A stretch of 64,000 nucleotides of DNA, from positions 96,001 to 160,000 of IMG/VR virus record IMGVR_UViG_3300025237_000001; one strand, given 5' to 3'. This DNA is from a virus. Below, one piece after another: positions 1 through 64,000 of the stretch. Below the pieces are notes generated by a model. The model searched no databases. It had not been told where the DNA came from and saw nothing but the letters and a program-made list of their open reading frames with translations. A program made the translations under genes and the position numbers. Each line of letters opens with the position of its first letter. Positions within the stretch are counted from its first letter, which is position 1.

Positions 1-999
1 AATGCAATCACAGTTAATACGGGGGCAGTAACAGCACTCGCATCAAGTGCTTTAGCAATGAATGAAGTTGTTTTAGTAGGTGCAGCAGTTGCAGACCTTG
101 CTGGTAATACTGCCGCAATAACTATCATTGCTAATTCTGATATAGCAGTGACTATTGTTGGAGGTTCTACAATTGCAATTGATAATTTAACGACTGAAGC
201 AAGAACAATAGTTACAGGTGTACCTTCAGCTTTAGCAATCCTTGGTGCTAATCATGATGGATGGCAATATATACTTGATACGTCTACAACATTGAATAAT
301 AACATATTTAATTTACTTATTGCTTTTGGTGGGTTAGATGCTACTGTCTTTGGAGATGTAGCTTCAATATTTGCTGATGCAACTGCATCAGCAGCAGTTG
401 CATCCAGTCACCCCGCAATGCAAGCAGTTGTAGCAGAGGCAAACAAAACTAAATATCCTGGAACAACAGGTGCAATGGATAAAATTATTGCTAGTGATAA
501 CCTCGCAACAGTACTGGCTTCAAGTGTAGCTATAGCTCATATTACAGAAGATGAAGATATCATGGATGTATTAATAGCTAATGAAACTGCATTCCCACTA
601 TTGTTAGATAGTTCAGCAGCAAAAGCAGCAATATTTACATCGTCAACATTAACAACAACTATGTTAACTGCTGAGTCTACATCTTTAGCAACTGTTCAAG
701 GATTAGCACAATCTACAACGATTGTCAATGACGCTCTTATAGGTACATTTAAAACTTCTGGTGTAGCTGGAAATATGATACTTCTTACGGGAGTAATGGG
801 GTCAATAGTTGCAACAACGTTGGCTAACACATTTAAAGGAGATACTCAAGCAGAATTTACTATTGGTATTCCAGGAACTTCTTTATCAAGTGGTCCAGTA
901 AATATAAATCTACCGTTTACTAACATGGTTTGGGATATTGCGAGTATAGCGGCAACAGCCGCTGGTAATGTAACAATTACATATGTAGATTTTAATTAA
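1..999 (+). CDS. Ala/Thr/Ser-rich putative virion (fibre/appendage) protein, 5'-truncated by the window edge
   Basis: Frame is open from position 1 (NAITVNTGAVTALASSALAM...). Recurring A-S-x-x-AM helical repeats and a beta-rich C-terminus. Lies next to the tail genes. Confidence 0.5.
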   Translation, partial: NAITVNTGAVTALASSALAMNEVVLVGAAVADLAGNTAAITIIANSDIAVTIVGGSTIAIDNLTTEARTIVTGVPSALAILGANHDGWQYILDTSTTLNNNIFNLLIAFGGLDATVFGDVASIFADATASAAVASSHPAMQAVVAEANKTKYPGTTGAMDKIIASDNLATVLASSVAIAHITEDEDIMDVLIANETAFPLLLDSSAAKAAIFTSSTLTTTMLTAESTSLATVQGLAQSTTIVNDALIGTFKTSGVAGNMILLTGVMGSIVATTLANTFKGDTQAEFTIGIPGTSLSSGPVNINLPFTNMVWDIASIAATAAGNVTITYVDFN

Positions 1000-1007
1000 A
1001 ATTTTAA

Positions 1008-1385
1008 ATGTCACAAGAATTAAATTATTACGGACATTTAAATGAAACTGGATTAACTGTTATAGCTAAAGTCTATAACAAATCTGGGGTTCAAGTCGGT
1101 GGTGATGTTACTTGTAGTGAATCGGGTGTTTTATCAATTTATATTGGTGATATGCCCACATTAGCTTTAGGTGAGTATGGCGTTAGATTTTTTAACGGTA
1201 TTGTGTTATTGGGTCAAGGTAATATTTTTTGGAACGGAACTGAAGAAGTTGAAATTTTGGATATTGAGTCGAAAGTTGATGTACTTGATACTGAAATGGA
1301 AATTATTGATGGTAAATTAATAACGGTTCAACATTCAATAAATGTTAACACAGAACTTTTAAAGAATAAACCTAATAATCCATAA
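1008..1385 (+). CDS. Hypothetical protein, possibly a virion accessory with a beta-sandwich N-terminus
   Basis: 125-aa ORF directly after the previous gene. Gly/Val/Tyr-rich beta pattern followed by a short coiled-coil-like tail. Confidence 0.5.
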   Translation: MSQELNYYGHLNETGLTVIAKVYNKSGVQVGGDVTCSESGVLSIYIGDMPTLALGEYGVRFFNGIVLLGQGNIFWNGTEEVEILDIESKVDVLDTEMEIIDGKLITVQHSINVNTELLKNKPNNP

Positions 1386-1389
1386 TAAA

Positions 1390-1545
1390 TTATGATTCCC
1401 CATATAGGTCTTTAGGTTTTAAACACGCTTCTTTTATTAGTTTCTCAACAAATCCAAACATTTTAAGTCCATTCTCATTACAATAATCTTTTAAAATTTT
1501 GTGAGTTGGTGGTGTTATTTTAAGGTTTTTACTACGTTTCATCAT
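1390..1545 (-). CDS. Ribbon-helix-helix (CopG/Arc-like) DNA-binding protein
   Basis: KNLKITPPTHKILKDYCNENGLKMFGFVEKLIKEAC matches the RHH strand-helix-helix pattern. The likely start is ATG at 1545 or 1542 rather than 1578. Confidence 0.65.
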   Translation of the reverse strand: MMKRSKNLKITPPTHKILKDYCNENGLKMFGFVEKLIKEACLKPKDLYGES

Positions 1546-1562
1546 TCTTTTACTATAAGTAT

Positions 1563-1615
1563 GACAAAAGGTAGACAAAAGTCATACTTATTATGATGTA
1601 TTACATACATCATAA
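1563..1615. promoter_or_regulatory. Candidate operator between the divergent RHH and tail sheath genes
   Basis: GACAAAAG direct repeat at 1563-1570 and 1574-1581. Perfect 10-bp inverted repeat TTATGATGTA (1591-1600) / TACATCATAA (1606-1615). Confidence 0.45.
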
Positions 1616-1681
1616 AAACTTTTGCTTTTATTTTTCATATTTATTTATAAATAAGCTATAACAAATTTAAAATATTAAAAT

Positions 1682-4105
1682 ATGAGTTCTAACAACAGAG
1701 TATTCGTAAGCCCAGGAGTTTACACTTCAGAAAAAGATTTATCATTCGTAACACGTCAAGTTGGAGTAACAACATTGGGGTTAGCTGGCGAAACTACAAA
1801 AGGTCCAGCATTCCAACCAATTTTTGTTTCTGACTTCGGTGAGTTTACAAATTTCTTTGGTGGGTTAAACGGTACAAAATTTTCCGACACAGGTTACCCA
1901 AAATATGAATTGCCATATATCGCAAAATCATACTTCACAAAATCAAATCAAATGTATGTAACAAGAGTGTTAGGTTTTTCAGGATATGACGCTGGAGATT
2001 CTTGGGCTGTAACAGGTGATAATAATCAAGTGGTTGCACTTTTAAGAAGTAGAGCAACATATGATGCTAGTGAAATATTAGCGTTTGAGGTTACTGGAAG
2101 TACTTTAGGGATGGGGAATACATCTGCTGTCGCTTTAGACGCAGAGGCAACATTCACTCTTTCTGGTACATCTTTAGTATCTGGAGCGTTTTCATACGAA
2201 GTTTCATTCGATTCAACTAAAAAGAATTTCATTTCTAGAGTATTAGGGACTAACACTCAAGTTGGTCAAGCCCCTATTTATGTTGAAGAGATTTATTCTG
2301 AAATGTTAGCTGATTTAATCACTACATCAGGAATTACGGGTCTTACAACGTCTTTAGTTGAAACTACATCTGTAGACACTGATTATAAAACAGAATACTT
2401 ACCAGCGATATCACCATATGTGGTTTCAGAGATAAACGGTAACGTTATTAAAAAATTATTCAGATTCATTACGATTTCTGATGGTAATACTGCTAATAAA
2501 GAGGTTAAAATCTCTATTGAAAACATTAAACCTGATTCTAGAGAATTTGATATTAGAGTTAGAGCATTTTATGATAAAGACGCTAGTGTTGTTACTCTTG
2601 AAAAATTTTCAAGGTGTACAATGGACCCAAATTCTGACAACTTCGTTGCTAGAAGAATTGGTACTTTAGATGGTTTTTACGCATCTAAATCTAATTACTT
2701 ATTACTAGAGTTAGATACTGATGAAGATACTTCTGAATCATTCCCAGCGGGTATGACAGGTGTACCAACTAGAGAGTATACACTTCCAACATTGGCACCA
2801 GAAATAGAATATAACTTAGCTTATGTTCCTTACTCTAAAGTTAGAAAAATATACTTAGGTGTATCTGATACTGTAGGTATTGACCAAAATTTCTTTAATT
2901 TCTTAGGAAAGCAAACAACAACTGGCATGACACAAGGTTTCCACATGGATGTAGATGCTAGTGGGGTAACTGTAAATGGTGTTGGGTTTGTAACTGGAGA
3001 TTCAAATTTCCAAACTGACGCTCAATTAGAATTATCTGGTAATAGTTATACAAAATTATACTCAAGAAAATTCACAATGGCACCTTACGGTGGTTTTGAT
3101 GGATGGGATATTTATAGAGCTAGTAGAACTATCACTGACACTTATTCTAAAGGTCAATTAAAAAGTGAAGCTGCTAAAGCTAGTGGAGCGATTGAAACAA
3201 AGATTACTTCAACTGGTGACGAAGGAACAACTTCTGATTACTACGCTTACTTTGAAGCAATTAATACGTTCAATAACCCTGAAGCGATTAACATTAATGT
3301 GTTCGCAACTCCAGGTATTGACTTATTAAACAACACAAATCTTGTTGAAGAAACTATTGAAATGATAGAAGAAAAGAGATGTGATTCAATTTATCTTGCA
3401 ACTACTCCAGATGTAAATGCTGGTGATGATGCGATTATTGATGTTGATGACTTAGTGGGTCAATTAGACAACACTGGAATCGATAGTAATTACACGGCAA
3501 CGTACTGGCCTTGGGTTCAAGTAAATGATACAGACAATAATGTATTGATTTTCTTACCACCAACAAGAGACGTTTGTAGAAACATCGCATTAACTGATAA
3601 CGTATCACATCCATGGTTCGCAGTAGCTGGTGTTCAAAGAGGTATTGTACAAGCTGAGAAAGCTAGAGTTAAATTAACCCTAGACCAAAGAGATGTATTA
3701 TATGAAGGTAGAGTTAACCCGATTGCGACATTCGCATCTGAAGGTCTTGTGATTTTTGGTAACAAAAACTTACAAGTTAAAGAAACTGCTTTAAATAGAC
3801 TTAACGTAAGAAGATTATTATTACAAGCAAGAAAATTAATCTCTGCTGTATCAATAAGATTATTATTCGAACAAAACGATGAAGTTGTAAGAAACCAATT
3901 CAAATCATTAGTTAACCCAATTCTAGAGAACATTAGAAGTGAAAGAGGTTTAGTAGATTTCCGTGTGGAAGTTGATAACACTCCAGAAGCAATTGATAGA
4001 GGTGAGTTAAATGGTAGAATTTTTATCAAACCAACAAGAGCTTTAGAGTTCATAACTGTAGAATTCGTAGTGATGAACACAGGTGCTTCATTCGAAGACG
4101 TATAA
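1682..4105 (+). CDS. Contractile tail sheath protein (T4 gp18-like)
   Basis: N-terminal SPGVYTSEKDLS...GETTKGPAF. C-terminal YWPWVQ, RVNPI, GNKNLQ, RLNVRRLL and IFIKPTRALEFI sheath motifs. Confidence 0.95.
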   Translation: MSSNNRVFVSPGVYTSEKDLSFVTRQVGVTTLGLAGETTKGPAFQPIFVSDFGEFTNFFGGLNGTKFSDTGYPKYELPYIAKSYFTKSNQMYVTRVLGFSGYDAGDSWAVTGDNNQVVALLRSRATYDASEILAFEVTGSTLGMGNTSAVALDAEATFTLSGTSLVSGAFSYEVSFDSTKKNFISRVLGTNTQVGQAPIYVEEIYSEMLADLITTSGITGLTTSLVETTSVDTDYKTEYLPAISPYVVSEINGNVIKKLFRFITISDGNTANKEVKISIENIKPDSREFDIRVRAFYDKDASVVTLEKFSRCTMDPNSDNFVARRIGTLDGFYASKSNYLLLELDTDEDTSESFPAGMTGVPTREYTLPTLAPEIEYNLAYVPYSKVRKIYLGVSDTVGIDQNFFNFLGKQTTTGMTQGFHMDVDASGVTVNGVGFVTGDSNFQTDAQLELSGNSYTKLYSRKFTMAPYGGFDGWDIYRASRTITDTYSKGQLKSEAAKASGAIETKITSTGDEGTTSDYYAYFEAINTFNNPEAININVFATPGIDLLNNTNLVEETIEMIEEKRCDSIYLATTPDVNAGDDAIIDVDDLVGQLDNTGIDSNYTATYWPWVQVNDTDNNVLIFLPPTRDVCRNIALTDNVSHPWFAVAGVQRGIVQAEKARVKLTLDQRDVLYEGRVNPIATFASEGLVIFGNKNLQVKETALNRLNVRRLLLQARKLISAVSIRLLFEQNDEVVRNQFKSLVNPILENIRSERGLVDFRVEVDNTPEAIDRGELNGRIFIKPTRALEFITVEFVVMNTGASFEDV

Positions 4106-4117
4106 AAAAAAATTAAT

Positions 4118-4149
4118 ATATGTGAGGAAATTTTTCTTTCCTCACATAT
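4118..4149. terminator. 13-bp hairpin between sheath and tube, overlapping the putative late promoter
   Basis: ATATGTGAGGAAA (4118-4130) / TTTCCTCACATAT (4137-4149). Confidence 0.55.
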
Positions 4150-4154
4150 TTATA
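4146..4154 (+). promoter_or_regulatory. Putative phage late promoter motif (A/C)TATTTATW, tube gene copy
   Basis: The same motif recurs upstream of about 13 structural transcription units (see findings). Confidence 0.6.
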
Positions 4155-4191
4155 ATTAAATAAGATAAATTAAAATTAAAACAAATATATT

Positions 4192-4680
4192 ATGAGTGAT
4201 TTACTAATGAAAATGCCCGTACCTTACGAACCAAAGAAAAAAAATAGATGGTTAATGAGATTCCCAGCTGAATTGGGTATTCAACAATGGTGGTTACAAT
4301 CAGCATCACGTCCTTCAATCGAACAAAATGAAGTTGAGATTCCATTCTTAAACACTTCAACATGGGTGATTGGTAGATTTACATGGTCAACTATAGATGT
4401 TGTCTTTAGAGATGCTATAGGACCTTCATCTGCCCAAGCTATTATGGAATGGGTAAGATTACAATCAGAATCTGTAACAGGTAGACAAGGTTATGCTGCT
4501 GGTTACAAGAAAGACATCGAAATTGAGATGTTAGACCCAACTGGAGTTGTTGTTGAGAAATGGCAATTACAAGGTTCTATGTTAACTAACGTAGGATTTG
4601 GTGACCTAGCAATGGATGATGACGGTATCGCTGACATTACAACAACAATTAGATTTGACAGAGCAATCTTAATCTTCTAA
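4192..4680 (+). CDS. Tail tube protein (T4 gp19-like)
   Basis: Follows the sheath gene. EPKKKNRW, RPSI, W-x-x-I-x-V-x-F-RD, IEIEMLDPTGVVVEKW and L-x-FD pattern of gp19-family tubes. Confidence 0.92.
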   Translation: MSDLLMKMPVPYEPKKKNRWLMRFPAELGIQQWWLQSASRPSIEQNEVEIPFLNTSTWVIGRFTWSTIDVVFRDAIGPSSAQAIMEWVRLQSESVTGRQGYAAGYKKDIEIEMLDPTGVVVEKWQLQGSMLTNVGFGDLAMDDDGIADITTTIRFDRAILIF

Positions 4681-4706
4681 TACGGTTTTAGACCGAAATA
4701 AAACTT

Positions 4707-4737
4707 AAACCTTTATTTAATTATAAGGGTTTTTTTA
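4707..4737 (+). terminator. Rho-independent terminator after the tube gene
   Basis: AAACCTTTAT / ATAAGGGTTT stem followed by a T tract. Confidence 0.65.
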
Positions 4738-4753
4738 TGAAATAATTTAAAAT

Positions 4754-5440
4754 ATGATGTATATAAAATTTATATTAGGACAATTAAAAGTATTTGGAAT
4801 GGTTATAATAACATTCTTTATATTTCCATTTGTAACCTATCCTAGAAGGAGAGAGATTTGGGGAATGAAAAATGAACCATTAAAGAAATGGTATTGGTGG
4901 TATTCCGATACTTCTGAAACTGGATTTGGTAATGATGAAACAGATAATTATAATTACCTTAATTCAACTTATGGTATTTACGAACTTGTTAAGAAAAGAA
5001 ATTCACTAGGACATTGGGTTCCTGATTATGAGAAATTCGAAACATTTGGAAAATTAAGGAAATGGTTTTTATCATTTCATTGGCTTGTGTTTAGAAATGG
5101 TGCTTGGAACTATATTAGTACAACTAAACCAAAAACCACCAACATAACTAATCTTAGGTGTGTTAAATTAGTAGGTGATGCTGATTGTGATGTGGTAAGA
5201 AACAAAATGATACATGGTGTTCAATCTCTTAAATGGGAAGCAGAAGGTAAACCACAATTTCTATATTCATTTACTAAGAAAGCTAAGTGGTATAATATAC
5301 AACGATTAGGGGCATTAATATTCTCTTTTAAGAATTATAAATATTATACATTTGTTTGGGGTTCATCAATATGGAATGAAAAAATAAGTGATAATAGGTT
5401 TATCGTAAAAACAAGAGTATTTAATCTAGAAGACGTTTAA
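4754..5440 (+). CDS. Membrane-anchored Trp/Tyr/Lys-rich protein, paralog 1
   Basis: N-terminal hydrophobic helix. Motifs SETG, WLVFRNGAWN and G-x-Q...F-x-YS-x-T are shared with 5442..6086. Confidence 0.7.
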   Translation: MMYIKFILGQLKVFGMVIITFFIFPFVTYPRRREIWGMKNEPLKKWYWWYSDTSETGFGNDETDNYNYLNSTYGIYELVKKRNSLGHWVPDYEKFETFGKLRKWFLSFHWLVFRNGAWNYISTTKPKTTNITNLRCVKLVGDADCDVVRNKMIHGVQSLKWEAEGKPQFLYSFTKKAKWYNIQRLGALIFSFKNYKYYTFVWGSSIWNEKISDNRFIVKTRVFNLEDV

Positions 5441-5441
5441 A

Positions 5442-6086
5442 ATGATGTACAATAAATTTATTTTATTACAAATACTAATGTTATTTATCTTTGTGATAAA
5501 TTTAGTGTTATACCCAATAAGTTATATATTTAGAAAATCAATTATGAATAAGCCAAATCTTTGGAAATGGTTAATATTGTATTGGTTCTCTAATGATTCT
5601 GAAACAGGTTCGTCAAACCCAGAAATTAATTTTATTAATAATTGGTATGGAGTTTACCAAATATATAATCGAGATTATATAAAATTTAAAACACTTAATT
5701 GGTTTCAAAAATTTAAATTATCGTATCGATGGAACGGATTAAGAAATCCAAATTGGAATTTACAAACTGAATTTAAACCAAAAGAGGGTGAAAAAACGAA
5801 TATAGTTGAATTAGAATTTGAAGGTGATAATAATATTTTCACTTGGAGAAATAAAACCACTTTTGGTAAACAATTTGTTATTTGGGAAATAGATGGTACT
5901 AAATATTTTAGATATTCCTATACAAGAAATTTAAAACAGTATTCACCCAACAGGTTAATCACTAGATTTATATCTTGGATAGGTAATAAAACAAATTTAT
6001 ACTCATATAAAGAAAATGAATACGTTAATTTCATGGCTGGTACTGGTAACAGTAGATTTATTCTAAAATATAGAACATTTAAATAA
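5442..6086 (+). CDS. Membrane-anchored Trp/Tyr/Lys-rich protein, paralog 2
   Basis: Starts MMYNKFILLQ versus MMYIKFILGQ in paralog 1. Carries SETG, WNGLRNPNWN and FRYSYT motifs. Confidence 0.7.
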   Translation: MMYNKFILLQILMLFIFVINLVLYPISYIFRKSIMNKPNLWKWLILYWFSNDSETGSSNPEINFINNWYGVYQIYNRDYIKFKTLNWFQKFKLSYRWNGLRNPNWNLQTEFKPKEGEKTNIVELEFEGDNNIFTWRNKTTFGKQFVIWEIDGTKYFRYSYTRNLKQYSPNRLITRFISWIGNKTNLYSYKENEYVNFMAGTGNSRFILKYRTFK

Positions 6087-6098
6087 TATTAAAATAAA

Positions 6099-6172
6099 CG
6101 GTTAGGACCGCTTATAGTCAAACGGCTATTGAAAACCACTTAAGTTCGCTACTAAAGTGGTTTTCCACTTTT
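6099..6172 (+). ncRNA. Candidate structured RNA / compound terminator with three hairpins and an alternative fold
   Basis: Hairpins are CGGT-TAGG-ACCG (6099-6110), ATAGTC-AAAC-GGCTAT (6114-6129) and GAAAACCACTT...AAGTGGTTTTC (6131-6165). A competing AAGTGG-TTTT-CCACTT hairpin lies at 6155-6170. Confidence 0.45.
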
Positions 6173-6188
6173 ATAAACTATTTATAAT

Positions 6189-6353
6189 ATGAGTAATGAT
6201 AAAAAAACACATATGGCTAAAGCTAATAAACTTTTCCAAGAAAGACTTAGAGCTGAAAGCGCAAATACTGAGGAACCTAAAGAAATGACGGTTGTACCTG
6301 ATATTAACCCAAGTTTAACCAATTTATTAAACCCCTTAATGAAGAACCAATAA
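6189..6353 (+). CDS. Small late protein (54 aa; alternative start at 6213), not in the ORF track
   Basis: My translation: MSNDKKTHMAKANKLFQERLRAESANTEEPKEMTVVPDINPSLTNLLNPLMKNQ. Fills the gap on the dominant strand and is preceded by CTATTTATA. Confidence 0.55.
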   Translation: MSNDKKTHMAKANKLFQERLRAESANTEEPKEMTVVPDINPSLTNLLNPLMKNQ

Positions 6354-6355
6354 TT

Positions 6356-6724
6356 ATGAGAAGACAAGATAAATTAAAGAATATAGCAAAAATTAACAAA
6401 CGTTTAAATGAGAATAGATTTAGTTGGGATGGAACATATGCCAATGAAGTTAATGAAGATGAAGTTAATGAAGACGAAGTTGTAGAAGGTGATGTTGAAG
6501 ATTATAACCATTTATATGACGTTGAAGCATCTTCTAAAGATGATGATGTTGTTGACCCTTATACAATTAAAGAAAAACAAATGATTGCTTTAGGTAGTGA
6601 TATTGAAATGGTTGATGAAGATTGTGGATGTCCTTTAGACCAACCAGAACCAACTGACGTAGATAAAAGTCAATGGTTTTCACAAGAAGATGGGGAAAGA
6701 CTTACCGATAAAATATTTAATTAA
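6356..6724 (+). CDS. Acidic protein with basic N-terminal leader, possible head core/internal protein
   Basis: MRRQDKLKNIAKINKRLNE followed by a very acidic body with a tandem EVNED repeat. Confidence 0.55.
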   Translation: MRRQDKLKNIAKINKRLNENRFSWDGTYANEVNEDEVNEDEVVEGDVEDYNHLYDVEASSKDDDVVDPYTIKEKQMIALGSDIEMVDEDCGCPLDQPEPTDVDKSQWFSQEDGERLTDKIFN

Positions 6725-6787
6725 ACTAAAAAACTTTACTTTAACTATTTATTATATATAATATAATTAAATTAATGTTTTTAACAA

Positions 6788-7897
6788 ATGGAAAATAAAC
6801 CACAAGTATTCGCATCTCCAAAGATGTCAGAAGCCATGAAAGAGGCTAATTCAATGGGTGATAAAATTGCCGCACAAGCTAATTTAGAAGATGGCGCAAT
6901 TATAAAAGAAAAAGGTAATGGTGAATTATCTGCTCAAGAACAAATGAATAAGGATAGTCTTGATAACTTAGAAGCGCAGTTAAAAGCGAGAGATGAGTTG
7001 ATTGCAAAAAAGAAAGCCGAAGCACAAGGTGTTGAGGTTGAATCTGTAATTCCTAACACTCCACTCGTAACTTACGCACAACCCGATACAAAATCACATG
7101 AAAAATTAGATTTTGATGATGATGAGAAATACGAGGCTTTAAGTAGACCTCAGATGAACGCACCTTATGACGTAATTAAATTACCAAGTGAAGGGTTATT
7201 ATATAAAAATTGTAAAAGTGCTTTAAAAGTAGCTTATTTGAACGCTACGGATGAAAATATCATCACTAACCCTAACCTTTTAAAATCAGGTAAGTTTCTA
7301 GAAGTATTAATCAATAGAAAAATATTAGACACTAACATTAGATATAAAGATTTACATGTTGGTGATAGAAATGCAATCATGATTTGGTTACGTTCTACTG
7401 GATTTGGTGCGATGTACAAAATTAGACTAGCCGACCCAGAAAACGATTATAAAGAATTCGAAACTGAAGTTGATTTATCTAAGTTACCAATAAAACATTT
7501 ATCCGAAAAACCTGATGAGAACGGTCACTTTACATTTAAACTACCTCTTGCTGAGAAAACGATAACATATAAATTGTTAACCGTTGGCGATGTAGATGAC
7601 ATTGAAAATCATGTTGAGAAGATTAGTGATGAAGTTGGACCTGAATTTGTTGATACTTCAACATATACACTTAAAAAACAAGTTGTAGCTGTTGATGGAG
7701 ATTATGATTCTGAAGTTGTTAAAAACTTTGTGGATTTAGGAATGAGATTAGGTGATGTGAGAGCATTTAGAAAGCATATAAATGAAGTTGAGTCAGGAAT
7801 TGATATGGCTATAACAGTCGAGACTCAGGGGGGTGGGTCTCTTGATACATTTCTTCCCCTTAACATCACATTTTTTTGGCCTGACCTTGGAGTATAA
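6788..7897 (+). CDS. Baseplate hub assembly protein (T4 gp26-like) with N-terminal extension
   Basis: YDVIKLPSEGLLY, LNATDENIITNPNL, DRNAIMIWLRSTGFG and C-terminal LPLNITFFWP are typical of gp26-like hub chaperones. Confidence 0.75.
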   Translation: MENKPQVFASPKMSEAMKEANSMGDKIAAQANLEDGAIIKEKGNGELSAQEQMNKDSLDNLEAQLKARDELIAKKKAEAQGVEVESVIPNTPLVTYAQPDTKSHEKLDFDDDEKYEALSRPQMNAPYDVIKLPSEGLLYKNCKSALKVAYLNATDENIITNPNLLKSGKFLEVLINRKILDTNIRYKDLHVGDRNAIMIWLRSTGFGAMYKIRLADPENDYKEFETEVDLSKLPIKHLSEKPDENGHFTFKLPLAEKTITYKLLTVGDVDDIENHVEKISDEVGPEFVDTSTYTLKKQVVAVDGDYDSEVVKNFVDLGMRLGDVRAFRKHINEVESGIDMAITVETQGGGSLDTFLPLNITFFWPDLGV

Positions 7898-8105
7898 GAG
7901 GTATTTGTTAGAGGAAGTATATATTTGTAGAAAACATCTTGGATTTACATATAGCGATATAATGAATATGCCAACTTATGAAAGGAGATTCTTTTTAGTT
8001 ACATTACAAAATGAAGTTATTGACGCAGAAGAGAAACGTACTACTGGTAGTACCGTTACGAAAACTGGAAAACATACTCAAACTAGAAAATTCTCACCAA
8101 AATAA
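7833..8105 (+). CDS. gp51-like baseplate/tail assembly chaperone; start uncertain, probably reached by frameshift from the upstream gene
   Basis: YLLEEVYICRKHLGFTYSDIMNMPTYERRFFL resembles the gp51-like M-P-x-x-ER motif. No upstream ATG; overlaps the upstream ORF at a T7 run (7871-7877). Confidence 0.65.
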   Translation: MGLLIHFFPLTSHFFGLTLEYKRYLLEEVYICRKHLGFTYSDIMNMPTYERRFFLVTLQNEVIDAEEKRTTGSTVTKTGKHTQTRKFSPK

Positions 8106-8106
8106 T

Positions 8107-8134
8107 AAAAAACCTCTATTTATAGGGGTTTTTT
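8107..8134. terminator. Bidirectional-type intrinsic terminator
   Basis: AAAAAACCTCTA-TTTA-TAGGGGTTTTTT. Confidence 0.7.
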
Positions 8135-8167
8135 ATTTATTAGATATTTATATAAAAACAATTAGTT

Positions 8168-9367
8168 ATGAATGATATAACATACGCAAATGAAATTATG
8201 AATTCACTTCTTATGGAAGCTGAATTAAAAGATAGTTTCGCTGAATTTGCTGAAGAGTCAATTATTAGGTTAGTTTTATCGAATGGTTCAGAAGAAACTT
8301 TTGAGGTCACTGAAAATCTTGCTGGTAGAATTGAAATGGTCGATAGAAAGAGTAAGATTAAATATACTTTTACCAAAGACGCAATAAATGATGGTACGAT
8401 GACATTACATAAAGTTGATTCATCTAAACCTAATTCTGAAGGTGCGAAGATAACTCTTAAATTAAAAGAGTTTATGACTAGTAAAAAAAATGGTGAATTA
8501 GTAAGTGTTGATATTGTTGACGATGAGATACATGAAAGACTTGGTGAGATTAATTCTCAATTGAAAAGTGCTTCGAAGGGTGATATTCTTTATATTTCAA
8601 CCGAAGAAAAGAATTCAAAGGGTGATATTGTAAATACTATTTTACTAAAGATTGTTGAATCTGAAGTGGAAATGTTAACTTGTGTTTTAGAAGGTATTGA
8701 ATCTGAGAATGATGGTGGTGAAACAAATAGTTATGCCATGGATAAATTAGTTAAAGTATTTAAGATGCATAACATTTATATTCGTAGTAATAATTTAGTT
8801 AAAATAGTTGACGGTTCTTTAACGTTAACATTAACGGTAGGTAAAAAACCTTTTGATATTCAAAATATAATATTCATTGAAACTCATCCGAATGAAGATA
8901 GTGATATTGATGTAGAAGATGCTAGAGAATTAGCAAAACAAGAATTTCTTCATCAACACGGAAACTCACCAGAATTTAAACAAGCACTTGCAAAAACTCC
9001 AACTTTTTGGGACACATTTATGGGTGCGACACCAAAAGGTCGTAAAGAAATTGAAAAGATTGTTAATAGAAGTGTAACGGATAATAGTTATTTAACCAAA
9101 GGGAATACAATAACATTTAAATTATTGTCAAATACTATATTCATTGACAGAGACTTTAAATTAACCCAAAATAAAAAAATATATGCTGGTACTATGGAAA
9201 AAAACAATGTTTTAAAACTTGGTACTAGGAGAAGAGGACATTTTGAACTTCAAATTACTAAAGAAGTGAGTCCGTCAATATACAACGTTAAAATAAGATT
9301 CTGTAACAAAGATTTAAATTGTGAATCTCAAGGTGAAGGTACAATAAAAGTGATAAGAAATGGCTAA
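8168..9367 (+). CDS. Hypothetical late protein
   Basis: 399-aa ORF behind ATATTTATA (8144-8152), overlapping the tape measure start. No recognisable domain. Confidence 0.65.
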   Translation: MNDITYANEIMNSLLMEAELKDSFAEFAEESIIRLVLSNGSEETFEVTENLAGRIEMVDRKSKIKYTFTKDAINDGTMTLHKVDSSKPNSEGAKITLKLKEFMTSKKNGELVSVDIVDDEIHERLGEINSQLKSASKGDILYISTEEKNSKGDIVNTILLKIVESEVEMLTCVLEGIESENDGGETNSYAMDKLVKVFKMHNIYIRSNNLVKIVDGSLTLTLTVGKKPFDIQNIIFIETHPNEDSDIDVEDARELAKQEFLHQHGNSPEFKQALAKTPTFWDTFMGATPKGRKEIEKIVNRSVTDNSYLTKGNTITFKLLSNTIFIDRDFKLTQNKKIYAGTMEKNNVLKLGTRRRGHFELQITKEVSPSIYNVKIRFCNKDLNCESQGEGTIKVIRNG

Positions 9368-11954
9368 GAAAAATAATTCTTCAAATAAAAAATTATCGGA
9401 CCACGAAATAAAGGTTGATTTAATCCGTGAGGCTTCACAAAGCTTAAAGGATTATAATAAACTTTTACAAGAAACTAGGGAGTTGGAAATTAATATTCAA
9501 CACCAGAAAATTCAACGTGATAAAATCAAAGCTATATTAGCTGAAAATAAATTAAAAGCTATTGGTTTAGGGTTATCACAAGCTCAAGTTGATGTATATC
9601 AAGATGAATTAGATGAAATAGAAAAAATTATTAAAGTTGGTGAGAAGTATAATAAAATTCAAAGAGAAGCTGTTAGTGAAGTTAAATTATTAGCCCTTTC
9701 TTGGAAAGAAGCTGGGAGACAAGTTAAGAATTTAGGAAAATACATTTACCAACAAGGTCCTTGGTTATTAGAACAACAAAAAGCCGTTAAAGGAACCGAG
9801 CTTTCAATGGGTATTCTTTCTAATCAAGCAAAAGGTTTTAGAAATAATATTTACAAAAGTTCATTAACAACAACCCAAATGGGTGTTGATACCAAAGACT
9901 TAGCTAAATTACATGGTACTTATTCAGATAAAATAGGACGTAGTGTTCAATTATCTGAGGAACAAATGGAATCTATGGCTGAATTAGCTAAAGGTACTGT
10001 TTTAGGTATTGAGGGTGCCGCAGAATTTGCTGCTGAGATGGAACACTTCAACGTATCAGTTAAGGGAAGTACCGCATTGGTTGAAGGTATGCTTAAACAA
10101 TCCCATAAAATGGGTGTTAATAGTGGTAAGGTAATTAAAAATGTTCAAAAGAACATTAAAATGCTCCACAAATACAATTTTAAGGATGGTGTTAAAGGTT
10201 TAACCAAAATGGCAGCTCTAGCTACCAAATTTAAATTTGAGATGGAATCAATAGCTGGTTTCGCTGATAATTTAATGACACCTGAAGGTGCTGTAGAAGC
10301 GGCTTCTAAATTACAAGTATTAGGTGGTGCGTGGGCTAAAATGGGTGACCCGTTTGAACTTATGTATAGAAGTAGAAATGATTTAACTGGTTTAACCGAA
10401 GATATTCTTGACGCTACAACTGCAACAGCTAGATTTGATAAAGATAGTGGGGAGATTACTATTGACCCAATGGAATTACATAGATTACGTGAGGTAGCTA
10501 AGGTAACTGGAATTAGTGCTGAAGAACTTAGTAAAATGGCTAAAGCAAAAGCGAGGTTCAACGCCATTACTAGTAATGTATCAAGTGCTTTTAGTGAAGA
10601 AGATAAACAATATATTGAAGGTTTAGCCACTTGGGACGATAAAAAGAAAGAGTTTGTAATTACAACTCAAGTAGGTGATGAAAGTGTAACTGAAAGTGTT
10701 AACGCTCTTAGACAAATAACACCTCAAATTATTAAATCTCAAGTAGATTTCCAACAAACACTTAAGAAAAATGCTACTCAAGCAATGACTTTTGCTGATA
10801 AATGGGAAGGTCTAGAAAATATGTTTAAATCCATGTTATTACCTGGTTTCGAATCCTTCGCAAAAGCAATGGAAGATACTATTGGAGACTTTCACGCATG
10901 GGCTAGTGACGCTAAACTTACTGAAAATTTAATAGATTTTGGTAAAAGTGTTGGTGAATTAGCTGGTAGTATAGTTAAATTTGCAGCTAATAACCCTTTT
11001 ACCGCTGGAATATTAGCATTGGTTGGTTCAGCTGCTGTATGGGTAGCCAGAGGTATGCAATTAGGTATGGGGTTCAATATGACAGCTAGTAAAATGGGTC
11101 TTGGTGGAGGCGGTGGTATGAACAAAGGTGGTATGTTTAAAAATGGTGCATTTAACTTAGGTAAAAATGGTTCAATGGCAATGGGTAAAAATGGTGGAAG
11201 ATTAGGTATGCTCGGTAAAATGGGTAGAGCTGGTCGTTCTGGTATGGGTATTGGTGCTGGTGTTATCGGTGGTGTAGCCGCTGGTTATGATGAATGGAGT
11301 GAAAACTCAGCCGCTGGAATGGATAATGGTGAAAATGCTAGTAGAACTGCTATGCGTGGAATTGGTGGTGGTCTTGGTGGTTGGGGTGGTGCCGCTGCTG
11401 GTGCTGCAATAGGTTCAGTTATACCAGTGATTGGAACTCTAGTTGGTGGAATTATTGGTGGTGCTCTTGGTGCTTGGGGTGGTAGTGAAATTGGTGATGT
11501 TGCTGGTGATTTTTCTCATGGTAAATCTGGAAGGAAATTGAATGATTTTATTTCAAGAGGTGGTGAAAGTCCTGTACCATTTAGTAAAGATGATACAGTA
11601 CTTGGGGCTAAGAAAGGTGGTCCGATTGATAATCTTTTAAATCAAAGTATGCCAGGTGATAATGACAGTAGTTTTAACACTAAAGCTATATTATCATCTA
11701 ATATTGGAAAAGCTTCTAGAGGTAATGCGATTGAAGAAGGAAAGTCTGTTATCCCTACTACACAAAAGGTTTCGGTTGAATTTAAACAACCTTTACGAGT
11801 TGAAGGTACACTAACTTTAGAGTCTAATGGACAAGAAATTAAATTAGATTTAAATGACCCAATATTGATGAGAGAGTTAAGTAAAGAAATGCAAATACAA
11901 TTAACTAAAGCGATTGGTGGTGGTAAGACTGCATCTACTCCTAACGCTGTATAA
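9360..11954 (+). CDS. Tape measure protein
   Basis: Long helical/coiled-coil protein downstream of the tube and chaperone genes. Gly-rich glycine-zipper region near the C-terminus. Confidence 0.8.
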   Translation: MAKKNNSSNKKLSDHEIKVDLIREASQSLKDYNKLLQETRELEINIQHQKIQRDKIKAILAENKLKAIGLGLSQAQVDVYQDELDEIEKIIKVGEKYNKIQREAVSEVKLLALSWKEAGRQVKNLGKYIYQQGPWLLEQQKAVKGTELSMGILSNQAKGFRNNIYKSSLTTTQMGVDTKDLAKLHGTYSDKIGRSVQLSEEQMESMAELAKGTVLGIEGAAEFAAEMEHFNVSVKGSTALVEGMLKQSHKMGVNSGKVIKNVQKNIKMLHKYNFKDGVKGLTKMAALATKFKFEMESIAGFADNLMTPEGAVEAASKLQVLGGAWAKMGDPFELMYRSRNDLTGLTEDILDATTATARFDKDSGEITIDPMELHRLREVAKVTGISAEELSKMAKAKARFNAITSNVSSAFSEEDKQYIEGLATWDDKKKEFVITTQVGDESVTESVNALRQITPQIIKSQVDFQQTLKKNATQAMTFADKWEGLENMFKSMLLPGFESFAKAMEDTIGDFHAWASDAKLTENLIDFGKSVGELAGSIVKFAANNPFTAGILALVGSAAVWVARGMQLGMGFNMTASKMGLGGGGGMNKGGMFKNGAFNLGKNGSMAMGKNGGRLGMLGKMGRAGRSGMGIGAGVIGGVAAGYDEWSENSAAGMDNGENASRTAMRGIGGGLGGWGGAAAGAAIGSVIPVIGTLVGGIIGGALGAWGGSEIGDVAGDFSHGKSGRKLNDFISRGGESPVPFSKDDTVLGAKKGGPIDNLLNQSMPGDNDSSFNTKAILSSNIGKASRGNAIEEGKSVIPTTQKVSVEFKQPLRVEGTLTLESNGQEIKLDLNDPILMRELSKEMQIQLTKAIGGGKTASTPNAV

Positions 11955-12170
11955 TAAATAACTCTTGAAACCCCTATAAAATAAGGGTAATTGAAGATTT
12001 ATTAAAAATAAATCAATTTTTACTTGCATTTTCTTTAAATATTTTGTTTTTTTTATATTATTAATAGAACTTAATAACTAATAACTAATAAGAATAATAT
12101 ATATAATTAATACTACTATTATACTAATATTGCGTAATTTAAATTTTAAGTTAAAATTTACTTCAATAGC
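11955..12170. other. Extremely AT-rich intergenic region with TAATAAC tandem repeats
   Basis: One of the longest non-coding gaps in the window. TAATAAC-TAATAAC-TAATAAG at about 12072-12092. Confidence 0.5.
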
Positions 12171-12171
12171 A

Positions 12172-12180
12172 ATATTTATA
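12172..12180 (+). promoter_or_regulatory. Putative late promoter motif ATATTTATA
   Basis: 14 nt upstream of ATG 12195; recurrent motif. Confidence 0.6.
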
Positions 12181-12194
12181 ATAAAAGAAAAGCT

Positions 12195-15100
12195 ATGGCT
12201 AATTCAATAAATGATGATTCACCCGAAATAAGAGATTCCTTATTAAGTAAAAACTTAATATTATCTGACACAGTGACAGATAATAGTTTAAGTGGAATAG
12301 CTAATGGATTAGGTTTACCTTCAAGCAACACATTACTTACTCACGTACCAGCCTCCGAAAATTTAGAGGTAACTGGTGAAGATGTACGTAGTGGTCTAGT
12401 AAGTAGAAATAGATATACTTCAACCGAAGATATGGTTTCTGCAACTATAATAGATAATAACTTCAATTATGACCAACAAGACGGTGGGTATATCACAGAA
12501 AACAATGAATTAAATTTTGGTGGTGCTGGCACTTCAGGATTAGATACACTTGACGCAATCACATCTCAACAAGGATTTGGATTAGATGGTGGTGGTTTAT
12601 ACCCACAAGGGGATATTAGAACTACTGTCGCTGGTAGGGTTTTAGGAGCCACTGGAGCTATTAATGATACTCCATTGGGGATTATTGGTGGTGAACAATT
12701 ATTATTAGCTCTAGGACAAAGAGCCACTTTCAATGCACAAAGAGAATTATTTGGTCAAGTTAATCTTAGTCCGTTTAGTTTATTGAGTGGTTCGGATTTT
12801 ATAGTACCTGACAATAGTATTACCGTAAGAAGCACAACTTTAGGTAGAATCGGGGATATCGCTTTAGATGTCACTGGATTTAATCTACCAATTCAAATTA
12901 TTGACGATGAAGCTTCAATCGAAAACCAAGATAGTATCGAAAGAAACAATGCGTTAATTAGATATACAGGCAAAGGGCAATTAATGCGTCTTTTCGATAA
13001 TTTAAATCAAAATAAATATAAACCTAATTATGTATCTGATGGCTCAGGTAGAAGTAAATTAGGTGTTAATCCAGAAGTTACTGAATATAGCCCAATAAGT
13101 AGTGGAACAACATTAGCTGAAAGAACTCAAACCGAACTTGGTATTGGTCTTAGTGAATTTGATGGTTCCGATAAAATATGGGACCCAAATGTGTTCCTTA
13201 GTGAATCAGGAACTTTGTTAGCTAAAACCAAAGAAATGTTCAATGATAGGATTAGTTACATGGTTCATTTTGGTGAACAAGGAACTCCAAGTGTTGATTT
13301 TTCACAATTAAATACACCTTCAGGTGGTAAATTATCTAAGGGTAGTGGTGTTTTAAGTGAAGCTTTCTTGAAAGAAGGTGATAAAGAAAATGTGTTTTGT
13401 AGAACTTGGACTTCAACGAAGACTTACTCTACCGTAGCAGATTTACAAAAAAATACAGGGTTATATAATTATAAAAATAAAATCAGACAGGATATTGAAG
13501 ATTCTGTATTGGGTGATAATGGATTTGTTAAAATATCTCCATATAAAGTACCTCAAGGTGAAGAAGATTCATATGATGCTAAGAAATTCATGTTTTCAAT
13601 TGAAAACCTTGCGTGGAATGATGATTTAATTAACTTACCAAAATTTGAAATTGGTAATGGTGACCCACAAACGGGTACCAAAGGAAGAATTATGTGGTTT
13701 CCACCATACGATATTAAATTCACTGATACAACATCGGTAGATTGGGATACAACTAAATTTATTGGTAGAGGTGAACCTATCTATACGTACAATTCTACTG
13801 AAAGAAGTGGAACTTTATCTTTCAAGGTGATTATAGATTACCCTGATTATATGAACGATAGTAAGATTAATACAAATGAGTTAATGTCTAGTTTGGCAGC
13901 TGGTTGTTTGGATTATAACAAATATTTCTCAACGAATGAAGAAAGAATGTTACAAGAGGAAATTAATAAAGATATTGTTACACCTAAAACAACTATAGGA
14001 ACTCAAGTTGTGAAGTATGATAATTTCAAATTCTTTTTTGATAATGATATTTCTATAATAGATTCAGGATATGAAACAATTGGTTTAAATGCGGATTGGC
14101 AAGGTCCTACATTTATTAGTGATTTGAAAAATCTATTTACACAAAATAAAGGAATTAAAGTTAAATTAAGTGGTTACGCTAGTAAACGTGGTAATACAAC
14201 AACAAATAAAATATTAAGTGATGATAGAATTACCTCAGTTAAAGCGTGGTTTGATACTAATATTGGAAGTGATTTAACATTCGGTGCAACTACTTCAGAA
14301 GGTGATACCAAAGCAGACCAAGCAATCGATGCAGATATTAATGCGGTAAGTGTTAAAAAAGAGAGATTTGTACTTGTGGATTTTGTATATAACCCTAGTA
14401 CTGATGAACAAGTAACTAATACAACTGATGTTAAAAAAGAAACAACTAATAATGAAAAGGAAGTTTTAGAAAAAGTTAAAAGAAGATTCCATAGAGAAGA
14501 CCAATATTTTGAAGAATTAAAGAAGAGTGATGTTAATAGTGATAAAATCATTTATGATAATATTAGGGAAAAGATTAAATTCTTTCACCCAGCGTTCCAT
14601 TCAACTACACCTGAAGGTTTTAACTCTAGATTAACATTTTTACACCAATGTACTAGACAAGGTTCTACAAAACTTAATAATAAAAGTTTTAATCTAGCGT
14701 TTGGTTCACCACCAGTATGTATACTTAGGATTGGTGATTTTTATAACACTAAAATAATTATAAATAATCTAGGTATTAATTACGAACCTCTAGTTTGGGA
14801 TTTAAACCCAGAAGGTGTTGGAGTCCAACCAATGATTGCAAATGTTGAAATAGCATTCAAATTTATAGGTGGTAGTGCATTAAATGGTCCAATTAATAAA
14901 TTACAAAATGCGGTATCATTTAATTACTTTGCAAATACAGGTGTTTATGACCCTAGAGCTGATAGGTTGGTTAGAAAAGATAATATTGACCCTGAAAATC
15001 CAGATGATTCAATATATGAATTTTCAGGTGGAGAAAAAGAATTTGGCGCAAAGGTTGACAGTGATACTGTTCAACCTAATAATAAACAAGCAAGTGATTT

Positions 15101-15581
15101 AGGGGTTCCTAATGATGCTAATGTAGTTGCGGAAAATGAAGCTCAAAAACAAGAAGAGGTGCTTTATGATGATAAATCAGAAGTTTCTAATATATCAGTT
15201 GTAGGTCATGACAGTTATGTTGCAGACCAAGATTACTTATATGTTGATTTCTCATACACACATAAGTCAACATCAATTTATAAATTAGAGAATTCTAATA
15301 GAGGTAATATATCATTAACTTCAAGTAGTGACCCAACATTGAATATTCAATTAGGTTATGTTCTTGCAGACCCAAATGATGCGACTAGTTTTATATTTGG
15401 GAGTTCAGATGGTTTAGAACAAATTATAATTAGTGAGAGTACTGGGACTACAGATTTCACAATATCATTCGTTGATTTCAATAGTGATATAGTATTATTA
15501 ATGAACCAAGTGCTTGCAGCTGGTGATGGGACATTAAAATTGGCTTGGACAAGTGGTTCAAGAAGTAATGTAAATTTTTAA
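12195..15581 (+). CDS. Baseplate/tail-tube initiator-like protein with an inserted OmpA-like domain
   Basis: Tube-initiator-like segments (WFPPYDIKFTD...GRGEPIYTY...RSGTLSF; PPVCILRIGDFYNTK) flank VKLSGYASKRG...NKILSDDRITSVKAWF, an OmpA C-terminal pattern. Confidence 0.65.
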   Translation: MANSINDDSPEIRDSLLSKNLILSDTVTDNSLSGIANGLGLPSSNTLLTHVPASENLEVTGEDVRSGLVSRNRYTSTEDMVSATIIDNNFNYDQQDGGYITENNELNFGGAGTSGLDTLDAITSQQGFGLDGGGLYPQGDIRTTVAGRVLGATGAINDTPLGIIGGEQLLLALGQRATFNAQRELFGQVNLSPFSLLSGSDFIVPDNSITVRSTTLGRIGDIALDVTGFNLPIQIIDDEASIENQDSIERNNALIRYTGKGQLMRLFDNLNQNKYKPNYVSDGSGRSKLGVNPEVTEYSPISSGTTLAERTQTELGIGLSEFDGSDKIWDPNVFLSESGTLLAKTKEMFNDRISYMVHFGEQGTPSVDFSQLNTPSGGKLSKGSGVLSEAFLKEGDKENVFCRTWTSTKTYSTVADLQKNTGLYNYKNKIRQDIEDSVLGDNGFVKISPYKVPQGEEDSYDAKKFMFSIENLAWNDDLINLPKFEIGNGDPQTGTKGRIMWFPPYDIKFTDTTSVDWDTTKFIGRGEPIYTYNSTERSGTLSFKVIIDYPDYMNDSKINTNELMSSLAAGCLDYNKYFSTNEERMLQEEINKDIVTPKTTIGTQVVKYDNFKFFFDNDISIIDSGYETIGLNADWQGPTFISDLKNLFTQNKGIKVKLSGYASKRGNTTTNKILSDDRITSVKAWFDTNIGSDLTFGATTSEGDTKADQAIDADINAVSVKKERFVLVDFVYNPSTDEQVTNTTDVKKETTNNEKEVLEKVKRRFHREDQYFEELKKSDVNSDKIIYDNIREKIKFFHPAFHSTTPEGFNSRLTFLHQCTRQGSTKLNNKSFNLAFGSPPVCILRIGDFYNTKIIINNLGINYEPLVWDLNPEGVGVQPMIANVEIAFKFIGGSALNGPINKLQNAVSFNYFANTGVYDPRADRLVRKDNIDPENPDDSIYEFSGGEKEFGAKVDSDTVQPNNKQASDLGVPNDANVVAENEAQKQEEVLYDDKSEVSNISVVGHDSYVADQDYLYVDFSYTHKSTSIYKLENSNRGNISLTSSSDPTLNIQLGYVLADPNDATSFIFGSSDGLEQIIISESTGTTDFTISFVDFNSDIVLLMNQVLAAGDGTLKLAWTSGSRSNVNF

Positions 15582-15584
15582 GAT

Positions 15585-15905
15585 ATGGCACAAAAATATT
15601 TAGATAGATACAATAGGTTTAAAAGTGATGATAATTACAAACCAGTTCCTGGAATTAAGATATCCGAAAAAAAGAGTGATAAATTCTTGACTTATAAGGG
15701 TGGAAGCACTAGATTTGATATACTTAGTCAAAAATATTATGATTCACCGTATTACGGTTGGTTAATAATGTTGGCTAACCCAGAATTTGGTGGATTAGAA
15801 TTTAATATACCAAATAATAAAACGATAAGAGTACCTTTCCCGTTAACCACTTCTATAAATGATTATATCGAAGAAGTGGATAAATATTTTAGATTATATG
15901 GCTAA
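15585..15905 (+). CDS. LysM-like baseplate wedge protein (gp53/gpX-like)
   Basis: TRFDILSQKYYDSPYYGWLIMLANP...IRVPFP. Confidence 0.75.
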   Translation: MAQKYLDRYNRFKSDDNYKPVPGIKISEKKSDKFLTYKGGSTRFDILSQKYYDSPYYGWLIMLANPEFGGLEFNIPNNKTIRVPFPLTTSINDYIEEVDKYFRLYG

Positions 15906-18900
15906 TTCAAATTCAATTGTACAAGCAGAACAAATACAAAACCTATTAGTAATTGACCCATCCGCAAAGGGTATGTCTAATGTTAATGTTGAGGACTTAA
16001 GTATTTCTGTTGAGTTAGAAGTTTACAAGAGGGATGAAAACCCAATTATTTTTAGTAATGGTGAAGTGACCACAGGGAATAAAACCAATCCAGAAGCAAC
16101 AAGAATTAGTTTTATTGATGGGGTTGGTGAAGAAGACCATTTAACAACACATTACACTGAATTAACAACCGATTTTGGAAAAGATAATGATGTTGGTTCA
16201 TTAGGTATTGAGAGTATCGACATAAGCTTTAATACATCATATGTTCCAATTGTTAAGATTAGATTTAAAGATATTAGAGCTAGGTTATTTGAAATGGGTG
16301 ATGAATCACCGTACAGTTTCTTATTTAAGATGCCATACCCAATCTTTTACCTAACAGTGAAGGGTTATTATGGAAAACCAGTTAAATATGCCTTACACCT
16401 TACTAAATTCAATGGACAATTAGATAATGATACAGGTAGTTTTATAATTACATGTGATTTCATAGGATATACATATGCGTTCTTAGCTGATTTATTAATG
16501 GGTATTTTGAAAGGAATCCCTTATACAAAACGTGGTATAGATTTAATGAAACCAGATTTTGTTTCATTTGATGAGTTAACCGCTGTAGTTAGTCAATTAG
16601 AAAAAAATATAACTAAATTTAATAAAAAAAATAAACCATTAAGAGCGTTATCAATATTCGGTGATTTAATTATAAAACTAAATGCTATTAGAGATAATTT
16701 AATTACATCCATAGCGTCCAATTCTTATAACGTTGTTGATAATACGAACCTTGTTGGTGCCGAATTCGTTTCTTGGGGTAGTCACATTAATATTGGACCT
16801 TCAAGTTCATTACCAAGTAGTGACCAAGATATTTATCAGAGAGAGGTTTTAGATTTCGTAGAACAATATAATAACCTTAATGATAAAAAAGGCGTACCTA
16901 GTTATAAATTAAATAAGGAAGATTTTCTATTAGACAATGATGGTGTTTGGATTAATAACTATAACACAAATGATTTCATAGTACCAGATGGAATTCTTAA
17001 TGGTATACCCAAAACATTTGAAGAATTTCAAAATTCTAGTTTAGATAAGTATCCAAATTATGCAACAACTGACGATAAAGAATTAAGAGCAAAATATAAT
17101 AACTTCATTAAAATAGTTGATTATAAATCTAAAAACATTAGCAACTTCACCTATAATTTTAAAGAAAATATGACTCTTTTTGATATTAGATTTGCAATAG
17201 CTAAAATAGATAAATTAAATTTATTAATAACTAACGATTATAAAGAAGCTAAAAAAGATGTTACTGAAACATTTATAGATGGTATAACAGAATATTTAGA
17301 AAAGGATGGAAGCGTTTTTGATGCTTCAATAGGTTCTTTGTTTAAAATCTTATGTAGTCATGTTGATTTATTTGTTGATGTAATAAAAGACCTTGAGAAA
17401 GATATTAAAGAAGATGTTATTAGTGGTCAAAGAAATGTCAGTGAAGCGGATAAAACTAATTTTAGTCAATACACTGATGGTACAGGATTAACTGAAATTC
17501 CAGTTAATGCTTTCCCTGAATATATCGAAAAAGAAATTATCACTGATAGTGATGGTAAGAGTAATAGTGCTTTAGTTGAAAAATGGTTAGGTTCAGCTAT
17601 TAACCCTGATATTAGGAAATATAAAGAAGTATTGTTTATTGATGATTTATATGATTCAATGATAAAAGCGGCTAAAAAAGATAGTGAAAATTTACTAAAT
17701 TTAGTCCAACTTCCAAAGGGTTGGTACCCAGTAAACCCGTTAGAGACTAAAGCGTTTAATAGTAATAATACAAACCCATGGGAGGTTGCGGAAAACTTAA
17801 CGAGTGGACCTATTTTAAAATTAATGCATCAAAGAATGTCATTATTTTTAGGTTATAGTAACGATTTTAGCGATACTGATAAAAATTATGATAGAGAGAT
17901 TATAAATATGGCTAAAATTGAAGCTAATCAATTAAATGAAAGTATATTAGACTCAGGGGTTAAAAAACAAATAATATGGCAAGATGCAAATTCAAGTGAA
18001 TGGGCAAAAAGGGTAGAGACAACGTTAGGTGACGGTGATGAGTCCTTTGGGTCAATGGGTAAAGACTTTGATTTAAGATTATATTATGACGATTCATTTT
18101 TTAGCTCTAATGATGAGTATGTATATAGACATGGATTAGAAACCTCAAATGATGTTGCCCTTCTAGATTCAGAACAAAACATTTCAATTACACAAACAGA
18201 AGGTAATTTAACAAAAGGGATTAATACCACAAATACACCGACTTTATTTGGTACTTCGGTAGTTTCAAATATAGATACACCAAGTACGGAGATAGTTGAG
18301 AATTTTATTAAGATAATACCTTATGACACATATAGTCAGGATTATAAATATGAATCATGGTTAGGTGATTCACCTAGTAGGGACACTAAAAAAACAACTA
18401 GACTTACTAAAAATATAAATGAGGTAAATGATTTCCATAGTGGTCTTTATAAAACCCACGAATTTTCTACGTATATAGATGATGAAATAGGTTTTGACAA
18501 CTATAATTTATCTTATGAATTTTATGATAAAGAACTTAAACTTAACCTTCTGCAAAACGCAAAAGGTGTTAATAAACCATTCTCTTTTCAATCGAAATTT
18601 ATTAGTAATGGTAAGGAATTTTCACTTTTTGGTAGTGAATGGTATTATGCTCAAACTGATATAAGTAAAGCGTTATTATTCTTACACTCAATTCCTTTTG
18701 ATGGGACTAACTTAGAATCAAAAGGTAGTACTGAACTTATGCATGGTATGTTAAGTGATAAAAATTTAAAATTCTTTAATGAAAGAGCTGGCTTCGTTTT
18801 AGTACCAGATTCTTGGTTATTATTACTTGGCGGTCTATTATATAGAGAATCATTAAATAATGAAATGATTATGTTTAGTGACGCTAATGGTTCATTAGTT

Positions 18901-21054
18901 CCTAATATTGATGATATTGATTTAAATAAAAATGATTATTTAATTAATAATAGTATATCAGTTGGTACATTTGGTAGTAGTTCCACTTATAGATATAGTA
19001 ATGGGGCGATTAACTTTATAAACATTAATGTTCCTAGAGAATATACGAAAATTCCTGATGTAATATTAAGATTACCAGAATCAGTTAAAACTATTTTAAA
19101 GAGTTATTTTGCTGCTTGGGTTGATAATAGTGAAGGTTGGATAAAATTGAAAAATGTGTTAGAACTTGAATTTACACCTAATGGAATAATAGGTGATAAT
19201 TACGAAACAGTTACGGAAAATAACACATTTGAGGGTAATTACGACTTAAAATTAGAAGATGGTTCAGATGGTTCAGACGCTTTAAATATTTTTTTAGGGA
19301 GTAAAAAAATATTAATGAATAGTACTTATAGAATTTGGAAAGGTGAAACTAAAAGATATAAAAAAATTGTAATTAAAGAAGCTCATTATAATTTATATTT
19401 AAAAACATTTTACAACGAACTTAGTGTTTTAAATGGTAAGGTGGCACTTGACGCTAAATCTAAAATTAATAGACAGTTGTTTAATACGGACAATGTTGAT
19501 GATATTAAATTAAGTTTATATAAAAATATAAAATCTGTTTATAATAAATGGATAGTTGGTGTTAACCCTAGTGTTGACCCAGTTATTTTACATGACTTAT
19601 ATAAAAGTTTTAACTTTTTAGATAGGGCACATATTGATATTTCAAATAATTTTAAAATTTCCCCAACTAAGTTTGTTGAATTCTTATCAACGAGTTCCAA
19701 TATGAATTTTTATAGCTTTATTGCTAGAATTCTTAGTGAAAATAATTTCGATTTTATTCCGTTACCAACATTTCTTGATTATTCATCAGCGGAGAAGGTT
19801 AAAGGTGTTTTTGAACCTCAAAGATTTAAAGATATGGCTGCGACAAACGGACCAACATTTGTTTGTATGTATTTTGGTGAGCAATCTAATAAATTAAATG
19901 TTAGTAAAAAAGATGATAGGGGTGATAGTTTTAGTATACCTACTAAGTACAATAAAGATGGTGATTTAATTATAAGTGATTTTGATGATTTACCAGATGA
20001 TTTTAAAACTGGTAATAGAACAATACCATACTTCTTAGTGAACTATGCTGACCAAAACCAATCTATATTTAAGAATATAACTTTAAATCAAGCTGAATTT
20101 ACGGAAACCAATGAGAGCCTTGAAATAATCGAGAGTCTTTCAAGGAGAAATAGAAATAATTCACTTGGTCAAAATTTATTTGACATTTATAGTAATAGAG
20201 CATATTCAGCTGAAGTTGAGATGTTAGGGAATGCACAAATACAACCATTTATGTTCTTCCAAATTAATAATATTCCTATGTTTGATGGTGCTTATACAAT
20301 TATAAACACTAGTCATCACATCAAGGCGAATCATATGACAACAACCTTTAAGGGTGTTAGGATTAGAAAGGTTAAAACCAAAATGATTGATAACGAAACG
20401 TTATATGCCCATTTACTTGCTAACTTAAACGAAGTTGATAATGATGACGCTAATTTAGGTGATATAGGTACTTCAAATAATGCAAATCCTAGAGAAGAAC
20501 TAACCCCTGAAGATAAAGAAAGAATTACAAATTCTAGAGAAGATATTCCAAATGATATTAAAGGGACTTGGGCTAATCCATTAGGTAATATGAATGTTAC
20601 TAGTGACTTTGGACGTAGAAGTATTGGATTTCATAATGGTATGGACTTCACCGCTGCTATTGGAACAGATGTTAGTACCGTTGATGAGTTAATAATTAGA
20701 AGAGTTAGATGGAACCCAACAGCGGGTGGTCTATACGTTGATTTTAGAGTTAAAGATAGAGATATATATATTAGATATATGCACTTATCTACTTTAACTC
20801 ACCCAGCTTTTGCTGGTATAACACCAGTACCTAATATGGATATCACACAAGGTGGACCAATTGGTACCGTTATAAAAAAAGATGTTATATTTGCCAAATC
20901 AGGTGATTCGGGTGAAGTACCTAAACATTTACATATAGACATTAGGAATACAGTTGGTGTAACTGGTGGTAACCAATTTAAAGAACCTCAATATTTCTTT
21001 AACATGGAAGGGTGGACTTGGAATTCAAACCAATCTAAATTAGATGACCTATAA
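15898..21054 (+). CDS. Large baseplate hub protein with C-terminal M23 metallopeptidase
   Basis: Likely start is ATG 15898 (MANSNS). Hub-like AYSAEVEMLGNAQIQPFMFF...GAYTIINTSHHI. C-terminal HNGMD (HxxxD), YMHL and HLHID (HxH) M23 motifs. Confidence 0.75.
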   Translation: MANSNSIVQAEQIQNLLVIDPSAKGMSNVNVEDLSISVELEVYKRDENPIIFSNGEVTTGNKTNPEATRISFIDGVGEEDHLTTHYTELTTDFGKDNDVGSLGIESIDISFNTSYVPIVKIRFKDIRARLFEMGDESPYSFLFKMPYPIFYLTVKGYYGKPVKYALHLTKFNGQLDNDTGSFIITCDFIGYTYAFLADLLMGILKGIPYTKRGIDLMKPDFVSFDELTAVVSQLEKNITKFNKKNKPLRALSIFGDLIIKLNAIRDNLITSIASNSYNVVDNTNLVGAEFVSWGSHINIGPSSSLPSSDQDIYQREVLDFVEQYNNLNDKKGVPSYKLNKEDFLLDNDGVWINNYNTNDFIVPDGILNGIPKTFEEFQNSSLDKYPNYATTDDKELRAKYNNFIKIVDYKSKNISNFTYNFKENMTLFDIRFAIAKIDKLNLLITNDYKEAKKDVTETFIDGITEYLEKDGSVFDASIGSLFKILCSHVDLFVDVIKDLEKDIKEDVISGQRNVSEADKTNFSQYTDGTGLTEIPVNAFPEYIEKEIITDSDGKSNSALVEKWLGSAINPDIRKYKEVLFIDDLYDSMIKAAKKDSENLLNLVQLPKGWYPVNPLETKAFNSNNTNPWEVAENLTSGPILKLMHQRMSLFLGYSNDFSDTDKNYDREIINMAKIEANQLNESILDSGVKKQIIWQDANSSEWAKRVETTLGDGDESFGSMGKDFDLRLYYDDSFFSSNDEYVYRHGLETSNDVALLDSEQNISITQTEGNLTKGINTTNTPTLFGTSVVSNIDTPSTEIVENFIKIIPYDTYSQDYKYESWLGDSPSRDTKKTTRLTKNINEVNDFHSGLYKTHEFSTYIDDEIGFDNYNLSYEFYDKELKLNLLQNAKGVNKPFSFQSKFISNGKEFSLFGSEWYYAQTDISKALLFLHSIPFDGTNLESKGSTELMHGMLSDKNLKFFNERAGFVLVPDSWLLLLGGLLYRESLNNEMIMFSDANGSLVPNIDDIDLNKNDYLINNSISVGTFGSSSTYRYSNGAINFININVPREYTKIPDVILRLPESVKTILKSYFAAWVDNSEGWIKLKNVLELEFTPNGIIGDNYETVTENNTFEGNYDLKLEDGSDGSDALNIFLGSKKILMNSTYRIWKGETKRYKKIVIKEAHYNLYLKTFYNELSVLNGKVALDAKSKINRQLFNTDNVDDIKLSLYKNIKSVYNKWIVGVNPSVDPVILHDLYKSFNFLDRAHIDISNNFKISPTKFVEFLSTSSNMNFYSFIARILSENNFDFIPLPTFLDYSSAEKVKGVFEPQRFKDMAATNGPTFVCMYFGEQSNKLNVSKKDDRGDSFSIPTKYNKDGDLIISDFDDLPDDFKTGNRTIPYFLVNYADQNQSIFKNITLNQAEFTETNESLEIIESLSRRNRNNSLGQNLFDIYSNRAYSAEVEMLGNAQIQPFMFFQINNIPMFDGAYTIINTSHHIKANHMTTTFKGVRIRKVKTKMIDNETLYAHLLANLNEVDNDDANLGDIGTSNNANPREELTPEDKERITNSREDIPNDIKGTWANPLGNMNVTSDFGRRSIGFHNGMDFTAAIGTDVSTVDELIIRRVRWNPTAGGLYVDFRVKDRDIYIRYMHLSTLTHPAFAGITPVPNMDITQGGPIGTVIKKDVIFAKSGDSGEVPKHLHIDIRNTVGVTGGNQFKEPQYFFNMEGWTWNSNQSKLDDL

Positions 21055-21086
21055 TTTGTTATTTTAGATATAATTTAGTATATTTG
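21055..21086 (+). promoter_or_regulatory. Bacteroidota-type sigma70 promoter (-33/-7)
   Basis: TTTG (21055-21058), 20 nt, TATATTTG (21079-21086); matches the known TTTG-N19-21-TAnnTTTG consensus. Confidence 0.7.
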
Positions 21087-21090
21087 CAAA

Positions 21091-21705
21091 ATGGAGATAG
21101 CTAACATCGTATGTAAAGACGTTATAAATATTGGTCCAGAGTTCAACGTTGTTGATTCTGTGGATGATATTATCTATACAAATTTACCAACATTAATTAT
21201 TGGCTACGAAGATGCTATCAATCTATATGGTGTTGATAACATCAATGTTTTAAAGCGTAATATTAAGAGAAATCTGTTTTGGACATTTAGAAGAACAGTA
21301 GAACGTAAAGTCTATGAACCCGATATAGAAGCCTTTATAAAATATTCCTACAAAAAAGCTATTGAGAATATAAATTATGTGGATATTGACATTATTCAAT
21401 TTTCACCCAATAAATTATATAAAATTACCAAGAAAATACTAGGATTAAAACAACCACTATCCTATAAGTCAGCGAATAACGTAATTTATGTTTATTCTGA
21501 AAATTTAATTTTTGGAGTTGATATGAATTTACTAGAGTACGTTGGAGTTGATGTTGAAAAAGTGGAGAAAAAAATAATTGATAAAAGTGTGGTGTTTCTG
21601 GAAGGTTCGGAGATACTTATAGAATATAATAACCAATTGGAGCGTTTGAAATATGATTACAAATTTCTTCCTTTTTTATATTCCATAAAAAACCCACATG
21701 ACTAA
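21091..21705 (+). CDS. Hypothetical protein (early/middle)
   Basis: 204-aa ORF right after a host-type promoter. Confidence 0.65.
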   Translation: MEIANIVCKDVINIGPEFNVVDSVDDIIYTNLPTLIIGYEDAINLYGVDNINVLKRNIKRNLFWTFRRTVERKVYEPDIEAFIKYSYKKAIENINYVDIDIIQFSPNKLYKITKKILGLKQPLSYKSANNVIYVYSENLIFGVDMNLLEYVGVDVEKVEKKIIDKSVVFLEGSEILIEYNNQLERLKYDYKFLPFLYSIKNPHD

Positions 21706-22102
21706 AAAATTATTGATAGCTGCATTTATTTCTCGAAATGAATTAGAGCAGTTCTTAAAACAAATATATACAGAATTTGACGTTGAAAGTAACAAGGTTT
21801 TCATCTACGAAAACTTAGAAGATGACTCTCAATATGTAGCTACGTTTTATATCAACCTGAATATAGGAGAAAAGGTATTCCTACAAAATTACTTCAAAAA
21901 CGCCTTAATTGTCCATAAGAAAAAGAAAACATTCTACACCATTAATGCCCTTAATAAATTAATCGAAAAGGAACATAATTTAGATAAAGGTAATATTGAT
22001 TATAAAAATTGGAAAATAGATTGGTCTAAGTTCCAAAACAAAATAATTATCAATAGTAATAATAAATTGGTTTTAATAGGCTTAAAACGGTTTTTTTCAT
22101 AA
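21698..22102 (+). CDS. Hypothetical protein
   Basis: 134-aa ORF overlapping the upstream stop. Confidence 0.65.
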   Translation: MTKKLLIAAFISRNELEQFLKQIYTEFDVESNKVFIYENLEDDSQYVATFYINLNIGEKVFLQNYFKNALIVHKKKKTFYTINALNKLIEKEHNLDKGNIDYKNWKIDWSKFQNKIIINSNNKLVLIGLKRFFS

Positions 22103-22141
22103 TTTCTATCTATTTATATTAACTGATAAATATTTAATATT

Positions 22142-22318
22142 ATGAAAAATACCAAAATAGACGAATTAAATAAGTTTTTGGAAGAGAATGAAGAGGAAGG
22201 TACCGTTTGTGACATCGATGGTAACTGTAGACCAAAGCTTATCAAACCAGATAAGAGTATTGTTGAGAGAATTAGCAAGAAAATAATAATCGAAGACGGA
22301 AGACAATTATTAATGTAA
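22142..22318 (+). CDS. Small late protein (58 aa), not in the ORF track
   Basis: My translation: MKNTKIDELNKFLEENEEEGTVCDIDGNCRPKLIKPDKSIVERISKKIIIEDGRQLLM. Preceded by CTATTTATA (22110-22118); TAATG-coupled to the next gene. Confidence 0.6.
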   Translation: MKNTKIDELNKFLEENEEEGTVCDIDGNCRPKLIKPDKSIVERISKKIIIEDGRQLLM

Positions 22319-23073
22319 TGAAAAGATACACAAACGAAGATAACAAAAACGATAAAGATAGATTTAGATTACTTTTAGAGTATGATTTCTATATTGGTGA
22401 AGAAGAAGAAGTTGAACCAGAAGGTGAATTAGTAACTGAAGAACCACCAGAAGGTGAAGCTCCAGATGAAATGGCTCCTGATGATGAAATGGCTCCTGAC
22501 GCTGAAATGGGTGGTGAAGAAGAATTGGCTCCTGACGCTGAAATGGGTGATGAAGAAGGTTTTGACGCTCCTGAAGAAGAAATGATGGGTGGAGAACCAG
22601 AAGGTTTTGACGAACCATTACCTGAACCAGAACCAATGGAAGATGAAGTTGAATTAGATGTTACTGAATTAGTTCAAGGAACAGAAGCTGCAAAACAATC
22701 ATCTGATAGAGCAAACCAACAAATCGATGTGTTAATGAATAAATTTGATAGTTTGAATGCGTCATTAGAAAAAATGGCTGCAATCAATACTAAGATAGAT
22801 GATTTAGAACATGAAATCGAAAAAAGAAACCCAACACCTCAAGAACAATTAGAAATGCGTTCATTAGATTCATATCCTTATAGTCTTAAACTTACAGACT
22901 ATTGGTCTGAGAAGGAAGGTAATTATGATGCGATGGGTGGAGACAAGGCAAAAGACCAAGAATATGTACTTACACAAGACGAAGTAGATAGAGATTACAA
23001 TGCAATTGAAGTAAAAGATTCATTTATCCATGACCCAGAAGAGGATGAGGTAGATGATTTTAAAACGTTTTAA
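22318..23073 (+). CDS. Acidic Pro/Glu-rich protein with coiled coil, possible scaffold/core protein
   Basis: Repeats of EMAPD/AEMGG/EGFD, followed by a coiled-coil segment (IDVLMNKFDSLNASLEKMAAINTKIDDLEHEIE). Confidence 0.6.
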   Translation: MKRYTNEDNKNDKDRFRLLLEYDFYIGEEEEVEPEGELVTEEPPEGEAPDEMAPDDEMAPDAEMGGEEELAPDAEMGDEEGFDAPEEEMMGGEPEGFDEPLPEPEPMEDEVELDVTELVQGTEAAKQSSDRANQQIDVLMNKFDSLNASLEKMAAINTKIDDLEHEIEKRNPTPQEQLEMRSLDSYPYSLKLTDYWSEKEGNYDAMGGDKAKDQEYVLTQDEVDRDYNAIEVKDSFIHDPEEDEVDDFKTF

Positions 23074-23104
23074 AAAATTAACTAACTGAAACTAATAGAT
23101 ATAG

Positions 23105-23134
23105 AGCACGACCTACCAGGTTGTGCTTTTTTTT
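23105..23134 (+). terminator. Rho-independent terminator
   Basis: AGCACGACCT-ACC-AGGTTGTGCT followed by a T tract. Confidence 0.75.
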
Positions 23135-23155
23135 CCGAAAATAAATACAATTTTA

Positions 23156-23187
23156 CTTGTTATGGGGAACATAATGTAGTATAATTG
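23156..23187 (+). promoter_or_regulatory. Bacteroidota-type promoter for the SSB/recombination block
   Basis: CTTG (23156-23159), 20 nt, TATAATTG (23180-23187); one mismatch in each box. Confidence 0.55.
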
Positions 23188-23229
23188 CATCATGTTATAC
23201 AGAGATACTGTTTCTGTTTTAACCAAACC

Positions 23230-23297
23230 ATTACCATTGACAAATTATTACAGATGGTAATGTAATAACGACCCCGACACTAAAAAACGAAGTCGGG
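23230..23297 (+). promoter_or_regulatory. Structured 5' leader of the SSB gene
   Basis: ATTACCAT/ATGGTAAT stem, alternative TTATTAC/GTAATAA pairing, and a CCCGAC/GTCGGG hairpin. Confidence 0.45.
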
Positions 23298-23320
23298 CAA
23301 CTTAAAAACAATTATTTATT

Positions 23321-24277
23321 ATGAGTAAAGAAAACTCGGCATTACAAGCGATGTTAGCCCAATATGAGCAAGCATCAACATTCTCAAGTGAAAATTCATT
23401 TGACATTAAAAATTACTTCTCAACATTTTTACCTGATGGAGTAGACAATAAAATGGTAGCGATTAGAATTCTACCAATTGAAGGAACAACTCCTTTTCAA
23501 GAAGTTCAAGTACACTCTGCTAAGGTAGATGGAAAAAACCGTAAGTTTACATGTATCGCACATCTTAATGATGAGCCATGTCCTTTCTGTGAAGCAAGGG
23601 AACAATTATTAGCCACTGGTGAAAAAAGTGACGAAGAATTAGCAAAATCTTACAAGCCAAGATTGATGTATATCGTTAAAGTTATCGATAGAGACAACGA
23701 AGCTGATGGACCAAAATTCTGGAGATTCCCAATCAACTATAAGAAAGATGGTATCATGGACAAAATCATGGCTACAATTACAATGTTAAAGGAGGATGTA
23801 ACAGACCCTGTAACAGGTAGAGATTTAGTTCTTAACATCGTTAGAGTGAAAAACCCTAGAGGTGGAACTTATCCAGCAGTTAATTCTGTACAAGGAATGG
23901 ATAAAAAAGCTTTAAGCACTGACGCTGAATTATCAGCTAAATGGTTGAATGACAAAAAAACATGGCAAGATGTTTATTCACTTAAAGATTATGATTACTT
24001 GAAAATAATCGTAATGGGTGAAGTTCCAGCATGGAACAAAAGACTTGAAAAATTTGTTGCTAAGTCTTCATTGACTGAAGCTGACAATGAATCAACAACT
24101 GAAAGTTTAGATTCTCAAGTTAACAGTCCAGATTCTTCAATAGCCGTAGGTGCTAACGCATCTGAAGCTAAGACAGAAACGAAAGTTGAAACGAAAGTGG
24201 AAACTAAAGCTGAAACTACTTACACCGCTCCAGTTGATGAGCCTATTGCACAAGTAGAAGACGACTTACCGTTTTAA
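23321..24277 (+). CDS. ssb: Single-stranded DNA-binding protein (T4 gp32-like)
   Basis: IRILP, C-x8-C-PFC metal motif, VKVIDR, DPVTGRDL and an acidic C-terminal tail ending EDDLPF. Confidence 0.85.
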   Translation: MSKENSALQAMLAQYEQASTFSSENSFDIKNYFSTFLPDGVDNKMVAIRILPIEGTTPFQEVQVHSAKVDGKNRKFTCIAHLNDEPCPFCEAREQLLATGEKSDEELAKSYKPRLMYIVKVIDRDNEADGPKFWRFPINYKKDGIMDKIMATITMLKEDVTDPVTGRDLVLNIVRVKNPRGGTYPAVNSVQGMDKKALSTDAELSAKWLNDKKTWQDVYSLKDYDYLKIIVMGEVPAWNKRLEKFVAKSSLTEADNESTTESLDSQVNSPDSSIAVGANASEAKTETKVETKVETKAETTYTAPVDEPIAQVEDDLPF

Positions 24278-24298
24278 TAAGTAAGTCCAAACAATAAT

Positions 24299-24337
24299 GG
24301 TTTGGTAGTGAGGGATTCCACTACCAGACCTTTTTTT
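24299..24337 (+). terminator. Rho-independent terminator
   Basis: GGTTTGGTAGTG / CACTACCAGACC stem followed by T7. Confidence 0.75.
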
Positions 24338-24395
24338 AGCTCTAAGAGTTAAAAATAAACATAAAAAACATATGTTTCCCTAATTATTAACTAAA

Positions 24396-25502
24396 ATGGC
24401 TAAAAAACCAACAAAAACCACTGTAGCAAAAACCAGTTACAGCTTAGATGACTTTAAAGCGTCACAAGGTATCACTAAAACAATAAAAGATAAAGAATTA
24501 TCATGGGTACCACTATCCAAAGCATGGCACGATGCAATTAAACTGCCAGGATTTGCAAGAGGGTATGTAAACTCAGTAAGAGGATATTCAAACACTGGAA
24601 AATCAACAGCTTTTTACGAAGCGATTGCTGGAGCACAAAGAATAGGTGACTTACCAGTAATATTTGAAACAGAAGGTAATTTCAATTGGGAACATGCAAA
24701 GATGTGTGGGATGCAATTTGAAGAGTTGGTAGATGAAGATACTGGCGAGATTACATATGGAGGTAAATTCCTTTATATGAGTAACAAAGATTTACTAGAT
24801 AGGTATCAAAATTATGACCACCAACATAGTAAGGAAATGACCAAACCATTAAGGTTTGAACCAGTTTTAGAAGACGTAGCAAGGTATATGACCGAGTTAT
24901 TGGATATGCAAGCTGAAGGTAAGTTGAAGGAACATTTATGTTTCCTATGGGATTCAATTGGAACATTGAATGGATTTAAATCAGCGATGTCTAAAACAAC
25001 TAACAATATGTGGAATGCTGGCTCAATGAAAGTATTTCAAGCGATTGTTAATTACAGAATACCAGCTTCTAGAAGAGAAGATAGTGAATTTACAAATACA
25101 TTTATTTGTGTTCAAAAGATTTGGTATGACAGTATGAATATGAAGATTAAGCACAGTTGTGGTGAGTTCATGTTCTTCAATTCAAGATTAATAGTTCATT
25201 TAGGTGGTATTATATCACATGGAACTAAAAAATTAAAAGCTACTGCATTAGGTAATGATTATCAATACGGTACCGAATGTAAGATTAACTGTGAGAAGAA
25301 TCACGTTAATGGTCTTGAAAAGAAAGGTATTATAGCGTCAACCCCACATGGGTATTGGAATCCATTGGATTTAGATAGTTATAAAAAAGAGAAGAGAGAT
25401 TTCATTCATGAAAAATTGAATGTAGAATATAGTACTGATTTAGAAATAGATTACTCTGTAGAAGAAGGTGAAAAGTCGAATGACGATTTTTCAGGAAATT
25501 AA
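24396..25502 (+). CDS. uvsX: RecA/UvsX-like recombinase
   Basis: Walker A GYSNTGKST and Walker B FLWDSIG; follows the SSB gene. Confidence 0.8.
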   Translation: MAKKPTKTTVAKTSYSLDDFKASQGITKTIKDKELSWVPLSKAWHDAIKLPGFARGYVNSVRGYSNTGKSTAFYEAIAGAQRIGDLPVIFETEGNFNWEHAKMCGMQFEELVDEDTGEITYGGKFLYMSNKDLLDRYQNYDHQHSKEMTKPLRFEPVLEDVARYMTELLDMQAEGKLKEHLCFLWDSIGTLNGFKSAMSKTTNNMWNAGSMKVFQAIVNYRIPASRREDSEFTNTFICVQKIWYDSMNMKIKHSCGEFMFFNSRLIVHLGGIISHGTKKLKATALGNDYQYGTECKINCEKNHVNGLEKKGIIASTPHGYWNPLDLDSYKKEKRDFIHEKLNVEYSTDLEIDYSVEEGEKSNDDFSGN

Positions 25503-25527
25503 TATTAACCCTTTAAATTAAAAGGAT

Positions 25528-26595
25528 ATGGCAAATAAGCCAAGAAAATATGGTGTAGTTAAAAATGTTAAAAACACCTTACTTGTTGATGGAAACGCTC
25601 TATTTAAATTGGGATTTTTCGGAGCGAAAGATTTGTTTACTAGGGATGGTGACCATATAGGAGGACTATATGTATTTATTACCATCCTTAGAAAACTCCT
25701 TCAAGAGAATTTATACCACAAAGTATTCGTATTTTGGGATGGAAAATTCAGCGGCAAGCAAAGATGGAAACTATACTCAGATTACAAAGGTGACCGAAAT
25801 AAAGATTTTGTCAATGGAACACATCCCATTGATATTCAAGAGAAAACTGAAGTCTTTATTATACGTCAATACTTAGAAGAACTATGTATTAGACAATTGG
25901 TTGATGAAACCGATTCAGGTGTTGAAGCAGATGACTTTATCGCTCAATACTGTCTAACTAAAGCTGATAATGAACATGTAACAATCTGTACTACAGATAG
26001 AGACTTAGCGCAATTAATAGCTGAAGATGTACGAATATACTTCTGCGACTTAAAAGAGTATATATCCTTAAAGAATTATAACGATTTCTTTAAGCATCAC
26101 CAGAGTAATAGTAAATTGATAAAAATCATAGGAGGTGATTCCAGTGATAGTATCAAAGGGATTAAAGGGGTTAAAGAAACCACTTTACTAAAATATTTCC
26201 CAATACTAAAAGAAAGACCAGTAACACTAAACGAGATTATTCAATCAGCTAAGGACCAACTAGAGCTTCGGGCAGAAGAGAAAAAGAAACCACTTAAAGC
26301 ATTAACAAACATAGTAGAATCAATTACAGAAGGTATCCAAGGAAAGGATATCTATAAGATAAATGAGACCATTATTGATTTAAGCAAACCGTTAGTTGAC
26401 GAACCTAATAAGACCTTACTAGAATATATTAAAGGTCCGATGGGTGACTTCGATGAACGAGGAATCAAAAACGTTTACACTTACATGAAACGTGATGGTA
26501 TGGATAAAGAAATCGAATCATTTAGTACCAATTACTTATTACCATTTAAAAAACTAATAGAACGAGAAAAAATACAAACATTAATTAATAAATAA
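25528..26595 (+). CDS. 5'-3' exonuclease / RNase H (Pol I N-terminal, FEN-like)
   Basis: LLVDGNAL, YKGDR, EADDFIA, TTDRDLAQL and helix-hairpin GGDSSDSIKGIKGV. Confidence 0.9.
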   Translation: MANKPRKYGVVKNVKNTLLVDGNALFKLGFFGAKDLFTRDGDHIGGLYVFITILRKLLQENLYHKVFVFWDGKFSGKQRWKLYSDYKGDRNKDFVNGTHPIDIQEKTEVFIIRQYLEELCIRQLVDETDSGVEADDFIAQYCLTKADNEHVTICTTDRDLAQLIAEDVRIYFCDLKEYISLKNYNDFFKHHQSNSKLIKIIGGDSSDSIKGIKGVKETTLLKYFPILKERPVTLNEIIQSAKDQLELRAEEKKKPLKALTNIVESITEGIQGKDIYKINETIIDLSKPLVDEPNKTLLEYIKGPMGDFDERGIKNVYTYMKRDGMDKEIESFSTNYLLPFKKLIEREKIQTLINK

Positions 26596-26603
26596 ACAAA
26601 ATT

Positions 26604-27167
26604 ATGAGTAACAGAAAAACAGAAATTGTAAAGCCTTTTGAATTCTCTTTGAGAATTAACAACCACATTATTTGTCAACGATACTTTAGTATCAAAAACT
26701 ATAATAATGACAGTAGAGAGTCTATGGAAGTTAAAGAAATGATGGATGATATCATAGGTGTTAATCAACACATACAACTAGGATTAATTCCAGAGTTCTT
26801 CAAGCAACAATGCATTGCAAATTCGTATAAACCTTATTATTCACAAAATAATCATTTAAACGATAAAGTTGATATTTTCACTTTAGAAATTTCTAAGAAT
26901 AATGTGAACCAATTAAAGGGTAAAGATGGTCAGTTTGACATCGAAGATTTACAAAAAGAACTGATTAGTTCTGGAAGCTTTGATGGTAGAGTGTTTCACC
27001 CTAATATCCGATACGAAATCGATATTAGAAGTATAATATCTGACATTATCAGAATAATCCAAGGACATTTAAGCCAGAGAGAATATATCACGGCTTATGG
27101 TGACGTTAAATTAAAACGTTTCAATAAATTAACTTCACAAGAAATGAAGTATGTAAACCAATATTAA
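26604..27167 (+). CDS. Hypothetical protein upstream of the helicase
   Basis: 187-aa ORF tightly packed in the replication operon. Confidence 0.65.
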   Translation: MSNRKTEIVKPFEFSLRINNHIICQRYFSIKNYNNDSRESMEVKEMMDDIIGVNQHIQLGLIPEFFKQQCIANSYKPYYSQNNHLNDKVDIFTLEISKNNVNQLKGKDGQFDIEDLQKELISSGSFDGRVFHPNIRYEIDIRSIISDIIRIIQGHLSQREYITAYGDVKLKRFNKLTSQEMKYVNQY

Positions 27168-27170
27168 AAA

Positions 27171-28595
27171 ATGAGTGACATCAACAAGGACACTGGATTT
27201 GGATTTTTAGGAATTCCCTACCAAAGAAGGTTGATTACTCAATTTATTACAGACCACAAATTTGCTACAAATATAATGAGTATCGTAGACCCAAACTACT
27301 TTACTGATTTATATTTGAGAATTATAGCATCGGAAATTAAAAATGCGTTTGAAGTAGATGAAGTAATTCCAGATATGGATAGTCTAAGATTTAGACTTAA
27401 CAGTAGGAGTGATAATGATACTACTAAATTATATATAAAAGCACAAATTGATGAAATAGAAGATAGTTCATTGAATGACTCAGAGTTTGTCCAAAGTATG
27501 GCAATGAAATTCTGTAAGCAACAAGAACTAAAGAAATCAGTTCACGATATCCAAGAAATAATCGATAAGGGAGATTTAGACTCTTTTGATGAGTGTGAAG
27601 AAATACTTAAAAGAGCGTTAGAAATTGGAAGTGATAAAGACGCTGGTATTGACGTTTTCTATGATATTGAAGATGTGTTAAGAGAAGATTTCAGAAAACC
27701 AATACCAACTGGTATTGATGGATTGGATGATAAGATGAACGGTGGTTTATCTAAGGGTGAATTAGGAGTGATATTAGCACCATTCGGTGTTGGTAAAACA
27801 ACTATGATAACAAAAATTGCAAACGAAGCTTATAATCTAGGTTATAATGTTTTACAAGTGTTTTTCGAAGACATTCCGAAAGTAATTCAAAGAAAACATT
27901 TGTCATGTTGGACTGGTATTGCGTTGAATGATTTAGCAATTGAAGCACATAGACCTTTGATTGATGAAACAATCAAAGCAAAAGCTGATGCTAAAGGTTA
28001 TTTAGAATTAAAGAAATTCCCAAGTGATGGTACTACAATACCAATGATTAAAAATTACGTTAGAAAATTAACTGCCTCTGGTAGAAAACCTGATATTATT
28101 TTAATTGATTACATTGATTGTGTAACATCAACTAAACATTTCGATAAAGGTTATGAAGCTGAAGGACCAATAATGAGACAATTTGAATCATTATTATCCG
28201 AATTTGACATGGCTGGATGGACTGCTATTCAAGGTAATAGAAGTTCTATAAACGCTGATACAGTTGACTCTACCATGATAGGTGGTTCAATCAAGAAAGG
28301 TCAAATTGGACATTTTATTGTATCAATAGCAAAAGATTTAGACCAAAAAGAAGGTGGTAGGGCAAATATGGCAATACTAAAATCTAGATTTGGGGTAGAT
28401 GGGATAGTATTTACAGATATAGTATTTGATAATGCTAGAATTCAAATTGTAATTGAAGAAGGTAAGGCTTTAAAAGCTTCTGAAATGGAAGAATATAAAG
28501 CGGGACAAAATCAAGATAGGATTAATGAATTAATGAATAAAATGAATAATAAGGAAGAGGATTTAATCAAATCAGAAACCGAATTGAATAAATAA
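27171..28595 (+). CDS. dnaB: Replicative DnaB-like helicase (T4 gp41-like)
   Basis: IPTGIDGLD, Walker A APFGVGKTT, Walker B ILIDYID, TAIQGNR and KSRFG. Confidence 0.92.
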   Translation: MSDINKDTGFGFLGIPYQRRLITQFITDHKFATNIMSIVDPNYFTDLYLRIIASEIKNAFEVDEVIPDMDSLRFRLNSRSDNDTTKLYIKAQIDEIEDSSLNDSEFVQSMAMKFCKQQELKKSVHDIQEIIDKGDLDSFDECEEILKRALEIGSDKDAGIDVFYDIEDVLREDFRKPIPTGIDGLDDKMNGGLSKGELGVILAPFGVGKTTMITKIANEAYNLGYNVLQVFFEDIPKVIQRKHLSCWTGIALNDLAIEAHRPLIDETIKAKADAKGYLELKKFPSDGTTIPMIKNYVRKLTASGRKPDIILIDYIDCVTSTKHFDKGYEAEGPIMRQFESLLSEFDMAGWTAIQGNRSSINADTVDSTMIGGSIKKGQIGHFIVSIAKDLDQKEGGRANMAILKSRFGVDGIVFTDIVFDNARIQIVIEEGKALKASEMEEYKAGQNQDRINELMNKMNNKEEDLIKSETELNK

Positions 28596-28621
28596 TAATA
28601 AATAAAAAGAATTAAACACAC

Positions 28622-29581
28622 ATGAGTAAATATTTAAATATAGATAACGGTAACAGAGATACAAAATTCCCAATAATTCATGGTGAACTTTGGGAATTTT
28701 ATAAAAAGCAACAATCCAAAATATGGACAGCTGAAGAATTAGACTTATCAAAAGATACATTGGAGGGTATTCCCGAAGGTGAAGTCATTATACTAAAAAA
28801 CCTCTTAGCGTTTTTTGGGGTTTCAGATACATTGGTACAAGATAACTTGGCTGATGAAATAGTATCAGAATTTTCAGAAATTGAGGAAATGAAGTCTAAT
28901 TACGTGTATCAAGCGTACATTGAAGATGTACATAGTGAAACTTATTCATTAATGATTGAGCAATTAATAAATAATGAGGAAGAAAAACAAGCTATGTTTA
29001 AAGCTATTCAAACTAATCCAGTAGTCGCTGCTAAAGTAAAGTGGGCTAAAAAATGGTTAGAAGAAGGTACTTTAGTTCAAAGAGTAGTTGCGTTTTCCTT
29101 ATTAGAAGGTATGGGTTTTTCAAGTACTTTCGCTGTACTTATGTTCTTTAGATTACGATATCCTCAATTAGCTGGTTTAGGTCAAGCAAATGAATTAATT
29201 CTTCAAGATGAAGTGTTACATATGCATCTAGGAATAAACGTCTATAACAAGTATATCAAAGAAGAATATAAATTACCAGCTGAAGAAATAAAAGAAATGA
29301 TTTTGGAATGTTATGAAACAGAAAAGATTTTTGTAGAGTCAATTTATAGTGGTAGCTTTGTATTAGGCTTACCTAAAGAAAAATTAATCCAATACATTCA
29401 ATATGTAACGGATAGTTTATTAATATACTATAATATAGAAACGGTATTCAAAGTAGAACAACCATTTGACTTTATGGCATCATTTTCAATTGTAGAACGT
29501 CAAAATTTCTTTGAAACTAAAGGTGGTGAATATAATAGATTAACCAATATCGGTGGGGATTTAACAATCGAAGATTTTTAA
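28622..29581 (+). CDS. nrdB: Ribonucleotide reductase class Ia beta subunit
   Basis: W-T-A-E-E, ligand D (GVSD), EDVHSETY containing the radical Tyr, LLEG and DEVLH. Confidence 0.93.
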   Translation: MSKYLNIDNGNRDTKFPIIHGELWEFYKKQQSKIWTAEELDLSKDTLEGIPEGEVIILKNLLAFFGVSDTLVQDNLADEIVSEFSEIEEMKSNYVYQAYIEDVHSETYSLMIEQLINNEEEKQAMFKAIQTNPVVAAKVKWAKKWLEEGTLVQRVVAFSLLEGMGFSSTFAVLMFFRLRYPQLAGLGQANELILQDEVLHMHLGINVYNKYIKEEYKLPAEEIKEMILECYETEKIFVESIYSGSFVLGLPKEKLIQYIQYVTDSLLIYYNIETVFKVEQPFDFMASFSIVERQNFFETKGGEYNRLTNIGGDLTIEDF

Positions 29582-29595
29582 AAAAAAAACAATTA

Positions 29596-31767
29596 ATGAA
29601 AATTATTAAAAAAGATGGTTCTAGTCAGAATTTTAACCCAAATAAGGTTCTGACCAGAATAAAAAGAACTGCTAAAAGCTTGAGTTTAAAAATTGACTCA
29701 GACAAATTATCACAAAAAGTAATACCACAAATTCAAGATGGTATGACCACAGATGATATTGATAACTTAGTTGTTATCGAATCACTAGGTTCAGTATACC
29801 TACACCCAGATTATTCAATGATGGCATCAGCTATTGAAATTGATATAACTCAGAAGAACCATATTTTTAAAAAATATGATATCGAGTTAGATTACTCAAG
29901 AGATTATACTTATGATTATCTAGCATGGGCAACATTCAAGAAATCGTATAGAAATGGTGATGAATTACCTCAAGAAATGTACGCTAGAATAGCCTTGGAA
30001 ATGGCTGAAACTAAAGAAGATGCACAATACTTATACGAGATGTTATCTACTAAACAATTAAACTTTGCAACGCCAATCAACTTAACTGCTGGAACTGGTG
30101 AAGGGAGTAATAGGTTCATATCCTGTGATATAAACTTTTTAAAAGAAGATAGTCTTGAGGGAATTATTGACACATTAGGTGAATTAGCTAAATCATCCAA
30201 AGATGGTTCTGGTATTGGAATTTATATTGGAAACCTTAGAAGTTCTAAAAGTAAAGTAGGTGATTTTAACGGTAATGCCGCTGGAATACCTAGGTTCGCT
30301 GATTTAGCTCAAGGAATCGCTAGATTCTTCAATCAAAGAGGTAGAAGGAATGGTGCCTTTGCACTATATGCCCCAATTTGGCATAAAGATATTATCGCTC
30401 ATTTAGAATTAAGATTAAATGAAGGTGATGAAAGATTAAGAACTAGAGATATTTTTAATGGTGTTTGTATTGATGACTTATTTATGGAAGCTCTAATAGA
30501 AGAAAAAGACTATTACTTATTCTGCCCTAACGATATACTTAAAGCGGGGTTAAAACCGTTCTTTGAGTGTTCTCCTGATGAATTCAGAGATGTATACCAA
30601 GAGGCAGTAGATATGGGAATAGGTGAAAAGATTAATCCAAGAACAATTTGGAATAAAATTCTAATGTCACAAGCATCAACTGGAACCCCATATATTGTTT
30701 ATATTGATACCATTAATAGAATGAACATGCAAGAACATTTTGGTAATATTAAAAGTTCTAATTTATGTGTAGAAACTCTTTTATATGCAGATAAAGATGA
30801 AGTAGGGCAATGTGCCTTAGGTTCAATCCCACTAATGACTTGTAAGGATATTAGAGAAGCCTCTAGATTATTAAGTTATAATATTAATAGAGTAATTGAT
30901 ATTAACGTTTATTCTACTGAAAGAGCTAAGAAAGGTGGTTTAGGTCAAAGAACTATAGGTATTGGTGTTGCTGGATTAGCTGAGTATCTTTATTCAAGAG
31001 GAATGAATTTTGAAAGTGAAGAAGGTAAAGAAGCTTTCAAAAATATAATGAGAGAAATATACTTAGGGGCGGTAATTGGTTCACAAGAATATTACGCTAA
31101 ACATAAAAAGACTTTTAGAGATTATGATAAATCATTATATGCTAAAGGTGTATTTAACCCACAAAAATGGGGTGTTCATGAAAATGAAATTGATATTACT
31201 AAACCAGTAGCTAATAGTTTATTCACAGCTCTTATGCCAACAGCCTCATCATCTAATTTATTAGGTTGTACTGAAATGTTTGAAGTACCACAAGGTATGG
31301 TTTATAGAAGAAAATTAGATAAGGGAGAATTTGTAGTAGTACAAAGAAATTTAGTTGAAGATTTAGAAGCGTTAAACCTATGGAATGACGATTTAGCTAA
31401 ACGTATTGTTATGGCTGGTGGAACAATTCAAGGTTTATTTGATATTCCAGAAGAAATTAGAGTTAAATATAAAACGGCTTATGAAGTTTCTCAGAAAAAG
31501 AGAATTGATATGATAAGAGAAGCATTTCCATATATTGACCAATCAACATCATTAAATTTATATTACCCAGATGCTAACTCTGCGAGATTATCATCTGCAT
31601 TAATACATGGGTGGAAGATAGGTAATAAAACTGGTGTGTACTACACTAGGGTACTTAAAAAAGATGCGGAAACAACTGGTGATTTATTTAAAAGAAAAGA
31701 TTCACCAACAACCACTTTAAATAAACCTGATGATTCAGATTTTGAATGTATTGGTTGCTCAGCTTAA
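29596..31767 (+). CDS. nrdA: Ribonucleotide reductase class I alpha subunit with ATP-cone
   Basis: N-terminal IIKKDG ATP-cone, ISC, SSNLCVE, QCALGSI, MPTASSS, GVYY and a C-terminal CxxC (CIGCSA). Confidence 0.95.
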   Translation: MKIIKKDGSSQNFNPNKVLTRIKRTAKSLSLKIDSDKLSQKVIPQIQDGMTTDDIDNLVVIESLGSVYLHPDYSMMASAIEIDITQKNHIFKKYDIELDYSRDYTYDYLAWATFKKSYRNGDELPQEMYARIALEMAETKEDAQYLYEMLSTKQLNFATPINLTAGTGEGSNRFISCDINFLKEDSLEGIIDTLGELAKSSKDGSGIGIYIGNLRSSKSKVGDFNGNAAGIPRFADLAQGIARFFNQRGRRNGAFALYAPIWHKDIIAHLELRLNEGDERLRTRDIFNGVCIDDLFMEALIEEKDYYLFCPNDILKAGLKPFFECSPDEFRDVYQEAVDMGIGEKINPRTIWNKILMSQASTGTPYIVYIDTINRMNMQEHFGNIKSSNLCVETLLYADKDEVGQCALGSIPLMTCKDIREASRLLSYNINRVIDINVYSTERAKKGGLGQRTIGIGVAGLAEYLYSRGMNFESEEGKEAFKNIMREIYLGAVIGSQEYYAKHKKTFRDYDKSLYAKGVFNPQKWGVHENEIDITKPVANSLFTALMPTASSSNLLGCTEMFEVPQGMVYRRKLDKGEFVVVQRNLVEDLEALNLWNDDLAKRIVMAGGTIQGLFDIPEEIRVKYKTAYEVSQKKRIDMIREAFPYIDQSTSLNLYYPDANSARLSSALIHGWKIGNKTGVYYTRVLKKDAETTGDLFKRKDSPTTTLNKPDDSDFECIGCSA

Positions 31768-31778
31768 AAAAAAATAAT

Positions 31779-31925
31779 ATGGAAGATAGGTATTATTTTA
31801 ATGAAGAGTGGAACTCACCAATACCAAAAGAACAATTAAAAGAAAAGGGTAGTTGTTGTGCGTTAGGATGTAAAAATTGTCCGTATACCAAACCAATAGT
31901 GAAAGGTAATGGTAAATTAGAATAA
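31779..31925 (+). CDS. Small Cys-rich protein with CCxxGCxxCPY motif (48 aa), not in the ORF track
   Basis: My translation: MEDRYYFNEEWNSPIPKEQLKEKGSCCALGCKNCPYTKPIVKGNGKLE. Lies between nrdA and its terminator. Confidence 0.7.
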   Translation: MEDRYYFNEEWNSPIPKEQLKEKGSCCALGCKNCPYTKPIVKGNGKLE

Positions 31926-31953
31926 AAAAGGTGGGCGTTGCCCACCTTTTTTT
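31924..31953. terminator. Bidirectional intrinsic terminator ending the replication operon
   Basis: AAAAAAGGTGGGC-GTT-GCCCACCTTTTTT. Confidence 0.8.
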
Positions 31954-31996
31954 GTTATAAACTTTATTTTTAGATATTTATTAGTAAAATAATACC

Positions 31997-32380
31997 ATGG
32001 CAAATAAATCAATTAACATAAATTTTCCCTTTCGAGATAGTACCAAGGGTTTTTTCTTGGACCTATGTGTTGAAGATACAAAAGCTATTAAAGCTGATTT
32101 GATACATTTAATTCTTACAAATAAGGGTGAGCGTCTATATTTACCAGATTTTGGTACTAATCTAAGAAAATACCTATTTGACCCTTACGATGGAATCACC
32201 GAAGGAGAAATTAAAACTGAAATTAGTGAAGCCATTAAAAAATACATACCTAATCTTAAAGTTAATTCAATTATTTTTGAAGAAGCTCCCCAAAACCAAT
32301 ACGGTGCTGTTGTTAGGTTAGACTACACAATCACTGAAGATGTGTTCGAAACAAAAGATTTCGTAATTATCCAACTTTAA
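31997..32380 (+). CDS. Baseplate wedge protein (T4 gp25/GPW-like)
   Basis: INFPF, LILTNKGERLYLPDFGTNLRKYLFDP. Confidence 0.9.
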   Translation: MANKSININFPFRDSTKGFFLDLCVEDTKAIKADLIHLILTNKGERLYLPDFGTNLRKYLFDPYDGITEGEIKTEISEAIKKYIPNLKVNSIIFEEAPQNQYGAVVRLDYTITEDVFETKDFVIIQL

Positions 32381-32410
32381 ACTTTATTTTTCCAATTTTT
32401 ATATTATTTT

Positions 32411-32419
32411 ATATTTATA
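32411..32419 (+). promoter_or_regulatory. Putative late promoter motif ATATTTATA
   Basis: 16 nt upstream of ATG 32436; recurrent motif. Confidence 0.6.
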
Positions 32420-32435
32420 ATAAAAGATTTATACA

Positions 32436-34253
32436 ATGGGAAAAGGTATCGCATATTCAAGCAGAAACTTTGCTGACGTAAGAACAGAATTAATTGATTT
32501 TGTAAAACAATACTATCCAGACATTTTATCAGATTTCAATGACGCATCAATTGGTATGCTTTTAATTGAATTAAACGCAGCTGTAAGTGATATGCTTTCA
32601 GCCAACACAGATAGAATGTTTCAGGAAACGCAAATAGACTACGCACAACAAAGAAGCTCAGTTCTATCAATGGCTAGGACATTCGGACTTAAAATTCCGT
32701 CTAAAAGACCATCAATAAGTATTGTTGACTTTTCAGTTACAGTACCAGTTTTTGGTGACTCATTCGACATTCGTTATGCACCAGTGATTAGAGTTGGCGC
32801 ACAAGTTAGTGGTGGTGGAAAAGTATTTGAGTCGGTAGACGATATCGATTTCTCAAGTCCATTCACAACAGGTGGTCTACCAAACAGACTTATTATTCCA
32901 AACTTGGATAGTAACAACAATATTACAAACTACACACTTACAAAAAGAGAGATTGTTTTAAATGGTGTAACAAAAACATTTAAGAAAACAATTTCATCTT
33001 CTGATATTTACCCTTTCTATGAACTGGTATTACCAGACAACGATGTTTTATCTATAACATCAATCATAGCTAAAAGTGGTGTTAACTATACAACAGAACC
33101 TACGGTTGACGAATTCCTTAATTTTGATAATAGATATTTTGAAGTTGAAGCTTTGGCTGAAGACACATTATTTATTGAAGATGTTAATGCAAGTTCGGAT
33201 AATGCTGGTATCAAACCAGGTGAGTGGGTTAGGATTACAAGAAAATTTATAAAAGAATATACCGATAATGGATTTATTAAATTAATTTTTGGTGGTGGAA
33301 CTGATGACATTTCATCTCTACAAGAATTTAAAGTAGATAATACATTAATTGATAGAATTGGTGATTTCATTAATAATCTATCTTTAGGTGAAACTCTTAA
33401 ATCTAATACTACGCTGTATGTACAATATAGAGTTGGTGGTGGAGCTAATACAAATTTAGGTTCTAATACCTTAACGAGTGTTAATTTGGTTAATATGTTT
33501 ATTAATGGACCAATAGCGTCAATTAATAAATCAGTTACAAATTCATTAATAGTTAACAATCCAGTTCCAGCAATGGGTGGTAGAGACGAACCTTCAATCG
33601 AGGAAATTAGAAATTTAGTTAGATATAATTTCGCATCTCAAAATAGAGCTGTAACTATTAAAGATTATCAATCTAGAATTAGTTTAATGCCAGGTGAGTT
33701 TGGGGTTCCATTTAGAAGTGGGGTATTCGAAGAACAAAATAAAATATTAATTTACATATTAGGTTTAGATGGAAACTCTAAATTAACTAATATGTCAACT
33801 AATACATTAAAAGATAACATTTCCCATTATTTAGCTGATTACAGAATGCTTAATGATTATGTAGCAATTGCTGATGGGCAAATAATTAATTTAGGTTATG
33901 AATTTGATTTATTAGTGGAAAAAGATTTTCCACAATCACAAATAATAACAAACGTTATTAATAGAGTAAAAGAATATATGGATATTAATAAGCACCATAT
34001 GGGGGAGAACATCTACCTAGGGCAATTGATTGAAAATGTAAATAATGTTGGTGGTGTGACCAACGTAATAAATATGAGGGTTTTTAACAAAGTTGGTGAT
34101 GGTCAATATTCAATGAATGAAATTGAACAACCATACGAAGTCGAGGCTACAAAACAAATTAGGATTTCAGATGAATACACATTATTCGGGAACCCTAAGA
34201 GTATGTTTGAAGTTAAATTTCCTGAAAAAGATATTACAGTAAGAGTAAAATAA
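32436..34253 (+). CDS. Baseplate wedge protein (T4 gp6 / baseplate J-like)
   Basis: RNFADVRTELIDF, YRVGGGANTN and GGRDEPSIEEIR...SQNRAVTIKDY. Confidence 0.88.
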   Translation: MGKGIAYSSRNFADVRTELIDFVKQYYPDILSDFNDASIGMLLIELNAAVSDMLSANTDRMFQETQIDYAQQRSSVLSMARTFGLKIPSKRPSISIVDFSVTVPVFGDSFDIRYAPVIRVGAQVSGGGKVFESVDDIDFSSPFTTGGLPNRLIIPNLDSNNNITNYTLTKREIVLNGVTKTFKKTISSSDIYPFYELVLPDNDVLSITSIIAKSGVNYTTEPTVDEFLNFDNRYFEVEALAEDTLFIEDVNASSDNAGIKPGEWVRITRKFIKEYTDNGFIKLIFGGGTDDISSLQEFKVDNTLIDRIGDFINNLSLGETLKSNTTLYVQYRVGGGANTNLGSNTLTSVNLVNMFINGPIASINKSVTNSLIVNNPVPAMGGRDEPSIEEIRNLVRYNFASQNRAVTIKDYQSRISLMPGEFGVPFRSGVFEEQNKILIYILGLDGNSKLTNMSTNTLKDNISHYLADYRMLNDYVAIADGQIINLGYEFDLLVEKDFPQSQIITNVINRVKEYMDINKHHMGENIYLGQLIENVNNVGGVTNVINMRVFNKVGDGQYSMNEIEQPYEVEATKQIRISDEYTLFGNPKSMFEVKFPEKDITVRVK

Positions 34254-34260
34254 AAAAGTT

Positions 34261-34584
34261 ATGGGATGTGGATGTAAAGATAAAGGTGGTAACAAGTTAT
34301 CACCAGATTTATTAAATAAAGAAACTGGAGAATTAAATGTTAAAGGTAAATTACTTAAAATACCAACAGCGTTGTTGGTAACATTAGGTATTATACTAAT
34401 ATCACCATTGTTACTGATTTTTATTTGGGTAATAGCAATTAAAACAGTATTTGGTAAAAGTTCTAACATTGTTAATATGATGTTAGGTAGATTCCAAAAT
34501 AAAAAAGAAAGTGTTGAACCTGATGATGACGTTGATTTTGATGAAGATACTTATGAAATGATTAATATCGATATAATAAAATAA
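34261..34584 (+). CDS. Small membrane protein with N-terminal MGCGC motif
   Basis: One long hydrophobic segment (IPTALLVTLGIILISPLLLIFIWVIAI) and an acidic tail. Confidence 0.65.
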   Translation: MGCGCKDKGGNKLSPDLLNKETGELNVKGKLLKIPTALLVTLGIILISPLLLIFIWVIAIKTVFGKSSNIVNMMLGRFQNKKESVEPDDDVDFDEDTYEMINIDIIK

Positions 34585-34585
34585 T

Positions 34586-37500
34586 ATGTCAAGAAGTATA
34601 AGAATTCGTACCGAACCAAATGGTGGTGATAAACGTTTAAAGGTTCAAATAAACCAAGATTTTGATTATCTTGAGATTTTATCTTTAAAAATATCACAAG
34701 AAGATGTATATCGTAGTTTCTATTCAGATTACGGTGTGGTAGTTGGTCGTGTTATAATGAACAGCGGTGTTGGGGTTCCTAACGCTAGAGTTTCTATTTT
34801 TATACCTCTAACTGATGAAGATGCTGAAAATCCAGAGTTATCATCTATATATCCATTCAAAGATTTACAAGATGTAAACTCAGATGGAATAAGATATAAT
34901 ACACTTCCTAATGATGCGCAAGGAGTATGTCATGCACCAATAGGCACATTCCCAACTAAAAGAGAATTAGTAGATAACCCAGAATTACTTGAGGTATACG
35001 GTAAATATTTCAAATATACCACTACCACTAATGGTGCTGGTGATTTTATGTTATTCGGTGTACCAGTGGGTAACCACATGGTTAACGTTGATGTTGATTT
35101 ATCTGATATGGGAATTTTCTCACAAAGACCATATGATTTCATTGAAGATGGAAACCCTAAGAAATTATTCGAATCTCCAACTAAATTTAAAACGGGTACG
35201 AACTTAAACAATCTTACACAAGTTAAGAATAGACAAGTTGGTGTTAATGTAATCCCATTTTGGGGTGAAAAAGAAAGTAATGAAATTGGTATCTCAAGAA
35301 TTGATGTCGATATTAATTATAATATAAAACCTAAAGCCATTTTCATGGGTGCTATTTTCGGTGATAATGAAAAGCAAAGTGTAAATAAAAATTGTAGACC
35401 TAGAAGAAAAATGGGTAACGTTTGTGAAATGGGTGAAGGTGAAGGTACCATTCAAATGCTTAGGAAAACTATTTATGGTGATAATGAAAGATTCGATGTT
35501 GAAGGTGGTAGAGTGATTAATGAGAACGGTACTTGGGCATATCAAATCCCAATGAATTTAGATTACATGGTTACAGATGAATTCGGTGTGTTATCACCAA
35601 CCGATGACCCGACTAAAGGAATTCCAACTAGAGCTAGGACTAGATTTAAAATTAGTTTAGACCAAACAGGTGGTGAAGGTAGGTTAAGAACTAGGGCTAA
35701 TCATTTAGTCCCACATAACCCACAAGTCCTTGCTGAAGTAGATTATACATTCGATGATACCACATCTGATGTTCATTTTAGAGATTTATATTGGAATAAA
35801 ATATATACAGTTAAAAATCACATTGCTAGATGGCAAAAAACTAATGGTTATGAAAATAGAAATTTCGTTGGATTCAAAGATGTTGACGATTGTGTAGGTG
35901 TTAAAACACCACCACCATTTAATAAAATGGATACTGATTTTAACCCAATTTATTTAATCTTATGTGTAATAATGACGATTATTCTTACAATAATTAGCGG
36001 TATAAACAATGTTATTACCCTTAAAATTTTAGATTTCTGGCCCATTAATGGTATTAGACCTTTTTGTGGTATTGGGTGTATTAAAATAACATGTCCCTTA
36101 GATAGTTTAGAGTATTCACCTGGTTGTAGAGGTAATTGTCAAGAAGGTGATAATAGTGATTATGAAGACGCTAAAGATTGTTTTAGACTTGCATTAGCTT
36201 TAGCTTTAAATATTTTTGAATTTGATTTTTATAATGATTGGTTAAATGGTTCATTATATGCATTTTTGTTTAAATATAAAAAACCTAAAAACTCAGGTCA
36301 CCCTAAATATTGTGGAGATGGGAACAATGATTCAGGTTTTATTCTTAATACAAACCCAGTGGGTGGGAATATAGAAACTGACGATGAATTTTTTGGGTTA
36401 GAAGAAGGTATTATTGCTGGGGCTGAAGATGATGGTGTTGAAGGGTTAGAATTGTTTTACAAACCTCTAACCAAAGCTGGACATAGGTTTTATAGTACAG
36501 ATATATATAATTTAGGTGCTATATTCCCTTGTGATTGGCAAGACCAACATTTCATTCAACCAGATTTAATCCCAACAACTTACCAAATACCACCATTAAT
36601 GGGCGATGGTGATAATATTGATGAAAATGATGTAACACCAATAGACCCATTATTCTTTAATTTAAATTGTATTAAACCAAAGTCAAATAACGTACAATCT
36701 AGAAGTATTAGAAGAATATGTGAGATTGGTGTTGGTTTAGATGAACCAATAACAGATGATGACGGAAATGTTATTACCCCACCAAATGGGGAAATTGATA
36801 ATACGGATATAGATAACCAACTACTTAGAAAAAAATTGATAAAATTAAATACCCCAGAATTATCAGGTTTCAACCTAGATAATATAAACGATGAATTTGA
36901 TGTTGATGAATATGCGGATTATCGAAATAGAGTGTTTCATTCACAAATCACACAATATTTTGGTGATTCATTTTTCTTTTATTTTGGAACTAAACCTGAG
37001 AATAGTGCTTTAAATTTAATGAACGCTAAATACTTTACAGACTGTTCTAGAAACGTTAAAAACGTAATTATCATTAATGGTAATGTGACTAATGTTACAA
37101 TAGTAGATGGTCAAGACGGGGCTATAGCAATAACTGTATTTGGTGGTACACCATCATATATTTATACATGGTTTGATAATGATGATTTTCCAATATCTAA
37201 CGGTAATGGTGGTAATACACCAACAGTATTTGGTTTAGGTGAAGGTTCTTATTATGTTGAAGTGATTGATAATAATGGTGAAGGTGTTAAAGCAAAGAAA
37301 ACCTTTGTTGTTGATGGATTACAACCCTTAACAGCTGATATTGTAGCTAGAAATGTTAGTCAAACAGGACAATCTAACGGTAAGTTGATTATTAATTCAA
37401 TTATAGGTGGTGTTTCACCATATGATATAGCGATAACGGGACCAGTTGCATCAAATCATACTGACATTTCATTTTCATTAACCGTTGATAATTTACCTCA

Positions 37501-38071
37501 AGGTACGTATAACATATTAGTTACCGACAGCAATGACCCAGCGGCTACATATCCTGAGACAATAACGATTTCAGTACCAGACCCTTTAAACGTGAATGAG
37601 GTTTTATTTGACCCTAGATGTTTTGATTATTCAGATGGGTCAATACTTGTAACAATAGAAGGTGGTACACAAGAATATTTAGTTAACATGACCAAAAGTA
37701 ATGGTAGTTCAGTTGGTGTTTCATCACAATCACAATCACCACCTTGGACTTACCTTTACGATAGTTTAAGGGCTGATACATATTCTTTAATTGTTACAGA
37801 TGTATTTAACCAATCATATTCAAATAATATTCAATTAATCGAGAACCAATTAGGTTTAACCTTTGAAATAAGTGGGTTTGATTTGATTATTTTATTAACG
37901 GGTTCTATCGATGGTGTGCAATACGAATTAATAAATCAAAATGGTGATATCCAAGCCACCCCAGTAGGTCAAGGACCGAACACGCAACAAATTCATGAAG
38001 TAATATTAGGCGTTGATATACAAGGTTGGCGTGTAAGAAGTGAACATGGTTGCCAAAGTAATAGTTTATAA
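34586..38071 (+). CDS. Large virion protein with carboxypeptidase-regulatory-like N-domain and SprB-like repeats
   Basis: GVVVGRVIMNSGVGVPNARVSIF. Three G-x-I-x-x-x-x-x-GG-T/V-x-x-Y repeats at about 37080-37850. Cys-rich middle region. Confidence 0.65.
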   Translation: MSRSIRIRTEPNGGDKRLKVQINQDFDYLEILSLKISQEDVYRSFYSDYGVVVGRVIMNSGVGVPNARVSIFIPLTDEDAENPELSSIYPFKDLQDVNSDGIRYNTLPNDAQGVCHAPIGTFPTKRELVDNPELLEVYGKYFKYTTTTNGAGDFMLFGVPVGNHMVNVDVDLSDMGIFSQRPYDFIEDGNPKKLFESPTKFKTGTNLNNLTQVKNRQVGVNVIPFWGEKESNEIGISRIDVDINYNIKPKAIFMGAIFGDNEKQSVNKNCRPRRKMGNVCEMGEGEGTIQMLRKTIYGDNERFDVEGGRVINENGTWAYQIPMNLDYMVTDEFGVLSPTDDPTKGIPTRARTRFKISLDQTGGEGRLRTRANHLVPHNPQVLAEVDYTFDDTTSDVHFRDLYWNKIYTVKNHIARWQKTNGYENRNFVGFKDVDDCVGVKTPPPFNKMDTDFNPIYLILCVIMTIILTIISGINNVITLKILDFWPINGIRPFCGIGCIKITCPLDSLEYSPGCRGNCQEGDNSDYEDAKDCFRLALALALNIFEFDFYNDWLNGSLYAFLFKYKKPKNSGHPKYCGDGNNDSGFILNTNPVGGNIETDDEFFGLEEGIIAGAEDDGVEGLELFYKPLTKAGHRFYSTDIYNLGAIFPCDWQDQHFIQPDLIPTTYQIPPLMGDGDNIDENDVTPIDPLFFNLNCIKPKSNNVQSRSIRRICEIGVGLDEPITDDDGNVITPPNGEIDNTDIDNQLLRKKLIKLNTPELSGFNLDNINDEFDVDEYADYRNRVFHSQITQYFGDSFFFYFGTKPENSALNLMNAKYFTDCSRNVKNVIIINGNVTNVTIVDGQDGAIAITVFGGTPSYIYTWFDNDDFPISNGNGGNTPTVFGLGEGSYYVEVIDNNGEGVKAKKTFVVDGLQPLTADIVARNVSQTGQSNGKLIINSIIGGVSPYDIAITGPVASNHTDISFSLTVDNLPQGTYNILVTDSNDPAATYPETITISVPDPLNVNEVLFDPRCFDYSDGSILVTIEGGTQEYLVNMTKSNGSSVGVSSQSQSPPWTYLYDSLRADTYSLIVTDVFNQSYSNNIQLIENQLGLTFEISGFDLIILLTGSIDGVQYELINQNGDIQATPVGQGPNTQQIHEVILGVDIQGWRVRSEHGCQSNSL

Positions 38072-39765
38072 TGGAAAATAGAAAATATAAATTAAATAGT
38101 GCATCATCGCAAAGAGCGGTGAATGAAGATACATTCGATAAAGTTCATCTTGAATCGAAGAGTAATCTTGTACCTATGGGTGAAACCAACAAAGTCATTA
38201 ACGTAGGTGAACAATTCAATACTGAAAGACAAGATTCAAAATATTATAGAATAACAGGGTCATTCAATACTTTATTTAATAACACATTATTTAACACAAC
38301 TGGCACTAACAGTTGGACTACCTTTAATCAAAATGCCTTTAGGGTAATACCTAACGGTGATATGAATGACAGTAGTGATGATTTAACATATAGAGAAGCA
38401 GTGTCAAAATACTGGATGGAAAATAATGGTTGGTTTGGTTATAACGACCCAAATCCAGCAAATCAAAAATTATGTACTTGGGTTGATATGGAACCAAGAA
38501 GAGAGTTATTTTCGTTAACACCAAAAAACTTAGATAAAAATTGGGAACTTACAATAACTTACCCAACAAAATTAGGTGGAATGGAAGGTGATTATTTTCA
38601 TCCTATTGTTAATGGTGGGTTATTCCTAATAGACGTTTCTCAAACCGTTATTGGTGAAAGAGATATGTTAACCTTCGCAACACCAGTTAAACATAATTTA
38701 AAACAAGGTGATGCAGTAGATTTAAGTGGGTTATTAATAAACGATGGTAGTTCTACCTTAAGTCCTTATAACGGTCAATATTCAGTTATTAGATTAGGTA
38801 AGGATAATGGAGATGAAAAAGAATATTATTTTAGTGTAGACATTGAAGAATTAATTGCTACTGACTCAACATCTAGAATGAGTAAGATGGTTAATGGTAG
38901 AAAATCTAGTTATTATGTTAGGGTATTTACAAAGATTAAAACACAATTTACCAATGTGATAGAGGATGATGATTACGAAATCTACCCATTGGCTTTTGGA
39001 CAAACAATATATGAAGATAAGGCACAGCAATTTGTGTTTAATGAAGATATTGATATTTCAGATTTAAAGGATAATTTAAATAGACCTCTTAGTGAGATTT
39101 ACTTAACAATTGTTAAAACAAGTACTAATGGATTCACACCAATTAAATCTGGGGTTAAAATGCCGTTATTCACTAATGCAGCAAATAATAACGGACTTTC
39201 TGATATCAATAGAATAACAAATGATTCAAATAGCCACATACCATTAGATGAGAATGTATTAATAGATAATGACGCATTTTATGGTGATGTTGTTGAGTAC
39301 AGTGTATTTGAACTTAAAGAAACGGTACTAGGAGATGTTTACCATCGATTTAACACGTTTAATAGAGAAAGTGGTGGTAATGTTGATGGAATTTATTTGG
39401 GACTTAGATATGAGGGTTATATGTATAAACCACATCACAAGATTAAAATTAGAGAATATTCTAATTATATAGAACAAGGGAATTTCAGTACATTGAATAA
39501 ACCTTCATACGCAACATCATTAAACGATGGTAGATACATATGGAGAGATTTATTAGATATTGGATTGAATGATACTCAAGAAACGTATTTGGATTACCCA
39601 TTTTTGAATGGAAGTCATTATATAAATTCTTGTATAACATTACCGTTATTTAGACAAGACCCATTTGGGTTTTACGGGTTACAGTGGGGAAGTTACCCAA
39701 CGGAAGCTCAAGGAAATATGATGGATGATAAAGTAATAACTAAAACTTCACAAGATGTCTGTTAA
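38071..39765 (+). CDS. Putative baseplate/virion structural protein
   Basis: 564-aa beta-rich ORF translationally coupled within the baseplate operon. Confidence 0.55.
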   Translation: MENRKYKLNSASSQRAVNEDTFDKVHLESKSNLVPMGETNKVINVGEQFNTERQDSKYYRITGSFNTLFNNTLFNTTGTNSWTTFNQNAFRVIPNGDMNDSSDDLTYREAVSKYWMENNGWFGYNDPNPANQKLCTWVDMEPRRELFSLTPKNLDKNWELTITYPTKLGGMEGDYFHPIVNGGLFLIDVSQTVIGERDMLTFATPVKHNLKQGDAVDLSGLLINDGSSTLSPYNGQYSVIRLGKDNGDEKEYYFSVDIEELIATDSTSRMSKMVNGRKSSYYVRVFTKIKTQFTNVIEDDDYEIYPLAFGQTIYEDKAQQFVFNEDIDISDLKDNLNRPLSEIYLTIVKTSTNGFTPIKSGVKMPLFTNAANNNGLSDINRITNDSNSHIPLDENVLIDNDAFYGDVVEYSVFELKETVLGDVYHRFNTFNRESGGNVDGIYLGLRYEGYMYKPHHKIKIREYSNYIEQGNFSTLNKPSYATSLNDGRYIWRDLLDIGLNDTQETYLDYPFLNGSHYINSCITLPLFRQDPFGFYGLQWGSYPTEAQGNMMDDKVITKTSQDVC

Positions 39766-40666
39766 CAAATATACAATTAGAATTGCTGATTTTGAAATAA
39801 ATGAAGTTGAAAATCTTAATAAATCCCTTAAAATTCCAATTAACTTGGATTTTAATTCAGTTGACCAAGCTGAGGTTGTTAATAGAGACTTTATTTCACA
39901 TGAAGTAGAAAAATCAATCAACCCAATTCTTGATTACGAAAAAACTAGATTTTCACCAACTTTAATGAATGGTGATTTAACAAATAAGGTAAAGATAAAC
40001 TTAAATTTTCTAAACGGTTCAGGTGGATATGCAACTCCAAGTTATTATAGTGATATTGGATTTGATGATAATGATATTAGATTTCAAAAAAACAGGTTTA
40101 AAAATTCGTTTTTGAAATTAAGTTTTTTTGATTCAGATAAACCAACCAACCAAAATCTAATTTCAATAATGACGATTTACTCTAAATTATACAAAACTGA
40201 TTTGAAACAGTTGGTAGACACCAACGGTAATATTCAAGTTGGTGGTGGATTACCATTGAATGCTAATCAAATTTCAGTTAGACTAGAATTGGAGAATCCA
40301 ATTGTAAAACCAGATGGTTTTGCGGAAGGATTTTATGTATACCATTATAAAACCAATTTAGATAATACAGGTAAGACGTTAGAACAAAACACTAAATCGT
40401 TAATACCAACAAACGAAAAGAGAGAAAGTTTATATATGAGGGCAGAGTTTAATAACGCTGCAAATGGTAAAATAACTAAATTTATAACGACAAGTGGTTT
40501 ATTAAATATAAATGATTTGATTAAAAAATTACATGTAAAGTATTTATTAAAAAGGAATGCAACTGGGTATTACTACTCATTGAGCACTAATTATAATAAT
40601 GCTGATAATATAATTGAAACAGGAGCTGGTGTTACGTTAAACCTTTATGAAATAAGAGCTGAATAA
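39755..40666 (+). CDS. Putative virion structural protein
   Basis: Coupled ORF in the baseplate operon. Confidence 0.55.
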   Translation: MSVNKYTIRIADFEINEVENLNKSLKIPINLDFNSVDQAEVVNRDFISHEVEKSINPILDYEKTRFSPTLMNGDLTNKVKINLNFLNGSGGYATPSYYSDIGFDDNDIRFQKNRFKNSFLKLSFFDSDKPTNQNLISIMTIYSKLYKTDLKQLVDTNGNIQVGGGLPLNANQISVRLELENPIVKPDGFAEGFYVYHYKTNLDNTGKTLEQNTKSLIPTNEKRESLYMRAEFNNAANGKITKFITTSGLLNINDLIKKLHVKYLLKRNATGYYYSLSTNYNNADNIIETGAGVTLNLYEIRAE

Positions 40667-41415
40667 TGGATATAATTAAAAGAAAAATATTAGTAAATAA
40701 ATCGAATTCTACAATTGTAGAATCGATTGAACCTATTAGATTTAAAATTCCATTGTATCAAACGATAGAAAATATGGGGTTGAAGTCTGATATGCCGACT
40801 AATACTATGATTCACCCAACTTCATCTGGACTTCCATTGGAGTTTACGAGTCAAGGGGTTATAAGTGATTGGTATAAGCAAGGTAATACGGTGGTTTATG
40901 CATCTGATTCTAAATTAAATGAAGTTAAATCTTATGATAAGAACGAACAATATAAGATAGACTTCGATATGAAAAAAGAATCATATTCTAATTTCGAATC
41001 AACAACCATTATAGGTGTTGATAGAGTTACGAATATTGACAATGATGCGATTACATATGTTCTGGACACTAAACGTGATAACCTATTAGGTACTACGGGG
41101 CAAACAACAGGTACGTTATACACTGATAATACACCAGATAATCTATTTTTACCAGCTGAATTAGATAATAATATAACGAAAACAAGGGTTCAATATGAGA
41201 GTGAAGGTTGGAATAGAACTAACGCTTCATTAACACCACAAATTCAGGAAGAATATTTATTAGGGATAATTAGTCAACCAGAAGTTAAAAGTGATGTATT
41301 TATAGATAGAAGCACTTTTAGTGTTTTAGATAAACATTTAAGATTATCTGAAATAGAAAGTCTAGACCATCTAACAAGATATGGTAATGGATTTTATAAT
41401 ATTAATAGAGATTAA
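40666..41415 (+). CDS. Putative virion structural protein
   Basis: TAATG-coupled ORF in the baseplate operon. Confidence 0.55.
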   Translation: MDIIKRKILVNKSNSTIVESIEPIRFKIPLYQTIENMGLKSDMPTNTMIHPTSSGLPLEFTSQGVISDWYKQGNTVVYASDSKLNEVKSYDKNEQYKIDFDMKKESYSNFESTTIIGVDRVTNIDNDAITYVLDTKRDNLLGTTGQTTGTLYTDNTPDNLFLPAELDNNITKTRVQYESEGWNRTNASLTPQIQEEYLLGIISQPEVKSDVFIDRSTFSVLDKHLRLSEIESLDHLTRYGNGFYNINRD

Positions 41416-41427
41416 AAAGAAATAATT

Positions 41428-42339
41428 ATGGCAGTAGGAAATTACGGAACAGTAAGACCAGCCGATGTATCATTAGATGATGTTGAGGTTTTCTTACATT
41501 ACACACCATCAAGAAATGAAATAGGTGATACAACGCTAACTAAGTTAAATACGACTGATGTGCTTTCACAAGTTAATAACCCAAACAACCCAAATGTGGT
41601 TGAAATTTTTGGTGGAATGTATACATTGACGTTACCTAGCACTATTTTCTCAGAAAAGGGAATTTATACAATATCGATTAAACCACTAGAAATTAGAACA
41701 AGTATTTTAGATTGTGGTGTTTTAGCCGCAAAGTCAGATATCAAAGGGTTAATATTTGATACAGCTTCTACGAATCTAAATAGCGCATATGCTTCTAGGT
41801 TTAGAAATGGTGGTTTAGTAGGTTATAGAGTTGAATATTTAGATAATCTTAAAGCTGATGTTAAAACAAGAAATTTCTTCACAATCATTACATCTAATAA
41901 TAGAGTTGATGTGGTTAATCAAAACTTAACCAACACTAACCAAAAAGCGGTTAGATATAATTTCAATAACAACTCTAGTTTAGTATTTACGACAGTAACA
42001 CCAAGTTCAGCCTCAAATGTGAAACCTAATGTGTTACCATTTATTGGTGAACCTAATCAAGATGTGATAATCACAAACACTTTCTTCAATCCAGTTATGA
42101 TTGAAATAGAAATGGTTGAGTATGACGTTGAATCATTAGCAATCGGTCTATATGGACCACAAAGTAAATCTGTTGAAGATGGTATTTACACTAATTATAC
42201 CTTTGATAAAGAAATTTACAAACAATATAATTTATTTGAAATAAAAGACCAATTTACAGGAGAACCTGTATTTGAAATAAGAGAACCTAGAACTGAAATA
42301 GATTTTAGTAAAGATTTTGACGATATAAGCCAAGTATAA
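41428..42339 (+). CDS. Putative virion structural protein
   Basis: 303-aa ORF in the baseplate operon. Confidence 0.55.
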   Translation: MAVGNYGTVRPADVSLDDVEVFLHYTPSRNEIGDTTLTKLNTTDVLSQVNNPNNPNVVEIFGGMYTLTLPSTIFSEKGIYTISIKPLEIRTSILDCGVLAAKSDIKGLIFDTASTNLNSAYASRFRNGGLVGYRVEYLDNLKADVKTRNFFTIITSNNRVDVVNQNLTNTNQKAVRYNFNNNSSLVFTTVTPSSASNVKPNVLPFIGEPNQDVIITNTFFNPVMIEIEMVEYDVESLAIGLYGPQSKSVEDGIYTNYTFDKEIYKQYNLFEIKDQFTGEPVFEIREPRTEIDFSKDFDDISQV

Positions 42340-45300
42340 TGAGCACTGATACTAGTAATAATAACAACAACTTAGTAAAAATAGTAGGATACGCCAAAAA
42401 AGATTTTTTTGACAACGGTATCGAATATAGAAACTTCTCACCAGATTTGGTAGGACAACAATTCGCTAGTGATGAAGGTACCCCTATTTTCACTTCGGGT
42501 AATTTTAATATTTCTACTAATTTAGATAGTAAAGTTGATAAAAATTTTATTACTAACCCATTTAGTAATTTCATATCTCTAGATACTTTGAATTTAGATG
42601 ATGGGTTAGAAGCTATCACTACTAGGTATTCTAAACACGCTAAATTAAACTTAGATTACACTGATATGTTAAATTACGCCCAATTTGGGTCGTTAAAGGA
42701 ATATATCAGAGTTTCACTAGAAAACATTATAATAAATTGGGCAGCGTCATTGTATATTACTGAAGTCTCCCAAACTGATACAACAATAACTGGTGATACT
42801 ACTGTTGGTTATGGATACACACTATTTTCTAATACGTGTACATTTCAAATTGAAACTGATAGAATTAATAACCCATTTGAAATTAATTACATCGAAGGTG
42901 GTACAATTGTTAATACATTTAACGAAAGTAACCCATTAAGGGATTTAATTTTAAATTATAGTAGTTACGTTATTTCAAATAAATACGGTGATTTCCCTAT
43001 TGTTGATATAACAGGGGCTACAGGGTTAACAGGTTCATTTATTTCACTAATAGTAGAAGGTAATGCATTCCCAAATGATGGTTCAGAGACATTAGACTAT
43101 CACGTTAAACCAAACGCAAATAAATTTGAAGAATTTTTTTTAAGTTTAAATCAATTTGAAAATAACTTATTAAATAGACTAACCATCCCCGCATATACTG
43201 GAAAATTTAAAGTATATAATGAGACTGAAACTGGTGCAATCGTTGAGACGTTTAAAGAATTAACGTGGCCCGTATCTGATGGTTATAATTTAGATTTTAA
43301 TACAATAGATTATACTAATTACGTTTCCGAATTATTATCAATTGCTACGATTAATGATAATTCTAAATCTGATTTAATGGTTAGATTTTTAGTATCTACA
43401 TCAATATCAGAATTTGATAGTATACCAGATATTAATGGTACGTATTCTGGTAGTGAGAGTGGTGGTCAGAAGATGACTAGTACATTAAAAGTTTATGGTA
43501 GAGAATTTGACGAAATAAACGATTACATAACAGGAATTTCATTTGCTAATGTAGTTACATATGATAAGAAAAATAATACACCAGATGCAGTAGTTAAAAA
43601 CTTAGCTAGAGTATTAGGATGGCAATTAACAACTTCAATTACTGAAATTGACGTGTTAGATAATTTCTTGAATTTAAATCCAAACTATTATGATGGTTAT
43701 TCAAGAGGATATAGTGATGCTGAGGTTGAAATTGAATTATGGAGAAGAATAGTACTTAACACACCTTGGCTTTGGAAATCTAAGGGTACTAGGAAGGCAA
43801 TAGAGTTCTTATTTAAGTTCATAGGTGCGCCAGATGGTTTAGTGACCTTTAATGAACACTTATACGTTGCTAACGATGTAGTGGATATTGAATTAATCAT
43901 CGAAATGATGGAATACTTCAATGGAACTAACGATATTTCAGGTCTTAATTTTGATGCTGATGGATATCCATTGGTTTTACCAGACACCCCAGAGATGTAT
44001 TTCCAAAAAGCTGGTCTATGGTATAGAACAACAGGTGGTCCAAGCCCAGATATTGACATATTAAAGGGTAATAACCCACATATTGGTCCTTACGATGGTG
44101 GTCAAGCTTATATTGACCAATTTACCGATTGTTTAATCCCTAACTACGAGGATTGTAATAGTCCAACACCTAGTATATGTGATGGATATACACCAACTGG
44201 TAATGTATTAAAGAATTGGCAAGTTTTTAGTTATTCGGGTGGTACAACCGTAGTTGTACCAAGTGTTGAGTGTTGTTTTAAACACGGATTTATCGATGAT
44301 GTTAGAAGTGGTGTAATTCATTGTGTTTATGACCCAACATCTAGAAGAATATTTCAGGAAGCAACTGACACAACAATTATTGACCCTTGTATTGGCACAG
44401 GATTTACATTAAATGAAGTTAATTTATTTACAAATTACGCTATCGGTACCTTTGACGAGTGCTGTAGTTCAACCAAAGATGTTGACATAGATACTGACCA
44501 AAATTTTGATGGGATTTTAACAGAAAATATTAATAAAATATTAAGGTCTAACCCAGTTACTGAAACTGGTTGTACGTTCACAAACGTATGGGAAGTAACT
44601 GCTTATTATGAAGGTGAAAGTATTTACGTTAATGAGTGGTACACTGGTGCAACAGCACCAGATAAAACACAATACCTTGCTGAATTATATAATTTAAGTG
44701 GAACTACTGAATTAAGCGCAGCTACTTTCGTAGATATTAACGATATCCTTACGGTTAGTATTGATAGTGATTGTGAACCTATTCTTAATGAAAAAACAGG
44801 TAAATTTACAGTTCCAGCTGATGAATATTTAAGAATAGATTTATGTATTTCAACAGATTTTAATTGTGTTGATGAAACAGTAACAGGGTTAACAGGGTTC
44901 AATATTAGTAAATCTAATGATGACGCTTGTAGTCCAAGAAGTGCGTTAGCACTTGATGAATTCTATTACCATAATGGTATAGGTTCATTACCAGCGGTAG
45001 GTGATTATGTTTATTATGATATTAACGGTCTAACACCATTTGTTAGTGGTGATAAAGAAAGATTTATGGGTGGTGATTGGACAATTGTAACAAATTGGTT
45101 AGAAACTGATGCAACAGGACTTATGATTGAAATTATATGTCCAATATTTAGTTGTTTAGTAACTACAGGTCAAGGAATATTAAATGTTATTAATAAATCA
45201 ATAGACAATAACTTGTTCTGGGTTGATGGTGTTACACAATTAAGAAGTACTAAAATAACATATGAATTATTTGATGTAGTTGCTACACAATACGGACAAT

Positions 45301-45551
45301 CCGTAACCGCTACAATTTCTGATGGTTTTGCAGCTTACCAACTTACTGAGGATAACCCTATAATTTCACTTACTAAAGATATTAACCCGAATGGTGGTAG
45401 TAATTCGTCAGGTCTTTATGATTATGACGCACACTTTACTTATGCGTCAAGTGTAGTATCATTTAAAGTTAGAATGATTGTAACAGAAATAAAAGATGAA
45501 TGTATATTAGGTACTAATACACAAACTATATCAATTGGAACTAATAAATAA
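42339..45551 (+). CDS. Baseplate wedge protein (gp7/gpI-like) with inserted Cys-rich module
   Basis: LWRRIVLNTPWLWKSKGTRKAIEFLFKFIG resembles the KGT motif of gp7/gpI-type wedges. CC module at 44178-44327. Confidence 0.6.
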   Translation: MSTDTSNNNNNLVKIVGYAKKDFFDNGIEYRNFSPDLVGQQFASDEGTPIFTSGNFNISTNLDSKVDKNFITNPFSNFISLDTLNLDDGLEAITTRYSKHAKLNLDYTDMLNYAQFGSLKEYIRVSLENIIINWAASLYITEVSQTDTTITGDTTVGYGYTLFSNTCTFQIETDRINNPFEINYIEGGTIVNTFNESNPLRDLILNYSSYVISNKYGDFPIVDITGATGLTGSFISLIVEGNAFPNDGSETLDYHVKPNANKFEEFFLSLNQFENNLLNRLTIPAYTGKFKVYNETETGAIVETFKELTWPVSDGYNLDFNTIDYTNYVSELLSIATINDNSKSDLMVRFLVSTSISEFDSIPDINGTYSGSESGGQKMTSTLKVYGREFDEINDYITGISFANVVTYDKKNNTPDAVVKNLARVLGWQLTTSITEIDVLDNFLNLNPNYYDGYSRGYSDAEVEIELWRRIVLNTPWLWKSKGTRKAIEFLFKFIGAPDGLVTFNEHLYVANDVVDIELIIEMMEYFNGTNDISGLNFDADGYPLVLPDTPEMYFQKAGLWYRTTGGPSPDIDILKGNNPHIGPYDGGQAYIDQFTDCLIPNYEDCNSPTPSICDGYTPTGNVLKNWQVFSYSGGTTVVVPSVECCFKHGFIDDVRSGVIHCVYDPTSRRIFQEATDTTIIDPCIGTGFTLNEVNLFTNYAIGTFDECCSSTKDVDIDTDQNFDGILTENINKILRSNPVTETGCTFTNVWEVTAYYEGESIYVNEWYTGATAPDKTQYLAELYNLSGTTELSAATFVDINDILTVSIDSDCEPILNEKTGKFTVPADEYLRIDLCISTDFNCVDETVTGLTGFNISKSNDDACSPRSALALDEFYYHNGIGSLPAVGDYVYYDINGLTPFVSGDKERFMGGDWTIVTNWLETDATGLMIEIICPIFSCLVTTGQGILNVINKSIDNNLFWVDGVTQLRSTKITYELFDVVATQYGQSVTATISDGFAAYQLTEDNPIISLTKDINPNGGSNSSGLYDYDAHFTYASSVVSFKVRMIVTEIKDECILGTNTQTISIGTNK

Positions 45552-45556
45552 AAATT

Positions 45557-46672
45557 ATGAGTATATCAGGAACAACAGAGACATGTGAAATTCTAACCAA
45601 CACCCCATTTGTGGTGCAAGGTGGTTTGAATGAAATCAATTTATCAACGATTACAATCACTGATGAAAATGGGTTAGATGTGGAAACATGTTTCGGAATT
45701 TCAACGGATATTATAACCGTAGATGGTACTAATGTGACTTTAACGGGTGAGTGTGACACTAGTTTAGAAATTCTTATAACTCAAGGAATTGACATTCCAA
45801 TTAGTTGTGAGTATGTTTCATATGAGATTGGTCAAGATGGTGTACTTGTATTTACGTTTGCTGATGGTTCAATAAGTACTAACATTCATCCAGATTGTTG
45901 TACGTTCATTGGTTATGACCCTGAGATTGGACCTGAACATTGGTGGATATGTAGGTCTATACCTATTATCGACCCATTAGATTGTGATAATTATACACCA
46001 ACTGGTGCTTATTTAGGTGATTGGGCGATTTTCGACTTTATCACTGGTGGTACTGTAACAACTGTACCAAGTGCGCAATGTTGTTACGACCATGGACTTA
46101 TTGATTTAATGGTAAACGGTGAGATTAAATGTGTTGTTGAAGTGGTTAGTCCTTGTGAAGGATATGAAGTAATTGAACCTGTTCCATTAACTGGACCAAT
46201 TCCATTTACTGACCCGAATGGTCAACAAACAGTAATAGTGCCAGCATCCGAATGTTGTACAAATTTAGGTTATAACTTTATGGTAAATGGTGGTGGGTTT
46301 ACTTGCTACCAAAATAGTGGTGAACAACCAACAGTAAACATTACCAACGACCTATGTTGTCAAGAAGATGCACAATGTCACAGATGGGAATATGATATGC
46401 GAACAAGTAATTTAAATTCTGGTGATAGCTACGTAGTACAATATATTGATATTGCGGGTAATCAACAAATAGAAGAATTCTTTTGGGGTAATGATAGTAT
46501 TGGATTCTTTTATGCTCAAGAAATGACACACATAGATTTCAATGGTCAAACGTGTTATGATATTAACCCAATACCAAATAGTGATTGTGACCCAATAATA
46601 TTAGGACAAAGCCATACAAATTGGGATGGTAGCTTTGTATCAAGTAACCCAATAATTACATGTAGTGTATAA
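45557..46672 (+). CDS. Cys-rich virion protein with three C...CC...C modules
   Basis: Repeats ending HPDCC, PSAQCC and PASECC. Confidence 0.6.
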   Translation: MSISGTTETCEILTNTPFVVQGGLNEINLSTITITDENGLDVETCFGISTDIITVDGTNVTLTGECDTSLEILITQGIDIPISCEYVSYEIGQDGVLVFTFADGSISTNIHPDCCTFIGYDPEIGPEHWWICRSIPIIDPLDCDNYTPTGAYLGDWAIFDFITGGTVTTVPSAQCCYDHGLIDLMVNGEIKCVVEVVSPCEGYEVIEPVPLTGPIPFTDPNGQQTVIVPASECCTNLGYNFMVNGGGFTCYQNSGEQPTVNITNDLCCQEDAQCHRWEYDMRTSNLNSGDSYVVQYIDIAGNQQIEEFFWGNDSIGFFYAQEMTHIDFNGQTCYDINPIPNSDCDPIILGQSHTNWDGSFVSSNPIITCSV

Positions 46673-47113
46673 ATGAAATTATTAAATAACATAATGCGAG
46701 TAAATGAACTTTGTGAAGGTGACTGTATAATAGTTGGTGGGGCATGTTCGTTTTTAAACAACAAAAAGGAAGAGATTGATGTTAGGGATATAGATATTGT
46801 TATTACTAAAGAAAGTACATTAGATAAATTAACGGTATTAGGTGAAGTTGTGAAATCAAGAAATAACCAACTATTTGGTTTAGAAGTGGGTAGATACCAC
46901 ATAAAAATGGTTGGTGAGCACACTATTGATATATTTTTAAAAGAAAGTCATGCTGGTCATGATACCATTAAAATTTTAAATAAAGAGTTGAAGAAAGATA
47001 CGTTAGAAACACAAAAAAAATATTTGGAATTTCTAATTATTAATTCAAAAAAAATAAATAAGGATGTTTTAGTAGAACGTTTTAATAAAAAATTAATTAG
47101 ATTATGTGTGTAA
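46673..47113 (+). CDS. Minimal nucleotidyltransferase (Pol-beta superfamily)
   Basis: IIVGGACS...RDIDIVI (hGG/S then DxD) plus a third acidic strand TIDIF. Confidence 0.6.
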   Translation: MKLLNNIMRVNELCEGDCIIVGGACSFLNNKKEEIDVRDIDIVITKESTLDKLTVLGEVVKSRNNQLFGLEVGRYHIKMVGEHTIDIFLKESHAGHDTIKILNKELKKDTLETQKKYLEFLIINSKKINKDVLVERFNKKLIRLCV

Positions 47114-47754
47114 TAAATATAAATTTAGATACAACAACCCCAGATGGTACTACAATTGTCTCAGCTTCTGGTCAATATCGACTTCAAGGGGCAACTAATT
47201 GGAGCACCCCTTTTAACATTGATTTAAGCAACCCAAATACTCCAAATATAACAGGTATTGGAATTTATGAATTACGAGTGAATGTTACTAATAGTGTAGG
47301 TATTACAAGTGAATGGGCTTTAGGGAGCTTTGAAGTGTCTACAGTATGTGGTGGTGGTGGTGGACTACAAACATGTACCTCTAACTGTGGTAGTGGTTGG
47401 AACCAAGTGGTAGAAGTACCACAAGGGGAACAAAGATTTCTTACGATACAAAAAATTGGGTTAGCCACTTATGCTGGTTCATTATTTTTAGATAGTTTAA
47501 TACCTTGTGATGATTTCATTGGCACACTTTTATCGAATGCTTCATCAAACAATATTTTAGAATTTGGTCCCTTTACCACAACAACAACGTTTAAGTTTGG
47601 GTTAGATGCTAACCAAAATCAAACTGGAACAGCTGTATCGCAACTAGTTATTAGAACATACTCAGATGGCTTTGGTCAAGGTGAAGTTTCTGCTGATGCC
47701 TACTCTAGAACACATCGTTTGAATAATATAGGAAATGATGTGGTACATTGTTAA
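47104..47754 (+). CDS. Virion protein with N-terminal FN3/Ig-like domain
   Basis: QYRLQGATNWS...GIYELRVNVTNSVGITSEW, followed by a Gly linker and a second beta domain. Confidence 0.55.
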   Translation: MCVININLDTTTPDGTTIVSASGQYRLQGATNWSTPFNIDLSNPNTPNITGIGIYELRVNVTNSVGITSEWALGSFEVSTVCGGGGGLQTCTSNCGSGWNQVVEVPQGEQRFLTIQKIGLATYAGSLFLDSLIPCDDFIGTLLSNASSNNILEFGPFTTTTTFKFGLDANQNQTGTAVSQLVIRTYSDGFGQGEVSADAYSRTHRLNNIGNDVVHC

Positions 47755-47795
47755 TTAATAAAACATAATTACTATATTTATAATAAAGAATAATA

Positions 47796-49541
47796 ATGGC
47801 AGAAAAAATCAATATCCCAATTCCAGTTTGTACCGATGTTAACGGAGTTTCATTAAATGAATTCCAATACAACACCGATGGTACAGTTGTTGGCATATTA
47901 AGTAGTGGTGATGAAACTAATTTAAGCTATAACTGCTGTACAGCGGAAGGGTGGTTTTTTGACCCAACTGACACCAAATGCTATTGGGCTGATACGTGTG
48001 TCAATGGTGGTAACTACCACATTGTTTTAGACCCAGCTGGAAACACTGGTGCATATTTCCAAGTCAATGAAGATGAGGAAGATTATTGTTCATTGGAACT
48101 TAATTTTAGTTTCTTATTAAGAGTTGATTGTCAAAAATTAATAGGGGATTTAAAAGGATTTTTAGAAGATATACATTTAGAAGTGGCTATTGAGAAGGTT
48201 ATTTATGACCCATCGTTACCAATTCCAAATAACTTAGAAGAGATTGCAAGAAAAGATTTATTCAACATAGGTGATATCGTTACTTTCCTAGATGGAAATA
48301 TCAACACTGGTATTTTAATGGGTGATAATGAAACTAAAGTCAATAAGAAAATTTCAATACCAGAACCAGAACCAAGAACTTGTGAGAATATCATAAATGA
48401 ATTCTTAGATGATATGGTACCTAATGCTAATGTGGTAAATGATTTCTCGTTAAATTCAGATTGGTTTGAATTTAACTTAACTATCGATAATCCAGCGGTA
48501 TTACAAACAATATTTAATGAAAGAGTTAAAGTTTCCATAATTGGAAATACATTAACTAATTTCGCTATTTTACTAGATGATGTACAATTGAATAAAGTGT
48601 GTAGAGTACCTAATCCACCACCATTCTTGGATGTGGATTGCCCTTCATTTGATTTAAAAAGAATTATAGATAATAAAAAATCTTGGGTTGAGAATTTATC
48701 ATACATTACAAGAGAATTTGATTTAGATAGAAGAGAAACTAAATACGATATTAATCACGAGAAACTTTCAATTAATACAAAAGAAATAGACTTAGCATTA
48801 AACCCAGCGCAAGCAATTGAAAATGATGTGGTTACATCCATTGTTGGTAATGAATGTTTATTAGCACCAGCTACTGGTTGTACATCTAATAAGTCTACAC
48901 ATCAGTGTGTAGATTTAAGACCGTTTATAACCACTGAAATAGTGGATAATGACGATTTAATTAATATGTTAATCGATGTTAAAAATAGGAAAACACTTAG
49001 TGCTTACCCAACTTTAGAGTTAATGTATTATAGATATTTAAATAGTATGGCACATTGTGGTGTTAGTACTAATGCCTTGGATATAGATTCAGTCAATACA
49101 TTCTTAGATTTAATTGGTTACTATTGGTCAGATTTAATTGAACAAGTAGTGCCAGCGACAACGATTTGGGGTTCATCGGTAACAAATGGTGATGGTGGTA
49201 ATAATAGTAGTAGTATTTTTGGTTCTAACAAATTTGTTTATAGAAAAGGAACTAGCTTCTTTTGTACTGAATCAGCTTATTATCCAGTACCAAGTCCAGT
49301 TAATGGAGTTGAAAGTGTTGGTGTACTATCAGAAGATATCACAGATAGGTTAAATAAAAAACTTTCAATACCAGTACCTACAAGATGTGAGTCTATATCA
49401 ATCAAACAACAAAATTATGGTTCAGAATTCTTAGGGACTATAACTCAAAATGGCGATGGTAAAACTCCATCACCATCTGGTAGTACTATTTCAATAACTG
49501 AAACAATTATCGATGAATGTGATTTAATTGAGAAATGTTAA
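47796..49541 (+). CDS. Baseplate-associated structural protein with N-terminal CC module
   Basis: LSYNCCTAEGW...KC and C-terminal YWSDLIEQVVPATTIW; preceded by ATATTTATA (47774-47782). Confidence 0.55.
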   Translation: MAEKINIPIPVCTDVNGVSLNEFQYNTDGTVVGILSSGDETNLSYNCCTAEGWFFDPTDTKCYWADTCVNGGNYHIVLDPAGNTGAYFQVNEDEEDYCSLELNFSFLLRVDCQKLIGDLKGFLEDIHLEVAIEKVIYDPSLPIPNNLEEIARKDLFNIGDIVTFLDGNINTGILMGDNETKVNKKISIPEPEPRTCENIINEFLDDMVPNANVVNDFSLNSDWFEFNLTIDNPAVLQTIFNERVKVSIIGNTLTNFAILLDDVQLNKVCRVPNPPPFLDVDCPSFDLKRIIDNKKSWVENLSYITREFDLDRRETKYDINHEKLSINTKEIDLALNPAQAIENDVVTSIVGNECLLAPATGCTSNKSTHQCVDLRPFITTEIVDNDDLINMLIDVKNRKTLSAYPTLELMYYRYLNSMAHCGVSTNALDIDSVNTFLDLIGYYWSDLIEQVVPATTIWGSSVTNGDGGNNSSSIFGSNKFVYRKGTSFFCTESAYYPVPSPVNGVESVGVLSEDITDRLNKKLSIPVPTRCESISIKQQNYGSEFLGTITQNGDGKTPSPSGSTISITETIIDECDLIEKC

Positions 49542-49592
49542 TTGAATAGGTGTTTTTTTTATATTTATATGAAAGACTAAAAATATTCAAAC

Positions 49593-49886
49593 ATGAGCAT
49601 TAACACAATTAAATTAAAAATTTCTGGAATAACAAACGGTGGATTAAATACTGCATTTGAAATGAGGGATGTCTTAACAGATATTACCGACACTTTTTCA
49701 GGTGCGACAGGGAATACAATTAACCATTTAGGTGAGTATACTGTAGATACTTTACCAACTGGTGTGGTAGGTAATACAGCTTATGTAACAGATGCAATAA
49801 CGCCAACATACTTAAGTACGTTAACAGGTGGTGGAAATATTTATTGCCCAGTATTTCGTAATTTAACTGTTTGGGTGTCACATTAA
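49593..49886 (+). CDS. Small fibre/spike-tip-like protein
   Basis: TVDTLP...GNTAYVTDA...GGG...PVF...W resembles the C-terminal motif of phage fibre/spike proteins; own late motif at 49561-49569. Confidence 0.55.
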   Translation: MSINTIKLKISGITNGGLNTAFEMRDVLTDITDTFSGATGNTINHLGEYTVDTLPTGVVGNTAYVTDAITPTYLSTLTGGGNIYCPVFRNLTVWVSH

Positions 49887-49964
49887 CTCTTTAATTTTTA
49901 ATATTGTTCATTATATTATTATTAATGAATAATTAAAAAATTGATATTTATTAAATAAAGAAAC

Positions 49965-50225
49965 ATGCCGATATTATTAAAGAAAATAGATGGGAGTATT
50001 ATAAGCTTATTTGACAGTAATAACTCAGATTTTGTAGGTGAAATAATACACATAAAAAGAGTTGTTGGTGAATTAGGATTAGAAGACTATATCTTAGTAT
50101 CATCCTTGGAAGGGTTTGTACAAGACTTTTCACGAGTTATTGACGCTGAGTTTTGTGAAACAACCCCTGTGACTTTCGGTCCTAACGGTTGCTCAAATTA
50201 CACGGATTTAAGTTTATCATATTAA
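49965..50225 (+). CDS. Hypothetical late protein
   Basis: 86-aa ORF behind ATATTTATT (49944-49952). Confidence 0.5.
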   Translation: MPILLKKIDGSIISLFDSNNSDFVGEIIHIKRVVGELGLEDYILVSSLEGFVQDFSRVIDAEFCETTPVTFGPNGCSNYTDLSLSY

Positions 50226-51646
50226 TGAGACATCAAGAAAGAGTATATATACAAACTGCACAAACATGTGTAAGGAACAAAATTATTAACATAGTTAATA
50301 TGAGTTCGGATATTTGCGAATTTAATGAACCATCTTTCAGTATGTCAGGTGCTAGTAAAATTATGACTGGTACAACGATTTCTGATGATAATATTCATAT
50401 TGTTGATACAGGAACTACATTTGACTTATCATTCACTTTCACAGGTAATGTGGAGACGTTTATCAATACAGACACAAATTTCAAATACGATATTTACCCT
50501 TACAACTACCCTAGTAGTACATTTACCGCACCACTAATATTTTCATCTGGTGAAATTGGATGGGATACATTTAGTGGTACCTCAGCATTTACGGATACTT
50601 TACTATTTTCGGAATTTGCCGTAGATGGAGAATATCTAGTTAAAGGTAGTTACGATTTTACAACTTGTACAGAGTATTTAAGTGCATTGGGTGATATTAA
50701 CAATACTTCAATGATGATTGGTACCGAATACGGATTATATAACCCAGAATTTGATAGTTATTTTGCTTTAATAAATAAAGCAACAAAACCAGTATTTACA
50801 TTATCACCAACTGATAACACTAGATTAGGTGCTTTAATTGTAGAATCAACTACAGTGTCGGGAGAAACATCTATTACAACCACATCATCATGGCTTGGCT
50901 CACCAATAGTGGCTTTAAATGGTATTTCATTAGCTGAAGGTGAATCTAAAGATTTTGAAACTGTAAATAACACAATATATTTTAATTCACCGTTGGTTAC
51001 ATCGGATATAGTAACAGTAGCATATGTTGGTAGTGGAGCTGAAAATGGATTGGTATCAGAGTCTTTTATAGTTGAAGACCCAATAGTATCAGGGACTACT
51101 GATGGTGAAGGAACCAATCAGTATTACTATAATACCGATATTAGTAAATTTGAGGTTTACATGTTAACAGAAGCAGTAGAATTTAATGACATTATAGTTA
51201 CTTTAAATGGTGTTACATTAGCGAATGTTGCGGATTATAGCCAATCTTTAGTGAACTCTAAAAGAATAATATTAAATGGTATTATACTCGACAAAGATGT
51301 TATCACAATAACATATAATAGTTATGGTACTTTTGTGGGTACAATTTATACCGATAATTTCGAAGTTTTTTGGACCGTAAGCCCACCACCAACTAATACA
51401 TCTGGAATTTTCACTGCAATTGCAGCTGATGATGATTCATTTTCTGGTGGAACAATTATATATAGTGCGACAACTCCATATGTAACGAATCTTAATAGTT
51501 ATTCAACTATTCTTGATGTAAGTGGCTATACTGGAACGACATTATTTTATAAAATCGTCAACCAAAAAGATTTCACTTTAATAATTGATGAGATAATAAC
51601 AACAACAACTGACAGTGATATTATACCAATAACACTTTCATTATAA
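50225..51646 (+). CDS. Putative virion structural protein (Thr/Ser-rich beta domains)
   Basis: Likely start is ATG 50225 (TAATG coupling). Repeated V-x-LNG-x-x-L...DY / DIVTV-x-Y segments are typical of fibre-associated domains. Confidence 0.6.
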   Translation: MRHQERVYIQTAQTCVRNKIINIVNMSSDICEFNEPSFSMSGASKIMTGTTISDDNIHIVDTGTTFDLSFTFTGNVETFINTDTNFKYDIYPYNYPSSTFTAPLIFSSGEIGWDTFSGTSAFTDTLLFSEFAVDGEYLVKGSYDFTTCTEYLSALGDINNTSMMIGTEYGLYNPEFDSYFALINKATKPVFTLSPTDNTRLGALIVESTTVSGETSITTTSSWLGSPIVALNGISLAEGESKDFETVNNTIYFNSPLVTSDIVTVAYVGSGAENGLVSESFIVEDPIVSGTTDGEGTNQYYYNTDISKFEVYMLTEAVEFNDIIVTLNGVTLANVADYSQSLVNSKRIILNGIILDKDVITITYNSYGTFVGTIYTDNFEVFWTVSPPPTNTSGIFTAIAADDDSFSGGTIIYSATTPYVTNLNSYSTILDVSGYTGTTLFYKIVNQKDFTLIIDEIITTTTDSDIIPITLSL

Positions 51647-51675
51647 AAAAAAACGAATAATTTATTGATTTATCA

Positions 51676-51684
51676 ATATTTATA
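51676..51684 (+). promoter_or_regulatory. Putative late promoter motif ATATTTATA
   Basis: 28 nt upstream of ATG 51713; recurrent motif. Confidence 0.6.
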
Positions 51685-51712
51685 ATTAAATTACATATAC
51701 AATAGAAAAGTT

Positions 51713-53767
51713 ATGAGCTATATAATTAAAAGTACGACCCCATTTGCAAGTACAAAGTTAACAGACAAAGGTAGAGAAAAAATTGCTAAAGGGCAATTAA
51801 ACTTCTCCACATGGTCAATTGGTGACTCTGAAATTAACTATGATAGAGAAGTTTTCGTTCAAGGTGACGTTATAACTGGAACTACAAGAGTTTTAAGACC
51901 TAAAGATAAACAACCTAATTTAAAATCCTTAATAAACAATAGTAGTGGATTCAACTCATTTGCGTTTGGTTCAGAGGACATTAGATGTATTAAAGTTACA
52001 GTTGATAATGAAGCTGATGAAAGAGGATTCTTTGAAGGTGATTTAGCCACAGGGTTCGTAACTAGCCTTACTGGGTCAACCAGTGGGTCAACATTACCTG
52101 AATATATTAGACTTTCTGGTGGAACGTTAAATTTTTCAGTTGTAAATGGTGGAACTACAATTGATATTACTGACTCTGGGGCTGTTGAAGGTGATTTCTT
52201 ATTACTAAAAACAGGTTATTCAGATTATACCAATGATGCACCAGAACCACATTTATGGTTTAAAGTACAAGGTGTTGCTGGAAGTGTTATTACAGTAGAT
52301 AGAGAATTACCAAGTTTTACTACTGGTGATACAAAATATATATTATATAAAGGTGGTCAAATTTATGACAACGAACCAGATAGTATCGCATATTGGGATA
52401 CAGGTACATTATCATTTGATAGCTCATGTGATATAACTACTATGGACGTTCCAATGTGGAACATGAACATTCCATATTCAGCTGATATTATTGGAACTAC
52501 AGGAACAACAGAGTATGAAAAACATATTAATTATGGTTCATACGATTATATAAGTCAAAAAGATTCATATTTAGATGATATAACACAAATAGTTACTTCT
52601 GACCAAATTAAAGAAGATTTTGATTCAATGGGAATTATCCATTATTCAAATAAAACGATTTCAAATTTATATGGTGAATTTCTTCATATAGATGGTGCAA
52701 CTAAACAAGTTAAAATTCATTTACCAAATTTAATGTACCATAGAAAAGCTTTTAGTGGTTCAACAACTGGTGATAAAATGGGTATGACATTCATAGCTAG
52801 TGGTACATCAACAACAAATGGTATTGGATTAAGATATGTTTCATTAGTAGAAGATGGGAGTTTAGTAATTAACACCCCTATTGCCATTGGTAGAGTTTAC
52901 CCTGATTTAAAAATCATTGTAATCGATGACCCAGAGGTTCTTGCTGCAATGTCATATAAGTCAAACAGAAATTGGACATTACCTAAATTTAATTTAGCAT
53001 TATCAAACTCTCAAAAGGGTGTAGGTGGTGGACTTTTAAATATAAATGAAACAATATACGTAACATATACACTTGATAATGAAAGTGGTTCAGGTATTGC
53101 ACCAGCGTTACCAAATCAATCTATTGCAAAACTATTAAATAATACCACATCAGAATTAGATGTATTATTTAATATTGAAGATATTAATTTATTTCCATTC
53201 ATGAGAGATGATGACACTACGGACGGATTTTATGCTGACACATTTAAAGTATTATTTCAAATAGTACCTAACGGTGGTACTCTTGAAGCTGATAGTTGGA
53301 GTCAAGTAGATTTCACTTCTTCAGTAAGTGGTGCAACCTTTGTAGATGTGGCAACATTAGAAATGCAAAGTCCATTTGCGGTGACACCTAATTTTAATTT
53401 AAGTGTAGCTTCCACAAGTGGTGCAACGGCATATTCAGTTATTGACACGTTAACTATGCCACCGAGTGTCTCACCAGAATTATTACAATTTGGTGATGAA
53501 AGATTTTTTTATGGAAATGTTGAAACCTTTATTGGTGCAACAATTTACAAAACAATATTCAAAATTTCAATCAATGCTAATGATTTCCGTTCAACTGGGA
53601 ATGCAAGTAAACAACTTATCACAGACACATCACAACCGAATATTAAGGTGAGTGAAGTAGGTATTTATGATTCAGATGGGGATTTAGTAATAATAAGCAA
53701 ACTTAGTGACCCAGTAGAACTGGCATCAGGTAAAACGGTAATTTTAGAATTATCAATGGACTTTTAA
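51713..53767 (+). CDS. Baseplate/fibre-attachment protein (tail-collar-like split domain)
   Basis: N-terminal KLTDKGREKIAKG...GDSEINY and C-terminal SEVGIYDSDGDLVIISKL. Confidence 0.6.
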   Translation: MSYIIKSTTPFASTKLTDKGREKIAKGQLNFSTWSIGDSEINYDREVFVQGDVITGTTRVLRPKDKQPNLKSLINNSSGFNSFAFGSEDIRCIKVTVDNEADERGFFEGDLATGFVTSLTGSTSGSTLPEYIRLSGGTLNFSVVNGGTTIDITDSGAVEGDFLLLKTGYSDYTNDAPEPHLWFKVQGVAGSVITVDRELPSFTTGDTKYILYKGGQIYDNEPDSIAYWDTGTLSFDSSCDITTMDVPMWNMNIPYSADIIGTTGTTEYEKHINYGSYDYISQKDSYLDDITQIVTSDQIKEDFDSMGIIHYSNKTISNLYGEFLHIDGATKQVKIHLPNLMYHRKAFSGSTTGDKMGMTFIASGTSTTNGIGLRYVSLVEDGSLVINTPIAIGRVYPDLKIIVIDDPEVLAAMSYKSNRNWTLPKFNLALSNSQKGVGGGLLNINETIYVTYTLDNESGSGIAPALPNQSIAKLLNNTTSELDVLFNIEDINLFPFMRDDDTTDGFYADTFKVLFQIVPNGGTLEADSWSQVDFTSSVSGATFVDVATLEMQSPFAVTPNFNLSVASTSGATAYSVIDTLTMPPSVSPELLQFGDERFFYGNVETFIGATIYKTIFKISINANDFRSTGNASKQLITDTSQPNIKVSEVGIYDSDGDLVIISKLSDPVELASGKTVILELSMDF

Positions 53768-53770
53768 GAT

Positions 53771-54973
53771 ATGGGATTTATAACAAGCGCAAATACAATA
53801 ACAATTACAGCCAAATTAACTCCATTTGGTAGACAACAATTATTAACCAATAGTAGTAGTATTATTACACAATTTAGTTTGGGTGATAGTGACGCTAGTT
53901 ATTTAGGTGAATTACCCTTAGATATGGGTAAAGTTCCAGCATTATCTGGAGAAATAGGAGTTAATGAATTATTTAGTAATGGACTTTGGTCAGGAGTTGC
54001 CATAGAGTCACCTATTGTTGTAAATGGTTTTGGTGATACAAGAAAACCAGTACAAGCTGGTTCAAATCAAGTAGTTATCACCCCAGTAAGTCAAGGTATT
54101 ACAGGGATTACAGGAACGTCATTGACTCAACTAATAGTTAATAGAACTGAAGGTGATACCGATGGTAATGCTAATTTATTCAAATCATTTGGGTTACCAC
54201 TTACACAAGATGATAAAAACTTATATACAACATTCGTATCACCAACTGGGTATTTAGATACAGCAATTAGAAATTTTAATCAAGATAAAGTATTGGTTAT
54301 TGCAATTGATAAATGTATGTATGGTGAAATTATAGATGGAAAATCGGTTCACGTTGAATTAGAAACTACTGGTGCAACGACATATAACTTATACACAGCA
54401 TTCCAAAAGAGTTTAACACCAAAATCAAGTCTTGATAGTCAAGTGTCAGAAAACTTAGACTTAGGTGCTGGTATTGGTAAGAATATTGCGTTCTTATTTT
54501 CTGATGAAGTTCAGAAACCTAATAGTGACGCAACCAAAAGTTGGGCAACAGGTAGTGGACAAATTAAATCACATAGTCTTAATAGTAAAGAGTCGTTTAA
54601 TTCACTTTCAGTACCATCAACATCAACTAACATGGACCATGCAGTAGGTATCGCTTATCTAGATAAGGGGATTATTGTAATTACACATCCAGATATTGTA
54701 GACAATTACGACCCAATATCTGCCAGTGGGACAACAACAGTAACTTATAATCATATTTCAAATGAAGTTGCTCAAAATATTACATGTGTGGTTGAAAGAA
54801 CTGAGTTTGCTTCAACAACAAACAATACTTGGAGTGATGGTGATTTAATCAGAGTTAGTGAAATGGCATTATATGATACGTTTAATAATGTTATAGCATA
54901 TGCAAAGAGTAACGACCATATTATCATTGGTGCCAGTCAATATATGGTATTAGGTGTTAGAATTTTAGTATAA
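53771..54973 (+). CDS. Baseplate/fibre-attachment protein, paralogous architecture to 51713..53767
   Basis: KLTPFGRQQLL...LGDSDASY and C-terminal SEMALYDTFNNVIAYAKS. Confidence 0.6.
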   Translation: MGFITSANTITITAKLTPFGRQQLLTNSSSIITQFSLGDSDASYLGELPLDMGKVPALSGEIGVNELFSNGLWSGVAIESPIVVNGFGDTRKPVQAGSNQVVITPVSQGITGITGTSLTQLIVNRTEGDTDGNANLFKSFGLPLTQDDKNLYTTFVSPTGYLDTAIRNFNQDKVLVIAIDKCMYGEIIDGKSVHVELETTGATTYNLYTAFQKSLTPKSSLDSQVSENLDLGAGIGKNIAFLFSDEVQKPNSDATKSWATGSGQIKSHSLNSKESFNSLSVPSTSTNMDHAVGIAYLDKGIIVITHPDIVDNYDPISASGTTTVTYNHISNEVAQNITCVVERTEFASTTNNTWSDGDLIRVSEMALYDTFNNVIAYAKSNDHIIIGASQYMVLGVRILV

Positions 54974-55020
54974 AACTTTACTTATTTTTTAAATTATATA
55001 TATTAAGCTCATAAATTAAA

Positions 55021-55683
55021 ATGATGAGTAAAAAACAAGAATATGTATTAGGATTAGATGTGTCAACTAAGACCATCGGTATTGCCTTATATGAGGATTT
55101 AGGTGATAAAGGTAATTTAACTGCGTTAACGCATGTTACCCCTAAAATAAAGCCAGTCCCACCTACAAAGACACAAGAATTATTTGAAAAATGTAATATT
55201 TTTGAAGAACAATGTTTGGATAAATATAAAGATTTGAATATAACTAGAGTTATCATTGAAGAACCTTTGTTAAGGTCTAATAATGTTAACACTGTTGGAA
55301 TTCTATTGAAATTCAATGGTATGATTTCAATGGCTGTTTATAAAAAATTGGGTGTGGTACCAGATTTCATCTCGGTATTTGATGCTAGAGCATTTGGGTT
55401 TCCTCAATTAATGGCTATTAGAACTCATAATAAGAAAGGTGAAAGATACCCAGAAAAAGAGATTCAGAAAAAGATAGATGCAGATAAGAAAACGTTGTTT
55501 GGTGCTTATGATTGGAAAATCGATAAGAAAACAGTTATTTGGGAGTTAGTCGCTGACTTATACCCACTAATAAAATGGACATACAATAGAAATATGGTCC
55601 TAGCTAAAGAAAATTACGATATGACCGATGCGGCTACCGCTGTTGAAGGTTATATGAATAAAATCGGCAATTGGAAAAAATAA
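55021..55683 (+). CDS. ruvC: RuvC-like Holliday junction resolvase
   Basis: VLGLDVSTKTIGIA, VIIEEP and DMTDAA acidic catalytic motifs of the RNase H fold. Confidence 0.8.
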   Translation: MMSKKQEYVLGLDVSTKTIGIALYEDLGDKGNLTALTHVTPKIKPVPPTKTQELFEKCNIFEEQCLDKYKDLNITRVIIEEPLLRSNNVNTVGILLKFNGMISMAVYKKLGVVPDFISVFDARAFGFPQLMAIRTHNKKGERYPEKEIQKKIDADKKTLFGAYDWKIDKKTVIWELVADLYPLIKWTYNRNMVLAKENYDMTDAATAVEGYMNKIGNWKK

Positions 55684-55701
55684 TCGGTAATGCCGATTTA
55701 C

Positions 55702-55795
55702 TATCTGGCAATTAACGGTAAGAAAAATACTAATGAACCCTTGTTTTTACTACAAAAAACAAGGGTTCATTTTTTTATCTGGTAATTAACGGTAA
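55702..55795. repeat. 20-bp direct repeat pair flanking a perfect 17-bp hairpin
   Basis: TATCTGG(C/T)AATTAACGGTAA at 55702-55721 and 55776-55795. AATGAACCCTTGTTTTT (55732-55748) / AAAAACAAGGGTTCATT (55755-55771). Confidence 0.85.
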
Positions 55796-55802
55796 TTATA
55801 AT

Positions 55803-55833
55803 TTTGATTTCCGATAAAAAATGAGTATATTTG
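55803..55833 (+). promoter_or_regulatory. Bacteroidota-type promoter for primase
   Basis: TTTG (55803-55806), 19 nt, TATATTTG (55826-55833). Confidence 0.7.
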
Positions 55834-55837
55834 CAAA

Positions 55838-56815
55838 ATGTCAATGATAGTAAATATATTAGAAAACTTTCTTGGAACTCCTTTTTCACATTATGAAGGG
55901 AAGTCCCAAGTCGCTTTCGATTGCCCTATGTGTGCCGAAGACAAGGGTATGTATGATGGTGATGGGAGAGGTAATCTTGCTGTCAACTACAAACAAGGTG
56001 TATATAAGTGTTGGTCATGTTGGGAACGTAACAATATGTATGGGTCATTACTATGGTTAATACAAAAATACGGTAATAAACAACATTACAAAGATTATTT
56101 ATTAATCGCACCTAAGATTATTCATGATAGACATAAAAAGGAAATCGATGAGGTAATCATCAAAGTAAAATACCCCGAATCTTATAAAAAATTTAGTGAA
56201 AGCACACCATATCATACACAATATGGTGAGGCGAATAGATATGTTAAGGGTAGAGGTCTCCCAGATTCCATTTTAAAGCGATTTAACGTAGGTTTTACAT
56301 GTGATGGTAGAAGAAGAGAAAGAATCATAATTCCATCCTATGACATCAACGGAGAGCTTAATTACTACATTGCTAGGTCATGGAATAAATGGAACAAGGC
56401 TAAATATATGAATCCTGAATCTGACGTAGAAGCCAAAAGTAAACAAGATATCATTTTCAATGAAGGTTTGATTAATTGGGATTCTACAATTTATTTAGTG
56501 GAAGGTGCATTTGACCATATTGTAACTCCAAACTCAATTCCATTATTAGGTAAGTTTATATCAGAAATCTTATTCGATACCCTTCAACGTAAAGCGAAGG
56601 GTGATATTGTAATAGTATTAGATGGTGGTAACGAAGAAAAAAGGGATGCGTTATTATTATATAAGCGATTAAACACACTTAACCTATACAATAGAATTAA
56701 AATAGTTTATTTGCTCGATAAATTTGATTTATCTTTAATATATGAGAAATCTGGACCAAAGGGAATTATGACTACATTGAAAACCGCTCATAAACTCCAA
56801 GAGAGTAGATTGTAA
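55838..56815 (+). CDS. dnaG: DNA primase (Zn-binding domain + TOPRIM)
   Basis: CPMC...CWSC zinc ribbon, RIIIPSYD, YYIARS, LVEGAFD and VLDG. Confidence 0.88.
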   Translation: MSMIVNILENFLGTPFSHYEGKSQVAFDCPMCAEDKGMYDGDGRGNLAVNYKQGVYKCWSCWERNNMYGSLLWLIQKYGNKQHYKDYLLIAPKIIHDRHKKEIDEVIIKVKYPESYKKFSESTPYHTQYGEANRYVKGRGLPDSILKRFNVGFTCDGRRRERIIIPSYDINGELNYYIARSWNKWNKAKYMNPESDVEAKSKQDIIFNEGLINWDSTIYLVEGAFDHIVTPNSIPLLGKFISEILFDTLQRKAKGDIVIVLDGGNEEKRDALLLYKRLNTLNLYNRIKIVYLLDKFDLSLIYEKSGPKGIMTTLKTAHKLQESRL

Positions 56816-57856
56816 TTATTTTCGAGTAATAACCATACCGTATAAATACGGTTTTTCTTGTCTTCTAGAATAAGGTCCTTTACCAATTTCTACAGCACCT
56901 ATATGTTCCCAAAAAGGTTTTATTGAATCAAGACATTGTAATAAGATATATTGAATCTTAGGTAATTTAGCGAATATGAATTCTATTCCTAACGGACCGT
57001 AACCTTTTCCTTGCTCAGATGCGTTAAAACCACCTTGTAAGTATAGTGCGTTATTAAACACCTTACCATGCATTTTAATTTGCCCTAATTCACCAACACC
57101 AAAATCAACTATTGGGTTATCATCTAAGTATATTACATTTGGACCACTTTTATTGAATCGACCATCATTAAATCTTAAACCAGTTAAATCATTAGCTTCT
57201 TTAACCATACCAATCTCATATTCATCATCTTCGGGACCGTTACTACTTGTATGGCGATTTGTTAATTCTTCTGACACTTTTTCTTTTCCTATAAATTTAA
57301 TTGCCGCTGGATTAAAAATAATAATATGTTTTTCATTGGTCCAATCCCTTGGTGCGTCAACAACCAAACCATCATAACCTAATTTCGTCATACTTTTAAT
57401 ATAACGAAGTGGTGTGTGTTGATACCACCCATTTAATACATTAAAAAACGCACCAGCTTCATCACCAGCAACCTGTAAGGCATATTTTGCAGCTATTTGA
57501 ATCCCTATTTGAGGGTTTTCATTATAATTTTGAGCTTCCATCTCCCATTCATTTTCATCTTCACCACTCATTTTCATAAGCGTAATAATTTCTTTGATAT
57601 CAACATTTCGTATAGAAGTGTCAGTATCTATAAACCGTCCATTAATTTCAACTTTATATACATTTTTACCAAACATTCTAGCGTTATCGTAACTTGTGGT
57701 AAAATAAATACCTGGTCCATGATGTTGTGTATTACCTTCACCATCAACAAAACTATCCGAGAATCGTTTTATATCGTGGTCAGTACCATGATAAGCAACA
57801 AAACTATGGTCTGTCGCCTCACTTATCACACTTTCAAATAATTTGTTTAATTTCAT
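56816..57856 (-). CDS. ADP-ribosyltransferase-fold + GNAT acetyltransferase fusion with N-terminal leader
   Basis: AYHGT...HGPGIYFTTSYDNARMFG...LGYDGLVV...IIFNPAAIK (ART fold), an acidic linker, then QGKGYG (GNAT motif A) ...KPFWEHIG. Confidence 0.7.
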   Translation of the reverse strand: MKLNKLFESVISEATDHSFVAYHGTDHDIKRFSDSFVDGEGNTQHHGPGIYFTTSYDNARMFGKNVYKVEINGRFIDTDTSIRNVDIKEIITLMKMSGEDENEWEMEAQNYNENPQIGIQIAAKYALQVAGDEAGAFFNVLNGWYQHTPLRYIKSMTKLGYDGLVVDAPRDWTNEKHIIIFNPAAIKFIGKEKVSEELTNRHTSSNGPEDDEYEIGMVKEANDLTGLRFNDGRFNKSGPNVIYLDDNPIVDFGVGELGQIKMHGKVFNNALYLQGGFNASEQGKGYGPLGIEFIFAKLPKIQYILLQCLDSIKPFWEHIGAVEIGKGPYSRRQEKPYLYGMVITRK

Positions 57857-57861
57857 TTTCT

Positions 57862-58365
57862 TTAATTTATTATAAAATCTTCGTAATACATTTGTAATTG
57901 TCTTTCATTTTGGAAATACTTAATATCATCTTCAGTTGGATTATAATTTACCATTTCTCTACCTTTAATAATAACACCATCATACCCCATTTCTTGCATT
58001 TCAGCTTCTACCGTAGTATTTTTAAAGAATTCTCTTTGGTCTGGAAAATTTCCAGTTGAGTATTTCATGAATAAATTCCTTTGAGACCATATTTCCCATT
58101 CATTTAATGAATCAACCACCAAAGGTGTTTTAGGTATCGCACCAATTAAGAAATAAACAGTCCCATATTGTTTAGCCAAAGCTTTGTTCCCTAAAGGAGC
58201 TACGTATAATCCTAATCCAAGCATTCCACCACCACCATTTGATTGCCCTACATTTTTAGCACCTCTAATAGTCACGTTTTTACGTTTCCATTTTAAATAC
58301 TCCTTATGGTTATATTCAATTTCTCCATCGGTTATAACACCTTCAAATAATTTGTTTAATTTCAT
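57862..58365 (-). CDS. ADP-ribosyltransferase-fold protein with N-terminal leader
   Basis: TIRG...MLGLGLYVA...AKQYGTVY...MGYDGVII...EMVNYNP parallels the ART domain of the neighbouring gene. Confidence 0.6.
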   Translation of the reverse strand: MKLNKLFEGVITDGEIEYNHKEYLKWKRKNVTIRGAKNVGQSNGGGGMLGLGLYVAPLGNKALAKQYGTVYFLIGAIPKTPLVVDSLNEWEIWSQRNLFMKYSTGNFPDQREFFKNTTVEAEMQEMGYDGVIIKGREMVNYNPTEDDIKYFQNERQLQMYYEDFIIN

Positions 58366-58955
58366 AATCTATGTTCTACATAATTTCTTAAGGTTCTCCA
58401 ATCTAAATCACTAATACCATGATAACCTTTATCTTTGTATATTCGATTTACAGTTTCCCTTGGAAGGTCTTTATATTGAGTTGCAATTTGTTCCGCTTCA
58501 TAACTATGAACCTCACTAATTACAACTACAGGTATGCTTTCACACCCTAATTCCATTGCAGCTAACGCTCTATGTCTACCCTCTTGGGCACCACTATGGC
58601 TATTCTTATACCACCCTATTGGAAACTTATCACCGTTTTTCATATCTTGAGCATATTTCTTAACTGTATCCCAATTGATTGCACTACTTTTCATTGCACT
58701 ATCATAAGACATCCCAAAACCTCTCGCTATAGCTGTCATATAACTTTTTGGTGATATGTATTTTATTTCATTACGTTCACCTTTCTCGAATTCATAATAC
58801 AAAGGATGGTTAAGTCCACCAAAGTTACCACCAGCTTGTGAGAATGTAAAATCAAAATATGTACAACAATCGCAAGACTCTTGTGTTACATCTTCCATGA
58901 ATAACATTTCAGATTCATTTAAAACGCTTTCTAATAGGTTTGTTAGCTTTATCAT
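58362..58955 (-). CDS. ParB/Sulfiredoxin-fold protein with N-terminal leader
   Basis: VKKYAQDMKNGDKFP...QEGRHRALAAMELGCESIPVVVI matches the ParB-N (D/E)GxHR motif. Confidence 0.7.
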   Translation of the reverse strand: MIKLTNLLESVLNESEMLFMEDVTQESCDCCTYFDFTFSQAGGNFGGLNHPLYYEFEKGERNEIKYISPKSYMTAIARGFGMSYDSAMKSSAINWDTVKKYAQDMKNGDKFPIGWYKNSHSGAQEGRHRALAAMELGCESIPVVVISEVHSYEAEQIATQYKDLPRETVNRIYKDKGYHGISDLDWRTLRNYVEHRL

Positions 58956-58971
58956 TAATAAACTTCTTTTT

Positions 58972-58980
58972 AATAAATAT
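58972..58980 (-). promoter_or_regulatory. Putative late promoter motif ATATTTATT driving the minus-strand cassette
   Basis: Reverse complement of AATAAATAT, about 17 nt upstream of ATG 58955. Confidence 0.55.
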
Positions 58981-59011
58981 TTGGTTTTATGGTAAAAATT
59001 AAGTATAATTG
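58980..59011 (+). promoter_or_regulatory. Bacteroidota-type promoter for the exonuclease/SbcCD operon
   Basis: TTTG (58980-58983), 20 nt, TATAATTG (59004-59011). Confidence 0.6.
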
Positions 59012-59027
59012 CAATTAAAGTAAATTA

Positions 59028-60002
59028 ATGGTAAATAAAAAAGAGCTAATTAAAATTGGTGAAGAAATAAGAGCACTGATTGAGGTTAAGCAAAAGGAGT
59101 TAAATTTGACATTTGTTGAAGATACTCACACTTACCACATTAAAACGTTAGAGGGGAAAATGACAACAAAATTCCCTTCGGTGTCAACAGTAATTAAACA
59201 GTTTTATAATGAATTCCCAGATTTAGAGAAATCATTACAGATGTCACAGAATGATATCCATGACCAAGATAGATTACTTAAACAATGGAGAGCCGAAGCT
59301 GATTATGCTAATTCTAAGGGGTCTAGAGTGCATTATCTATTAGAAATGGACCTACTGGCTCAATATGGAAGTTACAAAAAGGTTAGGAAACCTTTTTTTG
59401 AATGTGATGAGACTCAGATAAATGATGGTAATGCCATGATTGATGCTGGACACAAGTTTATCAACTTAATGCATCGTAGAGGTGCAATATTATTGGATAC
59501 TGAAATTGTGTTGGGTAGTAGTGAATTAAAATATACTGGACAACCAGATAAGGTTTGGCTTATGTTCAATAAGAAAGGTGAAGTAGGTTTTGTAATTACA
59601 GATTGGAAAACCAATAAAGCAAAAAACTTTGAGGTACATCACTATACAGACCCTATGTTATATCCGTTTAAAGAATATATGGATACAGCTTTAGCGCATT
59701 ATAGAATTCAATTACCTTTATACGGTAGATTGATTTTAGACATGTTAAAGGGAACTAAGTATGAGGATATGAAAATGTTTGGATGTGTAATTGTACATTT
59801 AACATCTGAAGGTAAATTCAAGGAACTTAGAGTTCCAGCGAAATTTATAAACACTGTAATGACAATGCCACCATTACCAAGAATTGATGAAGTCTGGCAA
59901 AAGAAAAAGGATGACATCATCGCAGAAGAAAGAAGAGTAGAGGAATTAATTAATCCAACACCACCTGTCATAAAGACTGGTGAATGGTGGGAGAACCATT
60001 AA
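59028..60002 (+). CDS. PD-(D/E)xK exonuclease
   Basis: FVEDTHTY, PSVSTVIK, GSRVHYLLE, GQPDKVW, ITDWKT and YRIQLPLY. Confidence 0.8.
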   Translation: MVNKKELIKIGEEIRALIEVKQKELNLTFVEDTHTYHIKTLEGKMTTKFPSVSTVIKQFYNEFPDLEKSLQMSQNDIHDQDRLLKQWRAEADYANSKGSRVHYLLEMDLLAQYGSYKKVRKPFFECDETQINDGNAMIDAGHKFINLMHRRGAILLDTEIVLGSSELKYTGQPDKVWLMFNKKGEVGFVITDWKTNKAKNFEVHHYTDPMLYPFKEYMDTALAHYRIQLPLYGRLILDMLKGTKYEDMKMFGCVIVHLTSEGKFKELRVPAKFINTVMTMPPLPRIDEVWQKKKDDIIAEERRVEELINPTPPVIKTGEWWENH

Positions 60003-60014
60003 AAAAAAAAAGAT

Positions 60015-60203
60015 ATGAAAAAAATGATAGGAAAGGGTTTAGATATAATGTTAACATTATTAAGTATGATAGCATTTTGTGTAGTAATGTTTGTTTGGGT
60101 ATTTTTTCCAGAGAAGTTCGTTGAGTTACCTACAAACGATTTAATTATATTCGTATTGATGATAATAATTGGGCTTATGCCTGAAAAAAAAATATTCACA
60201 TGA
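60015..60203 (+). CDS. Small two-TM membrane protein
   Basis: Two hydrophobic helices in 62 aa; ATGA overlap with the next gene. Confidence 0.6.
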   Translation: MKKMIGKGLDIMLTLLSMIAFCVVMFVWVFFPEKFVELPTNDLIIFVLMIIIGLMPEKKIFT

Positions 60204-60511
60204 TAAAGATATTAAAATCAACATTAAAAGCGAAGTCTTACGGACAAAACGTTTTAGATTTACAAAAAAATGAAATTATGATGAGTTCAAAATTAATGGA
60301 CGCTCTTGATATTATAGAAGGTGAAATAGTTGAAGTTAGGTCACCTAGTGGTGTATTTAACGCTTATATAACAAAAGGTACTGAAGATAGACTTGAATTA
60401 CTATTTGGTGGTATTGTATGTGGTAATGTAATAATAAGTTCATATAAATATATGAACCAAGAATCGGCTTTATTAAATAAACCGATAAGATTAGTAAAAT
60501 ATAATGATTAA
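60200..60511 (+). CDS. Aspartate 1-decarboxylase (PanD)-like protein, predicted catalytically inactive
   Basis: Colinear with PanD from memory: LKS, LMDALDIIEGEIVEV, FNAYITKG, GNVIISSYKYMNQESALLNKP. The G24-S25 cleavage site reads N24-E25. Confidence 0.65.
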   Translation: MIKILKSTLKAKSYGQNVLDLQKNEIMMSSKLMDALDIIEGEIVEVRSPSGVFNAYITKGTEDRLELLFGGIVCGNVIISSYKYMNQESALLNKPIRLVKYND

Positions 60512-61316
60512 AAAAATAATACATGTTGCTGATATTCACATTAGAACGTTCAGAATGCATGAAGAATACAAAGAAATATTTCAAATACTAATAGACGAAG
60601 CAAAAGAATATTGTAAAGATTATAAACATGAAGAAATAAGAATTGCTATTGTAGGTGATTTAGTACATCAGAAGATTACAATTTCAAATGAACAACTAAT
60701 TCTTAGCTGTTGGTTCTTAAACGAACTGTCTAAGATTGGTAAAGTGGTTATCATAGCTGGTAATCATGATTTATTAGAGAATAATAAAGATAGGGTTGAT
60801 AGTATATCACCAATGATTCAATTATTGGATAATCCTAACATAGCTTATTACAAAGAGAGTACCTGTTATGAGGACCACAATATTGTTTGGTGTAACTATT
60901 CAATATTTGAACATAATGAAAGACCCAATATTGAAGATGGTAGAAAACAATATGGTGATGATAAGACCTATATTGGGTTGTATCACGCACCACTAGTAGG
61001 AGCGTCAACCGACATAGGATATCATTTTGATGAAGGAACTTCGTTAGAGATATTTGAAGGTTGTGATATGGTTCTATTAGGTGACATTCACAAAAGACAA
61101 CATTTCGAACATAAAGGAATACCAATAGCGTACCCATCGTCACTTATTCAACAGAATTTTGGTGAATCGGTAGGTAAACATGGTTATTTGATATGGGATG
61201 TTGAATCTAGAACATGCGTTGAAAGGGATATCACCAATAGACATGGATTTTACCAATTCAAAATAAAATCGTTGGATGATATCGAAAACGGAACTGAAAA
61301 ATTAACAAATGGATAA
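60504..61316 (+). CDS. sbcD: SbcD/Mre11-like metallophosphoesterase (gp47-like)
   Basis: HVADIH, GDLVH, AGNHD, LYH and LGDIHK motifs. Confidence 0.88.
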   Translation: MIKKIIHVADIHIRTFRMHEEYKEIFQILIDEAKEYCKDYKHEEIRIAIVGDLVHQKITISNEQLILSCWFLNELSKIGKVVIIAGNHDLLENNKDRVDSISPMIQLLDNPNIAYYKESTCYEDHNIVWCNYSIFEHNERPNIEDGRKQYGDDKTYIGLYHAPLVGASTDIGYHFDEGTSLEIFEGCDMVLLGDIHKRQHFEHKGIPIAYPSSLIQQNFGESVGKHGYLIWDVESRTCVERDITNRHGFYQFKIKSLDDIENGTEKLTNG

Positions 61317-61692
61317 ACAAACAGAAATTTACGACAAATGGCGTATCATTGGTATGCTAGAGGGTTTAATATTTAAAAACCAAGTCAAATTAGCCAATGC
61401 GTATGAGCATATGGCAAAAATCTTATTAGCAGACGCTGAAAAAGAGATAAGATTTTATAATGATGATATTGACACAATAGGTTTCCCAGTTTTACGAAGG
61501 TATTTCGGGTTAAATCTAGGTATTGAACTAACCAATGAACTTGTTGAGGACATCCTTAAAGAATTACATAAATACCAAACATCGGATTTCTACACAGAAG
61601 GAAAGTTAAAGTTAAATTTAATTTTTGATTCAGGGTTGGATATGGAAGCGATTTTATTAAAGGTTTTTTGTGAAGATATATACGGACAATAA
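61309..61692 (+). CDS. Hypothetical protein resembling the N-terminal segment of T4-type major capsid proteins
   Basis: KW-x-x-x-GMLEGL...LA-x-x-YE...FPVLRRYF pattern. Confidence 0.45.
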   Translation: MDKQTEIYDKWRIIGMLEGLIFKNQVKLANAYEHMAKILLADAEKEIRFYNDDIDTIGFPVLRRYFGLNLGIELTNELVEDILKELHKYQTSDFYTEGKLKLNLIFDSGLDMEAILLKVFCEDIYGQ

Positions 61693-61693
61693 T

Positions 61694-61900
61694 ATGGAAA
61701 AATTAGAATTTAATGAATGGTTAGATAAGTATTTTGAGAAAGACGATGACCACGCTTATTACACATGGACATATACAGATGACGGTATGCACCCTAATGA
61801 TAAATCAAGATGGAAAGATTTAGATTTATTAGAAGAATTCGAAAGGTATTTTTTTAATAACAATGAAAGTCATGTAGGATTAGATGAATACGATGAATAA
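61694..61900 (+). CDS. Small acidic hypothetical protein
   Basis: Likely start is ATG 61694 (MEKLEFNEW). Confidence 0.55.
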   Translation: MEKLEFNEWLDKYFEKDDDHAYYTWTYTDDGMHPNDKSRWKDLDLLEEFERYFFNNNESHVGLDEYDE

Positions 61901-62030
61901 TATGGAAGACTCAAAAGAAATAGTGGCTATGATTCACACGTTGGTACAAAAGTACCCAAATGATTATAAACTTGGGGAAGCAGTTCGAGAATATATTAAT
62001 TGCGACATAAATCACGACAGTTTGTCGTGA
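61893..62030 (+). CDS. Small hypothetical protein with YPNDxxLG motif (45 aa), not in the ORF track
   Basis: My translation: MNNMEDSKEIVAMIHTLVQKYPNDYKLGEAVREYINCDINHDSLS; TGA stop. Confidence 0.5.
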   Translation: MNNMEDSKEIVAMIHTLVQKYPNDYKLGEAVREYINCDINHDSLS

Positions 62031-62051
62031 TAAAATAAAACATAAAAAGTT

Positions 62052-62636
62052 ATGATAACAGGTACAACAATAAACGTGGATGAAACTCTTAAAGAGTTTA
62101 ATAAGAGGGTTAATAAGATGCTCGATGAAAAGATAGAGGCTTCGAATAAATTGAACATTGAAATTCGTATATTGAGATGGGAAAAACGTCTTACTAAGAA
62201 ACAATATAAAAAGTACTTGAGAGGTAAATTACAACCATTTGATGCTTTAGATGTTACGGATATCATAAGAGAGCGAGAGTTTAGATATAGTTTTGCTCAG
62301 GGTGAAATTGTTAAAATTGATTGGAAGATGTTAAGTTCATCGCAACAAGAGTTTTTTATTGAATTAAAAGATATGCACGCTGTGGTAACAAAATGCTTCT
62401 CAGATTTACACGCTTTCGGTCAAGGTTCAGCTTATGACCATGATTTAGAATTTGCAAATGGTGAATTTTCACCAAAAAAACCATTTGTGTACGACTTATT
62501 CACATTTAAACCAGTAGGTAGAGTTCCAACATATGCAATCATACCAATTAGTGAGAAAGAACAAAAGTATTATATTAAGGAATTTAAAAAAAGAAAACCC
62601 AATCAAAAATTGTGGTGGTATAATAATGATTTATAA
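62052..62636 (+). CDS. Hypothetical protein
   Basis: 194-aa ORF on the dominant strand within the operon. Confidence 0.6.
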   Translation: MITGTTINVDETLKEFNKRVNKMLDEKIEASNKLNIEIRILRWEKRLTKKQYKKYLRGKLQPFDALDVTDIIREREFRYSFAQGEIVKIDWKMLSSSQQEFFIELKDMHAVVTKCFSDLHAFGQGSAYDHDLEFANGEFSPKKPFVYDLFTFKPVGRVPTYAIIPISEKEQKYYIKEFKKRKPNQKLWWYNNDL

Positions 62637-63117
62637 AAAACTTTTACAAGAAATAGAAGACTATTGTAATCTTAATGAGATTGAGGTCACTAAAACGTTA
62701 AATGAGGCACTTAGAAGTGGGTTTACCATACTTAAGTTCGGAATACCTAATAGTACGTCAAATCCTATTGAAAAGACTGTAGAAGTCATTAAAGAGGTTA
62801 TTAAAGAAGTGGAAGTCATCAAAGAAGTAGAAATTGAGAAGATAGTAGAAAGAATAGTAGAAGTTCCTGTCGATAAGATTGTGGAGAAAAGTATTAATAT
62901 CAATGTTGATGGTCACAATGTAAATTACATGGATTACATAGAACAACTAAACACTAAGGTTAGTGCTTTGGAAGTTAATAATAAAAAGATAGGTAAAAAA
63001 TTATCTGACAGTACTTTAAAAAGTGGTGGGCTGGAAAAAGATTTATTAGAATGTAAGATAAAACTTACAGCTTGCCTTAAAGATAATAGTGGCTTCGACT
63101 TATACGGAGAAAGATAA
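62626..63117 (+). CDS. Protein with EVIKEV low-complexity repeats and coiled coil
   Basis: Likely start is ATG 62626. IEKTVEVIKEVIKEVEVIKEVEIEKIVERIVEVPVDKIVEK. Confidence 0.6.
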   Translation: MIYKKLLQEIEDYCNLNEIEVTKTLNEALRSGFTILKFGIPNSTSNPIEKTVEVIKEVIKEVEVIKEVEIEKIVERIVEVPVDKIVEKSININVDGHNVNYMDYIEQLNTKVSALEVNNKKIGKKLSDSTLKSGGLEKDLLECKIKLTACLKDNSGFDLYGER

Positions 63118-64000
63118 TGGATACAAATATAACAATACCGAAGTACGCCAAAATAAAAGTATATTGGGACGACAGACCTGAGAATTATTCTAGGCAAGCC
63201 AAATTAAATGTACGAAATTACTTCAGCACCAAGTACGGTGTTAATAAAAATAATATAAACGTAATATATAGACCAATTAAGATTGGTAAGAATGGTGAGG
63301 TGATTCAAATTAGCGGTGCTGGTATTGAGAACATTCTTGACCGTAATTACCAAGTTGAATTAATGAAGAAATGGTTTGAGCGTGAAGGTAAAGATATTGA
63401 TTTCAAACGTATATTAGACTTAGATAGGAAAGTTAATGATTCATTAGATAACCAAGCTGAGATTGTGAACAACCGTTCATGGGAATTGAAGTGGTTATAC
63501 GTTGATAACTTTCTATGCTTTGGTGAGAAAAACTTCGCATCATTTGGTAACTTGAATGGATTAAATATTATAACCTCGGAACCACCGAATCAAGGTGGTA
63601 AGACGACTTTTAGTGTGGATGCGATTAAATTCCTATTATTTGGTAAGACTACTAAAACCGATAAGAACGAGCAAATTTTTAACACCTATACTGATAAGAA
63701 CGAGTTGGTTGTTAGAGGTATGATAGAAATCGATGGTGAGGAAATGATAGTTGAAAGATTATTAACTCGTAAAGAGAAAAGAAGTGGTGGTTGGAATGTA
63801 GTTAATAAAGTGAATTATTATAAGATACTCCCTGATGGTGAGGAACTGTTAATGAATGATGTAGATTCTAAACAAACTGGTGAGGTTATTAAAAGTAACA
63901 TTGGAAGTGAAAATGATTTTGATATTACAATCTTAGCAACAGCTAGAAACTTAGAAGATTTAATTGATGCTAAACCGACTGAGAGTGGTAGGTTATTAAC
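63117..64000 (+). CDS. sbcC: SbcC/Rad50-like ATPase (gp46-like), 3'-truncated by the window edge
   Basis: My translation from ATG 63117 gives LKWLYVDNFLCFG and Walker A NQGGKTT; the frame stays open to the end of the window. Confidence 0.85.
   Translation, partial: MDTNITIPKYAKIKVYWDDRPENYSRQAKLNVRNYFSTKYGVNKNNINVIYRPIKIGKNGEVIQISGAGIENILDRNYQVELMKKWFEREGKDIDFKRILDLDRKVNDSLDNQAEIVNNRSWELKWLYVDNFLCFGEKNFASFGNLNGLNIITSEPPNQGGKTTFSVDAIKFLLFGKTTKTDKNEQIFNTYTDKNELVVRGMIEIDGEEMIVERLLTRKEKRSGGWNVVNKVNYYKILPDGEELLMNDVDSKQTGEVIKSNIGSENDFDITILATARNLEDLIDAKPTESGRLL

Follow-up and report, generated by a model that had tools for sequence, protein, structure and literature searches.

A PanD-derived protein without the self-cleavage serine at the exonuclease-sbcD junction of giant marine phages

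The nearest known relative of the protein described here is the bacterial aspartate 1-decarboxylase PanD (EC 4.1.1.11; PF02261, TIGR00223; structures 3OUG, 2C45 and 1PPY), especially that of the Bacteroidota. PanD is a homotetramer with its active sites at the contacts between subunits, and it cleaves itself at Gly24-Ser25; the N-to-O acyl shift that generates the pyruvoyl group depends on Ser25. Auxiliary metabolic genes in phages are usually read as active enzymes, whereas in the gene considered below the chemistry has been dismantled and the fold kept under selection. A functional analogue is the trypanosomatid AdoMetDC prozyme, a dead, unprocessed paralogue that regulates a pyruvoyl decarboxylase (PMC5201418). 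The likeness, which is one of function only, lies in the retention under selection of a dead, non-self-cleaving relative of a pyruvoyl decarboxylase; the prozyme differs in fold and lineage, and it has a demonstrated active partner (PMC5201418), whereas that of the phage protein is hypothetical. No paper on a PanD pseudoenzyme was found in the literature, and nothing in PHROGs, PADLOC (defence and anti-defence systems), NCBIfam or cultured phages covers the family of the phage protein, hereafter type 1.

The gene lies in a 64,000-nt stretch of viral DNA (the window; positions 96,001 to 160,000 of IMG/VR record IMGVR_UViG_3300025237_000001), and the record itself is a 197-kb fragment (CheckV 56%). 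The gene occupies positions 60200-60511 of the plus strand and encodes 103 aa (11.6 kDa, pI 7.8), the ORF listing agreeing with an earlier reading made from the sequence without database searches (the sequence-only reading). Its ATG start overlaps, as ATGA, the stop codon of a gene for a 62-aa mini-protein (60015-60203, plus strand) with two hydrophobic helices, as judged by hydropathy, and, in its loop, the conserved motif E(I/L)PTNDLI. On the upstream flank stands an exonuclease gene of the phrog_298 type (59028-60002, plus strand; PHROG E 5e-21), and downstream the 270 codons of an SbcD/Mre11-like phosphoesterase gene (60504-61316, plus strand; Metallophos 2.9e-9, phrog_100 1e-24) begin within the last 8 nt of the PanD-like gene. 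The gene order around it runs primase, ART-PolyVal protein, exonuclease and SbcD-like protein, followed by five small ORFs and by an SbcC/Rad50-like ATPase, of which the N-terminal part (63117-63998, plus strand; phrog_77 and AAA_23 matches) falls within the window and the remainder beyond it. The five small ORFs (127, 76, 48, 194 and 194 aa) fill the sbcD-sbcC gap at 61309-63117, where relatives have one to three. Third-position GC content is 15% in the PanD-like gene and 23-30% in the flanking genes. The sequence-only reading had assigned the ORF to a nuclease operon driven by a host promoter. The nuclease context is upheld by the Pfam and PHROG identification of the exonuclease, SbcD-like and SbcC-like genes; the host promoter is not, sigma-70-like consensus sites numbering 20 against 26 expected from shuffled sequences. 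A promoter candidate read by hand, TTGGTT-17-TATAAT at approximately 58981-59009, is located upstream of the exonuclease gene.

The PanD-like ORF is a full-length PanD homologue, and more than a generic double-psi barrel. Taken singly, the window protein yields only sub-threshold Pfam matches, to Molydop_binding (PF01568; E 8e-4, residues 21-56), Asp_decarbox (PF02261; E 0.013, residues 25-95) and CDC48_N (PF02359; E 0.15); its PF02261 score is 15.8 bits, below the cut-off of 25, and it does not match the TIGR00223 equivalog model. Two exhaustive protein searches identified nine relatives, all metagenomic and 46-78% identical, which together with the window protein make up the 10 proteins of type 1. 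Nine of these 10 match PF02261 weakly (best E 2.9e-4), and one carries the pipeline label "aspartate 1-decarboxylase", which serves as a warning for annotation. When the type-1 family profile was run against 177,635 PDB sequences, the seven best matches were all PanD, led by Francisella PanD 3OUG (E 4.4e-5, residues 2-84), and no molybdopterin-binding or Cdc48 chain appeared up to E 10. Against an alignment of 78 distinct Bacteroidota PanDs, taken from genome contigs, hhalign aligned the family over 100 columns (probability 97.6%, E 3e-12). In the reverse direction, an HMM of these 78 PanDs searched against all ORFs of the 197-kb record recovered the PanD-like ORF as its sole significant match (E 5.7e-6). 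Outside the window, a weak PF02261 match at G000:C1:22582-22713 (locus L008; E 0.044, profile positions 13-56), inside a 381-aa ORF, is probably due to chance or to another barrel domain.

The resemblance to PanD extends to length class and to specific motifs (LKS, LMDA..IEGE.V, x-x-Y and IISSY...KP), at an overall identity of 21-26%. The sequence-only reading had drawn its comparison from the E. coli sequence, and the alignments made with HMMER and hhalign to real PanD sequences place the same elements in register: the LMDA..IEGE.V block, the F-x-x-Y motif (F53..Y56, corresponding to PanD 55..58) and the C-terminal VII(S)SY..M..E.A...KP pattern. With the type-1 HMM, Bacteroidota PanDs reach 40-43 bits and PDB PanDs from other phyla 14-27 bits, and on this basis the window protein is assigned a Bacteroidota-type PanD ancestor; the Bacteroidota are likely also the host phylum of the phage. 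Differences from PanD are equally clear. The gene sits in a phage nuclease operon and not beside panB or panC, its product falls below the Pfam and NCBIfam cut-offs, and, as detailed below, most of the residues required for catalysis are gone.

The predicted structure agrees with the profile comparisons. The AF2 model of the window protein (pLDDT 84.5) retrieved PanD for all of its top 18 Foldseek matches (TM 0.67-0.71, with generic barrels at about 0.52), and in an all-against-all VIA-align comparison PanD scored Z 11.0 over 91 residues at 2.2 A, no other barrel exceeding 9.1 (about 75 residues). According to the model, the protein retains the PanD-type double-psi beta-barrel, including the N-terminal beta chain; model and alignment both contain the PanD-specific LKS strand and keep the full-length topology. 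The molybdopterin-binding (PF01568) and Cdc48/VAT N-domain (PF02359) barrels do show a likeness, in the form of the weak first-psi-loop matches given above and fold Z values of 8-9, but these matches span approximately 36-75 residues, against 91-100 for PanD, and both the N-terminal strand and the C-terminal motif of PanD are absent from these barrels. PF01568, in particular, reaches 19.8 bits against a cut-off of 26.8, over residues 21-56 only, and is matched weakly by six of the 10 type-1 members. Among 101-aa stand-alone PF01568 proteins there are Atlas feature look-alikes of the window protein, which are noted as a lead only. A BFVD fold search returned generic RNA-polymerase and UFD1 barrels only. 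The outcome that would have spoken against a PanD origin, namely no PanD match or a generic barrel alone, was hence not seen at the profile, profile-profile or fold level.

The alignment to PanD pairs the Gly24-Ser25 self-cleavage and pyruvoyl site with Asn24-Glu25 (codons AAT GAA, 60269-60274, plus strand; HMMER and hhalign), as the sequence-only reading had proposed, and bears out its further claim that the equivalents of Lys9 and Arg54 are missing (replaced by T8 and V52). The substitution is not peculiar to the window: Asn24-Glu25 is invariant in 10 of 10 type-1 members, and Gly-Ser in 78 of 78 Bacteroidota PanDs. Ten positions are invariant or nearly so in those 78 PanDs (K9, H11, Y22, G24, S25, D29, R54, T57, Y58 and N72), and nine of them have been lost in type 1, with K9 replaced by T, H11 by K, F or S, Y22 by Q, G24 by N, S25 by E, D29 by S, T57 by A and N72 by G, and with R54 variable; Y58, which is Y56 in the window protein, is the sole survivor. 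The NGAAA loop is also shortened relative to PanD. Because Ser25 is absent and the catalytic residues have been lost, the window protein cannot be a canonical pyruvoyl enzyme, and the data support its identification as a PanD-derived pseudoenzyme that is unable to self-cleave. The sequence-only reading is therefore sustained as regards PanD ancestry and the loss of self-cleavage, and not borne out as regards the host promoter.

Loss of catalysis has not been accompanied by loss of the gene. Reading frames are intact in all copies, comprising 10 type-1 sequences and five of a second subfamily described below, dN/dS of the type-1 gene is approximately 0.25-0.35 for unsaturated pairs, and 21 columns of the type-1 alignment are invariant among sequences of down to 46% identity. 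By these measures the PanD-like gene is under purifying selection and not decaying, even though its rate of evolution is about double that of SbcD. Conservation at the former active site, on the other hand, is only weakly informative, because the type-1 family is shallow (10 sequences of at least 46% identity).

Examination of SbcD relatives, and not PanD-like queries, uncovered a second, very divergent subfamily of PanD-like sequences (type 2; P0013-P0015, L045-L047), which is new here and which its residues mark as likewise dead. Type 2 is represented by five IMG/VR loci and by several Tara and JGI contigs, and its 104-116 aa proteins are encoded in exactly the same exonuclease-sbcD slot, in sister phages of the same clade. 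Their N-terminus (MKIEVLKSKI) is like that of Bacteroidota PanD, to which the N-terminal half is 40-54% identical, and they pass the PF02261 cut-off (30-38 bits), scoring 16-21 bits on TIGR00223 against a cut-off of 106. The cleavage site reads Gly-Val, with G24 kept and S25 replaced by V; K9 is likewise retained, and H11, Y22, R54, T57, Y58 and N72 are absent. Type 2 hence shares with the window protein its genomic position, a partner mini-protein and the loss of Ser25 and most catalytic residues, but differs from it in keeping K9 and G24 and in exceeding the Pfam threshold. The two are about 22-30% identical, and a direct profile comparison matches them over only 22 columns (hhalign score 23), compared with scores of 70 and 93 for the two subfamilies against PanD, so that, by profile, both subfamilies lie far nearer to genuine PanD than to one another. 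The type-2 AF2 model (pLDDT 55) is too poor for use. No relatives emerged from pattern scans of IMG/VR that used the type-1 alignment or the combined one, and tblastn and megablast searches of 50,697 phage records yielded a single partial match, to type 2, and none to type 1.

The distribution of both subfamilies is narrow in position and patchy in occurrence. Type-1 genes were found between exonuclease and sbcD in all six metagenomic loci, and both types were seen only at this junction, in marine phages of 350-380 kb. Among 80 IMG/VR loci chosen for an SbcD that is 47-81% identical, however, 75 lack a PanD-like gene. In those 75 loci the exonuclease gene overlaps or abuts sbcD, or unrelated small ORFs intervene; in most relatives the exonuclease abuts sbcD directly, with the same 8-nt overlap, which hence is a feature of the sbcD start shared by any gene that precedes it. 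In more distant phages the SbcDC protein is fused and nothing PanD-like is found upstream. The absence from 75 of 80 loci, together with the fused SbcDC of distant phages, indicates that the junction is an insertion hot spot, and that same absence argues that the PanD-like gene is optional cargo and not an obligate partner of the nuclease; the consistent co-occurrence with nuclease genes by which an accessory subunit could be recognized is not observed. A search of the junction for a duplicated sequence that would mark the insertion revealed none. Other occupants of the junction include a 186-aa ClpP-family protease (Pfam 5e-28; L029:3432-3992 and L030) in two sister phages of about 270-370 kb, and unrelated ORFs of 58-103 aa with no family match. 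The fused sbcD-sbcC genes, encoding 1066-1310 aa, occur in Mel-JY01, pT24 and a 735-kb megaphage.

Sequence identities across the junction are discordant. SbcD is 68-85% identical across loci. Relative to locus L092, the window shows 75% identity in the exonuclease, 81% in SbcD and about 27-30% in the PanD-like protein; relative to L001, the corresponding values are 28%, 85% and 68%. Such mosaic identities are typical of exchangeable cargo. The exonuclease itself exists in at least two alleles, one present in the window (59028-60002) and in L092 (2800-3783) and the other in L001 (5035-5817) and L002 (5222-6004), so that the window copy is 75% identical to that of L092 and 25-29% identical to those of L001, L002, L005 and L006. 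The coexistence of alleles at 25-29% identity with SbcD at 81-85% suggests that alleles have been shuffled within the recombination module. A third type of exonuclease N-terminus (MDLLLELNKFDH...) is found in more distant loci.

In several loci the mini-protein gene immediately precedes the PanD-like gene. HMM matches to it were obtained in the window, L001, L092, L093, L095, L014 and L015, all of which carry a PanD-like gene of either type, and it is absent by the same HMM from the 75 IMG/VR loci without a PanD-like gene. Some loci with a PanD-like gene do not have the mini-protein, which is nonetheless probably, on its co-occurrence, a cassette partner of the PanD-like gene. Its association with both types argues for a single ancestral cassette that later diverged, over two independent captures. 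Joint capture of the mini-protein gene with panD was considered and rejected, as no homologue of it stands beside bacterial panD; in the bacterial panD loci examined, the ORF directly upstream is of 285-295 aa, the size of panC.

An intact panD does occur within the phage clade. Complete relative genomes are 353-380 kb long, with terminal repeats, and one of them, the 360-kb sister phage G003, carries an intact panD (P0016; L180:8229-8576, minus strand, equivalent to G003:C1:140237-140575) approximately 77 kb from sbcD. P0016 shares with the window protein the phage clade and an ultimate Bacteroidota-type source, but differs from it in keeping every catalytic residue (PF02261 162 bits). It is 71-80% identical to PanDs on marine contigs of 1.1-1.5 Mb, which indicates recent capture, and it bears no special closeness to the dead copies, scoring 33.5 bits with their family HMM against 40-43 for bacterial PanDs. 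The genes downstream of it (115 and 336 aa) have no Pfam match. G003 is the sole one of five complete sister genomes with an intact panD, and it lacks the dead copy; the other four contain no member of the PanD family. The 197-kb record contains no intact panD, but it ends before the position syntenic to that of the G003 gene, and the searchable contigs that carry the dead gene measure at most 59 kb. A metagenome scan with the intact PanD as query returned mostly cellular PanDs.

The sequence-only reading had left several roles open, among them poisoning of host PanD tetramers and reuse of the barrel for another function. The last of these fits the comparative data best, and poisoning, like binding of a PanD regulator, is disfavoured by them. 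Under the reading tentatively adopted here, which is held at somewhat less than even confidence, a PanD of the Bacteroidota type would have been captured and its scaffold exapted as an uncleaved, dead double-psi beta-barrel, forming part of an optional cassette, often with the two-helix and presumably membrane-bound mini-protein, in the exonuclease-sbcD hot spot of 350-380 kb marine phages. The protein would act by binding, not catalysis, and the binding surface would probably be the old active-site cleft in its remodelled form, where T8, N24, E25, N54, A55, Y56 and G70 are conserved within type 1; it would target some factor of host or phage that is not PanD, in an accessory role of the host takeover or phage-host conflict type and not as a core nuclease subunit. 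What stands against this reading is the constant position of the gene and its translational coupling to sbcD, which could speak for a nuclease-related role, with the barrel docking on SbcD, on the exonuclease or on DNA ends and modulating nuclease activity. In every locus with enough context, and for both types, the gene lies between exonuclease and sbcD, in most loci its end runs 1-8 nt into sbcD, and it is kept while the adjoining small ORFs vary. Nevertheless, the 8-nt overlap is a property of the sbcD start with any upstream gene, the 47-81% identical SbcDs of 75 of the 80 loci and the fused SbcDCs of distant phages do without the protein, its rate of change is twice that of SbcD, and types 1 and 2 are nearly unalignable while SbcD stays about 81% identical. 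Neither type, furthermore, has a clear nucleic-acid-binding signature, type 1 having a pI of 7.8 and type 2 being mildly acidic by residue count, and a nuclease subunit is accordingly considered unlikely. An action on PanD itself, as a poison subunit or as a prozyme- or antizyme-like regulator of the host or phage enzyme that would control beta-alanine supply, is considered less likely still. Such a regulator would belong to a phage clade in which panD has been captured repeatedly, and it would switch beta-alanine production in the course of infection. The ancestry of the protein in a PanD of the likely host phylum, the retention of full-length topology down to the LKS strand, the loss of Ser25 in two lineages that both keep the scaffold and the intact panD of G003 are all compatible with it, and the AdoMetDC prozyme offers a precedent by analogy (PMC5201418). 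Yet identity to PanD is low, the two types have drifted much further apart than would be expected of proteins fitted to a conserved PanD interface, given the strong conservation of the 78 Bacteroidota PanDs, and, in the genomes covered, an intact gene was seen in G003, which lacks the dead copy, but none in the 197-kb fragment of the window's phage, and neither kind in four complete genomes. The benefit of a mimic directed at PanD is also not obvious, since tetramers assembled beforehand are stable and a short infection is buffered by existing CoA pools.

The remaining alternatives concern the site itself and the fate of the gene. The invariance of N24-E25 throughout type 1, in what is the strained self-cleavage loop of PanD, and the conservation of several former active-site positions in new identities might be taken to reflect new chemistry, either an Asn24-driven backbone cleavage by a succinimide route or a non-pyruvoyl enzyme using the N24/E25/Y56 cluster. 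The Gly-Val of type 2 is incompatible with such chemistry as a family-wide property, the residues that bind substrate have been lost along with part of the NGAAA loop, and to our knowledge there is no precedent for it in the double-psi-barrel PanD fold; this alternative is hence regarded as very improbable. Equally remote is the notion of a functionless, decaying relic of a captured panD. Such a relic would account for the loss of catalytic residues, the patchy distribution and a GC3 lower than that of the neighbouring genes, but not for 15 intact frames, a dN/dS of about 0.25-0.35, the invariant columns of the type-1 alignment or a confidently predicted AF2 fold. Exaptation as a binder outside both PanD and the nuclease, to return to the preferred reading, would make the occurrence of a host-phylum enzyme fold, in two very different versions at one slot, a clean case of enzyme-to-binder conversion in a virus, and the cassette with its membrane mini-protein would mark an accessory system, so far unexplored, in giant marine phages of Bacteroidota. 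Were PanD the target after all, no earlier viral pseudoenzyme would be known to regulate the supply of coenzyme A precursors.

Two further observations were made in the course of the comparison. Two small IMG/VR contigs (L186:1001-1345 and L187) encode a phage PanD with an intact Gly-Ser site in which His11-Arg12 is replaced (KLQEV), and this may be a separate phage PanD lineage. Finally, in the sbcD genes of three type-2 loci (L045:4001-5191, L046 and L047) the SbcD match is approximately 380 nt longer than the gene, and in L051 and L052 (4001-4910) it exceeds the gene by about 100 nt, the ORF ending in both groups at about 227-231 aa, which suggests an insertion, intron-like or of some other element, inside sbcD.
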